Source: a virus. From it: a DNA stretch of 37,536 nucleotides. This document shows, one piece after another, positions 1-37,536 of the stretch (position 1 is the first letter of the stretch; the number at the start of each line of letters is the position of its first letter). Where the stretch lies: positions 1 through 37,536 of IMG/VR virus record IMGVR_UViG_3300045988_062118. The stretch is one strand, 5' to 3'. The position numbers and the translations under genes were made by a program. The notes under the pieces are model-generated. The model was given only the letters and a program-made list of their open reading frames with translations. It had not been told where the DNA came from and made no database searches.

Positions 1-55
1 CGTTTGAGGTCTGCATCCCCTGTTGGAATCGGCGACGCATTCCCATAAAAAACGG
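1..55. repeat. 55-bp terminal overlap, identical to 37482-37536
   Basis: Direct comparison of the first and last 55 bases shows an exact match. Confidence 0.98.
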
Positions 56-329
56 CAACCCCCGCACCACTTGCAAGGATTGCCGTTCGTTCAATATTCT
101 GTTCTATCTTCTGTTTGTACTTCTCCAGGCTAAACCACGAGCCTCTTGTGAATCCATCTATGATGAATGTTATTTCCTGACATCCATCTTCCTCAGGTGT
201 ATCACCTTCAGAATATTCACCAACAAAGTATGCCTCTGGTGGGTCATCCTGCCACTCCATGAATGCGTATGGAATCTCAAGCTCATCTGTGAGTACGCTA
301 TTGATATATGATAATGTCTCTGTCGTCAT
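1..329 (-). CDS. Tail completion / tail terminator-like protein, N-terminal part of a junction-spanning 124-aa ORF
   Basis: ATG at 329. I hand-translated the frame with no stop down to base 1 (MTTETLSYINSVLTDELEIPYAFMEWQDDPPEAYFVGEY...). It continues at 37481 and stops with TGA at 37438-37436. It lies between the HK97 gp10-like and major tail genes. It is missing from the ORF track because it wraps. Confidence 0.7.
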   Translation of the reverse strand, partial: MTTETLSYINSVLTDELEIPYAFMEWQDDPPEAYFVGEYSEGDTPEEDGCQEITFIIDGFTRGSWFSLEKYKQKIEQNIERTAILASGAGVAVFYGNASPIPTGDADLK

Positions 330-343
330 TCGTCATCACCGCC

Positions 344-763
344 TTACTCACTGAACGTCTGATTGAGAATAGAGCCAAGTCGCCTGATGATCTTGCCCTT
401 TGTCTTGTCGAAGGCTTTCTGTAAAGGTCTGAGAGGTTTTTTACCATGAGTTGTGTGCCAGTCACCACGCTCATCCTTATAAACCCACGGCTTTTTGCGT
501 CCATTGCCCTTCAGAGCGTATTCACCTGTGCCGTATTCTTCCCAGATAGCATTTTCAAGAGGATTACCAATAACCGCCTCGCCCTTATCTTCATCTACAT
601 GATGCGTCCATGCACCTTTTGTCTGTCCTGTGTCTACTCTCGTCTGTGCTCTCTTCGTCTGAGCCTCGACCTCTCCGGCAGCTTCGTACAGAAAGGCAAT
701 AACAGCATCATCCAGAGCCGCCTCAACCTTTATTCTGTTGTCTGTGAACTCCACATTTCCCAT
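344..763 (-). CDS. HK97 gp10-family head-tail/neck protein
   Basis: 139 aa. Resembles the HK97 gp10 family in sequence pattern (IWEEYGTGEYA..., NPLENA...) and in its position after the head-closure gene. Confidence 0.7.
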   Translation of the reverse strand: MGNVEFTDNRIKVEAALDDAVIAFLYEAAGEVEAQTKRAQTRVDTGQTKGAWTHHVDEDKGEAVIGNPLENAIWEEYGTGEYALKGNGRKKPWVYKDERGDWHTTHGKKPLRPLQKAFDKTKGKIIRRLGSILNQTFSE

Positions 764-1107
764 TACTGCCCTCCTGTGTACTTCAGATATATCTCAAGCT
801 GCTCATGCATCCCCATCGGATCATCTATCAGCATGATGTCATATACCTGACCATTAACCACCATACGGCTGTTCTCAGCCTTGATCATGTCACTGAGACG
901 TTTATAATCAGCTATGAACATGTGCGTTGATTCCTGCACCTTGGCATTATATGTTGCGTACTTACTGTCACCGCCTGAGAGGTCTAGCCAGCCGGTCAAG
1001 GTATCTTCTGACACCCATGCAACTTCCTGTTCACCTATCTCATTTCTGGTTATGCTCTTGATCTGTATGTCCGCAACTGCATTTCCGCCTATTCCTCTCA
1101 TGTTCAA
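763..1107 (-). CDS. Head closure / head-tail joining protein
   Basis: 114 aa. Size, position and C-terminal pattern (NGQVYDIMLIDD...LEIYLK) are typical of phage head-tail joining proteins. Start/stop overlaps its neighbours. Confidence 0.65.
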   Translation of the reverse strand: MNMRGIGGNAVADIQIKSITRNEIGEQEVAWVSEDTLTGWLDLSGGDSKYATYNAKVQESTHMFIADYKRLSDMIKAENSRMVVNGQVYDIMLIDDPMGMHEQLEIYLKYTGGQ

Positions 1108-1637
1108 AACCTCGCTTTCATGTACGGCTTTAAAAAGCCAAGAAGCGACTTTGGATATCCCATGAGGGAATTGTCGCCATCCATGTTGAAATAGGTCACA
1201 GAGTGCCTGCTGATGGTCTCAGACTGCACACCAACCTTATCCCTGTTGTTCAAATCCCATGAAAGCATGTTGGCAACTCCCAGCTTGATATCCATCGGAT
1301 ATACTATCTTTGTCACCATGACGACCGGTTCGCTTACAAGCTCCTCATTCACCTCTATATGTCCATTGTCCATATCCACAGCTTTGATGGTGTACAAGCC
1401 ATCGTTGTAGCGTGACTCTGACACCTGTATAGTGTCGCCAACCTTGAACAGCTCTGATGCATACTGAAAGCCTGTCACAGCGTCCACAGGAGCCACAAAC
1501 CGCCTGTTCCTGTCCTGATAATTATTATTTGTATATTTTCTGATCAGGAGTTCCAGTGCCTGAAGCTTAGCCTCAAGCACTGAATCTTTCTCCTCGGTGT
1601 CTACATACTTCTTAAGTTCATCGACAGTCATGATCAT
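1104..1637 (-). CDS. gp6-like head-tail connector (head completion) protein with extended C-terminus
   Basis: 177 aa. The N-terminus (TVDELKKYVDTEEKDSVLEAKLQALELLIRKYT) matches the gp6-like connector pattern. It lies directly downstream of the major capsid gene. Confidence 0.6.
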   Translation of the reverse strand: MIMTVDELKKYVDTEEKDSVLEAKLQALELLIRKYTNNNYQDRNRRFVAPVDAVTGFQYASELFKVGDTIQVSESRYNDGLYTIKAVDMDNGHIEVNEELVSEPVVMVTKIVYPMDIKLGVANMLSWDLNNRDKVGVQSETISRHSVTYFNMDGDNSLMGYPKSLLGFLKPYMKARF

Positions 1638-1649
1638 ATGACCACCGCC

Positions 1650-2669
1650 TTACTTCTTAAACTTAGCAAGTACAACCTTTGAAGCGTTGGTGAGTGCAGC
1701 ACCATAATACTTAGATGCTGTGATATCATGTCTCTGCTTCTTCGGTAACCATTCGTGATCAACCTGAACATCTTTCTTGAGGAAAATTGTAAGAGCTGGA
1801 GCTTCCTCTTCTGTAAACTCGGTCTCATCTGAATCAGGCTGGAGCTTGATAATAGGGCAGAGATAATACTGTGAACCAGCTGCAAGGCTCTTAACCTTAT
1901 CACCGATTACAAGCTCATCTTTGCATGTTGGCTGAACTGTACTAAGATGCTTGTTTGTGTCTGACTCAGCAGTTGAATCAGCCACTATAGTAATAGTTCC
2001 CTTCTCTGTGTCTTTCTCATAAGTCATGAGCTTGATCTTCTTTGACTTCTTTACCCAGCATGATCCAATCTTACCTATAGAGCCTGTCACAATAACGCTC
2101 TTATCAAACTTGTCCGCTGACTTAAAGTTGTCATCCTTGAGAAGCGTTCCCTCCTGTTTAGGGTTTATGAACATAACCTTCTCTATTCCATCCTCTTCAT
2201 CCTCGAACTTTGTGTTAGCATCAACAATGCCATCATATCCGATTACTGCAAGAGTATCTGGTGTATATACATTCTCTGATGTGTATGCAGCATCAAGCAG
2301 ATCATTATCCAACTTGCCTACAATAGACTTTGAAAGCTGAGTCTCAGCCTGTCCAACAGGGTTCCCTAAACCACTATTGATTGCTGTCTGATATATTGAT
2401 ACGCTCTTAGCTGCACACTTAATAGTGAATGTCTTCTTTGTTGCTGTGAGCTTAGATGCCTCAATTTCATCTCCTGATTCCGGATCAAAATCCTCAGCAT
2501 CGCCGATATAATTCCATGATGGAACTGTCTTTGTATCTCCTGGTACACCCTCAAGGGATGTATCAACATGGGCATACTTTAAAAGCTTGGCCTGTGCCTC
2601 TACCTTTGCATCAATCATATCCCCCATTACTTCTGGGTTAATGAGGTCACTTACCTTTGTAATTGCCAT
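1650..2669 (-). CDS. Major capsid protein
   Basis: 339 aa, immediately after the scaffold gene, with an upstream RBS. Size and position fit an SPP1-like head module. Confidence 0.75.
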   Translation of the reverse strand: MAITKVSDLINPEVMGDMIDAKVEAQAKLLKYAHVDTSLEGVPGDTKTVPSWNYIGDAEDFDPESGDEIEASKLTATKKTFTIKCAAKSVSIYQTAINSGLGNPVGQAETQLSKSIVGKLDNDLLDAAYTSENVYTPDTLAVIGYDGIVDANTKFEDEEDGIEKVMFINPKQEGTLLKDDNFKSADKFDKSVIVTGSIGKIGSCWVKKSKKIKLMTYEKDTEKGTITIVADSTAESDTNKHLSTVQPTCKDELVIGDKVKSLAAGSQYYLCPIIKLQPDSDETEFTEEEAPALTIFLKKDVQVDHEWLPKKQRHDITASKYYGAALTNASKVVLAKFKK

Positions 2670-2694
2670 ATTCTTTCACCTTTTCCTTTCTACC

Positions 2695-3387
2695 TTACTT
2701 TGTTCCATGCATAGCAGCTTCATATAGCTCAGGTGTTTCCTGGGCAATCTTAGCACGCTCTGCATATGATTTCTTCAATATGTCTTCTCTCGTCAGTCCT
2801 GTATCTTTATTTGTAGGATCTGGCAGTCTATTCTCAATGATGTGCCTCTCGCCATCATCTGAGCCGGATGAAGCTGTGAATTGAGCTGGGAACTGTGTCT
2901 TTAAGTCTGTGAGCATGTTATCCCATCCCTTTATGTGGCCTTCATCATCAAGCTTAAGCTCCTCATTCTTCTCCTTGAGGGCTGTCTTGATCTTATAGGT
3001 CATATAATCAGTATCAACCGCATGAGCCTCAAGCAGAGCCACCTTGATAGCTGAGTTGACCTTAGTCTCCTCAAGCTCTTTCTGAAGCCTTGCATTCTCT
3101 GTCTCATAAGTTGATATCTTCTGCTGCATGCCCTCGTCACCCTTGGAAGCTTTCTTAAGCTCCTCAATGAGCTTATTTGCATTGCCAATCTCCGTGTCTT
3201 TGCCGGTGATCAGTCCGTTGAGCTTCTCAAGTTCTGAATCATACTTCTCCTTGCTGACGTACTTGCCCTCGGACAGATCTGTGTATCTTACATGCTTGAG
3301 CTTATCTGTCTCTGTGCTGTTCTTCTCGTCAATCTTCGCCTGTACCTGCTTATACAGGTCATCTCCTAACAGTTCCTTTAATTCCAT
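2695..3387 (-). CDS. Scaffolding protein (GP20-like)
   Basis: Coiled-coil-rich protein (MELKELLGDDLYKQVQAKIDE...). I prefer the ATG at 3387, preceded by AAAGGATGG, over the GTG at 3420 used by the ORF track. Confidence 0.7.
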   Translation of the reverse strand: MELKELLGDDLYKQVQAKIDEKNSTETDKLKHVRYTDLSEGKYVSKEKYDSELEKLNGLITGKDTEIGNANKLIEELKKASKGDEGMQQKISTYETENARLQKELEETKVNSAIKVALLEAHAVDTDYMTYKIKTALKEKNEELKLDDEGHIKGWDNMLTDLKTQFPAQFTASSGSDDGERHIIENRLPDPTNKDTGLTREDILKKSYAERAKIAQETPELYEAAMHGTK

Positions 3388-3495
3388 TGTTCCATCCTTT
3401 CTGGCTTTAATCGTAGCCACACATGGCAGTTATCACTCTTGCCGGAGTTATTCTTTGTCGGTCACAGTTTTACTGCCTTGAGCCGATTTTGGGCA

Positions 3496-3525
3496 TAAAA
3501 AAAGACCATGGTAAAAACACGGTCT
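3496..3525 (-). terminator. Intrinsic terminator downstream of the DUF2829 gene
   Basis: Minus strand reads AGACCGTG-TTTTTAC-CATGGTCT followed by TTTTTTT. Confidence 0.65.
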
Positions 3526-3546
3526 GAATTATCTGCTATTCCGTTT

Positions 3547-4014
3547 CTACTCCACTATTACCCAGTCTTCAGCAAGACAATCGTTTATACTCGGCACCCA
3601 CATGGAGTGTGAACCATCAACACATCTGATCTGCAGATATGGGTTACACTTGAATAAGTCACCCTCGCTGATTCCCCAGGCTTCTGCGGTCTGCTTGTTA
3701 CATGGTATGCCATCAGGATATCCCTTCTGGAATACAACAAACATTCCTTTGCCATTCCAACCCTTTCTTGCAACTCTGAAGCCCTTCTTGAGCATTTCAA
3801 GAGCAATTCCAAACGTCATGTTGTCACATGGTCTGTATGCTTCGTTAAACTGCTTCTCCGGCGACCAGCTCTCATATCCATCTGAATATCTTACGAGATA
3901 GCCTTCATCTGCTGGATTTTCTTCCGCTGGAATCTGCCATCCTTTGTAATTGTTATAGTCGCCTCTTGTCATCGGTCTTGCCTCAATCTGTTTTGTTCCA
4001 ATGTACTTCTGCAT
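3547..4014 (-). CDS. DUF2829 (Tad2-like) domain protein with extra N-terminal domain
   Basis: 155 aa. The C-terminal ~90 aa (MTFGIALEMLKKGFRVARKGWNGKGMFVV...NDCLAEDWVIVE) match the DUF2829 pattern as I remember it. AGGAGG RBS 8 nt upstream of the ATG. Confidence 0.7.
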   Translation of the reverse strand: MQKYIGTKQIEARPMTRGDYNNYKGWQIPAEENPADEGYLVRYSDGYESWSPEKQFNEAYRPCDNMTFGIALEMLKKGFRVARKGWNGKGMFVVFQKGYPDGIPCNKQTAEAWGISEGDLFKCNPYLQIRCVDGSHSMWVPSINDCLAEDWVIVE

Positions 4015-4039
4015 TCTTTCATCCTCCTATTTTTTGCAT

Positions 4040-4068
4040 AAAAAAACACCATACATCTCTGTACAGTG
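4040..4068 (-). terminator. Intrinsic terminator between the 68-aa ORF and the DUF2829 gene
   Basis: Minus strand reads CACTGTACA-GAGA-TGTATGGTG (9-bp stem including G-U pairs) followed by TTTTTTT. Confidence 0.65.
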
Positions 4069-4093
4069 CTCGTAATCCATCTAGCATTATTTT

Positions 4094-4300
4094 CTATTCT
4101 TCTCCTATGTGTCTTTTGCCGGGTTTATATAGTTCTTCTATAACTCCATTGGCTATATCTCCGCCTACGTATCCTGGACCATACAACTTGTCTAAATGAG
4201 ATAAAAATTCTGCATCACGAGGCAAAGTACCAAACTTTTCTCTTTGTTTATTATATTCTTCATACGATGTAATATTTAAAAATTCTTCTTTTAAATTCAT
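4094..4300 (-). CDS. Hypothetical 68-aa protein, candidate cognate (immunity-like) partner of the MuF C-terminal module
   Basis: Its ATG overlaps the MuF TGA (ATGA). GAGGAG RBS 8 nt upstream. It shares the AT-rich composition of the MuF C-terminal region. Confidence 0.6.
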   Translation of the reverse strand: MNLKEEFLNITSYEEYNKQREKFGTLPRDAEFLSHLDKLYGPGYVGGDIANGVIEELYKPGKRHIGEE

Positions 4301-5835
4301 TTTAAAGACTCCTCTACTAACCCGATTTCATATGTACTAAGGATTGTTTTATCTTTTTGATACACTCTGAAAAGCTCTGAGGTGGATTCCAATAAAAATT
4401 CAGTTTTTATACTTCCATCCGGATTAACAGCATCAGATATGCGGCTAACATATAACCTGCCTTGATATTCGCTAATAAATTTATCGCCATGCAAAATATA
4501 TATTGCAAATTTTTGCCCTGCATCATTTTCGTATATTTCCGTAGTAATATTTTTATCGCTTAATCCCTCAGTTAAATATTTCTTATACTTTTCCACAACT
4601 TTAGGATTCAGCATACGTTCTTCTATCAGATGTCCAAATTCATGGTCTATATCCTCTTTCTCAGCGCCTTTGGCAACGTTAATAATGCCTTTTTTCACAT
4701 CACAACTACTGCCGTTCTGCCCCATATTAAAGGTTACATCAGCCATTGCTTTCTGAACTTTATCCGGTAACTGTGAATATGCGTCAACAACAGCTTTTTC
4801 ATCTCTAATAATGCCAGCATCAGACTTTGATGCCTTGAACATTATATCTCTTATACTATCACCGTTTTGGGTATTTGCAACATCTTTTTCATGCTCAATC
4901 TCAAACGACACCTTAAAGTACTTCGTCTGGTACTCTTCAAAATCCTTTGTCTTATCCAACCCGAAGTATTCCGCTCGCTTTCTCAGAGTCTGAAGCTCTT
5001 CATCATCCAGCGCCCACCTTGCTCTCTGCAATAAGCAACAACGGCAGTTGCAGTCCTCTGCCGGATCTCCAAACATTCCAGGAGCCTTAATCTTACGACC
5101 ACCAACCTCAAAGGGCTCATCGACTTCCCGGATCTGTCCATCAAGCATCTGATGATGTTCTCTCGTTGCTCCGTCAAGAGTGGCATCCCACTGTTTCAAT
5201 ACATCTGCCCCTTTGCTTTTTGCAATATACATAGCGTCCAGCGCTGACTGTACCTGTATACGATGCCCTTCAGTCCTCGCAATGCGGATAGAGTTGTTAT
5301 AAGCCTTCTGAAATGGAGTATTTGCCATGTGTCTTGAGAGCTTACCAGCCACCTCATTCCACGTTGAGCCATTTGCAATGCCTCTTGATACCTCTGCTCT
5401 GACCGCTTTCTTGAGGTATGTCACATCCTCGCCCATTTTGTCGTAGAGCGACTTACTGAGCTTGCTGTCCGTCTGAATAGCTCTCACAACTGCCGCCTGA
5501 TCTATCGGCATGATGATTGGAATACCTGTCTTTTGCAAGTCATACATGACGCCTGTGTATCCGTCTCTGTAGCACTTCGTCAGGTAGTCAGACACAGTTG
5601 CATATGAGTTAGACTGCAGGTTACTCAGAACATCAAGCTGCGCTTTCAAAGCCTCCTGATACTGTTTCTGATAGATGATGCTCTGCAGATTCTCCATATC
5701 AGTTCGTTCTGAAAGCTCTCTTATCTTCTGCTCACAATCTCTCAATGCCCGCTGATATACCTGTTTGAGTTCTTTGATTGCCTGCTTTTCTCTATTTAGT
5801 TGTGCCTGTGCAACCTGCTTTTGTGCTTTGTTCAT
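4297..5835 (-). CDS. Minor head protein, MuF / SPP1 gp7 family, with ~200-aa C-terminal HExxH (zincin-like) extension
   Basis: 512 aa. The N-terminal ~300 aa carry the MuF/gp7 pattern (TREHHQMLDGQ...DPAEDCNCRCCL). The C-terminal extension contains HEFGH, encoded at 4630-4644. Confidence 0.75.
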   Translation of the reverse strand: MNKAQKQVAQAQLNREKQAIKELKQVYQRALRDCEQKIRELSERTDMENLQSIIYQKQYQEALKAQLDVLSNLQSNSYATVSDYLTKCYRDGYTGVMYDLQKTGIPIIMPIDQAAVVRAIQTDSKLSKSLYDKMGEDVTYLKKAVRAEVSRGIANGSTWNEVAGKLSRHMANTPFQKAYNNSIRIARTEGHRIQVQSALDAMYIAKSKGADVLKQWDATLDGATREHHQMLDGQIREVDEPFEVGGRKIKAPGMFGDPAEDCNCRCCLLQRARWALDDEELQTLRKRAEYFGLDKTKDFEEYQTKYFKVSFEIEHEKDVANTQNGDSIRDIMFKASKSDAGIIRDEKAVVDAYSQLPDKVQKAMADVTFNMGQNGSSCDVKKGIINVAKGAEKEDIDHEFGHLIEERMLNPKVVEKYKKYLTEGLSDKNITTEIYENDAGQKFAIYILHGDKFISEYQGRLYVSRISDAVNPDGSIKTEFLLESTSELFRVYQKDKTILSTYEIGLVEESLK

Positions 5836-5846
5836 CTTTTATCCCC

Positions 5847-5876
5847 CAAAAAACAAGGCTAAAATCTAACCTTGTT
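5847..5876 (-). terminator. Intrinsic terminator upstream of the MuF gene
   Basis: Minus strand reads AACAAGGTTAG-ATTT-TAGCCTTGTT followed by TTTTGGGGG. Confidence 0.55.
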
Positions 5877-5882
5877 TTATGT

Positions 5883-6374
5883 CTACTGTACGCATATATC
5901 CATTGTGAATGAATGCTTCTCGCCAGGCTGTAATGTTACCGGTTCGATAACCTCACGTGCTAACATCATTGCTCCCATAAACCCACCTGAATAGCTCGCA
6001 TATAACCCTACCTCTGATATGGTTAATGGTGCATTGCCTGTATTTCGTATAACTCTAGTGATAGTCATAATAGAGCTTGAGAATTTCAATGGCACATCTT
6101 TGGTTTGTGTGATGATTTCATAGTCCTCTGTCACATTTTCAAGCGATATATCCGCTGCTGTTGCTGGTGTTGTGCCTGTTCCCAATACGATATAAACTCC
6201 GGTTGCGGATGAGCTAGGCGCATTTTTGAGTAATAATGAGTTAGGCATTATTGATCTTAGCCAACTATAACCTCCACTGGCTGGTTTGCCGTCTGTAGTT
6301 TTACACACATTATAATTAGCTGAGCTACTTTGACAATTTAAACTGACGAGTCCAGCAAAATTATTTGTCAACAT
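5883..6374 (-). CDS. Hypothetical beta-rich protein (163 aa)
   Basis: ORF with an RBS. Ser/Thr/Gly-rich, and I recognise no motif. Its position between the portal and MuF genes is unusual. Confidence 0.55.
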   Translation of the reverse strand: MLTNNFAGLVSLNCQSSSANYNVCKTTDGKPASGGYSWLRSIMPNSLLLKNAPSSSATGVYIVLGTGTTPATAADISLENVTEDYEIITQTKDVPLKFSSSIMTITRVIRNTGNAPLTISEVGLYASYSGGFMGAMMLAREVIEPVTLQPGEKHSFTMDICVQ

Positions 6375-6390
6375 ATATATACTCCCTCCT

Positions 6391-7068
6391 TTAATCTAAT
6401 GTATTATCTATCTCATGTGTCACTCGGCACTGCACCACGCCGGATATCATTGTTGTGCTTAATATCTGTGAGTTCGATGTACCTGTCGGTATCTTTCTAA
6501 TATTCTCAGCCATCACATCCGCCGAATCTGTTGGTTCTGTAGCCACTCCTTTTTCAGTGATAGCTGTGGCTATCTTGGTATTTCTATCACTGACAGATTT
6601 TTTTACTTCTTCCATCTCCTTGTAAAGCTGTCCTGCAAGGTCTGTCATATACCGCTCTTCAATCTCACTCTCAACTACTTCACAGCCCTCAAGAACCTTC
6701 ATTCTTGTGAGCTTGGTGTTGATCTCGTTGATGATGTTACCCTCACTATCAAGCTTCTTGAAGCATACAGTGAAGCCGACATTGCCCGGCACTGTACATG
6801 CAGTAGCACCAACAAGCCAATCAAAGGTTATAATGCTTGCATCATCAGAGAGTGTATAATTCTCTATAAAATACACATCTTTCTGCTCTTCTTCATTCAC
6901 ATAGTTGATTGATATCTGATATTCAGTGAGATCTATGCCCTTATACGTTGCCGGCACTTCAAATGTCAGCCGGTTTACATCTTTGTCATGATATACACCG
7001 ATGACCTCGCCAGCCGGCATCTTCACCGTTCTTGTATCTAAATCTATCTTGTATCTTTTATTTTCCAT
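6391..7068 (-). CDS. Hypothetical structural-like protein with BppU-N/Ig-like N-terminus (225 aa)
   Basis: Start reassigned to the ATG at 7068, preceded by GGAGGTGGAG. The track's longer Arg-rich N-terminus overlaps the portal gene. The N-terminus (MENKRYKIDLDTRTVKMPAGEVIGVYHDKDVNRLTFEVP...) loosely resembles baseplate-upper-protein N-domains. Confidence 0.5.
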   Translation of the reverse strand: MENKRYKIDLDTRTVKMPAGEVIGVYHDKDVNRLTFEVPATYKGIDLTEYQISINYVNEEEQKDVYFIENYTLSDDASIITFDWLVGATACTVPGNVGFTVCFKKLDSEGNIINEINTKLTRMKVLEGCEVVESEIEERYMTDLAGQLYKEMEEVKKSVSDRNTKIATAITEKGVATEPTDSADVMAENIRKIPTGTSNSQILSTTMISGVVQCRVTHEIDNTLD

Positions 7069-8533
7069 CTGCTCCACCTCCGTTCTCGACATCTGTATTG
7101 ATGTTATCAAGCACCTTCTGAGCCTCTTCCGTGTTCTCCTCCTCATTCTTAGGCAGCTTGTCCTTGATCTCCTCATAATCAATATCAAGCCAATCACAGA
7201 TAGCTTTGATAATAGTCTCATCATTAAGTATGCTTGCAACATTAAGTATTGTATTGATCTCTGTCTGCCTTACCTGAGCCTCTGTAAGTTCTATTTGTGC
7301 ATTTTCCTGTGCATTGCTCATAATCTCATGAGCGAACTCAAAATAAACATCCTCGGCCTTATATGCCTTGTTCTCAGCCTTGTTGATCTCGTCAATGACA
7401 ATCTCTACTATCCTCCTCAAGAACTTTCTAAGAGCTTTCTCTATCTTTTTTGCCTTAAGGTCAAGCAATGAGTAGGCCGCCTTAATGGCTATATTCGTAG
7501 TTGCTGATGTGTCCTTGAGTCCGGCGGTATTCAGCCCCATGCCAAACCTGTATATATTCTTTTCATCAAGCTCCAGCTTAGCCTGCCTTGCCTGGTATGG
7601 GACGTCAACAGTCTTGACATCTACGTCACCATCCTCACCTATACCTATGATCTTCTTTGTTTTGAGGTTTGTCTGAAGCTCATTCAGGTTGTCTCCCTGA
7701 AAGCCTTTGATAGCATATAGTGGGGAATCAAAGTCTATGAGGTTGTTTGACAGGCTTGAGGCCATCAGGTCATAGTCATCTATGAGTGGCTTTACAGGCT
7801 TAAGGCTTGAGAACTGCTTCTTGTTGTTATCCAGCCGGAAGAATGGAATATAGCCAAATCCATCAAAGTAGGTGGCCTTATCTCCATTACTCTTTGTATA
7901 AAGTACATGAGGCTTTGGGTTGATTGGTTCAGTATCGTCTAACACCACCGCCCCATTATTAACCTGAACATAATAATATGTTTGCTTATCATCCCAGACC
8001 TGTATTCTCTCAATAGTCTTGTGCCCTTTGTCTATCCTGTCCGTATAGTGGTAAATCGTGTATGCACAGCCATCATCTGTGTCCTTAGCTCTTACCTCAA
8101 TAACTCCGATACTGTCAGCATTTGCAAATGACATCATGTCCTTGGCATTCTTGTACGCGTACATATACGCAAAGCCTTTGACCTGCATATCTGTGATAGC
8201 GTCAGAAAGCTCAGACATGAACTCATCATTGTTGTTAAAATACTTGTCCATGTGTTTCTGCAGCTCAGGGTCGTTGGACTTTACAATGCCATCCCCTGAT
8301 AGGATGTACTGGGTGCACTGGTCAACCAGCTCTGTGAAGAATGGATGTGGTATCTTAACGTTGCTTCTGGTCTTGTCCTCTACCAGTTCGCCGTCCGCAT
8401 TGTAATAGAACAATCTATACTTCTTTATGTCATGATCGCCGTCATAGTATCTTTCGCCTGTCCGGGCGAACTGCTTTTTTTCTGATGTGCGGTCACTGTC
8501 TATCAATTCTTTTATCTCGTCAGGGGTTAGCAT
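7058..8533 (-). CDS. Portal protein, SPP1 gp6-like
   Basis: 491 aa, directly downstream of TerL. The N-terminal pattern (ERYYDGDHDI...) and size fit SPP1-type portals. Confidence 0.85.
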   Translation of the reverse strand: MLTPDEIKELIDSDRTSEKKQFARTGERYYDGDHDIKKYRLFYYNADGELVEDKTRSNVKIPHPFFTELVDQCTQYILSGDGIVKSNDPELQKHMDKYFNNNDEFMSELSDAITDMQVKGFAYMYAYKNAKDMMSFANADSIGVIEVRAKDTDDGCAYTIYHYTDRIDKGHKTIERIQVWDDKQTYYYVQVNNGAVVLDDTEPINPKPHVLYTKSNGDKATYFDGFGYIPFFRLDNNKKQFSSLKPVKPLIDDYDLMASSLSNNLIDFDSPLYAIKGFQGDNLNELQTNLKTKKIIGIGEDGDVDVKTVDVPYQARQAKLELDEKNIYRFGMGLNTAGLKDTSATTNIAIKAAYSLLDLKAKKIEKALRKFLRRIVEIVIDEINKAENKAYKAEDVYFEFAHEIMSNAQENAQIELTEAQVRQTEINTILNVASILNDETIIKAICDWLDIDYEEIKDKLPKNEEENTEEAQKVLDNINTDVENGGGADGK

Positions 8534-8545
8534 TTTTTCACCTCT

Positions 8546-9952
8546 CTATACCAGCCATGTTCCCTTAGGCTTATCATTCTCATATACACCAGTCAGCGCA
8601 TCCGGAGCATCATCATGAGCATTCTTACCCTCTTTCTGATACTTCCTTATTGCTTCCGCAAAATCTGGCCATCTGTCTTCCCAATTCACAGGGAAGAGAA
8701 CGTTCTGCATTACTCCTGTGCTGTTTGACAGGATCCTTGATGTCTTATTCTTTGACTGAAAGAACCACTGTATCTTAGTATGGGTATTCCCCAGAGCTTT
8801 TAGTTCTCTTATAACGTTTCTGCTGAATCCTCGACCGCCATTATTGCTCTCTATTAAAGCATTACCAACGTTATTATTTGTCAGCATCTGAGCTGTTGCC
8901 GGTTCAGTAACTTCCATTGGCTCTTTTGTGTATAAAACGTCAAGTATGTAATATGTACTCTCATACATGCCATAGCAAATAGAACACAGGTAATCACTAC
9001 CTGTGTCTGCTGTATCTGTATAATTCAATATATATTTGAACAGGTTATTACCCTTGCTATCCCTCGGAATATCCGTATATGTCTTGATATGACTGTATAG
9101 TCTGCCCTTGACATCTATAGGCTCCTGCTGGTAATTTGCAAGGACTATATCCTTGTTCATATTCTTGGTCTTTATCTTGTAATCCTTATATGACAGGATA
9201 GCCTCACAGAGCATTGTCCCATCGTCTTGTACTGCCTTGTAATTGATATGAACTACATTGTCATAGTTGGCAAGTACATATCCGGCAAGATCTTTTGTTG
9301 ACCATCTTGTCATAATTATGATGATTTTAAAATCATTCTCTGTTCTGGAGAGCATTGTATTGTTGAACCAGTCAATCTGCTTCTGCAATACTGATTCATT
9401 GTAGGCTTCCTCACTGTTCTTGATAAGATCATCTATTATCATGATATTACAGCCAAATCCTGTTGCTGTACCTGTCGGAGAAGTTGCAAGGTAATTAGCC
9501 TGCTGACTGCCCTCAAGGCTCCATTTCTGTGCTGCAGCCTCCCCATACTTTATCTTTGTGCCAGGGAATATATCTCCATATGTCAGAATGCCCTCTGTAG
9601 GCTTTTCTGCTATAACATCCCTGACAGCCTTTGCAAATGTTCCTGACAGGGTCTCATTATATGATCCTGTCATAACCTTTTTGTCTATACCATATTTACC
9701 AAATAACCACTGAACAAATTTAGTAGCTGTTCGTGATTTTCCGTGTCTTGGTGGCATATTCACCACCATTATCTGTTGCTCTGCTTCTTCTACGAACCAC
9801 TGCAGCTTATCCGCAAGATCATGCAAGAACACTCTGTCGTTACTATAGAAGTCAGGAGAGGTCAGCTTGCAATACTGCCAGAACTCTCTCCTTGATAGCT
9901 CTATTTTTAGCTGTTGCTGTAATAAAGGGTCATGTCTATCAAACGTCATCAA
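8546..9952 (-). CDS. terL: Terminase large subunit
   Basis: 468 aa. Walker A-like PPRHGKS and an IIDD Walker B-like motif. Overlaps the end of terS. Confidence 0.9.
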   Translation of the reverse strand: MMTFDRHDPLLQQQLKIELSRREFWQYCKLTSPDFYSNDRVFLHDLADKLQWFVEEAEQQIMVVNMPPRHGKSRTATKFVQWLFGKYGIDKKVMTGSYNETLSGTFAKAVRDVIAEKPTEGILTYGDIFPGTKIKYGEAAAQKWSLEGSQQANYLATSPTGTATGFGCNIMIIDDLIKNSEEAYNESVLQKQIDWFNNTMLSRTENDFKIIIIMTRWSTKDLAGYVLANYDNVVHINYKAVQDDGTMLCEAILSYKDYKIKTKNMNKDIVLANYQQEPIDVKGRLYSHIKTYTDIPRDSKGNNLFKYILNYTDTADTGSDYLCSICYGMYESTYYILDVLYTKEPMEVTEPATAQMLTNNNVGNALIESNNGGRGFSRNVIRELKALGNTHTKIQWFFQSKNKTSRILSNSTGVMQNVLFPVNWEDRWPDFAEAIRKYQKEGKNAHDDAPDALTGVYENDKPKGTWLV

Positions 9953-10520
9953 TAAGTTTCTTCAATTCTTCGGTTGTAAGCCCCTCAAATACATTCGGTG
10001 TGGTATTCTTCACTTCCACCTTTTCTGTGAACATACCTAAATGCTTACCTAGGAGCTCCAATGCCTGTATCTTGCTGTAAGGCTTTATTTCAAAGCCGTC
10101 TCGACCCTTTTTTATAACTGCAATAGCTTTCTTCTGATCTTCTGTAAGTTCATCCGTCAGGATAGGCTCTACTGTCCTGTATTTCACCTGATTGCCGTCC
10201 TCGTCAAGTACCGGGACCATATTCCCATCAACTTCTACCATGGCATCCTTTTCAACTACTCTTGCATAGTCAGATGCCTTTGCAAATGCGATAAGTGCAA
10301 GCTCATGTAATACGCTATCCTGAGTTATTTCTGTGCGTTCTTCACGCTTCTTCTGTAGTTCAGATATATGGTTTTGAACTGAAGTTTTCTGAAGTAGTTG
10401 ATACGCTAATTGTTCAGCTGTTTTCGGTGAGTACCCTGCCCTTATAGCTGCCTGTGTGGCATTAAGGTCAATCAAGTATTCATCACAGAATCTCTGCTGT
10501 TTAGCTGTCAGTTTTGCCAT
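9939..10520 (-). CDS. terS: Terminase small subunit (Terminase_2-like)
   Basis: The N-terminus (LTAKQQRFCDEYLIDLNATQAAIRAGYSPKTA) is the classic small-terminase HTH pattern. Confidence 0.9.
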   Translation of the reverse strand: MAKLTAKQQRFCDEYLIDLNATQAAIRAGYSPKTAEQLAYQLLQKTSVQNHISELQKKREERTEITQDSVLHELALIAFAKASDYARVVEKDAMVEVDGNMVPVLDEDGNQVKYRTVEPILTDELTEDQKKAIAVIKKGRDGFEIKPYSKIQALELLGKHLGMFTEKVEVKNTTPNVFEGLTTEELKKLIDDV

Positions 10521-10540
10521 AATGTCACACCTTCTTTCTG

Positions 10541-10759
10541 TTACTTTCTCACTCTCTTCGGAATCACAATCTTGTATAACGGCTTACACACACTTATTAC
10601 CTCTCCACCCAGCTTTATAGTTGGCTGAAATTTGTATATCTTAGTGCACTTAACCATCACCTTTATCATGGCTATTGGTAAAGCCAGCCTGCCAAGCGGA
10701 TGTATGTATTCAAAACTATATTCAGGTCTCACGACCTCAAACCTTTTAATCTTACTCAT
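10541..10759 (-). CDS. Hypothetical basic 72-aa protein
   Basis: ORF with GAGGTGAG RBS upstream of terS. No recognisable motif. Confidence 0.45.
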   Translation of the reverse strand: MSKIKRFEVVRPEYSFEYIHPLGRLALPIAMIKVMVKCTKIYKFQPTIKLGGEVISVCKPLYKIVIPKRVRK

Positions 10760-10770
10760 ATCTCACCTCA

Positions 10771-10836
10771 AACAAAAAGCCCAGTGGGGGAGAGATCAGC
10801 GTTCACTTTTCACAAGGGGAGGTACAACCACTGGGC
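10771..10836 (-). terminator. Terminator-like hairpin A in the late-operon leader
   Basis: Minus strand: 9-bp GC-rich stem GCCCAGTGG/CCACTGGGC with a ~40-nt loop, followed by TTTTTGTTT. Confidence 0.5.
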
Positions 10837-10840
10837 ATAA

Positions 10841-10879
10841 GAAAAGGGACACGACCGAAATGGCAAACAGTCATGTCCC
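10841..10879 (-). terminator. Terminator-like hairpin B in the late-operon leader
   Basis: Minus strand: 10-bp stem GGGACATGAC/GTCGTGTCCC (one G-U pair) with a 14-nt loop, followed by TTTTCTT. Confidence 0.6.
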
Positions 10880-10894
10880 TTATGAATCAATATA

Positions 10895-10916
10895 ATTTTA
10901 CCATACTAGTATACCA
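10895..10916 (-). promoter_or_regulatory. Candidate late promoter: two extended -10 elements (TGGTATACT, TGGTAAAAT) without a consensus -35
   Basis: Read on the minus strand directly downstream of the 10-bp-phased repeats and upstream of the terS operon. Confidence 0.45.
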
Positions 10917-10920
10917 CGTT

Positions 10921-10962
10921 TGCTAGGTGCTATGTGGTGCTAAATGGTGCTATTTGGTGCTG
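10921..10962. repeat. Four tandem 10-bp-phased repeats (plus strand nnnnTGGTGC; minus strand GCACCAnnnn)
   Basis: tgctaggtgc/tatgtggtgc/taaatggtgc/tatttggtgc. (A/T)GGTGC starts at 10925, 10935, 10945 and 10955. The array overlaps the last codons of the late regulator gene. Confidence 0.9.
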
Positions 10963-11380
10963 AGTTTTCCAAGACCTTAATTCTAAATGCCTCAAGTGCA
11001 AAACCATGTATATGTTTTGTCCTGCCATATGAATAATCAAGTTCTTTGGCAATCTCCTTCAGGTTCTTATATTCAATATATTTCATGAACAATACATTGA
11101 CGTACTTCGGTTCGTCCAGCATATGTATCTGTCCTATGATCTTATGCTTGAGCTCCGTGAACCGCTCTATGTCCTCATGAATCTCCTTCTCAAGGTCAAC
11201 ATACTTTGCCACCTTATTGCTCATAGAATCAGCCTTGGCGCTTGTCTGCACCTTTTCTGCCGAATAATCAAATGCCCCTGTACAGGTTGCATCTTCCTTG
11301 AGTCCTGCAAGCTCTATCTTCCTCTGTCTGATCTTAACATCCAGAAGCTTCACCTGTTTCAAATACTCTTTTGCTTTCAC
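10940..11380 (-). CDS. Late transcriptional regulator, DUF1492 / ArpU-RinA superfamily (sigma region-4-like)
   Basis: 146 aa. The N-terminus (MKAKEYLKQVKLLDVKIRQRKIEL) and a C-terminal HTH-like segment (YKNLKEIAKELDYSYGRTKHIHGFALEAF) are typical of this family. It is the last gene before terS. Confidence 0.7.
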   Translation of the reverse strand: MKAKEYLKQVKLLDVKIRQRKIELAGLKEDATCTGAFDYSAEKVQTSAKADSMSNKVAKYVDLEKEIHEDIERFTELKHKIIGQIHMLDEPKYVNVLFMKYIEYKNLKEIAKELDYSYGRTKHIHGFALEAFRIKVLENSAPNSTI

Positions 11381-11391
11381 CGCCTCACCTC

Positions 11392-11787
11392 CTACTTGTT
11401 CTCCCGGATGGTGAAATCCAAACCTGTTTCTTCCTTTAGTGTCTGTATCAGATCATCCCAGATAATTTCTTCATCACACAGCGCATCAGTCTTTAAATTA
11501 AATCTTTCGCAGAATCTCTCAAGCCTCTTCTGTCCAAAATCAAATTCATCTCGAAGTACCATGCAACTCATTATCAAAATACAATCTATTGTATTCAGTT
11601 TGATTTTATACACAGCTTCGTCAAGCTGCTTCTGGTTGACCTCAAGCGGAACAAACATGGCTCCTCTGACCTTGAGTTCTTTCTCTGCTGCTTCCATGCC
11701 CTGTGTCTTGATGACATTCATCAGCCATGCAGCCCCCGCCATTCTTGCTTCGTGTAGCTTTCTATCTGATTTTGCCACCCTGCTCAC
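11392..11787 (-). CDS. Hypothetical protein (131 aa)
   Basis: ORF in the operon. No recognisable motif. Confidence 0.55.
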   Translation of the reverse strand: MSRVAKSDRKLHEARMAGAAWLMNVIKTQGMEAAEKELKVRGAMFVPLEVNQKQLDEAVYKIKLNTIDCILIMSCMVLRDEFDFGQKRLERFCERFNLKTDALCDEEIIWDDLIQTLKEETGLDFTIRENK

Positions 11788-12056
11788 TCCTTCCGCATGA
11801 ATCTGTTCATCAAATGGTTTTCAGGATCCATTTTTATCCTGAATCCTATCTGTTCCTTATTATCTATCACTCCCGGATCATTGAGCTGTGCCCCATCAAG
11901 GAAATCTCGTAGTTCTTCCAGACAGTCTGGGCATAGATCCTTTGTCTCTACTGGATCATCGAACACATCAACCATCCTTGCCCTTATCGGCGCTCCGTGT
12001 TCAAACGGCAGGTCATAGAACCCGCCGCATCTATCGCATTTGCCTGCATATGCCAT
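11784..12056 (-). CDS. Small zinc-ribbon-like protein (90 aa)
   Basis: CDRCGG ... CPDC cysteine pairs. Overlaps its neighbour by 4 nt. Confidence 0.55.
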   Translation of the reverse strand: MAYAGKCDRCGGFYDLPFEHGAPIRARMVDVFDDPVETKDLCPDCLEELRDFLDGAQLNDPGVIDNKEQIGFRIKMDPENHLMNRFMRKE

Positions 12057-12057
12057 T

Positions 12058-12471
12058 CTATATAGTCTCCTTTATCAATTCCGGATTGTCAAAGATGTTG
12101 CCAACGACCTCTGCATTAACCATGTTTATCCAATATCCTAAGTCTTTGCGATAATTCCTGCTCTCTGACCAATCCACATAAAATCCTATGTGCTCCGTTT
12201 TTTGATTATCAAAGCAGCTTTGATATGCTCCATATCTGATTTGTGCATATGCATTGCCAAAATGATATTTTATAACATCATTCTCCCATATCAGCTTGCC
12301 GTTCTTATCTTTCAAGCCTGTGCACTGACAGATAGTATCTGGTCGCACTTCAAATGCAAATGGTGCCCCTGCTTTATTGCTGATATACCATTTATTTTCC
12401 TTACAATGTAAAAATCCTGCAACCCACTCTCCATTACAAATTTTCGCCTTGAATAGGCATCTATCTTTCAT
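12058..12471 (-). CDS. YopX family protein
   Basis: CTGLKDKNGKLIWENDVI and a C-terminal VVGNIFDNPEL, which is the typical YopX pattern. Confidence 0.75.
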   Translation of the reverse strand: MKDRCLFKAKICNGEWVAGFLHCKENKWYISNKAGAPFAFEVRPDTICQCTGLKDKNGKLIWENDVIKYHFGNAYAQIRYGAYQSCFDNQKTEHIGFYVDWSESRNYRKDLGYWINMVNAEVVGNIFDNPELIKETI

Positions 12472-13105
12472 CTACTCCACCTCTTTCGCATCGTTCAAAT
12501 TCTATTACCCACACCCACGGATTCGCACTCCAACCGTAGTAATCAAGGTCGGATTTCTTGATGGTGCTGTTCCAAACTTCCCTACCAAACAGCTCTCCCA
12601 TAGTCATGTCGCAATATTTAATACTGCTCATACATGGACCATCTAAATCGCAAGTATGTCCATCTGCTGATACTCTGGTTAAGCATGGCGGTTTAAATTT
12701 AAATCCTTCATCCCACACTCCATCCTCTGTAATTTCCTGCAACCGCTCCACCCTCACATCCGTAACCTTAAGCCAGATACGTGCGGCTTTTTTCGGCATG
12801 TGAATGGATGGCTTCCAAAGTAAATCTTTTGACATCCATAATTTATCATCTGCCTTGTACCAAAAGATGTTAGCTGCTGCCTGAATAAATGTTTCCCGGA
12901 CATACAAAATATCACCCGGCTGATATGGCGGTATACATAACTTGCTAATAATCTGCTCATCCTCCACCTCTGGATGCTCTTTGTGATACGGACTATTCAG
13001 AATCGCTTCAACATCATGTTTCACAATTCGTCTAGTGCAACTCTTTCTCCCGTCCAAAATTGCCCGAACCATCTCAGTATTGAATAAAATCGGTTTAATT
13101 GACAT
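12461..13105 (-). CDS. ASCH/PUA-like domain protein
   Basis: The N-terminus (KPILFNTEMVRAILDGRKSCTRR) is characteristic of phage ASCH-domain proteins. Confidence 0.55.
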   Translation of the reverse strand: MSIKPILFNTEMVRAILDGRKSCTRRIVKHDVEAILNSPYHKEHPEVEDEQIISKLCIPPYQPGDILYVRETFIQAAANIFWYKADDKLWMSKDLLWKPSIHMPKKAARIWLKVTDVRVERLQEITEDGVWDEGFKFKPPCLTRVSADGHTCDLDGPCMSSIKYCDMTMGELFGREVWNSTIKKSDLDYYGWSANPWVWVIEFERCERGGVDER

Positions 13106-13361
13106 CTACACCGCCACCTTTCACAATCTCGATTGCATGCCCATAACTTCTTGCTTTCTCTTTTCCCAAATTCCCGTCGTATGCATTCTCCCAAAACTTT
13201 CGCTCATTTTCTAACTGCTCCACAACCGCATCCACATCGTATATTTTTTCTGAACTGCATAATTCTTCAATCTGATCTACGATAAAGTAATCACAGGTTC
13301 CACGATTAGAAGTATTTATGAGTTCCATCACATTATCTACCCTTACATATTTACCACTCAT
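13095..13361 (-). CDS. Hypothetical protein (88 aa)
   Basis: ORF in the operon, overlapping its neighbours. Confidence 0.5.
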   Translation of the reverse strand: MSGKYVRVDNVMELINTSNRGTCDYFIVDQIEELCSSEKIYDVDAVVEQLENERKFWENAYDGNLGKEKARSYGHAIEIVKGGGVDVN

Positions 13362-13560
13362 CGTTCACTCTCCTGTTCCATGCTTTAATTTCTTTTCTCT
13401 CTGCGGCATTATAAGAACCCGCCCATGTTCCACCGCTTCTTCCGTGGCAATTATTGCAGATAATCTGTGCCCAAAATCCCTTATCTTCTCCCGGAATTCG
13501 TTCATAATTCATTTCAGCTTTCCCACCGCAAAACGGGCACGGCTTTAATTCTTCACTCAT
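13351..13560 (-). CDS. Lar-family restriction alleviation-like protein
   Basis: 69 aa with KPCPFCGG ... CNNCH ... AWNRR, the signature pattern of the Lar family. Confidence 0.7.
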   Translation of the reverse strand: MSEELKPCPFCGGKAEMNYERIPGEDKGFWAQIICNNCHGRSGGTWAGSYNAAERKEIKAWNRRVNDEW

Positions 13561-13566
13561 TGTTCA

Positions 13567-13866
13567 TCACTCCTCAACCTTCCTTTCCGCCTCAAGCCAT
13601 CTGCGGGTACATTCTATGCAATGTTGCTTACCCCTCTGACACACAATCTCGTCAAATCCAATCTCGTCAAATCCAACCTCACTCGGACACATGATGATCG
13701 GCGCAAGATCCGCATCACCAAGCGACCTGATGTAGTCGCCGTTGGTCATCGGCTCATAGTTGTCAACTGCATTCTTGGTGCAGTGTGCGCATGGTTCCTG
13801 TGACTCGTCTCTATATTTGTATTTGCAAGTTTTGCAATTCTCTATTCTCTCTGGTGTTATTTCCAT
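13567..13866 (-). CDS. Cysteine-rich hypothetical protein (99 aa)
   Basis: CKTCKY...CAHC...CIEC cysteine pairs. Contains a perfect 15-bp tandem duplication (GFDEIGFDEI). Confidence 0.55.
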   Translation of the reverse strand: MEITPERIENCKTCKYKYRDESQEPCAHCTKNAVDNYEPMTNGDYIRSLGDADLAPIIMCPSEVGFDEIGFDEIVCQRGKQHCIECTRRWLEAERKVEE

Positions 13867-14096
13867 CGTATTTCCCCCTTCCTGATCATCTCTCTTATGT
13901 CTGTGTTGCTGAAGCTCTCCTTGTAGCCCTTTTCGCTCTGCATCAGTACATGGTGCTCATATACCTTGATGATTGTCCAGCGCTTCCAAACCCTTATAGG
14001 GATATTTTCCTCTTTTCCGCTCTTTGTGAGTATCTTCACCACCTGCCCCGGTCGGCAGATGGTGTTAAATATTGCATCTATCTCAAATTCTGTCAT
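13857..14096 (-). CDS. Hypothetical protein (79 aa)
   Basis: Start moved to the ATG at 14096, preceded by AAAGGAGAG, downstream of the antirepressor stop. Confidence 0.5.
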   Translation of the reverse strand: MTEFEIDAIFNTICRPGQVVKILTKSGKEENIPIRVWKRWTIIKVYEHHVLMQSEKGYKESFSNTDIREMIRKGEIRWK

Positions 14097-14109
14097 GTGA
14101 TCTCTCCTT

Positions 14110-14856
14110 TCAGATAGCAAGGAACTTATTCACAAAATACTGCTGTCCCTTGCCTGTAACCTTTGGTGTCCTAGTGATCCTGACTGAGCCGTCTGGATTG
14201 CTTATGGTGCTTTCCTTCACCTCAAACAGCTTCATCTCCATGCTTCTCTGAGTTGGCATATTTCGATCTGAGCCCTCTCTTTTGATGAGGTAGCCATTAT
14301 CACGCAACCACTTAAACAAGCGTTTCTGACCGATGTTCACACCATTCTGGCTAATCAGTTTTGCAAGGTCTCCGATCAGAATTGATGTATGACTTGCTGC
14401 AACCGCATCAGCGAATATTGCCTTTGGCTTCATGGTCTCTATCTGCTTGTCCCTCTCAAGTATCTTGTTCTGAGCCACCTGTAAGGCTCTGGCCATAAGT
14501 TCATCATCCGACATGGTTTCCTGCCCGGCTATGTACCCGCCATTCTTGCGGATGGATGGAAGCACCTCACTTGTCACCCACTTCTTGAACTTCTTTGCAT
14601 TTGGCAGCTTGCTTGAAAGGATAAGGCTGTATAACCCTGATTCATTGATAAATATCACTTCTCGATTCTGACCTGACAGAACGATTCGTTCGGTCAGCTT
14701 ATCTTCTTCATCAACATGATCCCTAATTGCCTTTGCTGTGTTTGCGTATTCAAGAATGTCAGCCACCTCCTTCCCGATAAACCAAGTCTCGCCGTTCTCT
14801 ATTACTGTTCTAATCTTTCCAAATTCTTTATTCTCAAATATCTTCAAATCGTTCAT
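14110..14856 (-). CDS. Antirepressor, BRO-N + KilAC domains
   Basis: The N-terminus (LKIFENKEFGKIRTVIENGETWFIGKEVADILEY) fits BRO-N. The C-terminus (IGDLAKLISQNGVNIGQKRLFKWLRDNGYL) fits KilAC. Confidence 0.8.
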   Translation of the reverse strand: MNDLKIFENKEFGKIRTVIENGETWFIGKEVADILEYANTAKAIRDHVDEEDKLTERIVLSGQNREVIFINESGLYSLILSSKLPNAKKFKKWVTSEVLPSIRKNGGYIAGQETMSDDELMARALQVAQNKILERDKQIETMKPKAIFADAVAASHTSILIGDLAKLISQNGVNIGQKRLFKWLRDNGYLIKREGSDRNMPTQRSMEMKLFEVKESTISNPDGSVRITRTPKVTGKGQQYFVNKFLAI

Positions 14857-14873
14857 CTAAAACCTCCTACTAT

Positions 14874-16301
14874 CTATACAAAACACAACTGTCCGTTCTC
14901 TTCTTCGCTTATCCTCATGTTTGGCATCCTCTTCCTTACACACAGCTCCGGAAGATTTGATCTCACCATCGCCGCCGGTATAGGTGGACAAACTGCATTT
15001 CCACATCTCTTAACCTGTTCGCTTCTTGAATATGTCTTACCTGTGTTGTCATGATCTATGATGTAATCATCCGGAAACCCTTGGCACCCATATAACTCCT
15101 TTGGCTCAAGCATTCTGAGACCAATGTCCACTATCTGATACTCAACACCTTGGATTGTTACAAGGCCGAACCGGTCTCTTGATGTCACTGTATCAAGCGG
15201 CTGTTCTATATCTTGGCCTGTACCCTCTCCGTAGTATTTAATCAGGAATGCTCTGACCTCTCCAAAATGTCCGGCTGATGTTGTCACTGTATGCAGCGGT
15301 TCTCTCTCATCCTGTCCTATCCCTGTCTTGTAAAACTTGCTGAGAAACGAAGTCACAAGGCCATATCTGTTTGAACTGTCAACTGTCATAATCGGATTCT
15401 CTATGCCTTGACCTCGTACCTCGTCTGAATTGGTCTCTGAATGGTATTGAATGAGTGTAGGACTTATAAAACATTGCTGATTGCCCTGAATGATAAACGG
15501 CTCTGGATTATCCAGAACGAACTTCTTCAGCCCTCTTGCAATCCTCTGCATAGTCTTTGGTGCAAGTGGCCTCACCGCCCGAATGCCGTACTTCTCCTTG
15601 ATCTCCTCTGATGTATCAAAGATGCTCGGACATGGCAGGCTGAAATCAAGCTGTGTATATGCCCCAACATAAGGCTTGAGCAGTCCCGCCTTGACCTCTT
15701 CACTGTCTGCCGGTGCATGCGTAGGCTTTGGCCACATGATAGGTACACCATCACACCTTGCGATCATAAAGAACCTTTTTCTTTTAGTCGGTGCTCCGTA
15801 GTCTGCCGCCACGAGCTCTCTGAACTGTACCTCATACCCCAGCTCATTGAGCTGCTTTACAAATTGCCTGAATGTATCTCCTTGTTTTGCCTTGATTGGA
15901 TGATGCCCTCGGTTGAGCGGTCCCCATGTCTTGAACTCCTCAACGTTCTCCAGCATGATCACTCTCGGTCTCACAAGTGCCGCCCATCTGCAGGCTACCC
16001 ATGCAAGCCCTCTGATGTTCTTATCCTTTGGCTTGCCACCCTTGGCCTTGCTGAAATGCTTACAGTCTGGGGAGAACCAGGCAAGAGCTACCGGGTGTCC
16101 CTCACAGGCTTTCACAGGGTCAACCGCCCACACGTTTTCACAGTAATGCTTTGTGTTTGGATGGTTGACCTTATGCATCCTGATGGCTTCCGGATCATGA
16201 TTGATTGCTATATCAACGCTGTACCCTGTAGCCATCTCAATCCCTGTTGATGCTCCACCACCTCCGGCAAAGTTATCAACAATAAGTTCTCCGTTTATCA
16301 T
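14874..16301 (-). CDS. DNA (cytosine-5) methyltransferase
   Basis: Motifs DNFAGGGG (I), SPDCKHFS (IV), ENV (VI), QGFPDDY and GNAVCPP (X). Confidence 0.9.
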   Translation of the reverse strand: MINGELIVDNFAGGGGASTGIEMATGYSVDIAINHDPEAIRMHKVNHPNTKHYCENVWAVDPVKACEGHPVALAWFSPDCKHFSKAKGGKPKDKNIRGLAWVACRWAALVRPRVIMLENVEEFKTWGPLNRGHHPIKAKQGDTFRQFVKQLNELGYEVQFRELVAADYGAPTKRKRFFMIARCDGVPIMWPKPTHAPADSEEVKAGLLKPYVGAYTQLDFSLPCPSIFDTSEEIKEKYGIRAVRPLAPKTMQRIARGLKKFVLDNPEPFIIQGNQQCFISPTLIQYHSETNSDEVRGQGIENPIMTVDSSNRYGLVTSFLSKFYKTGIGQDEREPLHTVTTSAGHFGEVRAFLIKYYGEGTGQDIEQPLDTVTSRDRFGLVTIQGVEYQIVDIGLRMLEPKELYGCQGFPDDYIIDHDNTGKTYSRSEQVKRCGNAVCPPIPAAMVRSNLPELCVRKRMPNMRISEEENGQLCFV

Positions 16302-17554
16302 GGCAGCACCTCCGGGTAATCATATATGCTCATCTGTACCGCCGGTACATCTTCCCACGGCACTCCGATATAGTCCAGGACTCTTCCCCAGCCGAACTTT
16401 TCTCCTGTCTCTGGATCCGTGCAGCATCTATACATGTAAAACTCCCATTCTTTGGGATTCCGCTCTCTGAGCCTGTCAAACCTGTGTGGTCGTTCTTCCA
16501 TGTGGATTCCGAAACCGCACATACTGCAGCCTGTCCTCTGTGCTCCTGTCGTTCTGAGATTTCCGTGTCCGTCATCCTCTATCCGTCCATATATAGCTGG
16601 TATGATTGTCTCAACCGGTTCATAAGGTATTGTGTTACCAGCCTTATCCTTACTGTATGGCTGCTCATAATAAAGCTTTGCAAACACATCTGTATGTGCG
16701 TGATACCAAGTGTCCATCTCCTGAGCAAGTCTCAATATGTCATTTCTGAGGTATGGTGCAAATGGCGCTGATCTCATTACTGTCTTGCCATAGTAATTGC
16801 ATCCATGGTCTGTGAGAGCTTCTTCTCTCTGTCCACCCTCAGATGCCATCATGCCAAGGAACGGATAGCTTGAATGAGCCTTAGCCCAGTCATCGCATGG
16901 CTTCTCTTTCAGCCAATAGCAACAATCATTTGACACCTTGAAATTTGGCTTGTAATACATAACACCTTCATTCTCGTTCTCATATCCTCCGAACAGGTTA
17001 AGCCACTTCTGTGGCAACTTCATGCGGCTGTTCTTCTGGAAGTGTCCAAGCTCTCCACATTCGCCTGTGATTATTGCATGTCGAACTGTCTTATTGTTTT
17101 CAGTCGGATTCTGAAGCAGCGCTATCTTTCCCGCTATTCTCTTGCTGATAACCGGGAACCCAACTTCATTGAGGACCTCAACTTTTGTCTTGAGTGGGTT
17201 CAGGATTGTCACTCCAAGAGCTTTATGTACTCGCTGTATACTCTTATCTTCCAGAGATGACACTGATACCGCTGGAACATTAATCCCTATCGACTTCAGG
17301 AATACGTGTAATGTAATACTGTCAAGACCGCCAACACTCACATGAGCCGTTTTGTCTCGTATCCGCATCTGCTCCATGAACTCTTCAGCTCTAAGCCTGG
17401 AACGCCGCACCTTAACTTCATACGGCTGGCTCTGGAGCATTATCATTTTCTCCCTGGCTTCTTTCTTGCGCTTCTTGTATTCCTCTAAGCCCTCGTCCGG
17501 GCTGTCAAGTTCGCCGCCCTCTCCAAAAATTCTCGTTATTAAGTCTTCGTTCAT
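16298..17554 (-). CDS. PAPS-reductase / DndC-like PP-loop protein
   Basis: 418 aa. PP-loop-like SVGGLDS and a C-terminal TGCSMCGFG cysteine motif. 4-nt overlap with the methyltransferase start. Confidence 0.7.
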   Translation of the reverse strand: MNEDLITRIFGEGGELDSPDEGLEEYKKRKKEAREKMIMLQSQPYEVKVRRSRLRAEEFMEQMRIRDKTAHVSVGGLDSITLHVFLKSIGINVPAVSVSSLEDKSIQRVHKALGVTILNPLKTKVEVLNEVGFPVISKRIAGKIALLQNPTENNKTVRHAIITGECGELGHFQKNSRMKLPQKWLNLFGGYENENEGVMYYKPNFKVSNDCCYWLKEKPCDDWAKAHSSYPFLGMMASEGGQREEALTDHGCNYYGKTVMRSAPFAPYLRNDILRLAQEMDTWYHAHTDVFAKLYYEQPYSKDKAGNTIPYEPVETIIPAIYGRIEDDGHGNLRTTGAQRTGCSMCGFGIHMEERPHRFDRLRERNPKEWEFYMYRCCTDPETGEKFGWGRVLDYIGVPWEDVPAVQMSIYDYPEVLP

Positions 17555-17614
17555 TCACTTCTCAGGAACCCGCTATAGCATTACCCCGGCCGGAGGTTCG
17601 GCTCCTTTCATGTG

Positions 17615-18439
17615 TTATTTATTATTCAGCTCATCCGCAAGCATCTTCTCAAGCTGACTAAGCTGCTCTGTATTATCAGTCTGCTTAAAGTTTGCAAATC
17701 CATTTGGATTCACGTTCCGTGGCTGCCCTCGGCTCTTACCGTCATCCTTAAGCGCATATAGGCCTGTCCATCCCTGCATTATCGACTGATTGAGAATCTG
17801 TACCTGTTCATGCTTATCGTGAGATAACGACTCCAGCTTGTTCATCATCAGCGTTATAGCCCTGTCACTCATAGGCTTCTTGATACCTTTCCGGAACTTG
17901 ACGAACTCTGCAATGGCATCATTAAGCTCTGGATCGTCGCTATACTTGACCGGTTCAGACTTCTTACGTGGCTTCTCCACCTCCGCATGTGCGCACGCAC
18001 GTGCCTTAGTAGGAGTATGTATATACTCCTCATTATCACTATCATTATCATATTCATTATCATTATCGGCTTTTTTGGGTTCGGTTGGGTTTTCCTCGGT
18101 TTCAGAAATAACCGTTCGGTTTTCAGAAAAACCATTCGGTTTATTTGGGTTTTCCTCAGTTTCAGGATTATCCGTTTCCTTTGTAGGTCTGCCGCCCTTC
18201 TTGCCGTTAGATCTGTTACGCTCACATTTCTCCTCATACTTGGAGTTATCCTTATCCATGCGTGCCTTGATAAAAGAAAAGCACATGGCAAGCGCACTAC
18301 CTTTTGGAAGATCTGGAACTTCGCCTGTCTCCTGGTAGTCCATCAGAGCAAACATCAACTCACCGACCTGCTCCGGTGGCAGCATCGACAAATGCTCTCT
18401 ATATTCGGTATAAAAGACAAAGCTCCCTTTATTTCCCAT
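17615..18439 (-). CDS. Replisome organizer / replication initiator-like protein (conserved phage C-terminal domain)
   Basis: I prefer the ATG at 18439, preceded by AAGGAGGTGA. The C-terminus (ITLMMNKLESLS...ILNQSIMQGWTGLY) resembles the DnaD/phage replisome organizer C-domain. The central acidic low-complexity region carries DNA repeats. Confidence 0.6.
   Translation of the reverse strand: MGNKGSFVFYTEYREHLSMLPPEQVGELMFALMDYQETGEVPDLPKGSALAMCFSFIKARMDKDNSKYEEKCERNRSNGKKGGRPTKETDNPETEENPNKPNGFSENRTVISETEENPTEPKKADNDNEYDNDSDNEEYIHTPTKARACAHAEVEKPRKKSEPVKYSDDPELNDAIAEFVKFRKGIKKPMSDRAITLMMNKLESLSHDKHEQVQILNQSIMQGWTGLYALKDDGKSRGQPRNVNPNGFANFKQTDNTEQLSQLEKMLADELNNK
18085..18165. repeat. Iteron-like direct repeats inside the replisome-organizer gene
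   Basis: ttgggttttcctc(g/a)gtttcag at 18085-18105 and 18145-18165, 60 bp apart, with cgttcggtttt / cattcggttta sub-repeats between them. An adjacent ATCATTATC-type AT-rich run lies at about 18040-18068. Confidence 0.8.
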
Positions 18440-18444
18440 GTGGC

Positions 18445-18852
18445 TCACACCTCCTTGATTCGTATTCCACGCATATAAAGCATCAACTTGCGCTTTATGA
18501 TATACTCCGTAGTCCTCACGCCCTTCGTGTCCTCAACAACCATACAGTTGTTTTCCAAGTCCCAGTACACAAAATCAGCCACATATGAGCATTTATGCTC
18601 TATGACCTTTCCCGGTTTGAATTTGCCCTTGTTTGGACCTTTCGTGTATATCTGATCTGTGATCTCCCTCTGCGCTGGTATGAGTTCAAACTCTATCTGT
18701 CTGCAGAGACTTGTTATCTTGCCAGCTTTCTCAAGCAGTTTCAGTTCTGTATACCTCTGAGCTTCTTTCTTGCTGTCAAATGTGATGCCGTCTATTACAG
18801 CCTTCCTGTTGCCGTATTTGGTTCTTGCCCTGTTTGCCCTGCTCCAAGCCAT
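18445..18852 (-). CDS. DUF1064 protein (putative Holliday-junction-resolvase-like nuclease)
   Basis: YGNRKAVIDGITFDSKKEAQRYTELKLLEKAGKI pattern. Start at 18852, preceded by GGGGGAAAGGAG. Confidence 0.7.
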   Translation of the reverse strand: MAWSRANRARTKYGNRKAVIDGITFDSKKEAQRYTELKLLEKAGKITSLCRQIEFELIPAQREITDQIYTKGPNKGKFKPGKVIEHKCSYVADFVYWDLENNCMVVEDTKGVRTTEYIIKRKLMLYMRGIRIKEV

Positions 18853-18954
18853 TGATACTCCTTTCCCCCTGCCGCCCTCAAATAAGAGCAACAGGGATAT
18901 ATGCTAAGACATTACGTTGCTGTGTTGTGATGTATTATGTAATGTCAATGTAAC

Positions 18955-20025
18955 CTACTTGAAACTTCCGAACAGTGCCGCTTCTGCAGCGTTCATCTGC
19001 TGTGGCTCTGTCTGTGGATTCTCTGCCTGTGCTGGTTGTGGATCCTGAACACTGTTCTGTGTATTCTGAGCATTATTCTGCGTGTTCTGAGTATCCTGTG
19101 GCTCTGCCTGTGGAGCCTGTGCTTCTGGTTCATTCACCTCTGTTGCTGTGGCTTCCACATACTCATCATTGTCATTCTCAACGTATGTAGGATGTCCCTC
19201 AGCGTCTAAGGTTGCCATGTCACCCTCAAATGCCTTCTGGAGATCTATGCTCATTACTCCCCACTTGCTGATCAGCTGACGGAGCATTGTTTTATATGCC
19301 ATACCATCAAAGTTCTTATACCAGAACGATGAATACATCCAGGAATCACGAGGATCATAGTTACCGGCTTCATAGTCGGCAAATGATACTCTCTGCTTCT
19401 CTCCGTACTTTGTCTTGATCTTTCCAGCGTCCTTGTAGAATGCCTGTGAATACTTGTCCGCATGAGCAAGCATCTGAGCCTTACTCCAATACATTGTCTT
19501 TCTGAATCCGTTCACAAGCTCAAACATTGCATAGTAGCCGATTGTCTCAGCCTCTTCACGCTTGTCCCAATCATCTACCATGAGATTAACCTTGATGTCC
19601 TCGTTCAAAGGATCGAAATACTCAAGCTCACCCTCCTTGATAGCGACAACATTCAGTCTCTTATACTGACCAGAACGGATAGCCAGCTGAATATATCCCT
19701 TATATCCCATCTGGAACTGAGCTTCCTTGACACCAGCCTTTGTATTGTTGAATGGGACCATGTAATAATGTCCGAGCTGTGGAGATGGTGAAAGCTGTAA
19801 GCTCTCACCAAGAAGTGCAGCTGAAAGAATCGACTGATTCGTGCACTCCTGAAGTGTAGGGTTGGTGTTGTATGCTGATACAATAGCAGATATGAACCTC
19901 TGTCCATTCTTTCCACCAACCACCTTGTTGATCTGATTCTTGATTGCATCTTTTGTAAGATACTCTGTAATTCCCAGATTCTGCTGTGCTTTACTTTTTG
20001 CTACTAAACTGTTATTTACTGCCAT
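18955..20025 (-). CDS. recT: RecT-family single-strand annealing protein
   Basis: 356 aa. RecT pattern (NPTLQECTNQSILSAALLGESLQLSPSPQLGHYYMVPF). Q/N/T/P-rich C-terminal tail. Confidence 0.85.
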   Translation of the reverse strand: MAVNNSLVAKSKAQQNLGITEYLTKDAIKNQINKVVGGKNGQRFISAIVSAYNTNPTLQECTNQSILSAALLGESLQLSPSPQLGHYYMVPFNNTKAGVKEAQFQMGYKGYIQLAIRSGQYKRLNVVAIKEGELEYFDPLNEDIKVNLMVDDWDKREEAETIGYYAMFELVNGFRKTMYWSKAQMLAHADKYSQAFYKDAGKIKTKYGEKQRVSFADYEAGNYDPRDSWMYSSFWYKNFDGMAYKTMLRQLISKWGVMSIDLQKAFEGDMATLDAEGHPTYVENDNDEYVEATATEVNEPEAQAPQAEPQDTQNTQNNAQNTQNSVQDPQPAQAENPQTEPQQMNAAEAALFGSFK

Positions 20026-20260
20026 TATTTTCTACCTCCGCTATTATACTCATTAACTCTGTCCCCAGGTCTAACATATCAATACTGCTGCTATTTAACT
20101 TTGCGATCTCTACAGCCTTGTCTATAATCTGCTTTGCCGCATCTGTTCCAAAGTCTTTTTCCACGATGGCTCGTACGCTTCTTATAGCTGTCATCATTTC
20201 GGCGATCAGCATGATTGTCGACCCATCCAAGTGCACCGAACCTTTATTTAATACGATCAT
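20012..20260 (-). CDS. Hypothetical protein, paralog of 20273-20593
   Basis: 82 aa. Aligns by eye with the upstream ORF (MI..GSV..G.T..LI.E...A..S.R...K..G..A...I..A.E..K). Confidence 0.55.
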   Translation of the reverse strand: MIVLNKGSVHLDGSTIMLIAEMMTAIRSVRAIVEKDFGTDAAKQIIDKAVEIAKLNSSSIDMLDLGTELMSIIAEVENNGSK

Positions 20261-20272
20261 CTTGTATACCTC

Positions 20273-20593
20273 CTAATGCATAATCATATCTTCTAACATC
20301 TTGTGCAGTACCTCTTTCAGAGCCTGTGGCATTTCCCTTATGTTGTCCTTGTTTATATTGGCTTTTGGCAATATCTTAAATAAAACATCATCTATGAGGT
20401 CACTCATAATCTCGTCAAGGTCTCCCTCAGCTTTTGACGCTTCCATGGCTCTGCTTATCATTTCTTCTGTAGCAACATCTCCATATCTTTTAGCAAGCGA
20501 CTCTCTTAAACTCTTCATTGCAAGTGCTAATTCTGATATAAGCACAGGTGTTGTTCCTCTCATTGATACTGATCCCATTTCTGACTTAATCAT
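20273..20593 (-). CDS. Hypothetical protein, paralog of 20012-20260
   Basis: 106 aa. Shares the same N-terminal pattern as the downstream ORF. Confidence 0.55.
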   Translation of the reverse strand: MIKSEMGSVSMRGTTPVLISELALAMKSLRESLAKRYGDVATEEMISRAMEASKAEGDLDEIMSDLIDDVLFKILPKANINKDNIREMPQALKEVLHKMLEDMIMH

Positions 20594-20604
20594 CTTGTTA
20601 CCTC

Positions 20605-21507
20605 CTACTTAATCGCTCTAAATGTTATATTTCTGCTCTGGAAGAACTCTCTCAAGGCTGCTGCATCATCCGTTGTAAGTTCAACCTCAAACTTGACTAC
20701 CATCTTCTGTGGTTCCGGCTGTGATTCCTCTACTGGTGCTGGCTGTGCATCCTCAGGTGGTGTCATAGCCTGTGCCATTGCGGCTCTCTGCTCCTCGGCA
20801 GCTCTCTCCTGTGCCTTGCGTTCTTCTTCAGCCTTTCGTCTTGCCTCTTCTGCTGCTTTTCGTGCCTCTTCTGCAGCCTTTCTCCTTGCCTCTGCCTCAG
20901 CCTTTGCCTTTGCGATCTCTGACATTCTCTTAGCCTCAGAAATGGCCTTGTTAATGTCTAATGTCTCCTTAAATACCTCTGTAGCCTCAAAGCCAAACTC
21001 CGGGAGCTGGCTAAGTGTAAGAACTCCATTGCCGATCTCATACATCTTAGACTTCATCTGATCTTCTATACTCTTCATTGATACCGATGCATTCAACCAC
21101 TTAGGATCCCATATCTTCTCCAACGTGACAAAATTCTGAAAACCGATAGTTGCAAACAACTCTTCAATGGCTTTCTGCTTTTCAGCTTTGCGTTTCTCAT
21201 CGTATGCCTTGACCTGTTCGTCTATCACCGCTATAGGCTTGTCTATGATACCTATGATCTCGTTGATTTGAGCTTTGAACACATTAAACGGCTGCATGTA
21301 TTCTTTCTCTTTTCTTATTCTCTCGTCATTGAGGGCTTTCTTTAACTTGTTAAGGTTAGCCTTATCTGCCTTTGCGTCCTTGATCTGATCATCTGTGTAA
21401 ACAAGTGTCTCATAAAATGAGACCTTAGATGTAAGCTCGGCCTTAAGCTCCTCATAGTTAAAATCAATCTTCTCTGGTATCGCTACCTCATTAACTCTTA
21501 ATTCCAT
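20605..21507 (-). CDS. DUF1351 protein (recombination-module associated)
   Basis: The N-terminus (EIDFNYEELKAELTSKVSFYETLVYTDDQIKDAKADKANLNKLKKALNDERI) is typical of DUF1351. Contains an A/E/R/K low-complexity segment. Confidence 0.75.
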   Translation of the reverse strand: MELRVNEVAIPEKIDFNYEELKAELTSKVSFYETLVYTDDQIKDAKADKANLNKLKKALNDERIRKEKEYMQPFNVFKAQINEIIGIIDKPIAVIDEQVKAYDEKRKAEKQKAIEELFATIGFQNFVTLEKIWDPKWLNASVSMKSIEDQMKSKMYEIGNGVLTLSQLPEFGFEATEVFKETLDINKAISEAKRMSEIAKAKAEAEARRKAAEEARKAAEEARRKAEEERKAQERAAEEQRAAMAQAMTPPEDAQPAPVEESQPEPQKMVVKFEVELTTDDAAALREFFQSRNITFRAIK

Positions 21508-21517
21508 TTTTAACCTC

Positions 21518-21670
21518 CTAATTCAGCACCAGCTCCATCTGGTGACTCTCCTTGTTCTCTCGCACCATTGCCATGATGCGTGCTGTCTGTCGCTGTCTCT
21601 CTTCCTCACAGTCGCAGTGTTCGCCTGGATCCAGGTAAGCACCACACTGCGGGCATTCGTTGTAATACAT
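21518..21670 (-). CDS. Small zinc-ribbon protein (about 50 aa)
   Basis: CPQCG...CDC. I prefer the ATG at 21670, preceded by AAAGGAAA. The track's longer form overlaps the YqaJ gene. An alternative start lies at 21685. Confidence 0.45.
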   Translation of the reverse strand: MYYNECPQCGAYLDPGEHCDCEEERQRQTARIMAMVRENKESHQMELVLN

Positions 21671-21681
21671 GCCATTTCCTT

Positions 21682-22329
21682 TCATATCTCCGGGAGTATC
21701 AGCGGTGGTTCTTTCTTTGACTGTACGCACTCCCAGAAGTCTCTTTCAGCGTCAATAAGATACTGAATGTCTTTCTCTACCTCTGACCGCTCTATCTTGT
21801 AGTGCCTCGTCTGCAGATACACATCACCGTTAAATTCCGACTTAAGCTGAGCCTTGAGCACCACAAAGTTAAACTCTGTTACCATCAGGTAATGCAACAC
21901 CTGTATGTAATAGTTGTCCGGGATTCTATGATCCCACTTCTCTTTCTGCCTTGACTGCAGAATGTTGGTAGTCTTGCACTCCCACACACCCTTGCGACCA
22001 TCCTGATCTAAAAGCCATCCATCAAGAGATGCATGCGCCCACGGGTACTTGTCATTTGTGAACATGTTGTTTTCCACATACCCAACTTGATACTCTGGAT
22101 AATCCAACTTGAATAGCTCCCTCAGATGCTTCTCAGCCTCTGTGCCATACTTGACATAAGGCTTGTCTGATATGTCCTCAGGCTCTATGCCGTAGGCTTT
22201 CTCTTTAAATAGATCCACGTTGGTCTTGTAGGGGTTCATTCCCACAATAGCCGAGGCATCCGACCCACCTATCTTGGTTCTTGCCCTGAGCCATTCTTCA
22301 TGGCTGCCAAGGGCTTTCATACTTACCAT
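21682..22329 (-). CDS. YqaJ-like recombination exonuclease
   Basis: GGSDASAIVGMNPYKT motif and position next to the RecT module. Confidence 0.8.
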   Translation of the reverse strand: MVSMKALGSHEEWLRARTKIGGSDASAIVGMNPYKTNVDLFKEKAYGIEPEDISDKPYVKYGTEAEKHLRELFKLDYPEYQVGYVENNMFTNDKYPWAHASLDGWLLDQDGRKGVWECKTTNILQSRQKEKWDHRIPDNYYIQVLHYLMVTEFNFVVLKAQLKSEFNGDVYLQTRHYKIERSEVEKDIQYLIDAERDFWECVQSKKEPPLILPEI

Positions 22330-22562
22330 GGCTGTTCACTTTCTCTCTGATCTTCAATCCTGTTCATCTGCTCCACTGTGTTAAGCAGTCCCAGCTCTGT
22401 GAATACTGTTCCAAGCAAATATGCTATGAGGCTGCCAACCGGGAGAGCCATAACCAAAGCCGTGTTAAATATGATGTTATATGCCATAATGATCAGTATT
22501 ATCAGCATCGCCGCAAGGCACACTGCCTTGACAGCCTTTGTATCCATGTTTCTCCTCTTCAT
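22323..22562 (-). CDS. Small membrane protein (2 predicted TM segments)
   Basis: 79 aa with two hydrophobic stretches. AAGGGGAAG RBS. Confidence 0.55.
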   Translation of the reverse strand: MKRRNMDTKAVKAVCLAAMLIILIIMAYNIIFNTALVMALPVGSLIAYLLGTVFTELGLLNTVEQMNRIEDQRESEQPW

Positions 22563-22590
22563 TGCTTTTCTTCCCCTTTTCTGCTATAAT
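22562..22590 (+). promoter_or_regulatory. Near-consensus plus-strand promoter inside the minus-strand early operon (TTGCTT-17-TGcTATAAT)
   Basis: -35 at 22562-22567, a 17-nt spacer and -10 at 22585-22590 with an extended TG. Confidence 0.4.
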
Positions 22591-22596
22591 TTTCTT

Positions 22597-22648
22597 GAGT
22601 TATTTCTTATTTGCACCGGCGGAACTGCAATTCCAAAGGTGCTTTTTT
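22597..22648 (+). ncRNA. Candidate ~50-nt antisense small RNA
   Basis: Lies between the promoter above and the interrupted hairpin GCACC..GGAA-CTGCAA-TTCC..GGTGC followed by TTTTTT (22613-22648). No plus-strand ORF is present. Confidence 0.3.
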
Positions 22649-22652
22649 CGTG

Positions 22653-22988
22653 TTACCTCATATCTGATGTCATCTCACCCCATCCAATAGCTTTTGCAAC
22701 TTTTCCGGGGTCAAATGGTGGTACTCTGTAGCCCTTATCAAGCTCTTTCTTATATCTCAGATAGTCAACCAATGCTAAGTAGTTCACCCATGTCACACCA
22801 GCTCCATCCAAGATTGTGTATGGTCCATATCTACCATTCTGAACATATCTGTCCAGATCAGATATTCTGCGGCTTGCGGTGCTCTGAGATATGTTAAACA
22901 TCTGCATCATCTGAGACTTACTAATGTAAGGTGATGCTTTTATGTAGCTAATGCCTGTCACCTGCAGGCTTGATGTTGCTCTGCTCAT
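22653..22988 (-). CDS. Putative HTH DNA-binding protein (possible excisionase-like)
   Basis: The segment SKSQMMQMFNISQSTASRRISDL looks like an HTH. I prefer the start at 22988 (AAAGGAG + 9 nt). Confidence 0.4.
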   Translation of the reverse strand: MSRATSSLQVTGISYIKASPYISKSQMMQMFNISQSTASRRISDLDRYVQNGRYGPYTILDGAGVTWVNYLALVDYLRYKKELDKGYRVPPFDPGKVAKAIGWGEMTSDMR

Positions 22989-23007
22989 TGCTCTCATCTC
23001 CTTTCTC

Positions 23008-23178
23008 TCACTCCTCAGGCACTAAAACGACTCCGAGAATCTTGTATTCAGTGTGTCTGTAGCACTCTCTGAACGATCTTCTTGCCTCTGCCTCGTTGAG
23101 TTCTGTGAAGCAATCACAAAACACCTTCTTGGTCTCCATATTCATTGCTGTTACTGCGTATGTCTGGTATGTTTCCAT
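23008..23178 (-). CDS. Hypothetical protein (56 aa)
   Basis: ATG at 23178, preceded by AAAGGAGAGG. Confidence 0.45.
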   Translation of the reverse strand: METYQTYAVTAMNMETKKVFCDCFTELNEAEARRSFRECYRHTEYKILGVVLVPEE

Positions 23179-23198
23179 ATGCCTCTCCTTTCTGCTGT

Positions 23199-23213
23199 CC
23201 ATTTTAATTGGAT
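23199..23213. promoter_or_regulatory. Operator-like motif copy 3 (CCATTTTAATTGGAT)
   Basis: Exact copy of the motif in the switch region, located at the cro stop / next-gene junction. Confidence 0.5.
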
Positions 23214-23422
23214 TCAGATGGCAAAAAAATATAGTCTAACGGCATATCATACAGTCTTGACAATTCCTTAGCCTGTGAGATTTTAGGTTCTGATGTACCT
23301 TTTTCCCAACTAACAATAGTCTGCTTACCTACTGCCATATGTTTTGCTACTTCTTCCTGTGTCATTCCTGCATTTACTCTTGCTGCCGCTAAACTAATCT
23401 GGATCTTTTTCTGTGTTTTCAA
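23204..23422 (-). CDS. Cro-like XRE-family HTH regulator
   Basis: HTH segment MTQEEVAKHMAVGKQTIVSWEKG. Divergent from the CI-like gene. Probable TTG start at 23422 after AGGAAGTGAG; the track uses the GTG at 23434. Confidence 0.75.
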   Translation of the reverse strand: MKTQKKIQISLAAARVNAGMTQEEVAKHMAVGKQTIVSWEKGTSEPKISQAKELSRLYDMPLDYIFLPSESN

Positions 23423-23456
23423 TTTTGCTCTCACTTCCTTTCTGTATCATGTTCAC

Positions 23457-23485
23457 ATTGTATATCCATTTTAATTGGATGTCAA
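23457..23485 (-). promoter_or_regulatory. Early lytic promoter (TTGACA-17-TACAAT) with an operator in the spacer
   Basis: Minus strand: TTGACA (23485-23480), a 17-nt spacer containing ATCCAATTAAAATGG, and TACAAT (23462-23457). Confidence 0.7.
23466..23480. promoter_or_regulatory. Operator-like motif copy 1 (CCATTTTAATTGGAT, imperfect palindrome)
   Basis: Lies between the -35 and -10 of the lytic promoter. Confidence 0.6.
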
Positions 23486-23494
23486 TACCAAAAT

Positions 23495-23509
23495 TCATTT
23501 TAATTGAAC
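23495..23509. promoter_or_regulatory. Operator-like motif copy 2 (TCATTTTAATTGAAC)
   Basis: Variant copy between the two divergent promoters. Confidence 0.5.
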
Positions 23510-23515
23510 TTTTTG

Positions 23516-23547
23516 TTGTCAATTATTCAATATTGTTGTATTATAAT
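23516..23547 (+). promoter_or_regulatory. Candidate repressor (lysogenic) promoter
   Basis: TTGTCA (23516-23521), 17 nt, then TATTAT (23539-23544), which overlaps TATAAT (23542-23547). Confidence 0.5.
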
Positions 23548-23575
23548 AATAAGTTTTAAAAGGGGGGTGCACCTT

Positions 23576-23959
23576 ATGCCAGACGATAAACAAAAAGAAG
23601 TGTTTGCAAGAAATTTAAATAAATATTTAGAAAGAAGTGGAAAAACCCAAAAAGAGGTTGCTCAGGCAATTGGAGTTATTCCTACTACATTTAATACTTG
23701 GTGCTTGGCACAAGCTCTACCTAGAATGGGCAAGGTCCAACTTCTTGCTGACTATTTTGGTATAAACAAATCAGATCTTATCGAGGATAACTCGGATACT
23801 GAGTATTATTTAGACGCTGAGACCGCAAAGAAAGCACAAGAGATATTCGAGAACAAGCAGCTCTCTCTTCTCTTCGATGCTGCCAGAGATGCCGATCCAG
23901 AGGATTTAGAGACTGTCCATACTATGTTAATGGCTCTCAAGAATAAAGAGAAACGATAA
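23576..23959 (+). CDS. CI-like XRE-family repressor without a peptidase S24 domain
   Basis: HTH segment KTQKEVAQAIGVIPTTFNTWC. I prefer the ATG at 23576, after AAAGGGGGGTG. The track's 24-aa hydrophobic extension is rejected. Confidence 0.8.
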   Translation: MPDDKQKEVFARNLNKYLERSGKTQKEVAQAIGVIPTTFNTWCLAQALPRMGKVQLLADYFGINKSDLIEDNSDTEYYLDAETAKKAQEIFENKQLSLLFDAARDADPEDLETVHTMLMALKNKEKR

Positions 23960-24007
23960 TGCACATAAAACATCCCATGGATTTTGTTATTGTTTTTCTG
24001 ATTACAT

Positions 24008-24253
24008 TTGAAAGGGATGATTTCTTTGGAATATATAAACGTACAGATGATGGATTTAAAATCTACCAAGATTAAAGAAACCGTGACCAGTAACGAAGAT
24101 GGCTCTTACACTATCTTCCTCAATTCACGATTCACTCAGGAACAACTCAATGACGCTTATATCCACGCTATCGGACACATAGACAGGGACGACTTCAACA
24201 AAGGCTCTGCCGATGTTATTGAGGCTTATGCGCATGGGCTAACTGAATTGTAA
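24008..24253 (+). CDS. ImmA/IrrE-like small protein with a degenerate metal motif (HAIGH instead of HExxH)
   Basis: YTIFLNSRFTQEQLNDAYIHAIGHIDRDDF resembles the short ImmA-like family found next to XRE repressors. The start is uncertain: TTG at 24008, or ATG at 24017 or 24047, all with poor RBSs. Confidence 0.45.
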   Translation: MKGMISLEYINVQMMDLKSTKIKETVTSNEDGSYTIFLNSRFTQEQLNDAYIHAIGHIDRDDFNKGSADVIEAYAHGLTEL

Positions 24254-24333
24254 ATTGGTAAAAACGCATTATCAAGGTCGTGGAACTAAGGGCCAAATTT
24301 TAATAACACCATATATTATGGATAGGATTTTAT

Positions 24334-24555
24334 ATGAGAAAATTTATATTTGAGCATTTGATAACCAATGGTGAGGAAAAATTATTTGATACCGAGGAAT
24401 CTTCTATTGAATATGCGATGATCAAACACTCTAATGAACCTGGAGATATGGTGGTTGTAGAGGTAGACATCACCGAAAAGCAATTACGCGACTACCTTAA
24501 TGAACACATTGAAATTCCCTGCACCGCATGGCGCAGGGATGTTTGGAAGTCTTAA
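24334..24555 (+). CDS. Hypothetical protein (73 aa)
   Basis: ORF with an AGGA RBS on the lysogeny strand. Confidence 0.5.
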   Translation: MRKFIFEHLITNGEEKLFDTEESSIEYAMIKHSNEPGDMVVVEVDITEKQLRDYLNEHIEIPCTAWRRDVWKS

Positions 24556-24635
24556 TCTACTTGTTAACATTGTTATCGCCATGGTGAATGGCTATGATGC
24601 TACTTGTAAACGTCTTATCAAGTATGCTACAAGTA

Positions 24636-24664
24636 TTGCTCTCGTCTCACTGAATAGTTAATAT
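24636..24664 (+). promoter_or_regulatory. Candidate promoter of the accessory operon (TTGCTC-17-TAATAT)
   Basis: Hexamers at 24636-24641 and 24659-24664 with a 17-nt spacer. Confidence 0.35.
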
Positions 24665-24776
24665 GAGCCTATGATGTTCACTATTAAGGAAGTAGACACT
24701 AAGACAGTGAGGATAATAGGTAAAGTTGTTGAATTGAGAGGTAAGTTTTAAACTACACATAAGGGGAGGAATTACA

Positions 24777-25298
24777 ATGTCACTATTTGGACCATCAAAA
24801 AAGGAACTACTTGAATGGCAAACATTTGTTACTGGGAAACCATCAAGCAAACTACTAATGAATAAAGCTCAATTAAAAACGGCAACTCAACAGATTGCTC
24901 AAGACAGCCTAAGAATATCTAACGATTGTGTCAGAATTATCTCTGAAACAATTAAGCCTGATGTATTTTTCTCAAGAATGGACTTGCTATATCATCATAC
25001 ATACAAGTTATCTGTTTGTGAGAAATATATAAAATTCTCAGGTGCATTACCATCACAGGCGTTGGCACAATTTGGACAAGATCATTTTAATGCTGTACAA
25101 GCTTTTATTAACAGATATACCCAAGCCACATACAGCAAAGCTGACACACTAAAGACAACCAAAGGGAAATTGAATCAAGCAGTAAAATTCTATGATTCAC
25201 TTGTCCCTTATTTCAATAATATAGAGCCTCAAAATATACAGATGATTGAAAACATAAAACAATCCATGCTTGCTAATTTTGGAGATCAAAAAAATTAA
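24777..25298 (+). CDS. Hypothetical protein (173 aa), first gene of the accessory operon
   Basis: Strong RBS AAGGGGAGG. Looks helical from its composition. No recognisable motif. Confidence 0.65.
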   Translation: MSLFGPSKKELLEWQTFVTGKPSSKLLMNKAQLKTATQQIAQDSLRISNDCVRIISETIKPDVFFSRMDLLYHHTYKLSVCEKYIKFSGALPSQALAQFGQDHFNAVQAFINRYTQATYSKADTLKTTKGKLNQAVKFYDSLVPYFNNIEPQNIQMIENIKQSMLANFGDQKN

Positions 25299-25351
25299 AT
25301 TCTTATGCACATGGGTTGCAAAAATAATTAACAAATGAAGGGAGAGATTCA

Positions 25352-26920
25352 ATGAATCAAAAACAAGAAAACAAATGGTATTTAAGTACATGGTTCATTG
25401 CAATTTTATGCGCATGCTGGTTTCTTATACTTCCGGCAATCGGTGGCATAGTATTGATGATAATGAAGACCATGGACGAAAAGAAACAAAAGGAAGCCAA
25501 TCAACAAATTATTCAACAGAATGCCCAACTTGTGGCTCAGAATGTTCAGATGAATCAAGCAATGCAAGACATGAATAAGACTATGCAAGATTTAGGGGTG
25601 CATGACCATCAGCAGTCAATGGCTAAGCTTAATCAGGTGAATGCCGAAATATCCGAAAACCTTGCCACTATAGATAAATTGCGTTCAGACATTGCTACAC
25701 TTCAGGCAAAAGATGATAAACTGCAAAAATCAGTAGCGACCCAGGAACGAAAGATCTCTCGTGCTAAGGAGATCTACAGCAGTATTGAATATGCATTAGA
25801 TAACTTCATCACTGCTGACATTCCATATAACGAATGCCGAATTAGCCAATCAGATATTGAGGATGCTAATCTCATTGCCCCATCTGTTATCCTTAAATTA
25901 CATTGTATGGATATAAAAAGCTTGCGAAAAGCATACAGAGAAAACGAGAAATCAATTGACACTCTCAGACAGCAATATGCTATCAGATACACTACTAAAG
26001 CAAACAAAACGATTTACGACCTCATTGTCAAGGGGCTGGAATCTGAGATGCAGAACGTCTTGTACAATTTAAAATATGACAAACTTGACAACGGTATTGA
26101 ACAAATAAAAGATATCTGTGCTAAGTATCTAAAGATTGCAGCTGAAGGTAATCAAACAATTGCCGGAACTCTTACTAAGTTCATAGGTGAAATGGAATAT
26201 CTTTTCATCAATGCCGCAAAGATAGAGTATAACTACTACGTCAAGAAAGAACAGGCAAAGCAAGAACAGCTTGCAATCAAAGAGCAGATGCGTCAGGAAG
26301 CAGAGGAGCGCAAGGCCCTTGAGGCCGAACGTAAAAAAGTGGAGCTTGAAGAGTCAAAATATGAGAATCAGATATCTTCCCTCAAAGAACAGGCGGAAGC
26401 TTCAGAGGGTGAAGCCCTTGCTGCTCTGCAAGCTCGTATCCTTGAACTGCAGGCTCAGCTTGCAGATGTAACAATCAAAAAGGATGAAATAGCAAAGTTG
26501 CAAAATGGTAAGGCTGGTAATGTTTATATTATCAGTAACTTGGGTTCATTTGGTGAGAATGTATTCAAAGTCGGAATGACAAGAAGAATAAATCCACAGG
26601 ATAGAGTTAATGAACTTGGAGATGCTTCTGTTCCGTTCAAATTTGATGTACACAGCTTTATTTTCTCTGATGACGCTTCTGGTCTTGAAACCGAACTTCA
26701 CAAGAGACTTAATGATCGCCGAGTAAACAAGGTAAATCTTAGAAAAGAGTTCTTTAATGTATCAATAGATGAACTTGAAGAACTTGTAAATGAGATCTGC
26801 CCTACTGCAGAGTTCAACAGAACAATGCTTGCTGAAGAATACAGACAGTCGCTGTCAAGTTCTGAAGCATATACCTCTGAATATTCAACAGAGGATGAGA
26901 CAGATGATGAGGATGAATAA
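25352..26920 (+). CDS. Membrane-anchored DUF4041 + T5orf172 (MUG113, GIY-YIG-like) domain protein
   Basis: 522 aa. N-terminal hydrophobic segment (WYLSTWFIAILCACWFLILPAIGGIVLMIM), coiled-coil stretches, and a C-terminal block (GNVYIISN..FKVGMTRR..LETELHKRL..KEFF) matching T5orf172. Acidic tail. Confidence 0.75.
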   Translation: MNQKQENKWYLSTWFIAILCACWFLILPAIGGIVLMIMKTMDEKKQKEANQQIIQQNAQLVAQNVQMNQAMQDMNKTMQDLGVHDHQQSMAKLNQVNAEISENLATIDKLRSDIATLQAKDDKLQKSVATQERKISRAKEIYSSIEYALDNFITADIPYNECRISQSDIEDANLIAPSVILKLHCMDIKSLRKAYRENEKSIDTLRQQYAIRYTTKANKTIYDLIVKGLESEMQNVLYNLKYDKLDNGIEQIKDICAKYLKIAAEGNQTIAGTLTKFIGEMEYLFINAAKIEYNYYVKKEQAKQEQLAIKEQMRQEAEERKALEAERKKVELEESKYENQISSLKEQAEASEGEALAALQARILELQAQLADVTIKKDEIAKLQNGKAGNVYIISNLGSFGENVFKVGMTRRINPQDRVNELGDASVPFKFDVHSFIFSDDASGLETELHKRLNDRRVNKVNLRKEFFNVSIDELEELVNEICPTAEFNRTMLAEEYRQSLSSSEAYTSEYSTEDETDDEDE

Positions 26921-26946
26921 TATCATCTTCACATTATAAAAAAAAT

Positions 26947-26972
26947 CCCCCAGGTGCGGGTACACCTGAGGG
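26947..26972 (+). terminator. GC-rich hairpin after the accessory operon (possible terminator)
   Basis: CCCCCAGGTG-CGGGTA-CACCTGAGGG. An A-run lies upstream and there is no clear T-run downstream on the plus strand. Confidence 0.35.
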
Positions 26973-26988
26973 AAGTTACCCACAAACC

Positions 26989-27039
26989 GAAGGCTTATGA
27001 ATAACAGTGATCGCAAACTATATTATACCATAAGCCTTC
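26989..27039. repeat. Perfect 11-bp inverted repeat (GAAGGCTTATG / CATAAGCCTTC) with a 29-nt spacer upstream of int
   Basis: Read directly from the sequence. Confidence 0.85.
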
Positions 27040-27092
27040 CACTTTTGATAGGCTTATTTTTTATGCCTATTTTTAGATAGGATGGTGATTTT

Positions 27093-28232
27093 ATGTGGTG
27101 TGAAACACAGAAGAATGGAACAGTCAAGTATTGTGAGAGGTACACAGATCCGCTCACAGAGAAGGTGAAGAAGGTCACTGTGACGATGTCTAAGGCATCA
27201 CCGCAGAACAGAAACAAGGCGGCAAGGATCCTTGCTGGGAAGATTGAGAAAGCCGAAACTTCCTCTCCTGTCCGATCAGATACAACGCTAGGGGAGCTGG
27301 CTGATGCTTATATAGCATCATTGCGGCAGTGCAAGAGGAAAGAAAGTACAATTGTTACTGAGAAATCATATATATATCGTTGTGTAAGCACAATCGGTAA
27401 TGATGTCCTCGTTGACAAACTTTCTCCCCGCTATATATATGATCAACTTCTTGCTACCGGTAAAAAAATCAGCACAATAAACGGATATATAAAATATCTG
27501 AAATTCGCTCTAAAATGGGGGGTGAAAAACGACTATCACTCAAATCATGATATACTATTAAAACTCGACTATATCAGCGAAGAGAGCTCCGACGAAATAC
27601 CAGAGGTATATGACATCAGCAATGAATATCTTGAACATGATGAGATAACAAAATTACTTAATTACTTAATAGATAATAACCACTGGCAGGACTACTATAT
27701 ATCCTATTTTCTGATTCTTACAGGCATGAGGATTGGGGAGCTTGTGGCACTTGAAGATTCAGATGTGGATATTACATCTAAAACTATTCGTGTTACCAAG
27801 ACTTACTACCCTGCAACCAAATACGCAACGTCAGCCAAAACGAGTGACTCAATCAGAAATCTTCATATACAACCTGAGCTTCTCTTGCTTATAAAGAAAC
27901 TCCGACTTTGGCGAAAAGAAGCAATGTTTGAAAATGGAATTAAAAGTACACTTTTCATGCCGCACCTCAAGACTGGCAGCTATCTGTCCTACGGAACATA
28001 TAACATACATCTTAAGATAGCATCTTTCGAGGCTATTGGCAGAGAGATAACTCCGCACAAGCTGCGGCACACACACGCATCGATTCTGGCAGAAACTATG
28101 TCAGCAGAACAGATATCCCGCCGATTGGGACATCACGATGACAAAATAACAAAAGCAATATATATTCATATCACAAAAAAAATGAAGCAAAAAGACAATG
28201 CGGCTGTCGACACAATATCAATTATCAACTAA
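27093..28232 (+). CDS. int: Tyrosine integrase
   Basis: TGMRIGEL (Arg), HKLRHTHAS (HxxR) and LGHHDDKITKAIYIH (His/Tyr). The N-terminus (MWCETQKNGTVKYCERYTDP) is typical of Firmicutes phage integrase arm-binding domains. Confidence 0.9.
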   Translation: MWCETQKNGTVKYCERYTDPLTEKVKKVTVTMSKASPQNRNKAARILAGKIEKAETSSPVRSDTTLGELADAYIASLRQCKRKESTIVTEKSYIYRCVSTIGNDVLVDKLSPRYIYDQLLATGKKISTINGYIKYLKFALKWGVKNDYHSNHDILLKLDYISEESSDEIPEVYDISNEYLEHDEITKLLNYLIDNNHWQDYYISYFLILTGMRIGELVALEDSDVDITSKTIRVTKTYYPATKYATSAKTSDSIRNLHIQPELLLLIKKLRLWRKEAMFENGIKSTLFMPHLKTGSYLSYGTYNIHLKIASFEAIGREITPHKLRHTHASILAETMSAEQISRRLGHHDDKITKAIYIHITKKMKQKDNAAVDTISIIN

Positions 28233-28236
28233 AAAA

Positions 28237-28294
28237 ATGACCACTCAGTTTTCACACTGAATGCACACTGAATGGTCATCTTTTATTTTTTTTT
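28237..28294 (+). terminator. Intrinsic terminator after int
   Basis: ATGACCACTCAGT ... ACTGAATGGTCAT (13-bp stem, one mismatch) followed by a T-rich run. Confidence 0.65.
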
Positions 28295-28314
28295 GCCCCT
28301 AAATTGCCCCTAAA
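28289..28314. repeat. 26-bp direct repeat copy 1 (TTTTTTGCCCCTAAATTGCCCCTAAA, contains 2x TTGCCCCTAAA)
   Basis: Exact match to 28498-28523. Confidence 0.95.
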
Positions 28315-28497
28315 GGCTCTCTCACAATTGTCGTACACAGCATAAACCCTTGATTCTTCTAGCTATTCATACATTATAAAATTATACATATTGTTTATTT
28401 TATAATTAATATATTGATATGTCAAAATATCTCAAAATGGCTTAAATACGTTACTTTTTGAAGATACTTCGTGTAATAACATATCATGACAAATCAA

Positions 28498-28523
28498 TTT
28501 TTTGCCCCTAAATTGCCCCTAAA
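28498..28523. repeat. 26-bp direct repeat copy 2
   Basis: Exact match to 28289-28314, 209 bp downstream. Confidence 0.95.
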
Positions 28524-28549
28524 AAATACCACCCTAATCCGGGTGGTAT
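28520..28549 (-). terminator. Intrinsic terminator of the moron operon
   Basis: Minus strand: ATACCACCC-GGATTA-GGGTGGTAT followed by TTTTTT. The stop codon of the HTH gene lies in the loop. Confidence 0.7.
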
Positions 28550-28734
28550 TCTATAATCTTCTCAACAGGTAAACCTGTCAATTTGCAGATTGTATTAATA
28601 GTGTTTAAAGTTACTGATTTCCCCTCCCTTATATTCTGAAGAGTATGTTCAGACAGTATTTTTTCCCGCCGGATCCTTGTCGTATTATATCCAGCTTTAG
28701 CCAGCTTATCGATTACATCTAAATAAATAATCAT
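28534..28734 (-). CDS. Small Cro/C1-type (HTH_26-like) DNA-binding protein
   Basis: 66 aa. KILSEHTLQNIREGKSVTLNTINTICKLTGLPVEKIIEY matches the short HTH_26 pattern. TAATG overlap with the upstream ORF. Confidence 0.7.
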   Translation of the reverse strand: MIIYLDVIDKLAKAGYNTTRIRREKILSEHTLQNIREGKSVTLNTINTICKLTGLPVEKIIEYHPD

Positions 28735-28985
28735 TATATCATATCCTGCGACTCGTATATTTTTCTAATATACTCTTTTTCATCTTCCTCAATCTGCGCA
28801 TTTGCCTCGTTCTCACAGTCAAAACCACCACATATAGCGTCGACCATTTCATCAACTTCTTTTTCTGTAATCTCCTGTTCCTCATCTTCTGGAGATCTGC
28901 CAGCATCAATATCATCTAAAGCTTTTGCATAATCATAACCTCTAGCGGCAACCATCTCAGCAATCTGTACATTTGATATTATCAT
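28734..28985 (-). CDS. Highly acidic hypothetical protein (83 aa)
   Basis: The ORF follows an operator-controlled promoter. Very rich in D/E. No recognisable motif. Confidence 0.6.
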   Translation of the reverse strand: MIISNVQIAEMVAARGYDYAKALDDIDAGRSPEDEEQEITEKEVDEMVDAICGGFDCENEANAQIEEDEKEYIRKIYESQDMI

Positions 28986-29035
28986 TTCCCTCTACCTTGT
29001 CACATTTATGTGATCCCTTTCTTTAATATGTTTAT

Positions 29036-29064
29036 ATATTACACCTTTTATGGTGTAATGTCAA
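29036..29064 (-). promoter_or_regulatory. Consensus-like promoter of the moron operon (TTGACA-17-TAATAT)
   Basis: Minus strand: TTGACA at 29064-29059 and TAATAT at 29041-29036. The spacer is occupied by an operator palindrome. Confidence 0.7.
29040..29057. promoter_or_regulatory. Operator palindrome copy A (TACACC-N6-GGTGTA)
   Basis: tacaccttttatggtgta, between the -35 and -10. Confidence 0.7.
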
Positions 29065-29070
29065 CAGTTT

Positions 29071-29088
29071 TACACCTTTTATGGTGTA
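29071..29088. promoter_or_regulatory. Operator palindrome copy B (TACACC-N6-GGTGTA)
   Basis: Identical 18-mer, 31 bp from copy A, just upstream of the -35. Confidence 0.7.
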
Positions 29089-29111
29089 TTATTTATTTCA
29101 TATTCGTACAT

Positions 29112-29143
29112 AAAAAATACCCCCACCACAAATGTGATGGGGG
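29112..29143 (-). terminator. Intrinsic terminator after the endolysin gene (end of the late operon)
   Basis: Minus strand: CCCCCATCAC-ATTT-GTGGTGGGGG followed by TATTTTTTAT. Confidence 0.65.
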
Positions 29144-29167
29144 AGTCCTTCCTGTATGTTGTCTTAT

Positions 29168-30085
29168 TTATAATATTTCATTCACTCTCTTCTGGACCTT
29201 ATCAGGATCATACCCCGCTGCCTTAAGCCTATTGATACGCTCCTGTCCATTGCCCCACTTGCCTATAATGACTTCATGAGCAACTGCATTGATGATCTTG
29301 TCCTCTGACATCTGTGAAGCCTTGACGAGCTTGTTGACTGCTGCCTGTACCTTATTGTAATCATATCCAGCCTTTGTGAGTCTATTCTTACGATCAGTAC
29401 CGTTGCCCCACTTGCCCGCCAGCACCTCTTTAGCCAGCGTGTTGACGCTCTTCTTTGCTGTCGTAGATGTAGGCTTGATCTTAGCCTTGCCTGCCAGCTT
29501 ATTCCAGCTCGCAGCGCTGATATATGCCTTGTTGAGGTCAAGGTTACCGTTGTAACCTGAGAGTTTGCCAACGGATGTATACTGCCTGATCAAGCAATTA
29601 TACTTTCCCTCGTTCCACGGATGCTCCTGGTAGCCTGTCTCAACATAATCTGGGTACTGAGCGACCCACAGACCAAAACCAGTTTTCTTCACTGCATCCA
29701 TAGCGCTCTTCTGGATGTATATCAGTGGCTTAATGCCTGTCTTTTTCTGCACATAACTGCACCACTGCAAGCACCATTCCAGATCCTTGACACCAAACAG
29801 ATGGTTGTTCTTGGCTTCCCAATCCAGAATAAGTACCGCCTTGCCGATATACTTCTTTACATACGCAAGGAAGTGGTCAGCCTCTTTCTGTGGATCTCCG
29901 CCATTTGAATAGTGGTATACTCCCAGAAGTTTTTTTCTACTCAAAACTTTATCGCAATGCGCTGCAAAGTATCTGTTCTTGTAGTCTGTTCCTTCTGTCG
30001 CTTTCACGATACAGAAGTCGTATGGCACTTTGGCAAGGTCTATATTTTTATCCCCCTGCCATGCACTGATGTCTATTCCATTCAT
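29168..30085 (-). CDS. Endolysin: GH25 muramidase + two Cpl-7 (CW_7) cell-wall-binding repeats
   Basis: The N-terminus (GIDISAWQG...) fits GH25. Two C-terminal repeats fit CW_7 (GKWGNGTDRKNRLTKAGYDYNKVQAAVN and GKWGNGQERINRLKAAGYDPDKVQKRVN). Confidence 0.9.
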   Translation of the reverse strand: MNGIDISAWQGDKNIDLAKVPYDFCIVKATEGTDYKNRYFAAHCDKVLSRKKLLGVYHYSNGGDPQKEADHFLAYVKKYIGKAVLILDWEAKNNHLFGVKDLEWCLQWCSYVQKKTGIKPLIYIQKSAMDAVKKTGFGLWVAQYPDYVETGYQEHPWNEGKYNCLIRQYTSVGKLSGYNGNLDLNKAYISAASWNKLAGKAKIKPTSTTAKKSVNTLAKEVLAGKWGNGTDRKNRLTKAGYDYNKVQAAVNKLVKASQMSEDKIINAVAHEVIIGKWGNGQERINRLKAAGYDPDKVQKRVNEIL

Positions 30086-30411
30086 TTCCCGTCACGCTCC
30101 TTCTCTATGTCTCCACCTCTGTAAAATCGTTTAAATATTTCGATCAGGTAGTCCCATCCTCTGGTGCATATGAATGCGATAATAAAAGCACCAAAGAACA
30201 CAGCTACAGGGTAATACCATAGTAGCCGAATATCGAAATATGATAATGCTACAAACAAGCATATCTCACATATGATGAGACTTGTTATAAGCACCTGAAA
30301 AGAGGTTGGAATCTTCTTCAGTATTCCAACCTCTTTTGTAAATTCCGTTATTACCGATATCAAAGTGCAAAGAACTGCAACAACTAATAATAATATTGCT
30401 AACTTATCCAT
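30082..30411 (-). CDS. Holin-like membrane protein (3 TM segments)
   Basis: 109 aa with three hydrophobic segments and a charged C-terminus. 4-nt overlap with the endolysin gene. Confidence 0.7.
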   Translation of the reverse strand: MDKLAILLLVVAVLCTLISVITEFTKEVGILKKIPTSFQVLITSLIICEICLFVALSYFDIRLLWYYPVAVFFGAFIIAFICTRGWDYLIEIFKRFYRGGDIEKERDGK

Positions 30412-30426
30412 GATTATATCTCCTTC

Positions 30427-30702
30427 CTATTCCTGATCATGTGCCGCTTTGTTCAGATGTTTTTCCATCTTGTCAATAGCCTCTGTGACTGGTCCATTAC
30501 ATCCAAGCTCCTTTAGACCTTTAAGACACGCAAGTGTACCATATGTAAGTATGCACTGCTCCTCTTTCATCTTCTTGATCTCTATGTCCTGTTCATTCTG
30601 CCTGGAATACCATTTATATATTGATATGAGTATCCCTCCTATCAGTGCAAGAGCTCCAAGTACCTTCCCAACCTGAATTATTGTTTCAAAATTTATATAC
30701 AT
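30427..30702 (-). CDS. BhlA/UviB-like holin-family protein
   Basis: I prefer the start at 30702 (MYINFETIIQVGKVLGALALIGGILISIY...), preceded by AGGGGG. One N-terminal TM segment plus a charged helix. Confidence 0.6.
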   Translation of the reverse strand: MYINFETIIQVGKVLGALALIGGILISIYKWYSRQNEQDIEIKKMKEEQCILTYGTLACLKGLKELGCNGPVTEAIDKMEKHLNKAAHDQE

Positions 30703-30712
30703 GCTCAACCCC

Positions 30713-31750
30713 CTATATAAGATTCTTAGGTCTTGCAACTCCTACTACAACTAAGCTTATATTTGAATCTGCTTTGTTTGTATTTTTTGCTTTTACAGTT
30801 ATCGAATATGTAGTCTGATTTATTGAAGAAGCTTCATATCCCATGTATGTGACACCACTAGGGATATTTTTAGGAATAACTAATATTCTACCCGTATTCA
30901 TTGGAAGCTCTACATCAACGGCATATTGAAGTGTCGTTCCTGCGTCAGTTCCTGGTATAGTCGCTGTTGCGCCTACTATATCAGATATAACAAGGCTTTT
31001 TGTTGCAATTTTTTCCGCATAGCTTTGCGCATTAGCAGCATCTGTTTTTGCACTGTCTGCCGTGTTCTGTGCATTATCCGCTTTCGACAATGCAGTGTCT
31101 GCTGTTTTCTGCGCTTCCTCAGCCCTACCTATAGCTTCCTCAGCCATTGATGCTGCGTCATTTGCAGTAGACTGTGTCTTTTCGGTAGCCTCTGCCGCTG
31201 TTTTTTCGGTTTTCGATATCGCCTGGTAGATATTCTTTGTCGTTAAATCTGACTCCTCTTTTGTATATTTATTACTAAGTGGGGGGAAAGTTGATGCAAT
31301 CGCAACTGGCCCACTCACATTTATTCCATCGTGTATAATTTTGTAAAGCGGCATGTCGGCGACACTTACATTATTGGCTATTATGCCAGTTTCATACACA
31401 GGTGATTGTGGCTCCTGTGAGGATTCTACAGGCTGCCCTGTCAAGATCAGCAATGACATATCCTCAAGTCCTTCCTCTGACAGCGTGTATCTTGCAACAA
31501 GAATATCAACTCGCTTTTTACCTGTTTCTCCACTAGGGAAAGTAAGATCTTCATATGTACCTGTAACCCTAGCATGGCACCCCTGAAACATAATGTCACA
31601 CGGATATACTCTAAGTGTCGTTGAATTAACCAGCACTGGTGGCTGGGAGACCGACAAAAATCCATCGCCATCCCATTCTGCTCTGTGCAAGGCTCTATCA
31701 TCTGCACTCGTTACATGTGGTTTCCCTGTTTTTCCTGTTATTATCTTCAT
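30713..31750 (-). CDS. Tail fibre / receptor-binding candidate with a central coiled coil
   Basis: I prefer the start at 31750 (MKIITGKTGKPHVTS...), after GGAAAGGGTGG. Contains A/E/K/T-rich heptad-like repeats. Last structural gene before the lysis genes. Confidence 0.55.
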   Translation of the reverse strand: MKIITGKTGKPHVTSADDRALHRAEWDGDGFLSVSQPPVLVNSTTLRVYPCDIMFQGCHARVTGTYEDLTFPSGETGKKRVDILVARYTLSEEGLEDMSLLILTGQPVESSQEPQSPVYETGIIANNVSVADMPLYKIIHDGINVSGPVAIASTFPPLSNKYTKEESDLTTKNIYQAISKTEKTAAEATEKTQSTANDAASMAEEAIGRAEEAQKTADTALSKADNAQNTADSAKTDAANAQSYAEKIATKSLVISDIVGATATIPGTDAGTTLQYAVDVELPMNTGRILVIPKNIPSGVTYMGYEASSINQTTYSITVKAKNTNKADSNISLVVVGVARPKNLI

Positions 31751-31766
31751 ATTTCCACCCTTTCCG

Positions 31767-32717
31767 CTACGACACCGAATATTCAATGTCTATGCTGTTA
31801 TCATCTATCTTAGCTATGATATTTGTTATCTGTTTCTTGACGGTGATTCCTGTAATATCCTCTGTACCACCAGTAATATCCCCAATCTGCATTGACATAT
31901 CTGGTAGTGTCATATCTAAGCTGTCCACATTAAGCTCCTGTATTCTTGCTATACCGCCTGTTCTAAGCTCATCAATATTTGCTGCCGAACTATAGTCATA
32001 TATTGCTGTGCGTTCTTCCAAGCCTTTATATGTCTGCGTATCAGTGATATTTCCCACCTTATCAACGTACAAGTGCAGCACCTGACGGTCTTTGAGCTCG
32101 CCTTGACCAAGGCAGATAAGATGATTATATCCATTCTTGACCTGTGTGATATTGTAGTTGATATCCGATCTCATACAATCCTTATCCTCTGTATAATCGT
32201 AAGGCACCGCACTACTCATAGTCACATATCCATCTTTAATCACAAGCCTGAGAACCCTGTTCTGGGTGCTCAACAGCGCACATATGCCATCATAGAGACT
32301 CACATATCTGTTGAACTGAAATGATTGTACATTCCATGATTCGCCTGTCATTCTGTATATGCTGCTAAGTCCAGCCACTTCAATGAGCTTATTGATCACT
32401 GTAACTGCATCACCTGTTACGATTCTGTAGTCTTCGCCATTCGGTGGCTCAATAATCTTGTCGCAAAGTATGCCTCTGAGATTCCGGCCCGTATACCTAA
32501 TCTCCCTGTCTGCAGTAACAACTCCAACATTATCAACTATGCCACCGTATTCTGTGTTGTTGATATACCACCATGAGCCACCTCGCAGAATGTTATTATC
32601 CCTAGCTACAGTTATCTCAAAATCCTTATCCTTTGCAACATCCACATCTGCGCTGAAGTTCCTGAGATATCCCTGTTCTACCCTGTCTGCATCAGTGTAT
32701 ATCAACCTTATGTCCAT
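31767..32717 (-). CDS. Tail-tip / baseplate protein (siphovirus Gp37-like)
   Basis: 316 aa downstream of Dit. The N-terminus (IRLIYTDADRVEQGYLRNFSADVDVAKDKDFEITV) recalls Gp37-like tail proteins. Confidence 0.5.
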   Translation of the reverse strand: MDIRLIYTDADRVEQGYLRNFSADVDVAKDKDFEITVARDNNILRGGSWWYINNTEYGGIVDNVGVVTADREIRYTGRNLRGILCDKIIEPPNGEDYRIVTGDAVTVINKLIEVAGLSSIYRMTGESWNVQSFQFNRYVSLYDGICALLSTQNRVLRLVIKDGYVTMSSAVPYDYTEDKDCMRSDINYNITQVKNGYNHLICLGQGELKDRQVLHLYVDKVGNITDTQTYKGLEERTAIYDYSSAANIDELRTGGIARIQELNVDSLDMTLPDMSMQIGDITGGTEDITGITVKKQITNIIAKIDDNSIDIEYSVS

Positions 32718-33532
32718 TTTGGTTCACCTCTCTCATGTATTACACTTAAATCAAAATCAAAGCTTCCATTCCACATCACACGATGATTCCCGGGGGATAT
32801 CTTTTCAAACACATCGCTTTGCTTGTCCCTGTATCTGAACATGTTTTCCCGGGTTCCATCTGCTTTCACAAGAGTTATCGTAAGCTCTGCAGAATTAATA
32901 ACGATCTTATCTCCATCGCCAACAACACACCTAACGCTGTAGTAATGATTGTCAACATATATGACTGGATTAACAGCACCACTATGTATGCTGAGTACAA
33001 AATCACAGTTTCTGAAGTCGTCCACCTCAAGCTTACTGATATTGTCAGAAATTGAGTTGTAATCATATTCATAACAATACTCATAGCCTTTACCTTCAAT
33101 AAACTTATCTGGTACATGCTTATAGTTGTGCAACTCTTCCTTCATCCATCTGCCACCATCTGTTACTACTTTAAGTGACAGATTCATCGATGTAGCCACG
33201 TCAAGATAATTGCTCTTCGCCGAACTAAACACATAGCATTCAAGATAGTAATCTCCTATATAGAGCTTCCCTTTCTGTTCTGCTATGATGTCTTTTTCAC
33301 AGACTTCATACAGTCTATTCTTAAGATCGATACACTTCTTCTTACTTTCTGCCGATATAACAACAGGGATGGTCTTTGAGACCACCCCTGTTCTGAAATT
33401 TTCGGCACGGTTCCTGCTGCTATCGTATGCATATTCGTAGTTTCTGAGATCGTTTGAGTTGGCAAAGATACCCTTCTTCCCAAACTCTATAGTCTCACCT
33501 AAGTGATTCACATATCTAAGCTGTTCAAGCAT
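32708..33532 (-). CDS. Distal tail protein (Dit)
   Basis: 274 aa immediately after the tape measure gene. The N-terminal pattern is typical of phage tail family proteins. Confidence 0.7.
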   Translation of the reverse strand: MLEQLRYVNHLGETIEFGKKGIFANSNDLRNYEYAYDSSRNRAENFRTGVVSKTIPVVISAESKKKCIDLKNRLYEVCEKDIIAEQKGKLYIGDYYLECYVFSSAKSNYLDVATSMNLSLKVVTDGGRWMKEELHNYKHVPDKFIEGKGYEYCYEYDYNSISDNISKLEVDDFRNCDFVLSIHSGAVNPVIYVDNHYYSVRCVVGDGDKIVINSAELTITLVKADGTRENMFRYRDKQSDVFEKISPGNHRVMWNGSFDFDLSVIHERGEPKWT

Positions 33533-35867
33533 TCGCCTTCACCATCCTTCCAAACTCCCTGCCGTCTATCTTTAGTCTTACCCCATCAGTCAAAGCTTTC
33601 ACTATCAGGTCATACAGATTATCATCTATATGTTTAATGATCTCTAATATCTTATACAGTACATTCAAACACTCTGAGTTACCTCCCACAGGTGTTCCAC
33701 CTGTTATATCTGCCATATCCTCCGCTACTTTCCGAATCCATCCAGTGTTCTTCTCAAGTGGCACTACAGCCTCAGCTCCATTACCCTCAAGGATACCAAC
33801 CTGACCACGCTTAAGCACACCACCTTCAGCAAGCTGAGGAGCGTCAAGCTCATCAATCCTTGATATAGATACCTTAGGAATCTTGTTAAGAACTGATATA
33901 GCCGAATTGATTGCCCGGATAAAGCCATTGATAATCCCTGTAGCCTTGCTCAGTATCGCATTGACCGCTGATGTCACAGCACTAGATAATCCGTCTGCTA
34001 TTGCTGTTCCAACCTTACCGAATATATTCTTGATCTTCTGCCATGTTTCTGAGAAGAAGTTCACTATCGGAGAAAATTTATTCTTAACCCCATTATATGC
34101 CTTGCTGAATATATCACTGAACCATGTACCTACATATGCAAATGCACCTTTTATATTGGATCCTATATTACTAAAAAACTCAGGTGCAGCGTTCCACGCT
34201 TTCTTGATTCCCCGCCAAGCTGCAGCAAATGATTCTTTACAGTTATTTATCACTGTAACTATCAACTTGATAGCAGACTTAAGCGTTCCTGAAAGCATCT
34301 TACAATACCACTCAAGGATTGGTTTCAGCACATTTAGATAATCTTCCATCAGCATCGAAAGTATTTCCGCCAGTGGTGGTAATATCATATTGATAAGATC
34401 TGTCAGTGGTGTGATTACCTGCATTACCAAGTCGATAATCGGTGTCAACATATCCAAAAACGGCTGTAACAATTCAAGTATAGGCTGCAAAATAGCCATC
34501 AAAACAGGCAGTAAAGATTGAATAATCTGAGTCACCGGCGGCAAAAGCATATTGATCAGATTCGTAAGTGGCGGTAAAACCGCCTGAATAATCTGCATCA
34601 TCGGTGGTAAAAGCAGATTAAGCAGTGTTGACAGTGTTGTCAGTACTGGTCCCACTAACTGCAGAATCGATGGTAAAATCGATGTCAGAGTGCTAAAAAC
34701 AGAATTTAGAGCGGTTGATATCGACTGTCCCAATTCCCCACCTATGCCGGGCAGTAATGTCTCAAGTATTCCGGGCAGATTATTGACCACCTCAGACAAC
34801 AACGATGTCGCTCCCTGTATCAACGATGGTAGTAACTGCTCAATAAGAGGCGGTATGTACGGTGCCAGTTTCTGAGCAAGCTGAGACAAGCCTGTAACTA
34901 CTCTCGGCAGTGTATCGGCTATCCTTGGCACAAGATTATCTGCTACAGCCATAGCCGAATCAACAAGGTTATTCATCAGCACTCCCATATCCTGAGATGG
35001 GTCAGCCATACCTATGAGCAGATTGGCCCATGCGGACTTCATCATACCGATGGAACCCTGTATTGTCGTGGCTGCTTCTTTTGCGGTGGTTCCCATAGCT
35101 GCAAGAGCCTCTTCCTGCGTCATGGTTCCATTCTTCACTGCCTCAGCCGCTTGTTCAGCAGTGAGTCCAGATATTCCCATCTCGACCTGAACGGTATGAA
35201 TAGCCTCAATCATCTTATCGAATGACACACTATTGACGTTATCTGCAGTCACAGTCATGGTGTCACCAAGTACACCAGAGTCATTGATAAGCCTTGCCAT
35301 CTCGGATGCAGTACCACCATAGCCAAGCTTGAGGTTATCTAACATCGTGTAGTTTTGCTTAGCAAAACCCTGATATACATTCTGTATAGATGCCATATCA
35401 GTTCCCATCTTGTTGGCATTATCAGCCATATCTACAATAGCTGTGTTTGCTATTTCAGCCGCCTGTGCTGTATCACCTTCCAAGCCTTGCAATAGCGATG
35501 CTGAAAAGCTCGTTACAGTGTCCATATACTCGTTTGCCGACAGCCCCGCCGTCTTATATGCATTATTTGCATACTCAACAACCTTATCTGAGCTGTCCTT
35601 GAACAGCGTCTCAACACCACCGACAAGCTGTTCGTAGTCCGCATACTCGCTTACAGCCTTAGCAGTAATGCCAGCTATTCCAGTAGCCACAGCCGTTGTT
35701 GCAACAACAGCTACCTTTGCTGCCTTGAGCATAAACTTGCCGATATTACCAAACACAGAACTCATCTTTTTGCTTGTCTTCTCTGCCTTGTCGCTAGTCT
35801 CTTCAATTTTCTCATTCGCATCCTCATTTGATACTGCGATTCTTCCCAGTATCTTAAATACTTCCAA
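33525..35867 (-). CDS. Tail tape measure protein
   Basis: 780 aa. TTG start after AAAGGGGG. Alpha-helical with repetitive LLPP..QIIQ..LP segments. Follows the chaperone pair. Confidence 0.9.
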   Translation of the reverse strand: MEVFKILGRIAVSNEDANEKIEETSDKAEKTSKKMSSVFGNIGKFMLKAAKVAVVATTAVATGIAGITAKAVSEYADYEQLVGGVETLFKDSSDKVVEYANNAYKTAGLSANEYMDTVTSFSASLLQGLEGDTAQAAEIANTAIVDMADNANKMGTDMASIQNVYQGFAKQNYTMLDNLKLGYGGTASEMARLINDSGVLGDTMTVTADNVNSVSFDKMIEAIHTVQVEMGISGLTAEQAAEAVKNGTMTQEEALAAMGTTAKEAATTIQGSIGMMKSAWANLLIGMADPSQDMGVLMNNLVDSAMAVADNLVPRIADTLPRVVTGLSQLAQKLAPYIPPLIEQLLPSLIQGATSLLSEVVNNLPGILETLLPGIGGELGQSISTALNSVFSTLTSILPSILQLVGPVLTTLSTLLNLLLPPMMQIIQAVLPPLTNLINMLLPPVTQIIQSLLPVLMAILQPILELLQPFLDMLTPIIDLVMQVITPLTDLINMILPPLAEILSMLMEDYLNVLKPILEWYCKMLSGTLKSAIKLIVTVINNCKESFAAAWRGIKKAWNAAPEFFSNIGSNIKGAFAYVGTWFSDIFSKAYNGVKNKFSPIVNFFSETWQKIKNIFGKVGTAIADGLSSAVTSAVNAILSKATGIINGFIRAINSAISVLNKIPKVSISRIDELDAPQLAEGGVLKRGQVGILEGNGAEAVVPLEKNTGWIRKVAEDMADITGGTPVGGNSECLNVLYKILEIIKHIDDNLYDLIVKALTDGVRLKIDGREFGRMVKANA

Positions 35868-35893
35868 AAGGGTCTACCCCCTTTCCTCGATAA

Positions 35894-35925
35894 TAAAAAA
35901 ATAGAGACACACGTTCTGTGTGCCC
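35894..35925 (-). terminator. Terminator-like hairpin between the chaperone and tape-measure genes
   Basis: Minus strand: GGGGCACAC-AGAAC-GTGTGTCTC (with G-U pairs) followed by TATTTTTTTATT. Confidence 0.4.
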
Positions 35926-36225
35926 CTATGGTATAAAATTCTCTATGATCGACATGGAATCCTTTATGGTTGTTTCAAGTTCGTCTCTGCTTTCAAATGC
36001 CCCTGATCTGACCGGCTGTGAACTGCCACCTGATGTGCCATACAGCCTTGCCTTGAAGTCATTAAATGATATGTTCTCCCAACATTTGTGAATATACATA
36101 TCCCAGAGCTTGTCATCATCGTCAAGACGCACAAACGTGCATACAAACTCATCAAAGCTCTGATTGTCTATCATCGTATCAAGCAGAGTGTACGGATCCG
36201 CATATCTGTGAAATATCAGATCCAT
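35926..36225 (-). CDS. Tail assembly chaperone, T-like segment (probably made as a -1 frameshift fusion)
   Basis: This frame is -1 relative to the upstream chaperone gene and stays open upstream to 36309. Confidence 0.55.
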   Translation of the reverse strand: MDLIFHRYADPYTLLDTMIDNQSFDEFVCTFVRLDDDDKLWDMYIHKCWENISFNDFKARLYGTSGGSSQPVRSGAFESRDELETTIKDSMSIIENFIP

Positions 36226-36239
36226 GAACTTGAGATAGC

Positions 36240-36749
36240 CTACTGTCTCTTCTCGAACAATCTTGAAACAACCTTGATAAAATCCGCAAAGCCCGGAAGT
36301 GTGACCGCATCATATAACATCTGTGTGAACACAGAGAGGTCAAGATCTGCTACCTCATCCACTGTCATACCTGACAGGTGTGACAGGCAGACAAATACCT
36401 CACGCTGACAGTCTGACAGCTTTGTCAGGATCACATCTACAAGCTCGAATGCAAGACCAATACCCACATTCTCAAGGAACTTCGATGTGTCCTCATCATC
36501 CTCATCACCAGCAAGTTTCTCACGTTCCTTCGCAATGAGCTCTTTGAACCCATTGCCGCTGAATGAATCTTTGAAGTCCTTTACCCCCAGCCTGCTGAAC
36601 AGTTTCAGGAATGCAGCTATATCTGTAGCCTTTGGATTTCTAAGTGTATATGGCTTGATCTCCTGCACATCTTCTGTTGCCTCGGCATCTTCTACTACTT
36701 CGGTATTCTCTACTACATCTTTATTCTTTTTTATCTCGGTTGTTCCCAT
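36240..36749 (-). CDS. Tail assembly chaperone (G-like)
   Basis: 169 aa, acidic, between the major tail and tape measure genes. AAAGGAGAG RBS. Confidence 0.7.
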   Translation of the reverse strand: MGTTEIKKNKDVVENTEVVEDAEATEDVQEIKPYTLRNPKATDIAAFLKLFSRLGVKDFKDSFSGNGFKELIAKEREKLAGDEDDEDTSKFLENVGIGLAFELVDVILTKLSDCQREVFVCLSHLSGMTVDEVADLDLSVFTQMLYDAVTLPGFADFIKVVSRLFEKRQ

Positions 36750-36774
36750 GATTATCTCTCCTTTTCTATGTCAA

Positions 36775-37428
36775 TTAGTCTGTTACTTCTGTACTGGAAT
36801 CTATAGACTGCTGAACCTGCTCCGTTGTCGTGCCGGTAGGCAAATAGATGTGGTATGGCAATGTATCAGCTGCCGGTGACAGATCCGCATAGCACTCAAC
36901 AGTCAGCGCAAATGTGCCATTCTCTTTGTTCTTGCCCTCTATCTCAAGGCCTGATGTACAGAGCGCATTGTCAAAGATCACGATAACAGGACGACCATCT
37001 AAGAATCTTCCAATATATCCGAACTTCTCAATGTAATCATCCTTTTCAATTCTTGCCTTGGATTCGATCACATCGTATCCTTCCGCTGTTGATGTGCCAT
37101 TCTGTCCAATAATAGCCATCTTGATCGTCTCAGGCGACAGCTCCACCATGTTAGTATCCATCTGTGCTGTCTCGCCTATCTTAACTGCCAACTCCTTAAC
37201 CTTAACTGATGCACCATCGACCTCTATATCCTTGAGCTCAGGCTTGATTGACAGCTTTGTACCGCCGGATGTTGCACCGATCAAAGACTCAGCAAAGTTC
37301 CATGTCTTTTTTGATGCGTCATACCTGAGCCCTTTGTGAATCGTTCCGGCACCAAACACAATGTTCTTCGGTGTCTTGTCTGTGATACCGGATGACTTAA
37401 ACTCTTCATAAGTTAATGTATCTGCCAT
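36775..37428 (-). CDS. Major tail protein
   Basis: I prefer the start at 37428 (MADTLTYEEF...), after GGAAGGTGA. Position and size fit a major tail protein. Confidence 0.75.
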   Translation of the reverse strand: MADTLTYEEFKSSGITDKTPKNIVFGAGTIHKGLRYDASKKTWNFAESLIGATSGGTKLSIKPELKDIEVDGASVKVKELAVKIGETAQMDTNMVELSPETIKMAIIGQNGTSTAEGYDVIESKARIEKDDYIEKFGYIGRFLDGRPVIVIFDNALCTSGLEIEGKNKENGTFALTVECYADLSPAADTLPYHIYLPTGTTTEQVQQSIDSSTEVTD

Positions 37429-37435
37429 GATATAA

Positions 37436-37536
37436 TCACCTTCCATTCTTATATTCTTTAATAGTCAAATTGATCTGTATACGTTTGAGGTCTGCATCCC
37501 CTGTTGGAATCGGCGACGCATTCCCATAAAAAACGG
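37436..37536 (-). CDS. C-terminal part of the junction-spanning tail completion ORF (continues from 1-329)
   Basis: Frame followed by hand across the junction: ...GDADLKRIQINLTIKEYKNGR, then TGA at 37438-37436. Bases 37482-37536 duplicate 1-55. Confidence 0.7.
   Translation of the reverse strand, partial: VFYGNASPIPTGDADLKRIQINLTIKEYKNGR
37482..37536. repeat. 55-bp terminal overlap, identical to 1-55
   Basis: Direct comparison shows an exact match. Confidence 0.98.

Follow-up and report, generated by a model that had tools for sequence, protein, structure and literature searches.

Introduction

Among described systems, the locus reported here comes closest to the polymorphic toxins built on MuF in temperate phages of Firmicutes (Jamet et al. 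2017, PMC5576092), with which it shares an N-terminal MuF domain, a location in the head and packaging module, a variable enzymatic C-terminus, a small downstream ORF and an abundance in human-gut Firmicutes. Metallopeptidases are one of the C-terminal classes reported there, as is proposed for the present locus, and the route by which any MuF toxin would reach its target cell is treated as hypothetical. For one MuF toxin, Apk2 with IapK/Aph1, both toxicity and cognate immunity have been demonstrated (PMC12226406). In the papers considered here, the experimentally tested MuF toxins are (p)ppApp synthetases, with no metallopeptidase among them.

Metallopeptidase (MPTase) domains have also been described in phage polyvalent proteins, where an HExxH helix and a downstream Glu helix are separated by a variable insert, and where the domains are linked to MuF and other virion-packaged proteins and are distantly related to anthrax lethal factor (Iyer et al. 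2017, PMC5512222). An HExGH motif and an E-x-x-(S/A)-E-x-F helix are found in Tox-MPTase4 (PF15640) and in the lethal factor/ATLF family (PF07737, MEROPS M34). With regard to gene arrangement, the CdiA-CT/CdiI and Rhs-CT/RhsI systems (reviewed by Zhang et al. 2012, PMC3482391) undergo C-terminal replacement at a conserved junction beside a tightly coupled immunity gene. The locus described below resembles each of these systems in the respects just named, and we interpret it as probably a two-gene polymorphic effector and immunity cassette that has been grafted onto the MuF protein of a temperate Coprococcus siphophage.

Results

The window analysed is a stretch of 37,536 nucleotides (IMG/VR record IMGVR_UViG_3300045988_062118, positions 1 to 37,536), and a megablast search of the locus against GenBank phages returned no match. 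The phage is a temperate siphophage whose host is the gut bacterium Coprococcus. The window also encodes an integrase and an HTH repressor, and homologues are integrated in Lachnospiraceae genomes. The muf gene is flanked by terminase, SPP1-type portal, scaffold and capsid genes, and sits between those for the portal and the scaffold. The features of the locus, all on the minus strand, are as follows.

5841-5877 (-): terminator-like hairpin and T-run upstream of muf, bounding the gene and not the cassette (fold -14.7 kcal/mol, z -4.9)
4297-5835 (-): muf gene, 512-aa minor head protein with a predicted C-terminal protease module (ORF listing; Phage_Mu_F E 1.4e-16; PHROG 595 E 1.2e-60 over aa 1-368)
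4891-5835 (-): MuF/SPP1-gp7-type body, aa 1-315 (Pfam core aa 144-268 = 5032-5406; PHROG 595 and 115; 65-99% identity in 80 viral contigs with differing C-termini)
4872-4919 (-): 5' recombination junction of the exchangeable cassette, aa ~306-321, reading ...KYFKVSFEIEHEKDVAN up to the break (ends of blastn similarity and protein alignments)
4300-4890 (-): predicted zincin-like metallopeptidase domain, aa 316-512, AT-rich (GC 0.35, GC3 0.28; 185-cluster family; AF2 pLDDT 91.2, pTM 0.85)
4630-4644 (-): HEFGH (H398, E399, H402), predicted zinc-binding and catalytic motif (invariant in 108 relatives)
4450-4467 (-): YQGRLY motif (Y457, Q458, Y462; Q458 invariant, Y457 and Y462 in at least 90% of sequences)
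4387-4389 (-): E483, predicted third zinc ligand, within E-S-T-S-E-L-F of the last long helix (at least 90% of 108 sequences)
4309-4314 (-): GAGGAG ribosome-binding site of the 68-aa ORF, inside the end of muf (sequence)
4094-4300 (-): 68-aa partner gene, predicted cognate inhibitor or immunity protein (ATGA overlap, GAGGAG, linkage; invariant His35 codon at 4196-4198)
4037-4071 (-): terminator-like hairpin and T-run coinciding with the 3' edge of the cassette (fold; similarity to relative L110 resumes at 4050)

An earlier sequence-only reading had assigned the first ~300 residues of the 512-aa protein to a MuF/SPP1 gp7 minor head domain, and the Pfam model Phage_Mu_F (PF04233) indeed matches aa 144-268 (61.6 bits against a cut-off of 29.6), while PHROG 595 and 115 cover only the N-terminal ~370-445 aa. 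The same reading had placed a zincin-type HExxH motif, HEFGH, where it lies (residues 398-402), and had noted that the small ORF overlaps the muf stop codon and has its own ribosome-binding site; the stop and start codons do share an ATGA at 4297-4300, with GAGGAG 8 nt upstream of the ATG. Its impression that the C-terminal module and the small ORF are richer in AT than the MuF part is borne out by GC contents of 0.350 and 0.325, respectively, against 0.467 for aa 1-315, and the corresponding GC3 values are 0.28, 0.19 and 0.51. The 797-bp cassette has a GC content in the lowest 2.2% of windows of the same size. Both cassette genes carry only the annotation "hypothetical protein".

At least 185 protein clusters (E<=1e-3) make up the family of the C-terminal domain, and every non-fragment member contains HExxH. 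We aligned 108 sequences in which relatives share only 16-47% identity, and residues H398, E399, H402 and Q458 are invariant in this alignment, with Y457, Y462 and E483 present in at least 90%; because the three motif residues are retained at such divergence, the HExxH is not a chance motif. In these relatives the domain sits C-terminally in proteins of ~500-600 aa, the N-termini of which match Phage_Mu_F (46 of 108), Phage_min_cap2 (20), VG15 (2) or portal (1). At some loci (L002 and L008) the protease domain is a separate gene, and covalent attachment to MuF is therefore not obligatory there.

Known families are approached by relatives of this domain from below threshold. The domain alone had no match in Pfam (E<=10), NCBIfam or PDB sequences, and no toxin or peptidase Pfam model matched the 512-aa protein, even at E<=10. 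Sub-threshold Pfam matches were obtained among 29 relatives to Tox-MPTase4 (five) and ATLF (four), with weak ones to Peptidase_M90 as well; the best E values for any relative were 7.5e-4, 1e-4 and 1.7e-4, respectively, all short of the gathering thresholds. The family profile searched against PDB sequences gave lethal factor as its sole match, a weak one (E 0.52), in which the E483 segment aligns with EFFAEAFR of the anthrax protein. A profile of the 108-sequence alignment found only designed helical repeats among PDB sequences, through the MuF part, and these were dismissed as compositional.

An AF2 model of the C-terminal domain built from the 108-sequence alignment reached a pLDDT of 91.2 and a pTM of 0.85, and it was used in place of a run with a seven-sequence alignment, which was discarded at a pLDDT of 60.8. 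In this confident model the domain has the zincin-type order of secondary-structure elements: a helix, three strands, the HExxH helix, a beta-hairpin insert and the Glu helix. H398, E399 and H402 lie in model helix 78-93 and E483 in helix 169-183. Together with the invariant HExxH, this order points to a separate domain of metal or protease type, in agreement with what had been read from the motif. A Foldseek search of the model against the PDB returned nothing at E<=0.001, and among its weak matches (E 0.25-2, with 0.25 the best) were zincins such as selecase, IrrE/PprI and M1 aminopeptidase cores. Its closest neighbours in structure are phage proteins of large size (1086-1207 aa) that are uncharacterised; further neighbours are a "phage head morphogenesis domain" protein and proteins annotated as a putative peptidase (phage PaBG), SprT-like or M34, and a "large polyvalent protein associated domain" protein appears far down the list (E 0.75).

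As judged from its sequence, the 68-aa protein constitutes a second unnamed family, in which His35 is invariant, Asp29 is near-invariant and an N-terminal helix motif is conserved. It had no family or structure match, and what its profile retrieved from Pfam and the PDB was limited to designed helical repeats and isolated matches, which were rejected. Its association with the protease domain is tight: a homologue lies directly downstream of that domain in 22-24 of 25 bacterial genome loci (59-75 aa, E 1e-12 to 1e-29 after HMM iteration, in 22 of the 25), and in a reciprocal search starting from the small family the pair was present at 43 of the 52 viral loci, each time with the ATGA overlap. 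This pairing is kept even where the protease domains are only 26-47% identical, and decayed prophages retain the protease domain and the 68-aa gene together. Divergence in one family tracks divergence in the other (r 0.75, Mantel p<=5e-4), although linkage of adjacent genes alone predicts the same. Variants of the 68-aa protein are present on at least 1000 contigs, against 42 for the exact 512-aa protein.

Some of these small genes are orphans, kept behind other pairs of a C-terminal module and a small ORF. They consist of the small gene only, and no orphan C-terminal fragments were seen. Loci of the CdiA-CT/CdiI and Rhs-CT/RhsI type keep displaced orphan toxin-immunity modules downstream of the new pair. 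Old immunity genes appear to be retained downstream of a new pair here too, with the difference that the orphans comprise only the putative immunity gene and that the vehicle would be a phage capsid and not a secretion system.

The sequence-only reading had further suggested that the module is exchangeable and that intrinsic terminators bound the cassette, and it had raised the question whether the C-terminus and the downstream ORF swap together. Comparison with relatives upholds both the exchange and the joint swap. Within the same phage lineage (80 viral contigs), at least 12 unrelated C-termini are found on MuF bodies that are 65-99% identical, so that the body stays constant while the C-terminus varies, and a C-terminus conserved throughout MuF homologues is not what is observed. 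Of the 12 alternative C-termini, ten are each followed by a distinct small ORF of their own that starts -19 to +15 nt from the muf stop, and one of these C-termini matches Pfam Gln_amidase (PF15644), or "papain fold toxin 1", at E 1.9e-12. In blastn comparisons with seven relatives that have other C-termini, similarity stops at 4919 (three relatives), 4913, 4909, 4883 and 4872, and protein alignments place the 5' junction in the same region; on the 3' side, similarity to a relative with a different C-terminus and the same Tad2 (L110) resumes at ~4050. Recombination moves cassettes among related phages, with crossovers where the MuF body ends (4872-4919) and just past the small gene (~4050).

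As for the terminators, both hairpins are more stable than shuffled sequence and are followed by a T-run (5847-5877, -14.7 kcal/mol, z -4.9; 4044-4071, -14.0 kcal/mol, z -3.6). The downstream one does stand at the 3' edge of the cassette. However, the upstream one bounds the whole of muf and does not delimit the module, since the 5' edge of the module lies inside the gene at ~4872-4919.

The gene following the 68-aa ORF encodes a Tad2-like Thoeris anti-defence protein. Three loci (L001, L002 and L004) suggested a three-gene unit of C-terminal domain, 68-aa ORF and Tad2, which we rejected. The Tad2-like gene is a separate, independent cassette, because it accompanies two different C-termini and most relatives lack it.

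Discussion

The arrangement of a MuF polymorphic toxin with an immunity gene has been described before, and the locus is a clear, though as yet unnamed, example of it. It has a MuF N-terminus, is encoded among the head and packaging genes of a temperate phage, and combines a variable C-terminus with a specific downstream ORF of fewer than 150 aa. The predicted toxin and immunity functions are well supported by comparative genomics, although this C-terminal domain and its partner differ from the reported MuF toxins in reaching the threshold of no Pfam/CDD-style toxin or immunity model. From Tox-MPTase4 and ATLF the family is set apart by scores that all fall below the curated cut-offs, by the absence of any such match for the 512-aa protein itself, and by an SEYQGRxY insert specific to this protease family. 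In comparison with polyvalent-protein MPTases (PMC5512222), the present protein is a simple two-domain one and not a giant multi-domain one, it has no match to MPTase-PolyVal, and it is almost always accompanied by a small partner gene, a feature not described for those proteins.

The mechanism that we propose begins with the head. In SPP1, the MuF body of gp7 binds the portal and thereby brings gp7 into the capsid in low copy number. By analogy, the body of the present protein (aa 1-315) would bind the portal and place a few copies in the capsid of this phage. The C-terminal 197 aa, whose conservation and model were computed, would act as a gluzincin-type metallopeptidase in which zinc is held by H398, H402 and E483 and E399 serves as general base, with Y457, Q458 and Y462 as further conserved residues of the putative peptidase. 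The translationally coupled 68-aa protein would be its cognate partner and most likely binds and blocks the peptidase in the producing cell, possibly by extending two residues, His35 (invariant) and Asp29 (nearly so), to the zinc site. The peptidase would enter the next cell together with the DNA and cleave a cytoplasmic target there, and cells or lysogens that carry the small gene, orphan copies included, would be protected.

An alternative with a small but real chance of being correct is that the cassette serves counter-defence, such that a capsid-delivered peptidase cleaves host immune or regulatory proteins early in infection and the 68-aa protein silences or chaperones it until packaging. 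Iyer et al. (PMC5512222) considered fusions of MuF with effector enzymes likely to be delivered into the host cell, and found zincin MPTases, relatives of lethal factor, to be the commonest polyvalent-protein domain. The size of the best structural neighbours (1086-1207 aa, uncharacterised phage proteins), the Tad2-like gene that comes next and the ADP-ribosylglycohydrolase that follows the pair in one locus (L008) also fit this scenario. However, Tad2 moves independently of the C-terminus, Pfam MPTase-PolyVal was matched in none of the members scanned (29 or 108), and the retention of orphan small genes is easier to reconcile with protection from a harmful incoming protein than with a packaging chaperone. 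Considerably less probable is a protease for head maturation or self-processing that is needed for capsid assembly, with the small ORF as an assembly factor. The position of muf between portal and scaffold genes, the autoproteolytic roles proposed for some MPTases by Iyer et al. (PMC5512222) and the label "head maturation protease" of PHROG 595 might be taken in its favor, but we rejected that label, as the match covers aa 1-368, which is the MuF body and leaves out the HExxH region. Moreover, portal, scaffold and MuF body are shared with sister phages that carry a Gln deamidase or other unrelated C-termini instead, and the module is therefore dispensable for building the capsid.

Two further readings would deny the cassette its unity. 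That muf is followed by chance by an unrelated moron of 68 aa, or by a non-gene, might be argued from the very short length of the ORF, its AT-richness and its lack of family or structure matches, yet we regard this as highly improbable. Homologues of 59-75 aa with an invariant His and the N-terminal helix motif stand at this position in 22 of the 25 genome loci, and the ATGA overlap is conserved in 43 of 52 viral loci. The other reading, in which the C-terminal region is a conserved structural extension of a MuF subfamily and the HExxH is incidental, is ruled out by the comparative data. Its one favorable observation is the regular presence of the protease-type C-terminus in ~19 closely related contigs, whereas the same body carries at least 12 alternative C-termini, the domain occurs on four kinds of virion-protein N-terminus (Phage_Mu_F, Phage_min_cap2, VG15 and portal) as well as in a stand-alone gene, and the catalytic residues are invariant.

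An extension of the effector and immunity reading is more speculative, and we consider it improbable as a whole. In that scenario, the 68-aa proteins would form a new family of miniature zinc-metalloprotease inhibitors that plug the zinc site with His35 and Asp29, the capsid-borne peptidase would deliver a first strike against a host defence or regulatory protein at DNA entry, and the orphan genes in other prophages and Coprococcus chromosomes would amount to an unrecognised superinfection immunity against virion-borne proteases.

MuF polymorphic toxins are abundant in phages of human-gut Firmicutes, and only the (p)ppApp-synthetase type has been characterised experimentally. The locus described here provides a well-delimited and widespread cassette of predicted protease type, from a family of at least 185 clusters, and its small partner is likewise common on gut contigs. 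This Coprococcus phage lineage, in which a single mapped junction accepts at least 12 interchangeable modules, is a natural experiment that could reveal what role a capsid-borne effector has, whether as toxin, superinfection weapon or anti-defence factor, and how tiny immunity proteins might block a zincin.

A compositionally distinct module at the 3′ end of muf

The window is essentially an entire temperate siphophage, with genes for terminase, SPP1-type portal, MuF, scaffold and capsid, together with a tyrosine integrase, an HTH repressor and a GH25 lysin with CW_7 repeats. Identical proteins, annotated 'hypothetical protein', are on record in Coprococcus eutactus and Coprococcus sp.; the closest genome match is Coprococcus aceti, and the remainder are mostly Lachnospiraceae and other Clostridia. 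Two loci (L055 and L058) come from MAGs that bear the labels Bacteroides thetaiotaomicron and Prevotella, the hosts of all other genome matches being Firmicutes, and are probably mis-binned phage contigs, not a true host jump.

The locus comprises two genes from the ORF listing and a motif read from the sequence:
4297..5835, minus strand: muf, 512-aa ORF
4094..4300, minus strand: small partner, 68-aa ORF
4630-4644, minus strand: HEFGH motif

A sequence-only reading had proposed a polymorphic toxin/immunity-like cassette here, and its elements are all found as claimed: the ORF coordinates, HEFGH, the ATGA by which the ORFs overlap, and a GAGGAG 8 nt 5′ of the 68-aa ORF start codon. Pfam bears out its MuF assignment, Phage_Mu_F covering aa 144-268 of the 512-aa protein (E 1.4e-16), and PHROG head-protein families span only the first ~370-445 aa. 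The AT-richness it noted by eye is likewise real: GC and GC3 are 0.350 and 0.28 for the last 197 aa and 0.325 and 0.19 for the 68-aa ORF, versus 0.467 and 0.51 for MuF aa 1-315, and the AT-rich stretch falls within the lowest 2.2% of GC among same-size windows. The two hairpins taken as terminators bounding the cassette fold far better than shuffles and each is followed by a T-run, although the upstream one delimits the muf gene and not the module.

Exchange of C-terminal modules

The MuF body alone (aa 1-315) matches 80 loci in viral contigs at 65-99% identity, and rather than being conserved in all of these homologues, the C-termini make up at least 12 clusters with no relation to one another. 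The protease described here occupies this position in 19 of the 80 loci, and a module with an HNHPGSG...S..D motif in 16. Six more alternative modules on the same body carry HExxH-type motifs, one C-terminus matches Pfam Gln_amidase 'papain fold toxin 1' (E 1.9e-12), and there are several others besides. Ten of the 12 have their own small ORF (56-99 aa, mutually unrelated), which begins -19 to +15 nt relative to the muf stop.

DNA similarity to seven relatives with other C-termini ends at 4919-4872 and returns at 4050 in a relative sharing the downstream Thoeris anti-defence Tad2-like gene, or at about 3531-3540 in relatives without it. The breakpoints 4919-4872 and 4050 thus define an exchanged unit of about 4051-4919, in almost exact agreement with the cassette interval originally proposed (4094-4908), and the C-terminus and downstream ORF swap jointly, as the suggested module exchange implied.

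The HNHPGSG-type module (L088 and 15 other loci) is the second commonest, has a coupled 56-aa ORF and no Pfam match, and contains HNHPGSGVPSLAD, which by eye looks like a JAB/JAMM metalloprotease motif.

Other features of the window are as follows:
3547..4014, minus strand: Tad2-like gene (PF11195, E 4.8e-24; PHROG 872)
5883..6374 and 6391..7242, minus strand: two ORFs without a family match (163 aa; up to 283 aa), flanked by the portal gene and muf
1650..2669, minus strand: major capsid gene (339 aa, Phage_capsid_4)
25352..26920, plus strand: 522-aa protein with a C-terminal T5orf172/MUG113 domain, adjoining the integrase

The Tad2-like gene is a second cassette, independent of the protease/68-aa unit, and is also found behind a different MuF C-terminus in L110. 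The interval 5841..6590 varies among close relatives, being collinear with L097 only, and may be another moron slot within the head module. Most close relatives (L077, L088 and others) have an unrelated 341-aa gene (MVKTM...) in place of the capsid gene; DNA similarity to them is lost at about 2818 and regained near 1659, a pattern pointing to mosaic exchange that includes the capsid gene. The lysogeny region contains two more low-GC islands (GC down to 0.33), at about 23200-25200 and 27800-28450.

A predicted zincin-like protease domain

The isolated C-terminal domain has no match in Pfam (E<=10), NCBIfam or PDB sequences, and a word-indexed search found 13 relatives only; a profile search run against 1.84 billion cluster representatives gave 185 clusters at E<=1e-3, of which 92 reach E<=1e-10. 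Members are mostly 500-600 aa long with the domain C-terminal, and the N-terminal Pfam matches among 108 members (Phage_Mu_F 46, Phage_min_cap2 20, VG15 2, portal 1) show that it has been joined to several different virion protein types. Its catalytic-type residues uphold the HExxH assignment: H398, E399 and H402, with Q458, are invariant among relatives at 16-47% identity, and G401, Y457, Y462 and E483 are kept in at least 90% of family sequences. The domain also occurs as a separate gene. In L002 (5021-6836), which has a different phage backbone, a 212-aa protease gene overlaps the 3′ end of a 327-aa MuF-like gene in an apparent split, and L008 (1049-2606) has a 157-aa stand-alone copy with a 68-aa partner, then an ADP-ribosylglycohydrolase.

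An AlphaFold2 model from a 108-sequence alignment confidently predicts a zincin-like fold (pLDDT 91.2, pTM 0.85), with a helix, three strands, the HExxH helix, a beta-hairpin insert and a Glu-bearing helix in the order of the zincin arrangement of phage MPTases (PMC5512222). The HMM and structure searches that had been suggested gave no Pfam match and no significant PDB match: Foldseek against solved structures reached E 0.25 at best, its weak matches including selecase, IrrE/PprI and M1 cores. Foldseek also retrieved large uncharacterised phage proteins and one 'phage head morphogenesis domain' protein (E 1e-4 to 1e-3), and proteins annotated putative peptidase (phage PaBG), SprT-like and M34 (E about 0.04-0.05). 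The sole PDB sequence match of the family profile, to anthrax lethal factor, is weak (E 0.52); it aligns the HExxH and sets an E-x-x-S-E-x-F helix opposite EFFAEAFR. Sub-threshold Pfam matches among 29 relatives were to Tox-MPTase4 (5/29), ATLF (4/29) and M90 (3/29). In our reading, the domain represents an unnamed gluzincin-type family of its own, placed on the lethal factor/Tox-MPTase side of the clan.

Pairing with the small partner, and orphan copies

The pairing is near-obligate. In viral contigs where the domain is 47-60% identical, it is followed immediately by a partner homologue of 59-75 aa, and the stand-alone pair of L008 also shows both (41% and 42% identity). An iterated HMM found the homologue after the protease domain in 22/25 GTDB genome loci (E 1e-12 to 1e-29), two further loci having marginal matches at the same position; reciprocally, the protease domain lies directly upstream, with a 4-nt overlap, in 43/52 viral loci. 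The small proteins are hydrophilic, with H35 invariant and K4, L8 and D29 near-invariant, and have no relatives in Pfam or PDB. Pairwise identities of the two families correlate (r 0.75, Mantel p<=5e-4), which linkage alone also predicts and which therefore speaks only weakly for physical contact. At least 1000 contigs, some of them Mb-scale contigs of Coprococcus, carry variants of the 68-aa protein, against 42 with the exact 512-aa protein.

The nine exceptions among the 52 loci have a small-ORF homologue without the matching protease directly upstream. In L191, L193, L196 and L197, a min_cap2-type MuF, whose C-terminus looks like an ADP-ribosyltransferase judging from its sequence, is followed by its own 81-86-aa ORF and then a 71-aa homologue; in L207 the orphan comes after a different HExxH module and a 52-aa ORF; and in L185, L187, L189 and L200 the family member comes after a protease domain that is paralogous and has its own 76-78-aa ORF. 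A new toxin-immunity pair with displaced immunity genes after it is the signature of polymorphic toxin loci, as in CDI and Rhs systems.

Decayed prophages (L004-L007) retain a truncated muf with the protease domain intact, the 68-aa gene, Tad2 and an adjoining integrase fragment, and another remnant (L001, 6001-7374) starts exactly at the module junction. These remnants lie in Coprococcus-like chromosomes, and the protein cluster has 64 member sequences; in L004-L007 (6001-7657 in L004) the truncation of muf is at its 5′ end, nothing else of the phage is kept, and host MerR/TetR genes adjoin. At the same host site, L003 has a different MuF C-terminus, a 79-aa ORF and no Tad2.

Discussion

The best-supported model, and in our judgement a probable one, agrees with the sequence-only reading: a polymorphic effector of the MuF family, paired with a cognate protein that gives immunity or inhibits it. 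By analogy with SPP1 gp7 (PMC5576092), the MuF body would bring the protease into the capsid; the protease would then be delivered into a target cell, where it would carry out zinc-dependent proteolysis, and the small protein would inhibit it. The main rival, which we regard as rather doubtful, keeps this mechanism and makes its purpose counter-defence instead of toxicity (PMC5512222). Both purposes fit the data, although the orphan inhibitor copies speak for harm done by the incoming protease. A role in head maturation, which a PHROG label suggests, is unlikely: sister phages sharing the capsid genes have modules that are not proteases, and the label derives solely from the MuF part.

The polymorphic toxin field has been reviewed (PMC3482391). 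The description of MuF polymorphic toxins dates from 2017 (PMC5576092); they are abundant in the gut microbiome, and 20% have metallopeptidase domains and 89% small downstream ORFs. In the literature found, the (p)ppApp-synthetase type are the only MuF toxins with experimental tests (PMC12226406). By sequence comparison, the present locus shares with MuF polymorphic toxins the N-terminal MuF domain, the place in the head module of a temperate phage, a variable C-terminus and a small downstream ORF specific to that C-terminus. The protease and partner families are unnamed and below Pfam thresholds; the MuF-toxin arrangement itself is already known, and the locus is a good experimental entry point but would come as no surprise to specialists.

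What the first reader, a model, noticed from the sequence alone, without database searches (positions are those of the whole stretch)
24636..26972. Lysogeny-strand two-gene operon (173-aa unknown + membrane-anchored DUF4041/T5orf172 protein): candidate prophage-encoded defence or exclusion system
These are among the few genes on the plus (lysogenic) strand. They sit between the repressor/ImmA-like pair and the integrase, the classic position for cargo expressed from a prophage. Both have strong RBSs (AAGGGGAGG, GAAGGGAGAG). A candidate promoter (TTGCTC-17-TAATAT, 24636-24664) lies upstream and a GC-rich hairpin (26947-26972) lies downstream. By eye the block is more AT-rich than the surrounding phage genes. 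The 522-aa protein combines an N-terminal hydrophobic anchor, long coiled coils, a region I recognise as DUF4041, and a C-terminal T5orf172/MUG113 block (GNVYIISN..FKVGMTRR..ELHKRL) of the GIY-YIG nuclease superfamily, ending in an acidic tail. The 173-aa partner has no motif I can recognise. I know of no established mechanism for this architecture. A membrane-tethered GIY-YIG-like effector paired with an unknown partner fits superinfection exclusion or abortive infection.
Basis: partly seen in the sequence, partly recalled or inferred. Interest (0 to 1): 0.8.

Follow-up and report, generated by a model that had tools for sequence, protein, structure and literature searches.

The report
Prophage-borne SNIPE-type membrane nuclease defence gene
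The 522-aa gene is a gut-bacterial prophage copy of SNIPE (PD-lambda-1), a known single-gene defence in which a membrane-anchored nuclease cuts incoming phage DNA, and the 173-aa gene beside it is a separate, independently shuffled gene of unknown function, not its partner.

Summary
Both ORFs are real: orfA at 24777-25298 (173 aa) and orfB at 25352-26920 (522 aa). They lie on the plus-strand lysogeny block of an excised temperate siphovirus, probably of Lachnospiraceae/Coprococcus.

orfB is a member of the PD-lambda-1/SNIPE defence family:
- It matches the PADLOC model over its full length (E 1e-85).
- It shares 46% identity with experimentally characterised E. coli SNIPE across the linker helix and the T5orf172/GIY-YIG nuclease.
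- The catalytic Glu is conserved (E414 in E. coli = E446 here).
- It has one N-terminal transmembrane helix.

The two-gene-system idea is not supported. orfA and orfB assort independently:
- 0 of 126 other SNIPE-homologue loci carry an orfA relative, including 19 loci with near-identical SNIPE.
- Close orfA copies (85-98% identical) occur with RhuM/PDC-S05, with other small genes, or directly before the integrase.
- One locus (L151) has the window's arrangement minus exactly the SNIPE cassette.

Other corrections:
- DUF4041 is not detectable in orfB by HMM.
- The proposed promoter scores at chance level and lies in a repressor pseudogene.
- The hairpin is a minus-strand terminator.

orfA belongs to a large uncharacterised family with a confident all-alpha fold and no match in the PDB.

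Verdict: a new member of a known kind, of modest interest.

The parts
23576..23959 (+). HTH (Cro/CI-type) repressor. The likely real start is the ATG at 23576 (127 aa); the mechanical ORF list starts at the TTG at 23504. It is the first gene of the plus-strand lysogeny block.
   Evidence: Pfam HTH_31/HTH_3/HTH_26 and phrog_2967. A 127-aa gene is called at the same place in L136. Divergent promoter-like sites lie at 23516-23544 (+) and 23485-23457 (-). The promoter role is inferred.
24008..24253 (+). 81-aa ORF of unknown function (phrog_20886). In most relatives it lies directly upstream of the SNIPE gene.
   Evidence: phrog_20886 E 1e-23, with no Pfam or NCBIfam hit. An orf81-like gene lies just upstream of 30 of 114 SNIPE-homologue loci.
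24239..25301 (+). Recombinant patch containing the 73-aa ORF, the S24-repressor pseudogene remnant and orfA. It is absent from relatives that carry near-identical SNIPE. It is flanked by an imperfect 13-bp repeat, CTTATGC(G/A)CATGG, at 24225-24237 and 25302-25314.
   Evidence: In L058-L073 window position 24238 is joined directly to 25302. In L057 position 24555 is joined to 25325.
24334..24555 (+). 73-aa ORF of unknown function. It is a mobile small gene that lies downstream of orfA in L003.
   Evidence: No family hit. The homologue in L003 at 6647-6865 is 74% identical at nucleotide level.
24567..24751 (+). Pseudogene remnant of the C-terminal ~60 residues of a LexA/S24-type repressor, with an in-frame stop at 24659-24661.
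   Evidence: 94% nucleotide identity to the 3' end of the intact 218-aa S24 repressor gene of L001. Translation comparison.
24777..25298 (+). orfA, 173 aa. It is a soluble all-alpha protein from a large uncharacterised family (phrog_7974) and an independent lysogeny-module gene.
   Evidence: 544 cluster representatives at E<=1e-3. phrog_7974 E 4e-18. No Pfam, PADLOC or NCBIfam hit. AF2 pLDDT 95.8 with 7 helices. No PDB fold match (best E 0.05, TM<0.4). BFVD matches are uncharacterised phage proteins only. No hydrophobic segment.
25302..25343 (+). Conserved 42-bp leader with the RBS. It is shared upstream of alternative cargo genes (SNIPE here, RhuM/PDC-S05 in L001).
   Evidence: 95% identical to L001 6560-6601, immediately upstream of the RhuM gene.
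25352..26920 (+). orfB, 522 aa, a SNIPE / PD-lambda-1 family membrane-anchored nuclease. Its layout is: TM helix at about residues 12-38; coiled-coil helices to about 154; a helical central domain at about 166-300; a long linker helix at about 268-385; a T5orf172/GIY-YIG nuclease at about 386-490; and an acidic tail at 491-522.
   Evidence: PADLOC PDLC03976 E 1.3e-85 (residues 32-511 on model positions 13-480 of 491). phrog_1847 E 2e-101. Pfam T5orf172 and MUG113. 46% identity to E. coli SNIPE over residues 309-502, E 4e-52. AF2 secondary structure. Hydropathy.
25385..25465 (+). Codons for the N-terminal transmembrane helix (residues 12-38, STWFIAILCACWFLILPAIGGIVLMIM). It is followed by a Lys-rich stretch, KTMDEKKQKE.
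   Evidence: Kyte-Doolittle 19-residue windows above 1.6 occur only at window starts 9-24, with a maximum of 2.53. AF2 helix from residue 12.
26687..26689 (+). GAA codon of Glu446, the counterpart of the catalytic E414 of E. coli SNIPE.
   Evidence: The published E414A primer oDS93 encodes DAPSL[A]KKLHDVF. BLASTP aligns DAPSLEKKLH with DASGLETELH. E446 is invariant in 27 diverse homologues.
26946..26973 (-). Intrinsic-terminator hairpin oriented for leftward (minus-strand) transcription. It marks the right-hand boundary of the cargo slot and is conserved whatever the cargo.
   Evidence: 12-bp stem followed by TTTTTTTT on the minus strand. Minus strand -31 kcal/mol, z -4.4; plus strand -18.8 kcal/mol, z -2.0. 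Homology with the RhuM-bearing and cargo-less loci resumes at 26939-26943. The stem is kept while the loop differs in L151.
27093..28232 (+). Tyrosine integrase, 379 aa.
   Evidence: Pfam Phage_integrase E 7e-20. Followed by host genes in the integrated relatives L001-L006.
28289..28523 (.). Probable attP. Two perfect 26-nt direct repeats (28289-28314 and 28498-28523) flank an AT-rich inverted repeat (28360-28419). Homology with integrated prophages ends at about 28394.
   Evidence: Roles as arm sites and core are inferred.

Best explanation
orfB is a single-gene SNIPE (PD-lambda-1) type defence cassette carried by a temperate siphovirus of a Lachnospiraceae gut bacterium.

Inferred mechanism, by homology with E. 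coli SNIPE:
- The protein is made in the lysogen, most likely by read-through of the plus-strand lysogeny transcript, since no convincing promoter of its own was found.
- Its N-terminal helix anchors it in the cytoplasmic membrane, with the rest of the protein in the cytoplasm. This keeps the nuclease away from the chromosome.
- When another long-tailed phage injects DNA, the central helical domain and linker place the C-terminal T5orf172/GIY-YIG nuclease (catalytic Glu446) at the injection site, and the incoming DNA is cut during entry.
- The resident prophage is not harmed, because DNA already inside the cell is not a substrate.

orfA is not part of this system. It is a separate lysogeny-module gene of unknown function. 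It was brought next to the SNIPE cassette by recombination, together with a fragment of an S24-type repressor gene. In the S24-repressor relatives its start codon lies 25 bp after the repressor's stop codon, so it is probably co-transcribed with the repressor there (inferred from spacing).

The place between the immunity genes and the integrase is a cargo slot. It is bounded by a conserved 42-bp leader and a terminator hairpin, and it holds alternative single-gene cassettes: SNIPE, RhuM/PDC-S05, small ORFs, or nothing.

Shown here: family membership, architecture, conservation of the catalytic residue, and independent assortment of orfA and orfB. Inferred: expression, topology, the target, and the mechanism in this host.
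For: Family and architecture:
- PADLOC PD-Lambda-1 models match over the full length (E 1.3e-85 and 3.7e-79).
- Pfam T5orf172 and MUG113 match. phrog_1847 matches at 2e-101.
- E. coli SNIPE was recovered through the paper's E414A primer. BLASTP gives 46% identity over linker plus nuclease, E 4e-52, with E414 aligned to E446.
- Y392, G408, R411, R412, E446, H450 and N459 are invariant across 27 homologues from several phyla.
- There is a single N-terminal hydrophobic helix.

Published mechanism and single-gene sufficiency:
- Saxton et al. 2026, PMC13190303, which also shows that prophage induction is unaffected.
- Vassallo et al. 2022, PMC9519451.
- A Gram-positive homologue is active against siphoviruses in S. 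thermophilus.

Independence of orfA:
- 0 of 126 SNIPE-homologue loci have an orfA-family gene within the up-to-6-kb flanks fetched (114 of them include at least 1.5 kb upstream).
- 19 loci with near-identical SNIPE lack orfA.
- A 98%-identical orfA is followed by RhuM or by orf73.
- Copies 85-97% identical are followed directly by the integrase or by a 205-aa gene.
- L151 equals the window minus exactly positions 25294-26938.
- The alternative cargo RhuM is PADLOC candidate PDC-S05 (E 8e-158).

Carrier phage: it has a tape measure protein, Dit, major tail protein and endolysin.
Against: - The central domain, which in E. coli SNIPE is DUF4041 and is required for defence, is not recognisable in orfB. 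Pfam gives no hit, and the isolated segment 135-304 gives no PD-Lambda-1 hit. Profile-profile E-values are 0.04 and 0.11. About 263 of the 286 bits of the PADLOC score come from the nuclease and linker.
- The AF2 model is only moderately confident (pLDDT 69.6) and is weakest in the nuclease domain.
- The host is Gram-positive-type, so the E. coli partners need not apply.
- The exact orfA sequence is followed by SNIPE in 9 of the 10 places shown. A further 12 similar places were not shown. A functional link in this abundant lineage is therefore not excluded.
- Expression in the lysogen was not tested.
Confidence: 0.72

Rival explanations
1. orfA and orfB form a two-gene defence or exclusion system, with orfA acting as sensor, regulator, or antidote/immunity for the membrane nuclease.
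For: - The genes are adjacent and on the same strand, 53 bp apart, and both have strong RBSs.
- The exact orfA is followed by the 522-aa gene in 9 of 10 shown metagenome contigs, across two repressor types and two integration sites.
- orfA has a confident fold with no PDB match and no known function, so no other role can be assigned to it.
Against: - All combinations exist: SNIPE without orfA (19 near-identical loci), and orfA without SNIPE (L001-L007, L146-L153).
- 0 of 126 SNIPE-homologue loci carry an orfA-family gene.
- The 46 longer orfA-family proteins scanned carry DUF4236, TM2, TPR and SAP as added domains, and none carries T5orf172.
- E. coli and S. thermophilus homologues work alone.
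- orfA arrived attached to a repressor-gene fragment, which is a recombination scar.
Confidence: 0.07
2. orfB is a selfish, free-standing T5orf172 homing-endonuclease-like gene. It spreads by cutting empty sites, and that explains its exact presence/absence polymorphism.
For: - T5orf172 genes in phages sit at boundaries of genetic exchange and behave as homing endonuclease genes (PMC10448857).
- The cassette is present or absent with exact boundaries between conserved flanks.
Against: - The transmembrane anchor, about 350 residues of coiled coil and helical domain, and full-length similarity to SNIPE are not features of homing endonucleases.
- The same slot holds unrelated cargo (RhuM/PDC-S05, a 205-aa gene, orf73), so the polymorphism belongs to the slot and not to this gene.
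- Removing the TM from SNIPE makes it toxic through non-specific chromosome cleavage.
Confidence: 0.04
3. orfB is a membrane-tethered nuclease effector that works by abortive infection. On sensing infection it is released or activated and degrades host as well as phage DNA.
For: - The central domain differs from DUF4041, so targeting in this clade may differ.
- SNIPE lacking its TM is highly toxic, so a release-based suicide mechanism is conceivable.
Against: - E. coli SNIPE acts directly on DNA during injection, and the cells survive.
- The linker and nuclease are 46% identical, and the anchor is retained.
Confidence: 0.1

Closest known systems
E. coli SNIPE (= PD-lambda-1; WP_000195116.1, annotated 'DUF4041 domain-containing protein'); Vassallo et al. 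2022 (PMC9519451), Saxton et al. 2026 (PMC13190303)
   Same: - Similar size (500 against 522 aa).
- The same order of parts: N-terminal TM helix, coiled coil, central helical domain, long linker helix, T5orf172/GIY-YIG nuclease.
- 46% identity over linker plus nuclease, with the catalytic Glu conserved.
- A single gene carried in a prophage. The E. coli copy lies in a lambdoid prophage between ren/P and the nin region, and is present in 131 of 5426 complete genomes.
   Different: - The central domain is not detectably DUF4041.
- The N-terminal 300 residues show no significant pairwise similarity.
- orfB has an acidic C-terminal tail.
- The host is a Gram-positive-type Lachnospiraceae, and the gene sits in the repressor-integrase module rather than the replication/nin region.
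- No function has been tested.
Streptococcus thermophilus PD-Lambda-1 (EU01 allele), bioRxiv 10.1101/2024.10.22.618286
   Same: It is a Firmicutes homologue detected with the same models. It is active as a single gene with its native promoter against siphoviruses (more than 3 logs), on a plasmid or in the chromosome.
   Different: It is chromosomal rather than prophage-borne in that study. A 98.5%-identical allele was inactive, which shows that activity cannot be assumed from homology.
Prophage superinfection-exclusion proteins acting at DNA entry (for example Ltp of S. thermophilus phage TP-J34, Sie of lactococcal P335 phages). This comparison is from my own knowledge.
   Same: They are prophage-encoded, expressed from the lysogeny module near the repressor and integrase, located at the membrane, and block incoming siphovirus DNA.
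   Different: Those proteins have no nuclease; they block injection rather than cutting the DNA. Some relatives of this phage carry a 165-aa lipoprotein upstream of orfA (L146-L150, L152). Its function was not tested.
Free-standing T5orf172 nuclease genes of phages (PMC10448857)
   Same: They share the T5orf172/MUG113 GIY-YIG-like catalytic domain.
   Different: They are small soluble proteins with DNA-binding domains that act as homing or anti-satellite nucleases. They have no membrane anchor and no long coiled coil.

Membership tests
SNIPE / PD-lambda-1 defence system | The whole protein matches the family's profile HMMs | tested here: met
   PADLOC PDLC03976 E 1.3e-85 (one stretch, residues 32-511 on model positions 13-480 of 491) and PDLC03977 E 3.7e-79. 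Caveat: 221 + 42 of the 286 bits come from the nuclease and linker segments.
SNIPE / PD-lambda-1 defence system | N-terminal single-pass transmembrane anchor within the first 70 residues | tested here: met
   The only hydrophobic stretch is at residues ~12-38 (KD19 maximum 2.53). AF2 predicts a helix from residue 12. The paper reports a predicted TM in 66% of homologues. N-out/C-in topology is only suggested by the Lys-rich stretch after the helix.
SNIPE / PD-lambda-1 defence system | Central DUF4041 (PF13250) domain, required for defence and DNA binding in E. coli SNIPE | tested here: inconclusive
   There is no Pfam hit on the whole protein or on segment 135-304. None of the close Firmicutes-type homologues carries PF13250, whereas 7 of 27 diverse homologues and E. 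coli SNIPE do. Profile-profile comparison of the central regions alone gives E 0.04 and 0.11. However, both runs, and the full-length alignment, pair the same segment (orfB ~220-256) with the DUF4041 core. A helical domain sits at the equivalent position.
SNIPE / PD-lambda-1 defence system | Linker alpha-helix followed by a C-terminal GIY-YIG-type nuclease with the catalytic Glu (E414) | tested here: met
   46% identity over orfB 309-502 against E. coli 276-471, E 4e-52. E414 aligns with E446. E446 is invariant in 27 homologues.
SNIPE / PD-lambda-1 defence system | Acts as a single gene with no obligate partner | tested here: met
   The cassette is present without orfA in 19 near-identical loci and in all 126 homologue loci examined. 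Exact presence/absence polymorphism is seen in L151. This is genomic evidence only.
SNIPE / PD-lambda-1 defence system | Protects against siphoviruses by cutting DNA during injection; associates with the tape measure protein and an inner-membrane entry factor | not testable with these tools
   This needs plaque assays, tracking of labelled DNA, and proximity labelling.
GIY-YIG nuclease superfamily (T5orf172/MUG113 branch) | Pfam domain match above the gathering threshold, and the beta-beta-alpha-beta-alpha core with conserved Tyr, Arg, Glu and Asn | tested here: met
   PF13455 68.5 bits (cut-off 22.3) and PF10544 62.8 bits (cut-off 20). AF2 elements are E390-395, E404-410, H416-424, E433-438 and H442-456, although pLDDT is low there. 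Y392, R411, R412, E446 and N459 are invariant. Foldseek hits are T5orf172 proteins.
Two-gene defence system (orfA + orfB) | The two genes co-occur across genomes beyond a single lineage | tested here: not met
   0 of 126 SNIPE-homologue loci have an orfA-family gene. orfA relatives occur with RhuM, orf73, a 205-aa gene, or nothing before the integrase. Co-occurrence is confined to one abundant prophage lineage.
orfA family (phrog_7974; no curated family) | A match to any described protein family, defence model or solved fold | tested here: not met
   No Pfam, NCBIfam or PADLOC hit. Only PHROGs of unknown function match. The best PDB sequence hit is 2i9i (a hypothetical protein) at E 2e-4 over 62 residues. 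Foldseek against the PDB gives a best E of 0.05.

The most novel reading that the evidence does not exclude
There are two linked possibilities.

(a) The large Firmicutes clade that includes orfB may have replaced DUF4041 with a different helical recognition domain. That domain would be tuned to the DNA-injection machinery of Gram-positive siphoviruses. This would make the clade a distinct SNIPE variant, and its specificity determinants could be read from natural diversity.

(b) orfA may represent a widespread, uncharacterised lysogeny-module gene family. It has 544 clusters at 50% identity and a confident all-alpha fold with no PDB match, and it is sometimes fused to DUF4236, TM2, zinc-ribbon or SAP modules. 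It could itself be a new prophage-encoded exclusion or defence function, or it could tune the neighbouring cargo.
Probability: 0.25. Interest if true: 0.5.

Novelty: new member of a known kind. Interest (0 to 1): 0.3.

Why it matters
It places a recently characterised defence mechanism, cutting phage DNA at the membrane during injection, inside a temperate siphovirus of abundant human-gut Lachnospiraceae. There it would act as superinfection exclusion for the lysogen.

The comparison set gives a clean natural experiment. One cargo slot, bounded by a conserved leader and a terminator, holds SNIPE, a RhuM/PDC-S05 candidate, other small genes, or nothing. That could guide the search for further single-gene defences in gut prophages.

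It also shows that the 'DUF4041' label does not cover the central domain of a large Firmicutes branch of the family.

For the scan itself, the main value is corrective: the apparent two-gene system is an accidental neighbourhood.

Tried and rejected
- Pfam, NCBIfam and PADLOC on orfA gave nothing.
- A profile search of the PDB with the orfA family gave only a marginal hit to a hypothetical protein, 2i9i. I did not follow it up, because it carries no functional information.
- Foldseek of the orfA model against the PDB gave only generic helical-repeat resemblance (14-3-3-like, TM<0.4). I rejected this as a match.
- Foldseek of the orfB model against BFVD was meant to find named DUF4041 proteins covering the central domain. 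It returned only T5orf172-domain matches and one misnamed 'helicase'.
- A profile search of the PDB with the orfB family returned only coiled-coil and OXA-10 noise.
The single-protein scan found only 4 IMG/VR loci.
- I first read the orfA+SNIPE juxtaposition as unique to the window. That was wrong and is corrected: the arrangement recurs in one abundant lineage. The independence argument now rests on the existence of all other combinations.
- I looked for a promoter in the shared 42-bp leader by eye and found none convincing.


Full report
**1. What is in the sequence**

The window has one plus-strand block, 23504-28232, inside an otherwise minus-strand phage genome. The block contains, in order:
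- an HTH repressor, with a probable start at 23576;
- an 81-aa ORF (24008-24253);
- a 73-aa ORF (24334-24555);
- orfA (24777-25298, 173 aa);
- orfB (25352-26920, 522 aa);
- a tyrosine integrase (27093-28232).

The rest of the window encodes a tape measure protein, Dit, minor and major tail proteins, an endolysin, terminase, portal and major head protein. The element is therefore a temperate siphovirus-type phage.

Homology with integrated relatives ends at about 28394. That point lies between two perfect 26-nt direct repeats and inside an AT-rich inverted repeat. After it the window continues with phage genes. The window is therefore the excised or circular form with an intact attP; the site roles are inferred.

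The closest genomic copies of orfB are in an uncultured Coprococcus sp. (99%) and other Lachnospiraceae.

**2.

Correct:
- the ORFs and the RBS strings;
- the position between repressor and integrase;
- the hydrophobic N-terminus, which holds the only windows with KD19>1.6 (residues ~9-42, maximum 2.53);
- the long helices;
- the T5orf172/MUG113 domain;
- the acidic tail (10 D/E in the last 25 residues).

Not upheld:
- DUF4041. See section 4.
- The promoter. TTGCTC-17-TAATAT matches 7 of 12 consensus positions and fell below the scan threshold. Promoter-like sites occur at chance frequency in the region (18 found, 19.1 +/- 4.5 expected).
- The promoter's location. It lies within 24567-24751, which is a pseudogene remnant of the last ~60 codons of an S24/LexA-type repressor. 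The remnant is 94% identical to the intact gene in related prophages and is interrupted by a stop at 24659-24661.
- The hairpin's polarity. On the minus strand the hairpin at 26946-26973 has a 12-bp stem followed by U8 (-31 kcal/mol, z -4.4). On the plus strand it is preceded by A8, has no U tract, and folds at -18.8 kcal/mol (z -2.0). It is better suited to stopping leftward transcription (antisense to int) than to ending the orfA-orfB transcript.
- AT-richness as a special feature of the pair. The whole lysogeny block is AT-rich (GC 0.35-0.40 against 0.42-0.44 elsewhere). Only orfA (0.331) stands out; orfB (0.387) matches its neighbours.

**3. Identity of orfB**

- orfB matches the two PADLOC PD-Lambda-1 models over its full length (E 1.3e-85 and 3.7e-79) and phrog_1847 (E 2e-101).
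- PD-lambda-1 was found by functional selection in E. coli. [quoted passage not shown]
- It has since been characterised as SNIPE. SNIPE is a constitutively inner-membrane-anchored nuclease with its N-terminus outside and the rest in the cytoplasm. [quoted passage not shown] - E414A and deletion of DUF4041 abolish defence. Removal of the TM makes it toxic. Induction of a resident lambda prophage is unaffected (PMC13190303).
- I recovered the E. coli gene by searching the published E414A primer against complete E. coli genomes. It hit 131 of 5426 genomes. The gene encodes a 500-aa 'DUF4041 domain-containing protein' and lies inside a lambdoid prophage.
- BLASTP of orfB against it gives 46% identity over orfB 309-502, E 4e-52. 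E414 aligns with Glu446 (codon 26687-26689).
- Y392, G408, R411, R412, E446, H450 and N459 are invariant in 27 homologues from Firmicutes, Proteobacteria, Myxococcota and Planctomycetota.
- A Firmicutes homologue protects S. thermophilus against siphoviruses as a single gene.
- orfB has more than 7100 homologues at E<=1e-5. Close ones are named 'GIY-YIG nuclease family protein [Lachnospiraceae bacterium]'.

**4. The central domain**

- Pfam PF13250 hits E. coli SNIPE at residues 198-252 (E 1e-19) and 7 of 27 diverse homologues.
- It does not hit orfB, any of the close homologues, or the other Firmicutes-type proteins tested.
- When orfB was scanned in pieces, the PD-Lambda-1 signal came from the nuclease segment (221 bits) and the linker helix (42 bits). 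Residues 135-304 gave no hit.
- Profile-profile comparison of the central regions alone gave E 0.04 with 11 template sequences and E 0.11 with 41 template sequences. Neither is significant.
- Both runs, and the full-length global alignment, paired the same stretch (orfB ~220-256, YDLIVKGLESEMQNVLYNLKYDKLD) with the DUF4041 core (IRLTTRAFNNECDAAISNCTWKNIT).
- AF2 predicts a well-ordered helical domain at the equivalent position (pLDDT 82-90 for residues 190-300).
- I therefore score DUF4041 as inconclusive. It may be a remote homologue or a replacement. The SNIPE paper itself reports that this domain is less conserved than the nuclease.

**5. Is orfA a partner?**

orfA has no Pfam, NCBIfam or PADLOC match and belongs to PHROGs of unknown function. 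An exhaustive HMMER search found 544 cluster representatives. The ~155-aa domain occurs alone or fused to DUF4236 (12 of 46 long members), TM2 (7 of 46), TPR or SAP. It is never fused to T5orf172. AF2 gives a very confident seven-helix model (pLDDT 95.8). That model has no significant match in the PDB and matches only uncharacterised phage proteins in BFVD.

Genomic context is decisive.
- Starting from orfB: an orfA-family HMM found no hit in any of 126 loci carrying SNIPE homologues. The loci were fetched with up to 6 kb of flank, and 114 have at least 1.5 kb upstream.
- In 18 near-identical loci, window position ~24238-24241 is joined directly to 25302. In L057, position 24555 is joined to 25325.
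- Starting from orfA: a 98%-identical orfA follows an intact S24 repressor, starting 25 bp after its stop. It is followed by a RhuM gene, or by a homologue of the 73-aa ORF, and then by the integrase.
- Copies 85-97% identical follow a lipoprotein gene and are followed directly by the integrase, or by an unrelated 205-aa gene.
- L151 has the window's arrangement with positions 25294-26938 missing, which is exactly the SNIPE cassette.
- A 44%-identical relative lies next to a serine recombinase, with no SNIPE.

One correction to my first impression is needed. The exact orfA sequence is very common in gut metagenomes (621 index blocks). In 9 of the 10 places shown it is followed by the 522-aa gene, so the pair recurs in one abundant lineage. 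Because every other combination also exists, I read that as shared descent, not coupling.

The segment 24239-25301 carries the repressor-gene fragment with orfA and is bracketed by an imperfect 13-bp repeat. That is the footprint of recombination between two phage lineages.

**6. The slot**

The 42 bp before orfB (25302-25343, including the RBS) are 95% identical to the sequence before the RhuM gene in L001. Homology resumes at the hairpin (26939-26943) in all arrangements. In L151 the hairpin stem is kept while the loop differs.

The RhuM alternative is a full-length match to PADLOC candidate PDC-S05 (E 8e-158). The site is thus a cargo slot that takes single-gene cassettes, at least two of them defence-related.

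**7. Mechanism proposed**

- Shown: family membership, domain order, the membrane-anchor signal, catalytic residues, and modular independence.
- Inferred from the family: the protein is anchored in the membrane of the lysogen, is kept from the chromosome by that anchoring, and cuts DNA of superinfecting long-tailed phages as it enters. The resident prophage is spared, including on induction.
- Inferred from gene order: expression comes by read-through from the lysogeny promoter near 23516-23544. No plus-strand terminator or convincing promoter lies between the repressor and orfB.
- Unknown: which host membrane factor and which phage feature the N-terminal and central regions recognise in a Gram-positive-type cell.

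**8. Rivals**

- Two-gene system: 0.07.
- Abortive-infection effector: 0.10.
- Homing endonuclease: 0.04.

Details are in the rival section.

**9. Verdict**

orfB is a new member of a known, recently explained defence family. The paired-system hypothesis is not supported. orfA is an uncharacterised lysogeny-module gene that may deserve its own look.

Interest is modest at 0.3. The most novel reading not excluded is a distinct central recognition domain in the Firmicutes branch, and/or a defence or exclusion role for the orfA family. I put its probability at about 0.25.

Noticed in passing
window 24567-24751: This is a pseudogene remnant of the C-terminal ~60 codons of an S24/LexA-type repressor, with an in-frame TAA at 24659-24661. 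It travels with orfA as a recombination scar.
   Followed up: yes
window 26946-26973: The hairpin is a textbook intrinsic terminator only on the minus strand (U8 tail, -31 kcal/mol). It would stop transcription running antisense through int towards the cargo. The stem is conserved and the loop varies between relatives (window CGGGTA, L151 CTACCAA).
   Followed up: partly
window 28289-28314 and 28498-28523; 28360-28419: A perfect 26-nt direct repeat, TTTTTTGCCCCTAAATTGCCCCTAAA (itself two TTGCCCCTAAA units), occurs 209 bp apart. The copies flank an AT-rich inverted repeat where homology with integrated prophages ends (~28394). These are probably integrase arm sites and the attP core. The window contains no tRNA gene.
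   Followed up: partly
L001 6609-7619 (also L002, L004-L006): In relatives, the same slot downstream of orfA holds a 336-aa RhuM-family gene instead of SNIPE. It is a full-length match to PADLOC defence candidate PDC-S05 (E 8e-158).
   Followed up: partly
L147 3458-3955 (also L146, L148-L150, L152, L153): A 165-aa predicted lipoprotein (signal peptide with an LTGC lipobox, then a Thr/Glu-rich linker) lies between the 81-aa ORF and orfA in some relatives. This is reminiscent of prophage Ltp-type exclusion lipoproteins. It has no PADLOC hit.
   Followed up: no
L153 5603-6220: A further alternative cargo lies between orfA and int: a 205-aa protein with no PADLOC hit.
   Followed up: no
L145 4576-5708: This contig is 100% identical to window 23179-26168. 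It then has a deletion reaching to about window 27908 that fuses a truncated SNIPE gene to the 3' end of int. It looks like a decaying prophage in which both genes are inactivated.
   Followed up: partly
It contains HAIGH where ImmA/IrrE peptidases have HExxH, so it lacks the catalytic Glu. It is the usual immediate upstream neighbour of SNIPE in this phage group (30 of 114 loci).
   Followed up: partly
L135 4776-6278 (E. coli CFSAN061770 chromosome): The characterised E. coli SNIPE gene is itself prophage cargo. It lies in opposite orientation to its neighbours, between ren/replication P and the nin region of a lambdoid prophage. It is present in 131 of 5426 complete E. coli genomes. One UniRef name for DUF4041 proteins already reads 'SNIPE associated domain' (P0286).
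   Followed up: partly
orfA family (P0007-P0154): The orfA domain is fused in other proteins to DUF4236 (12 of 46 long members), TM2 (7 of 46), TPR, SAP, zinc ribbons, and once each to Phage_Mu_F and minor-capsid domains. Invariant residues in the 74-sequence alignment are F65, R67 and T127, and the consensus motifs are T..PDVFFSR and LKT.KGK.N.
   Followed up: partly
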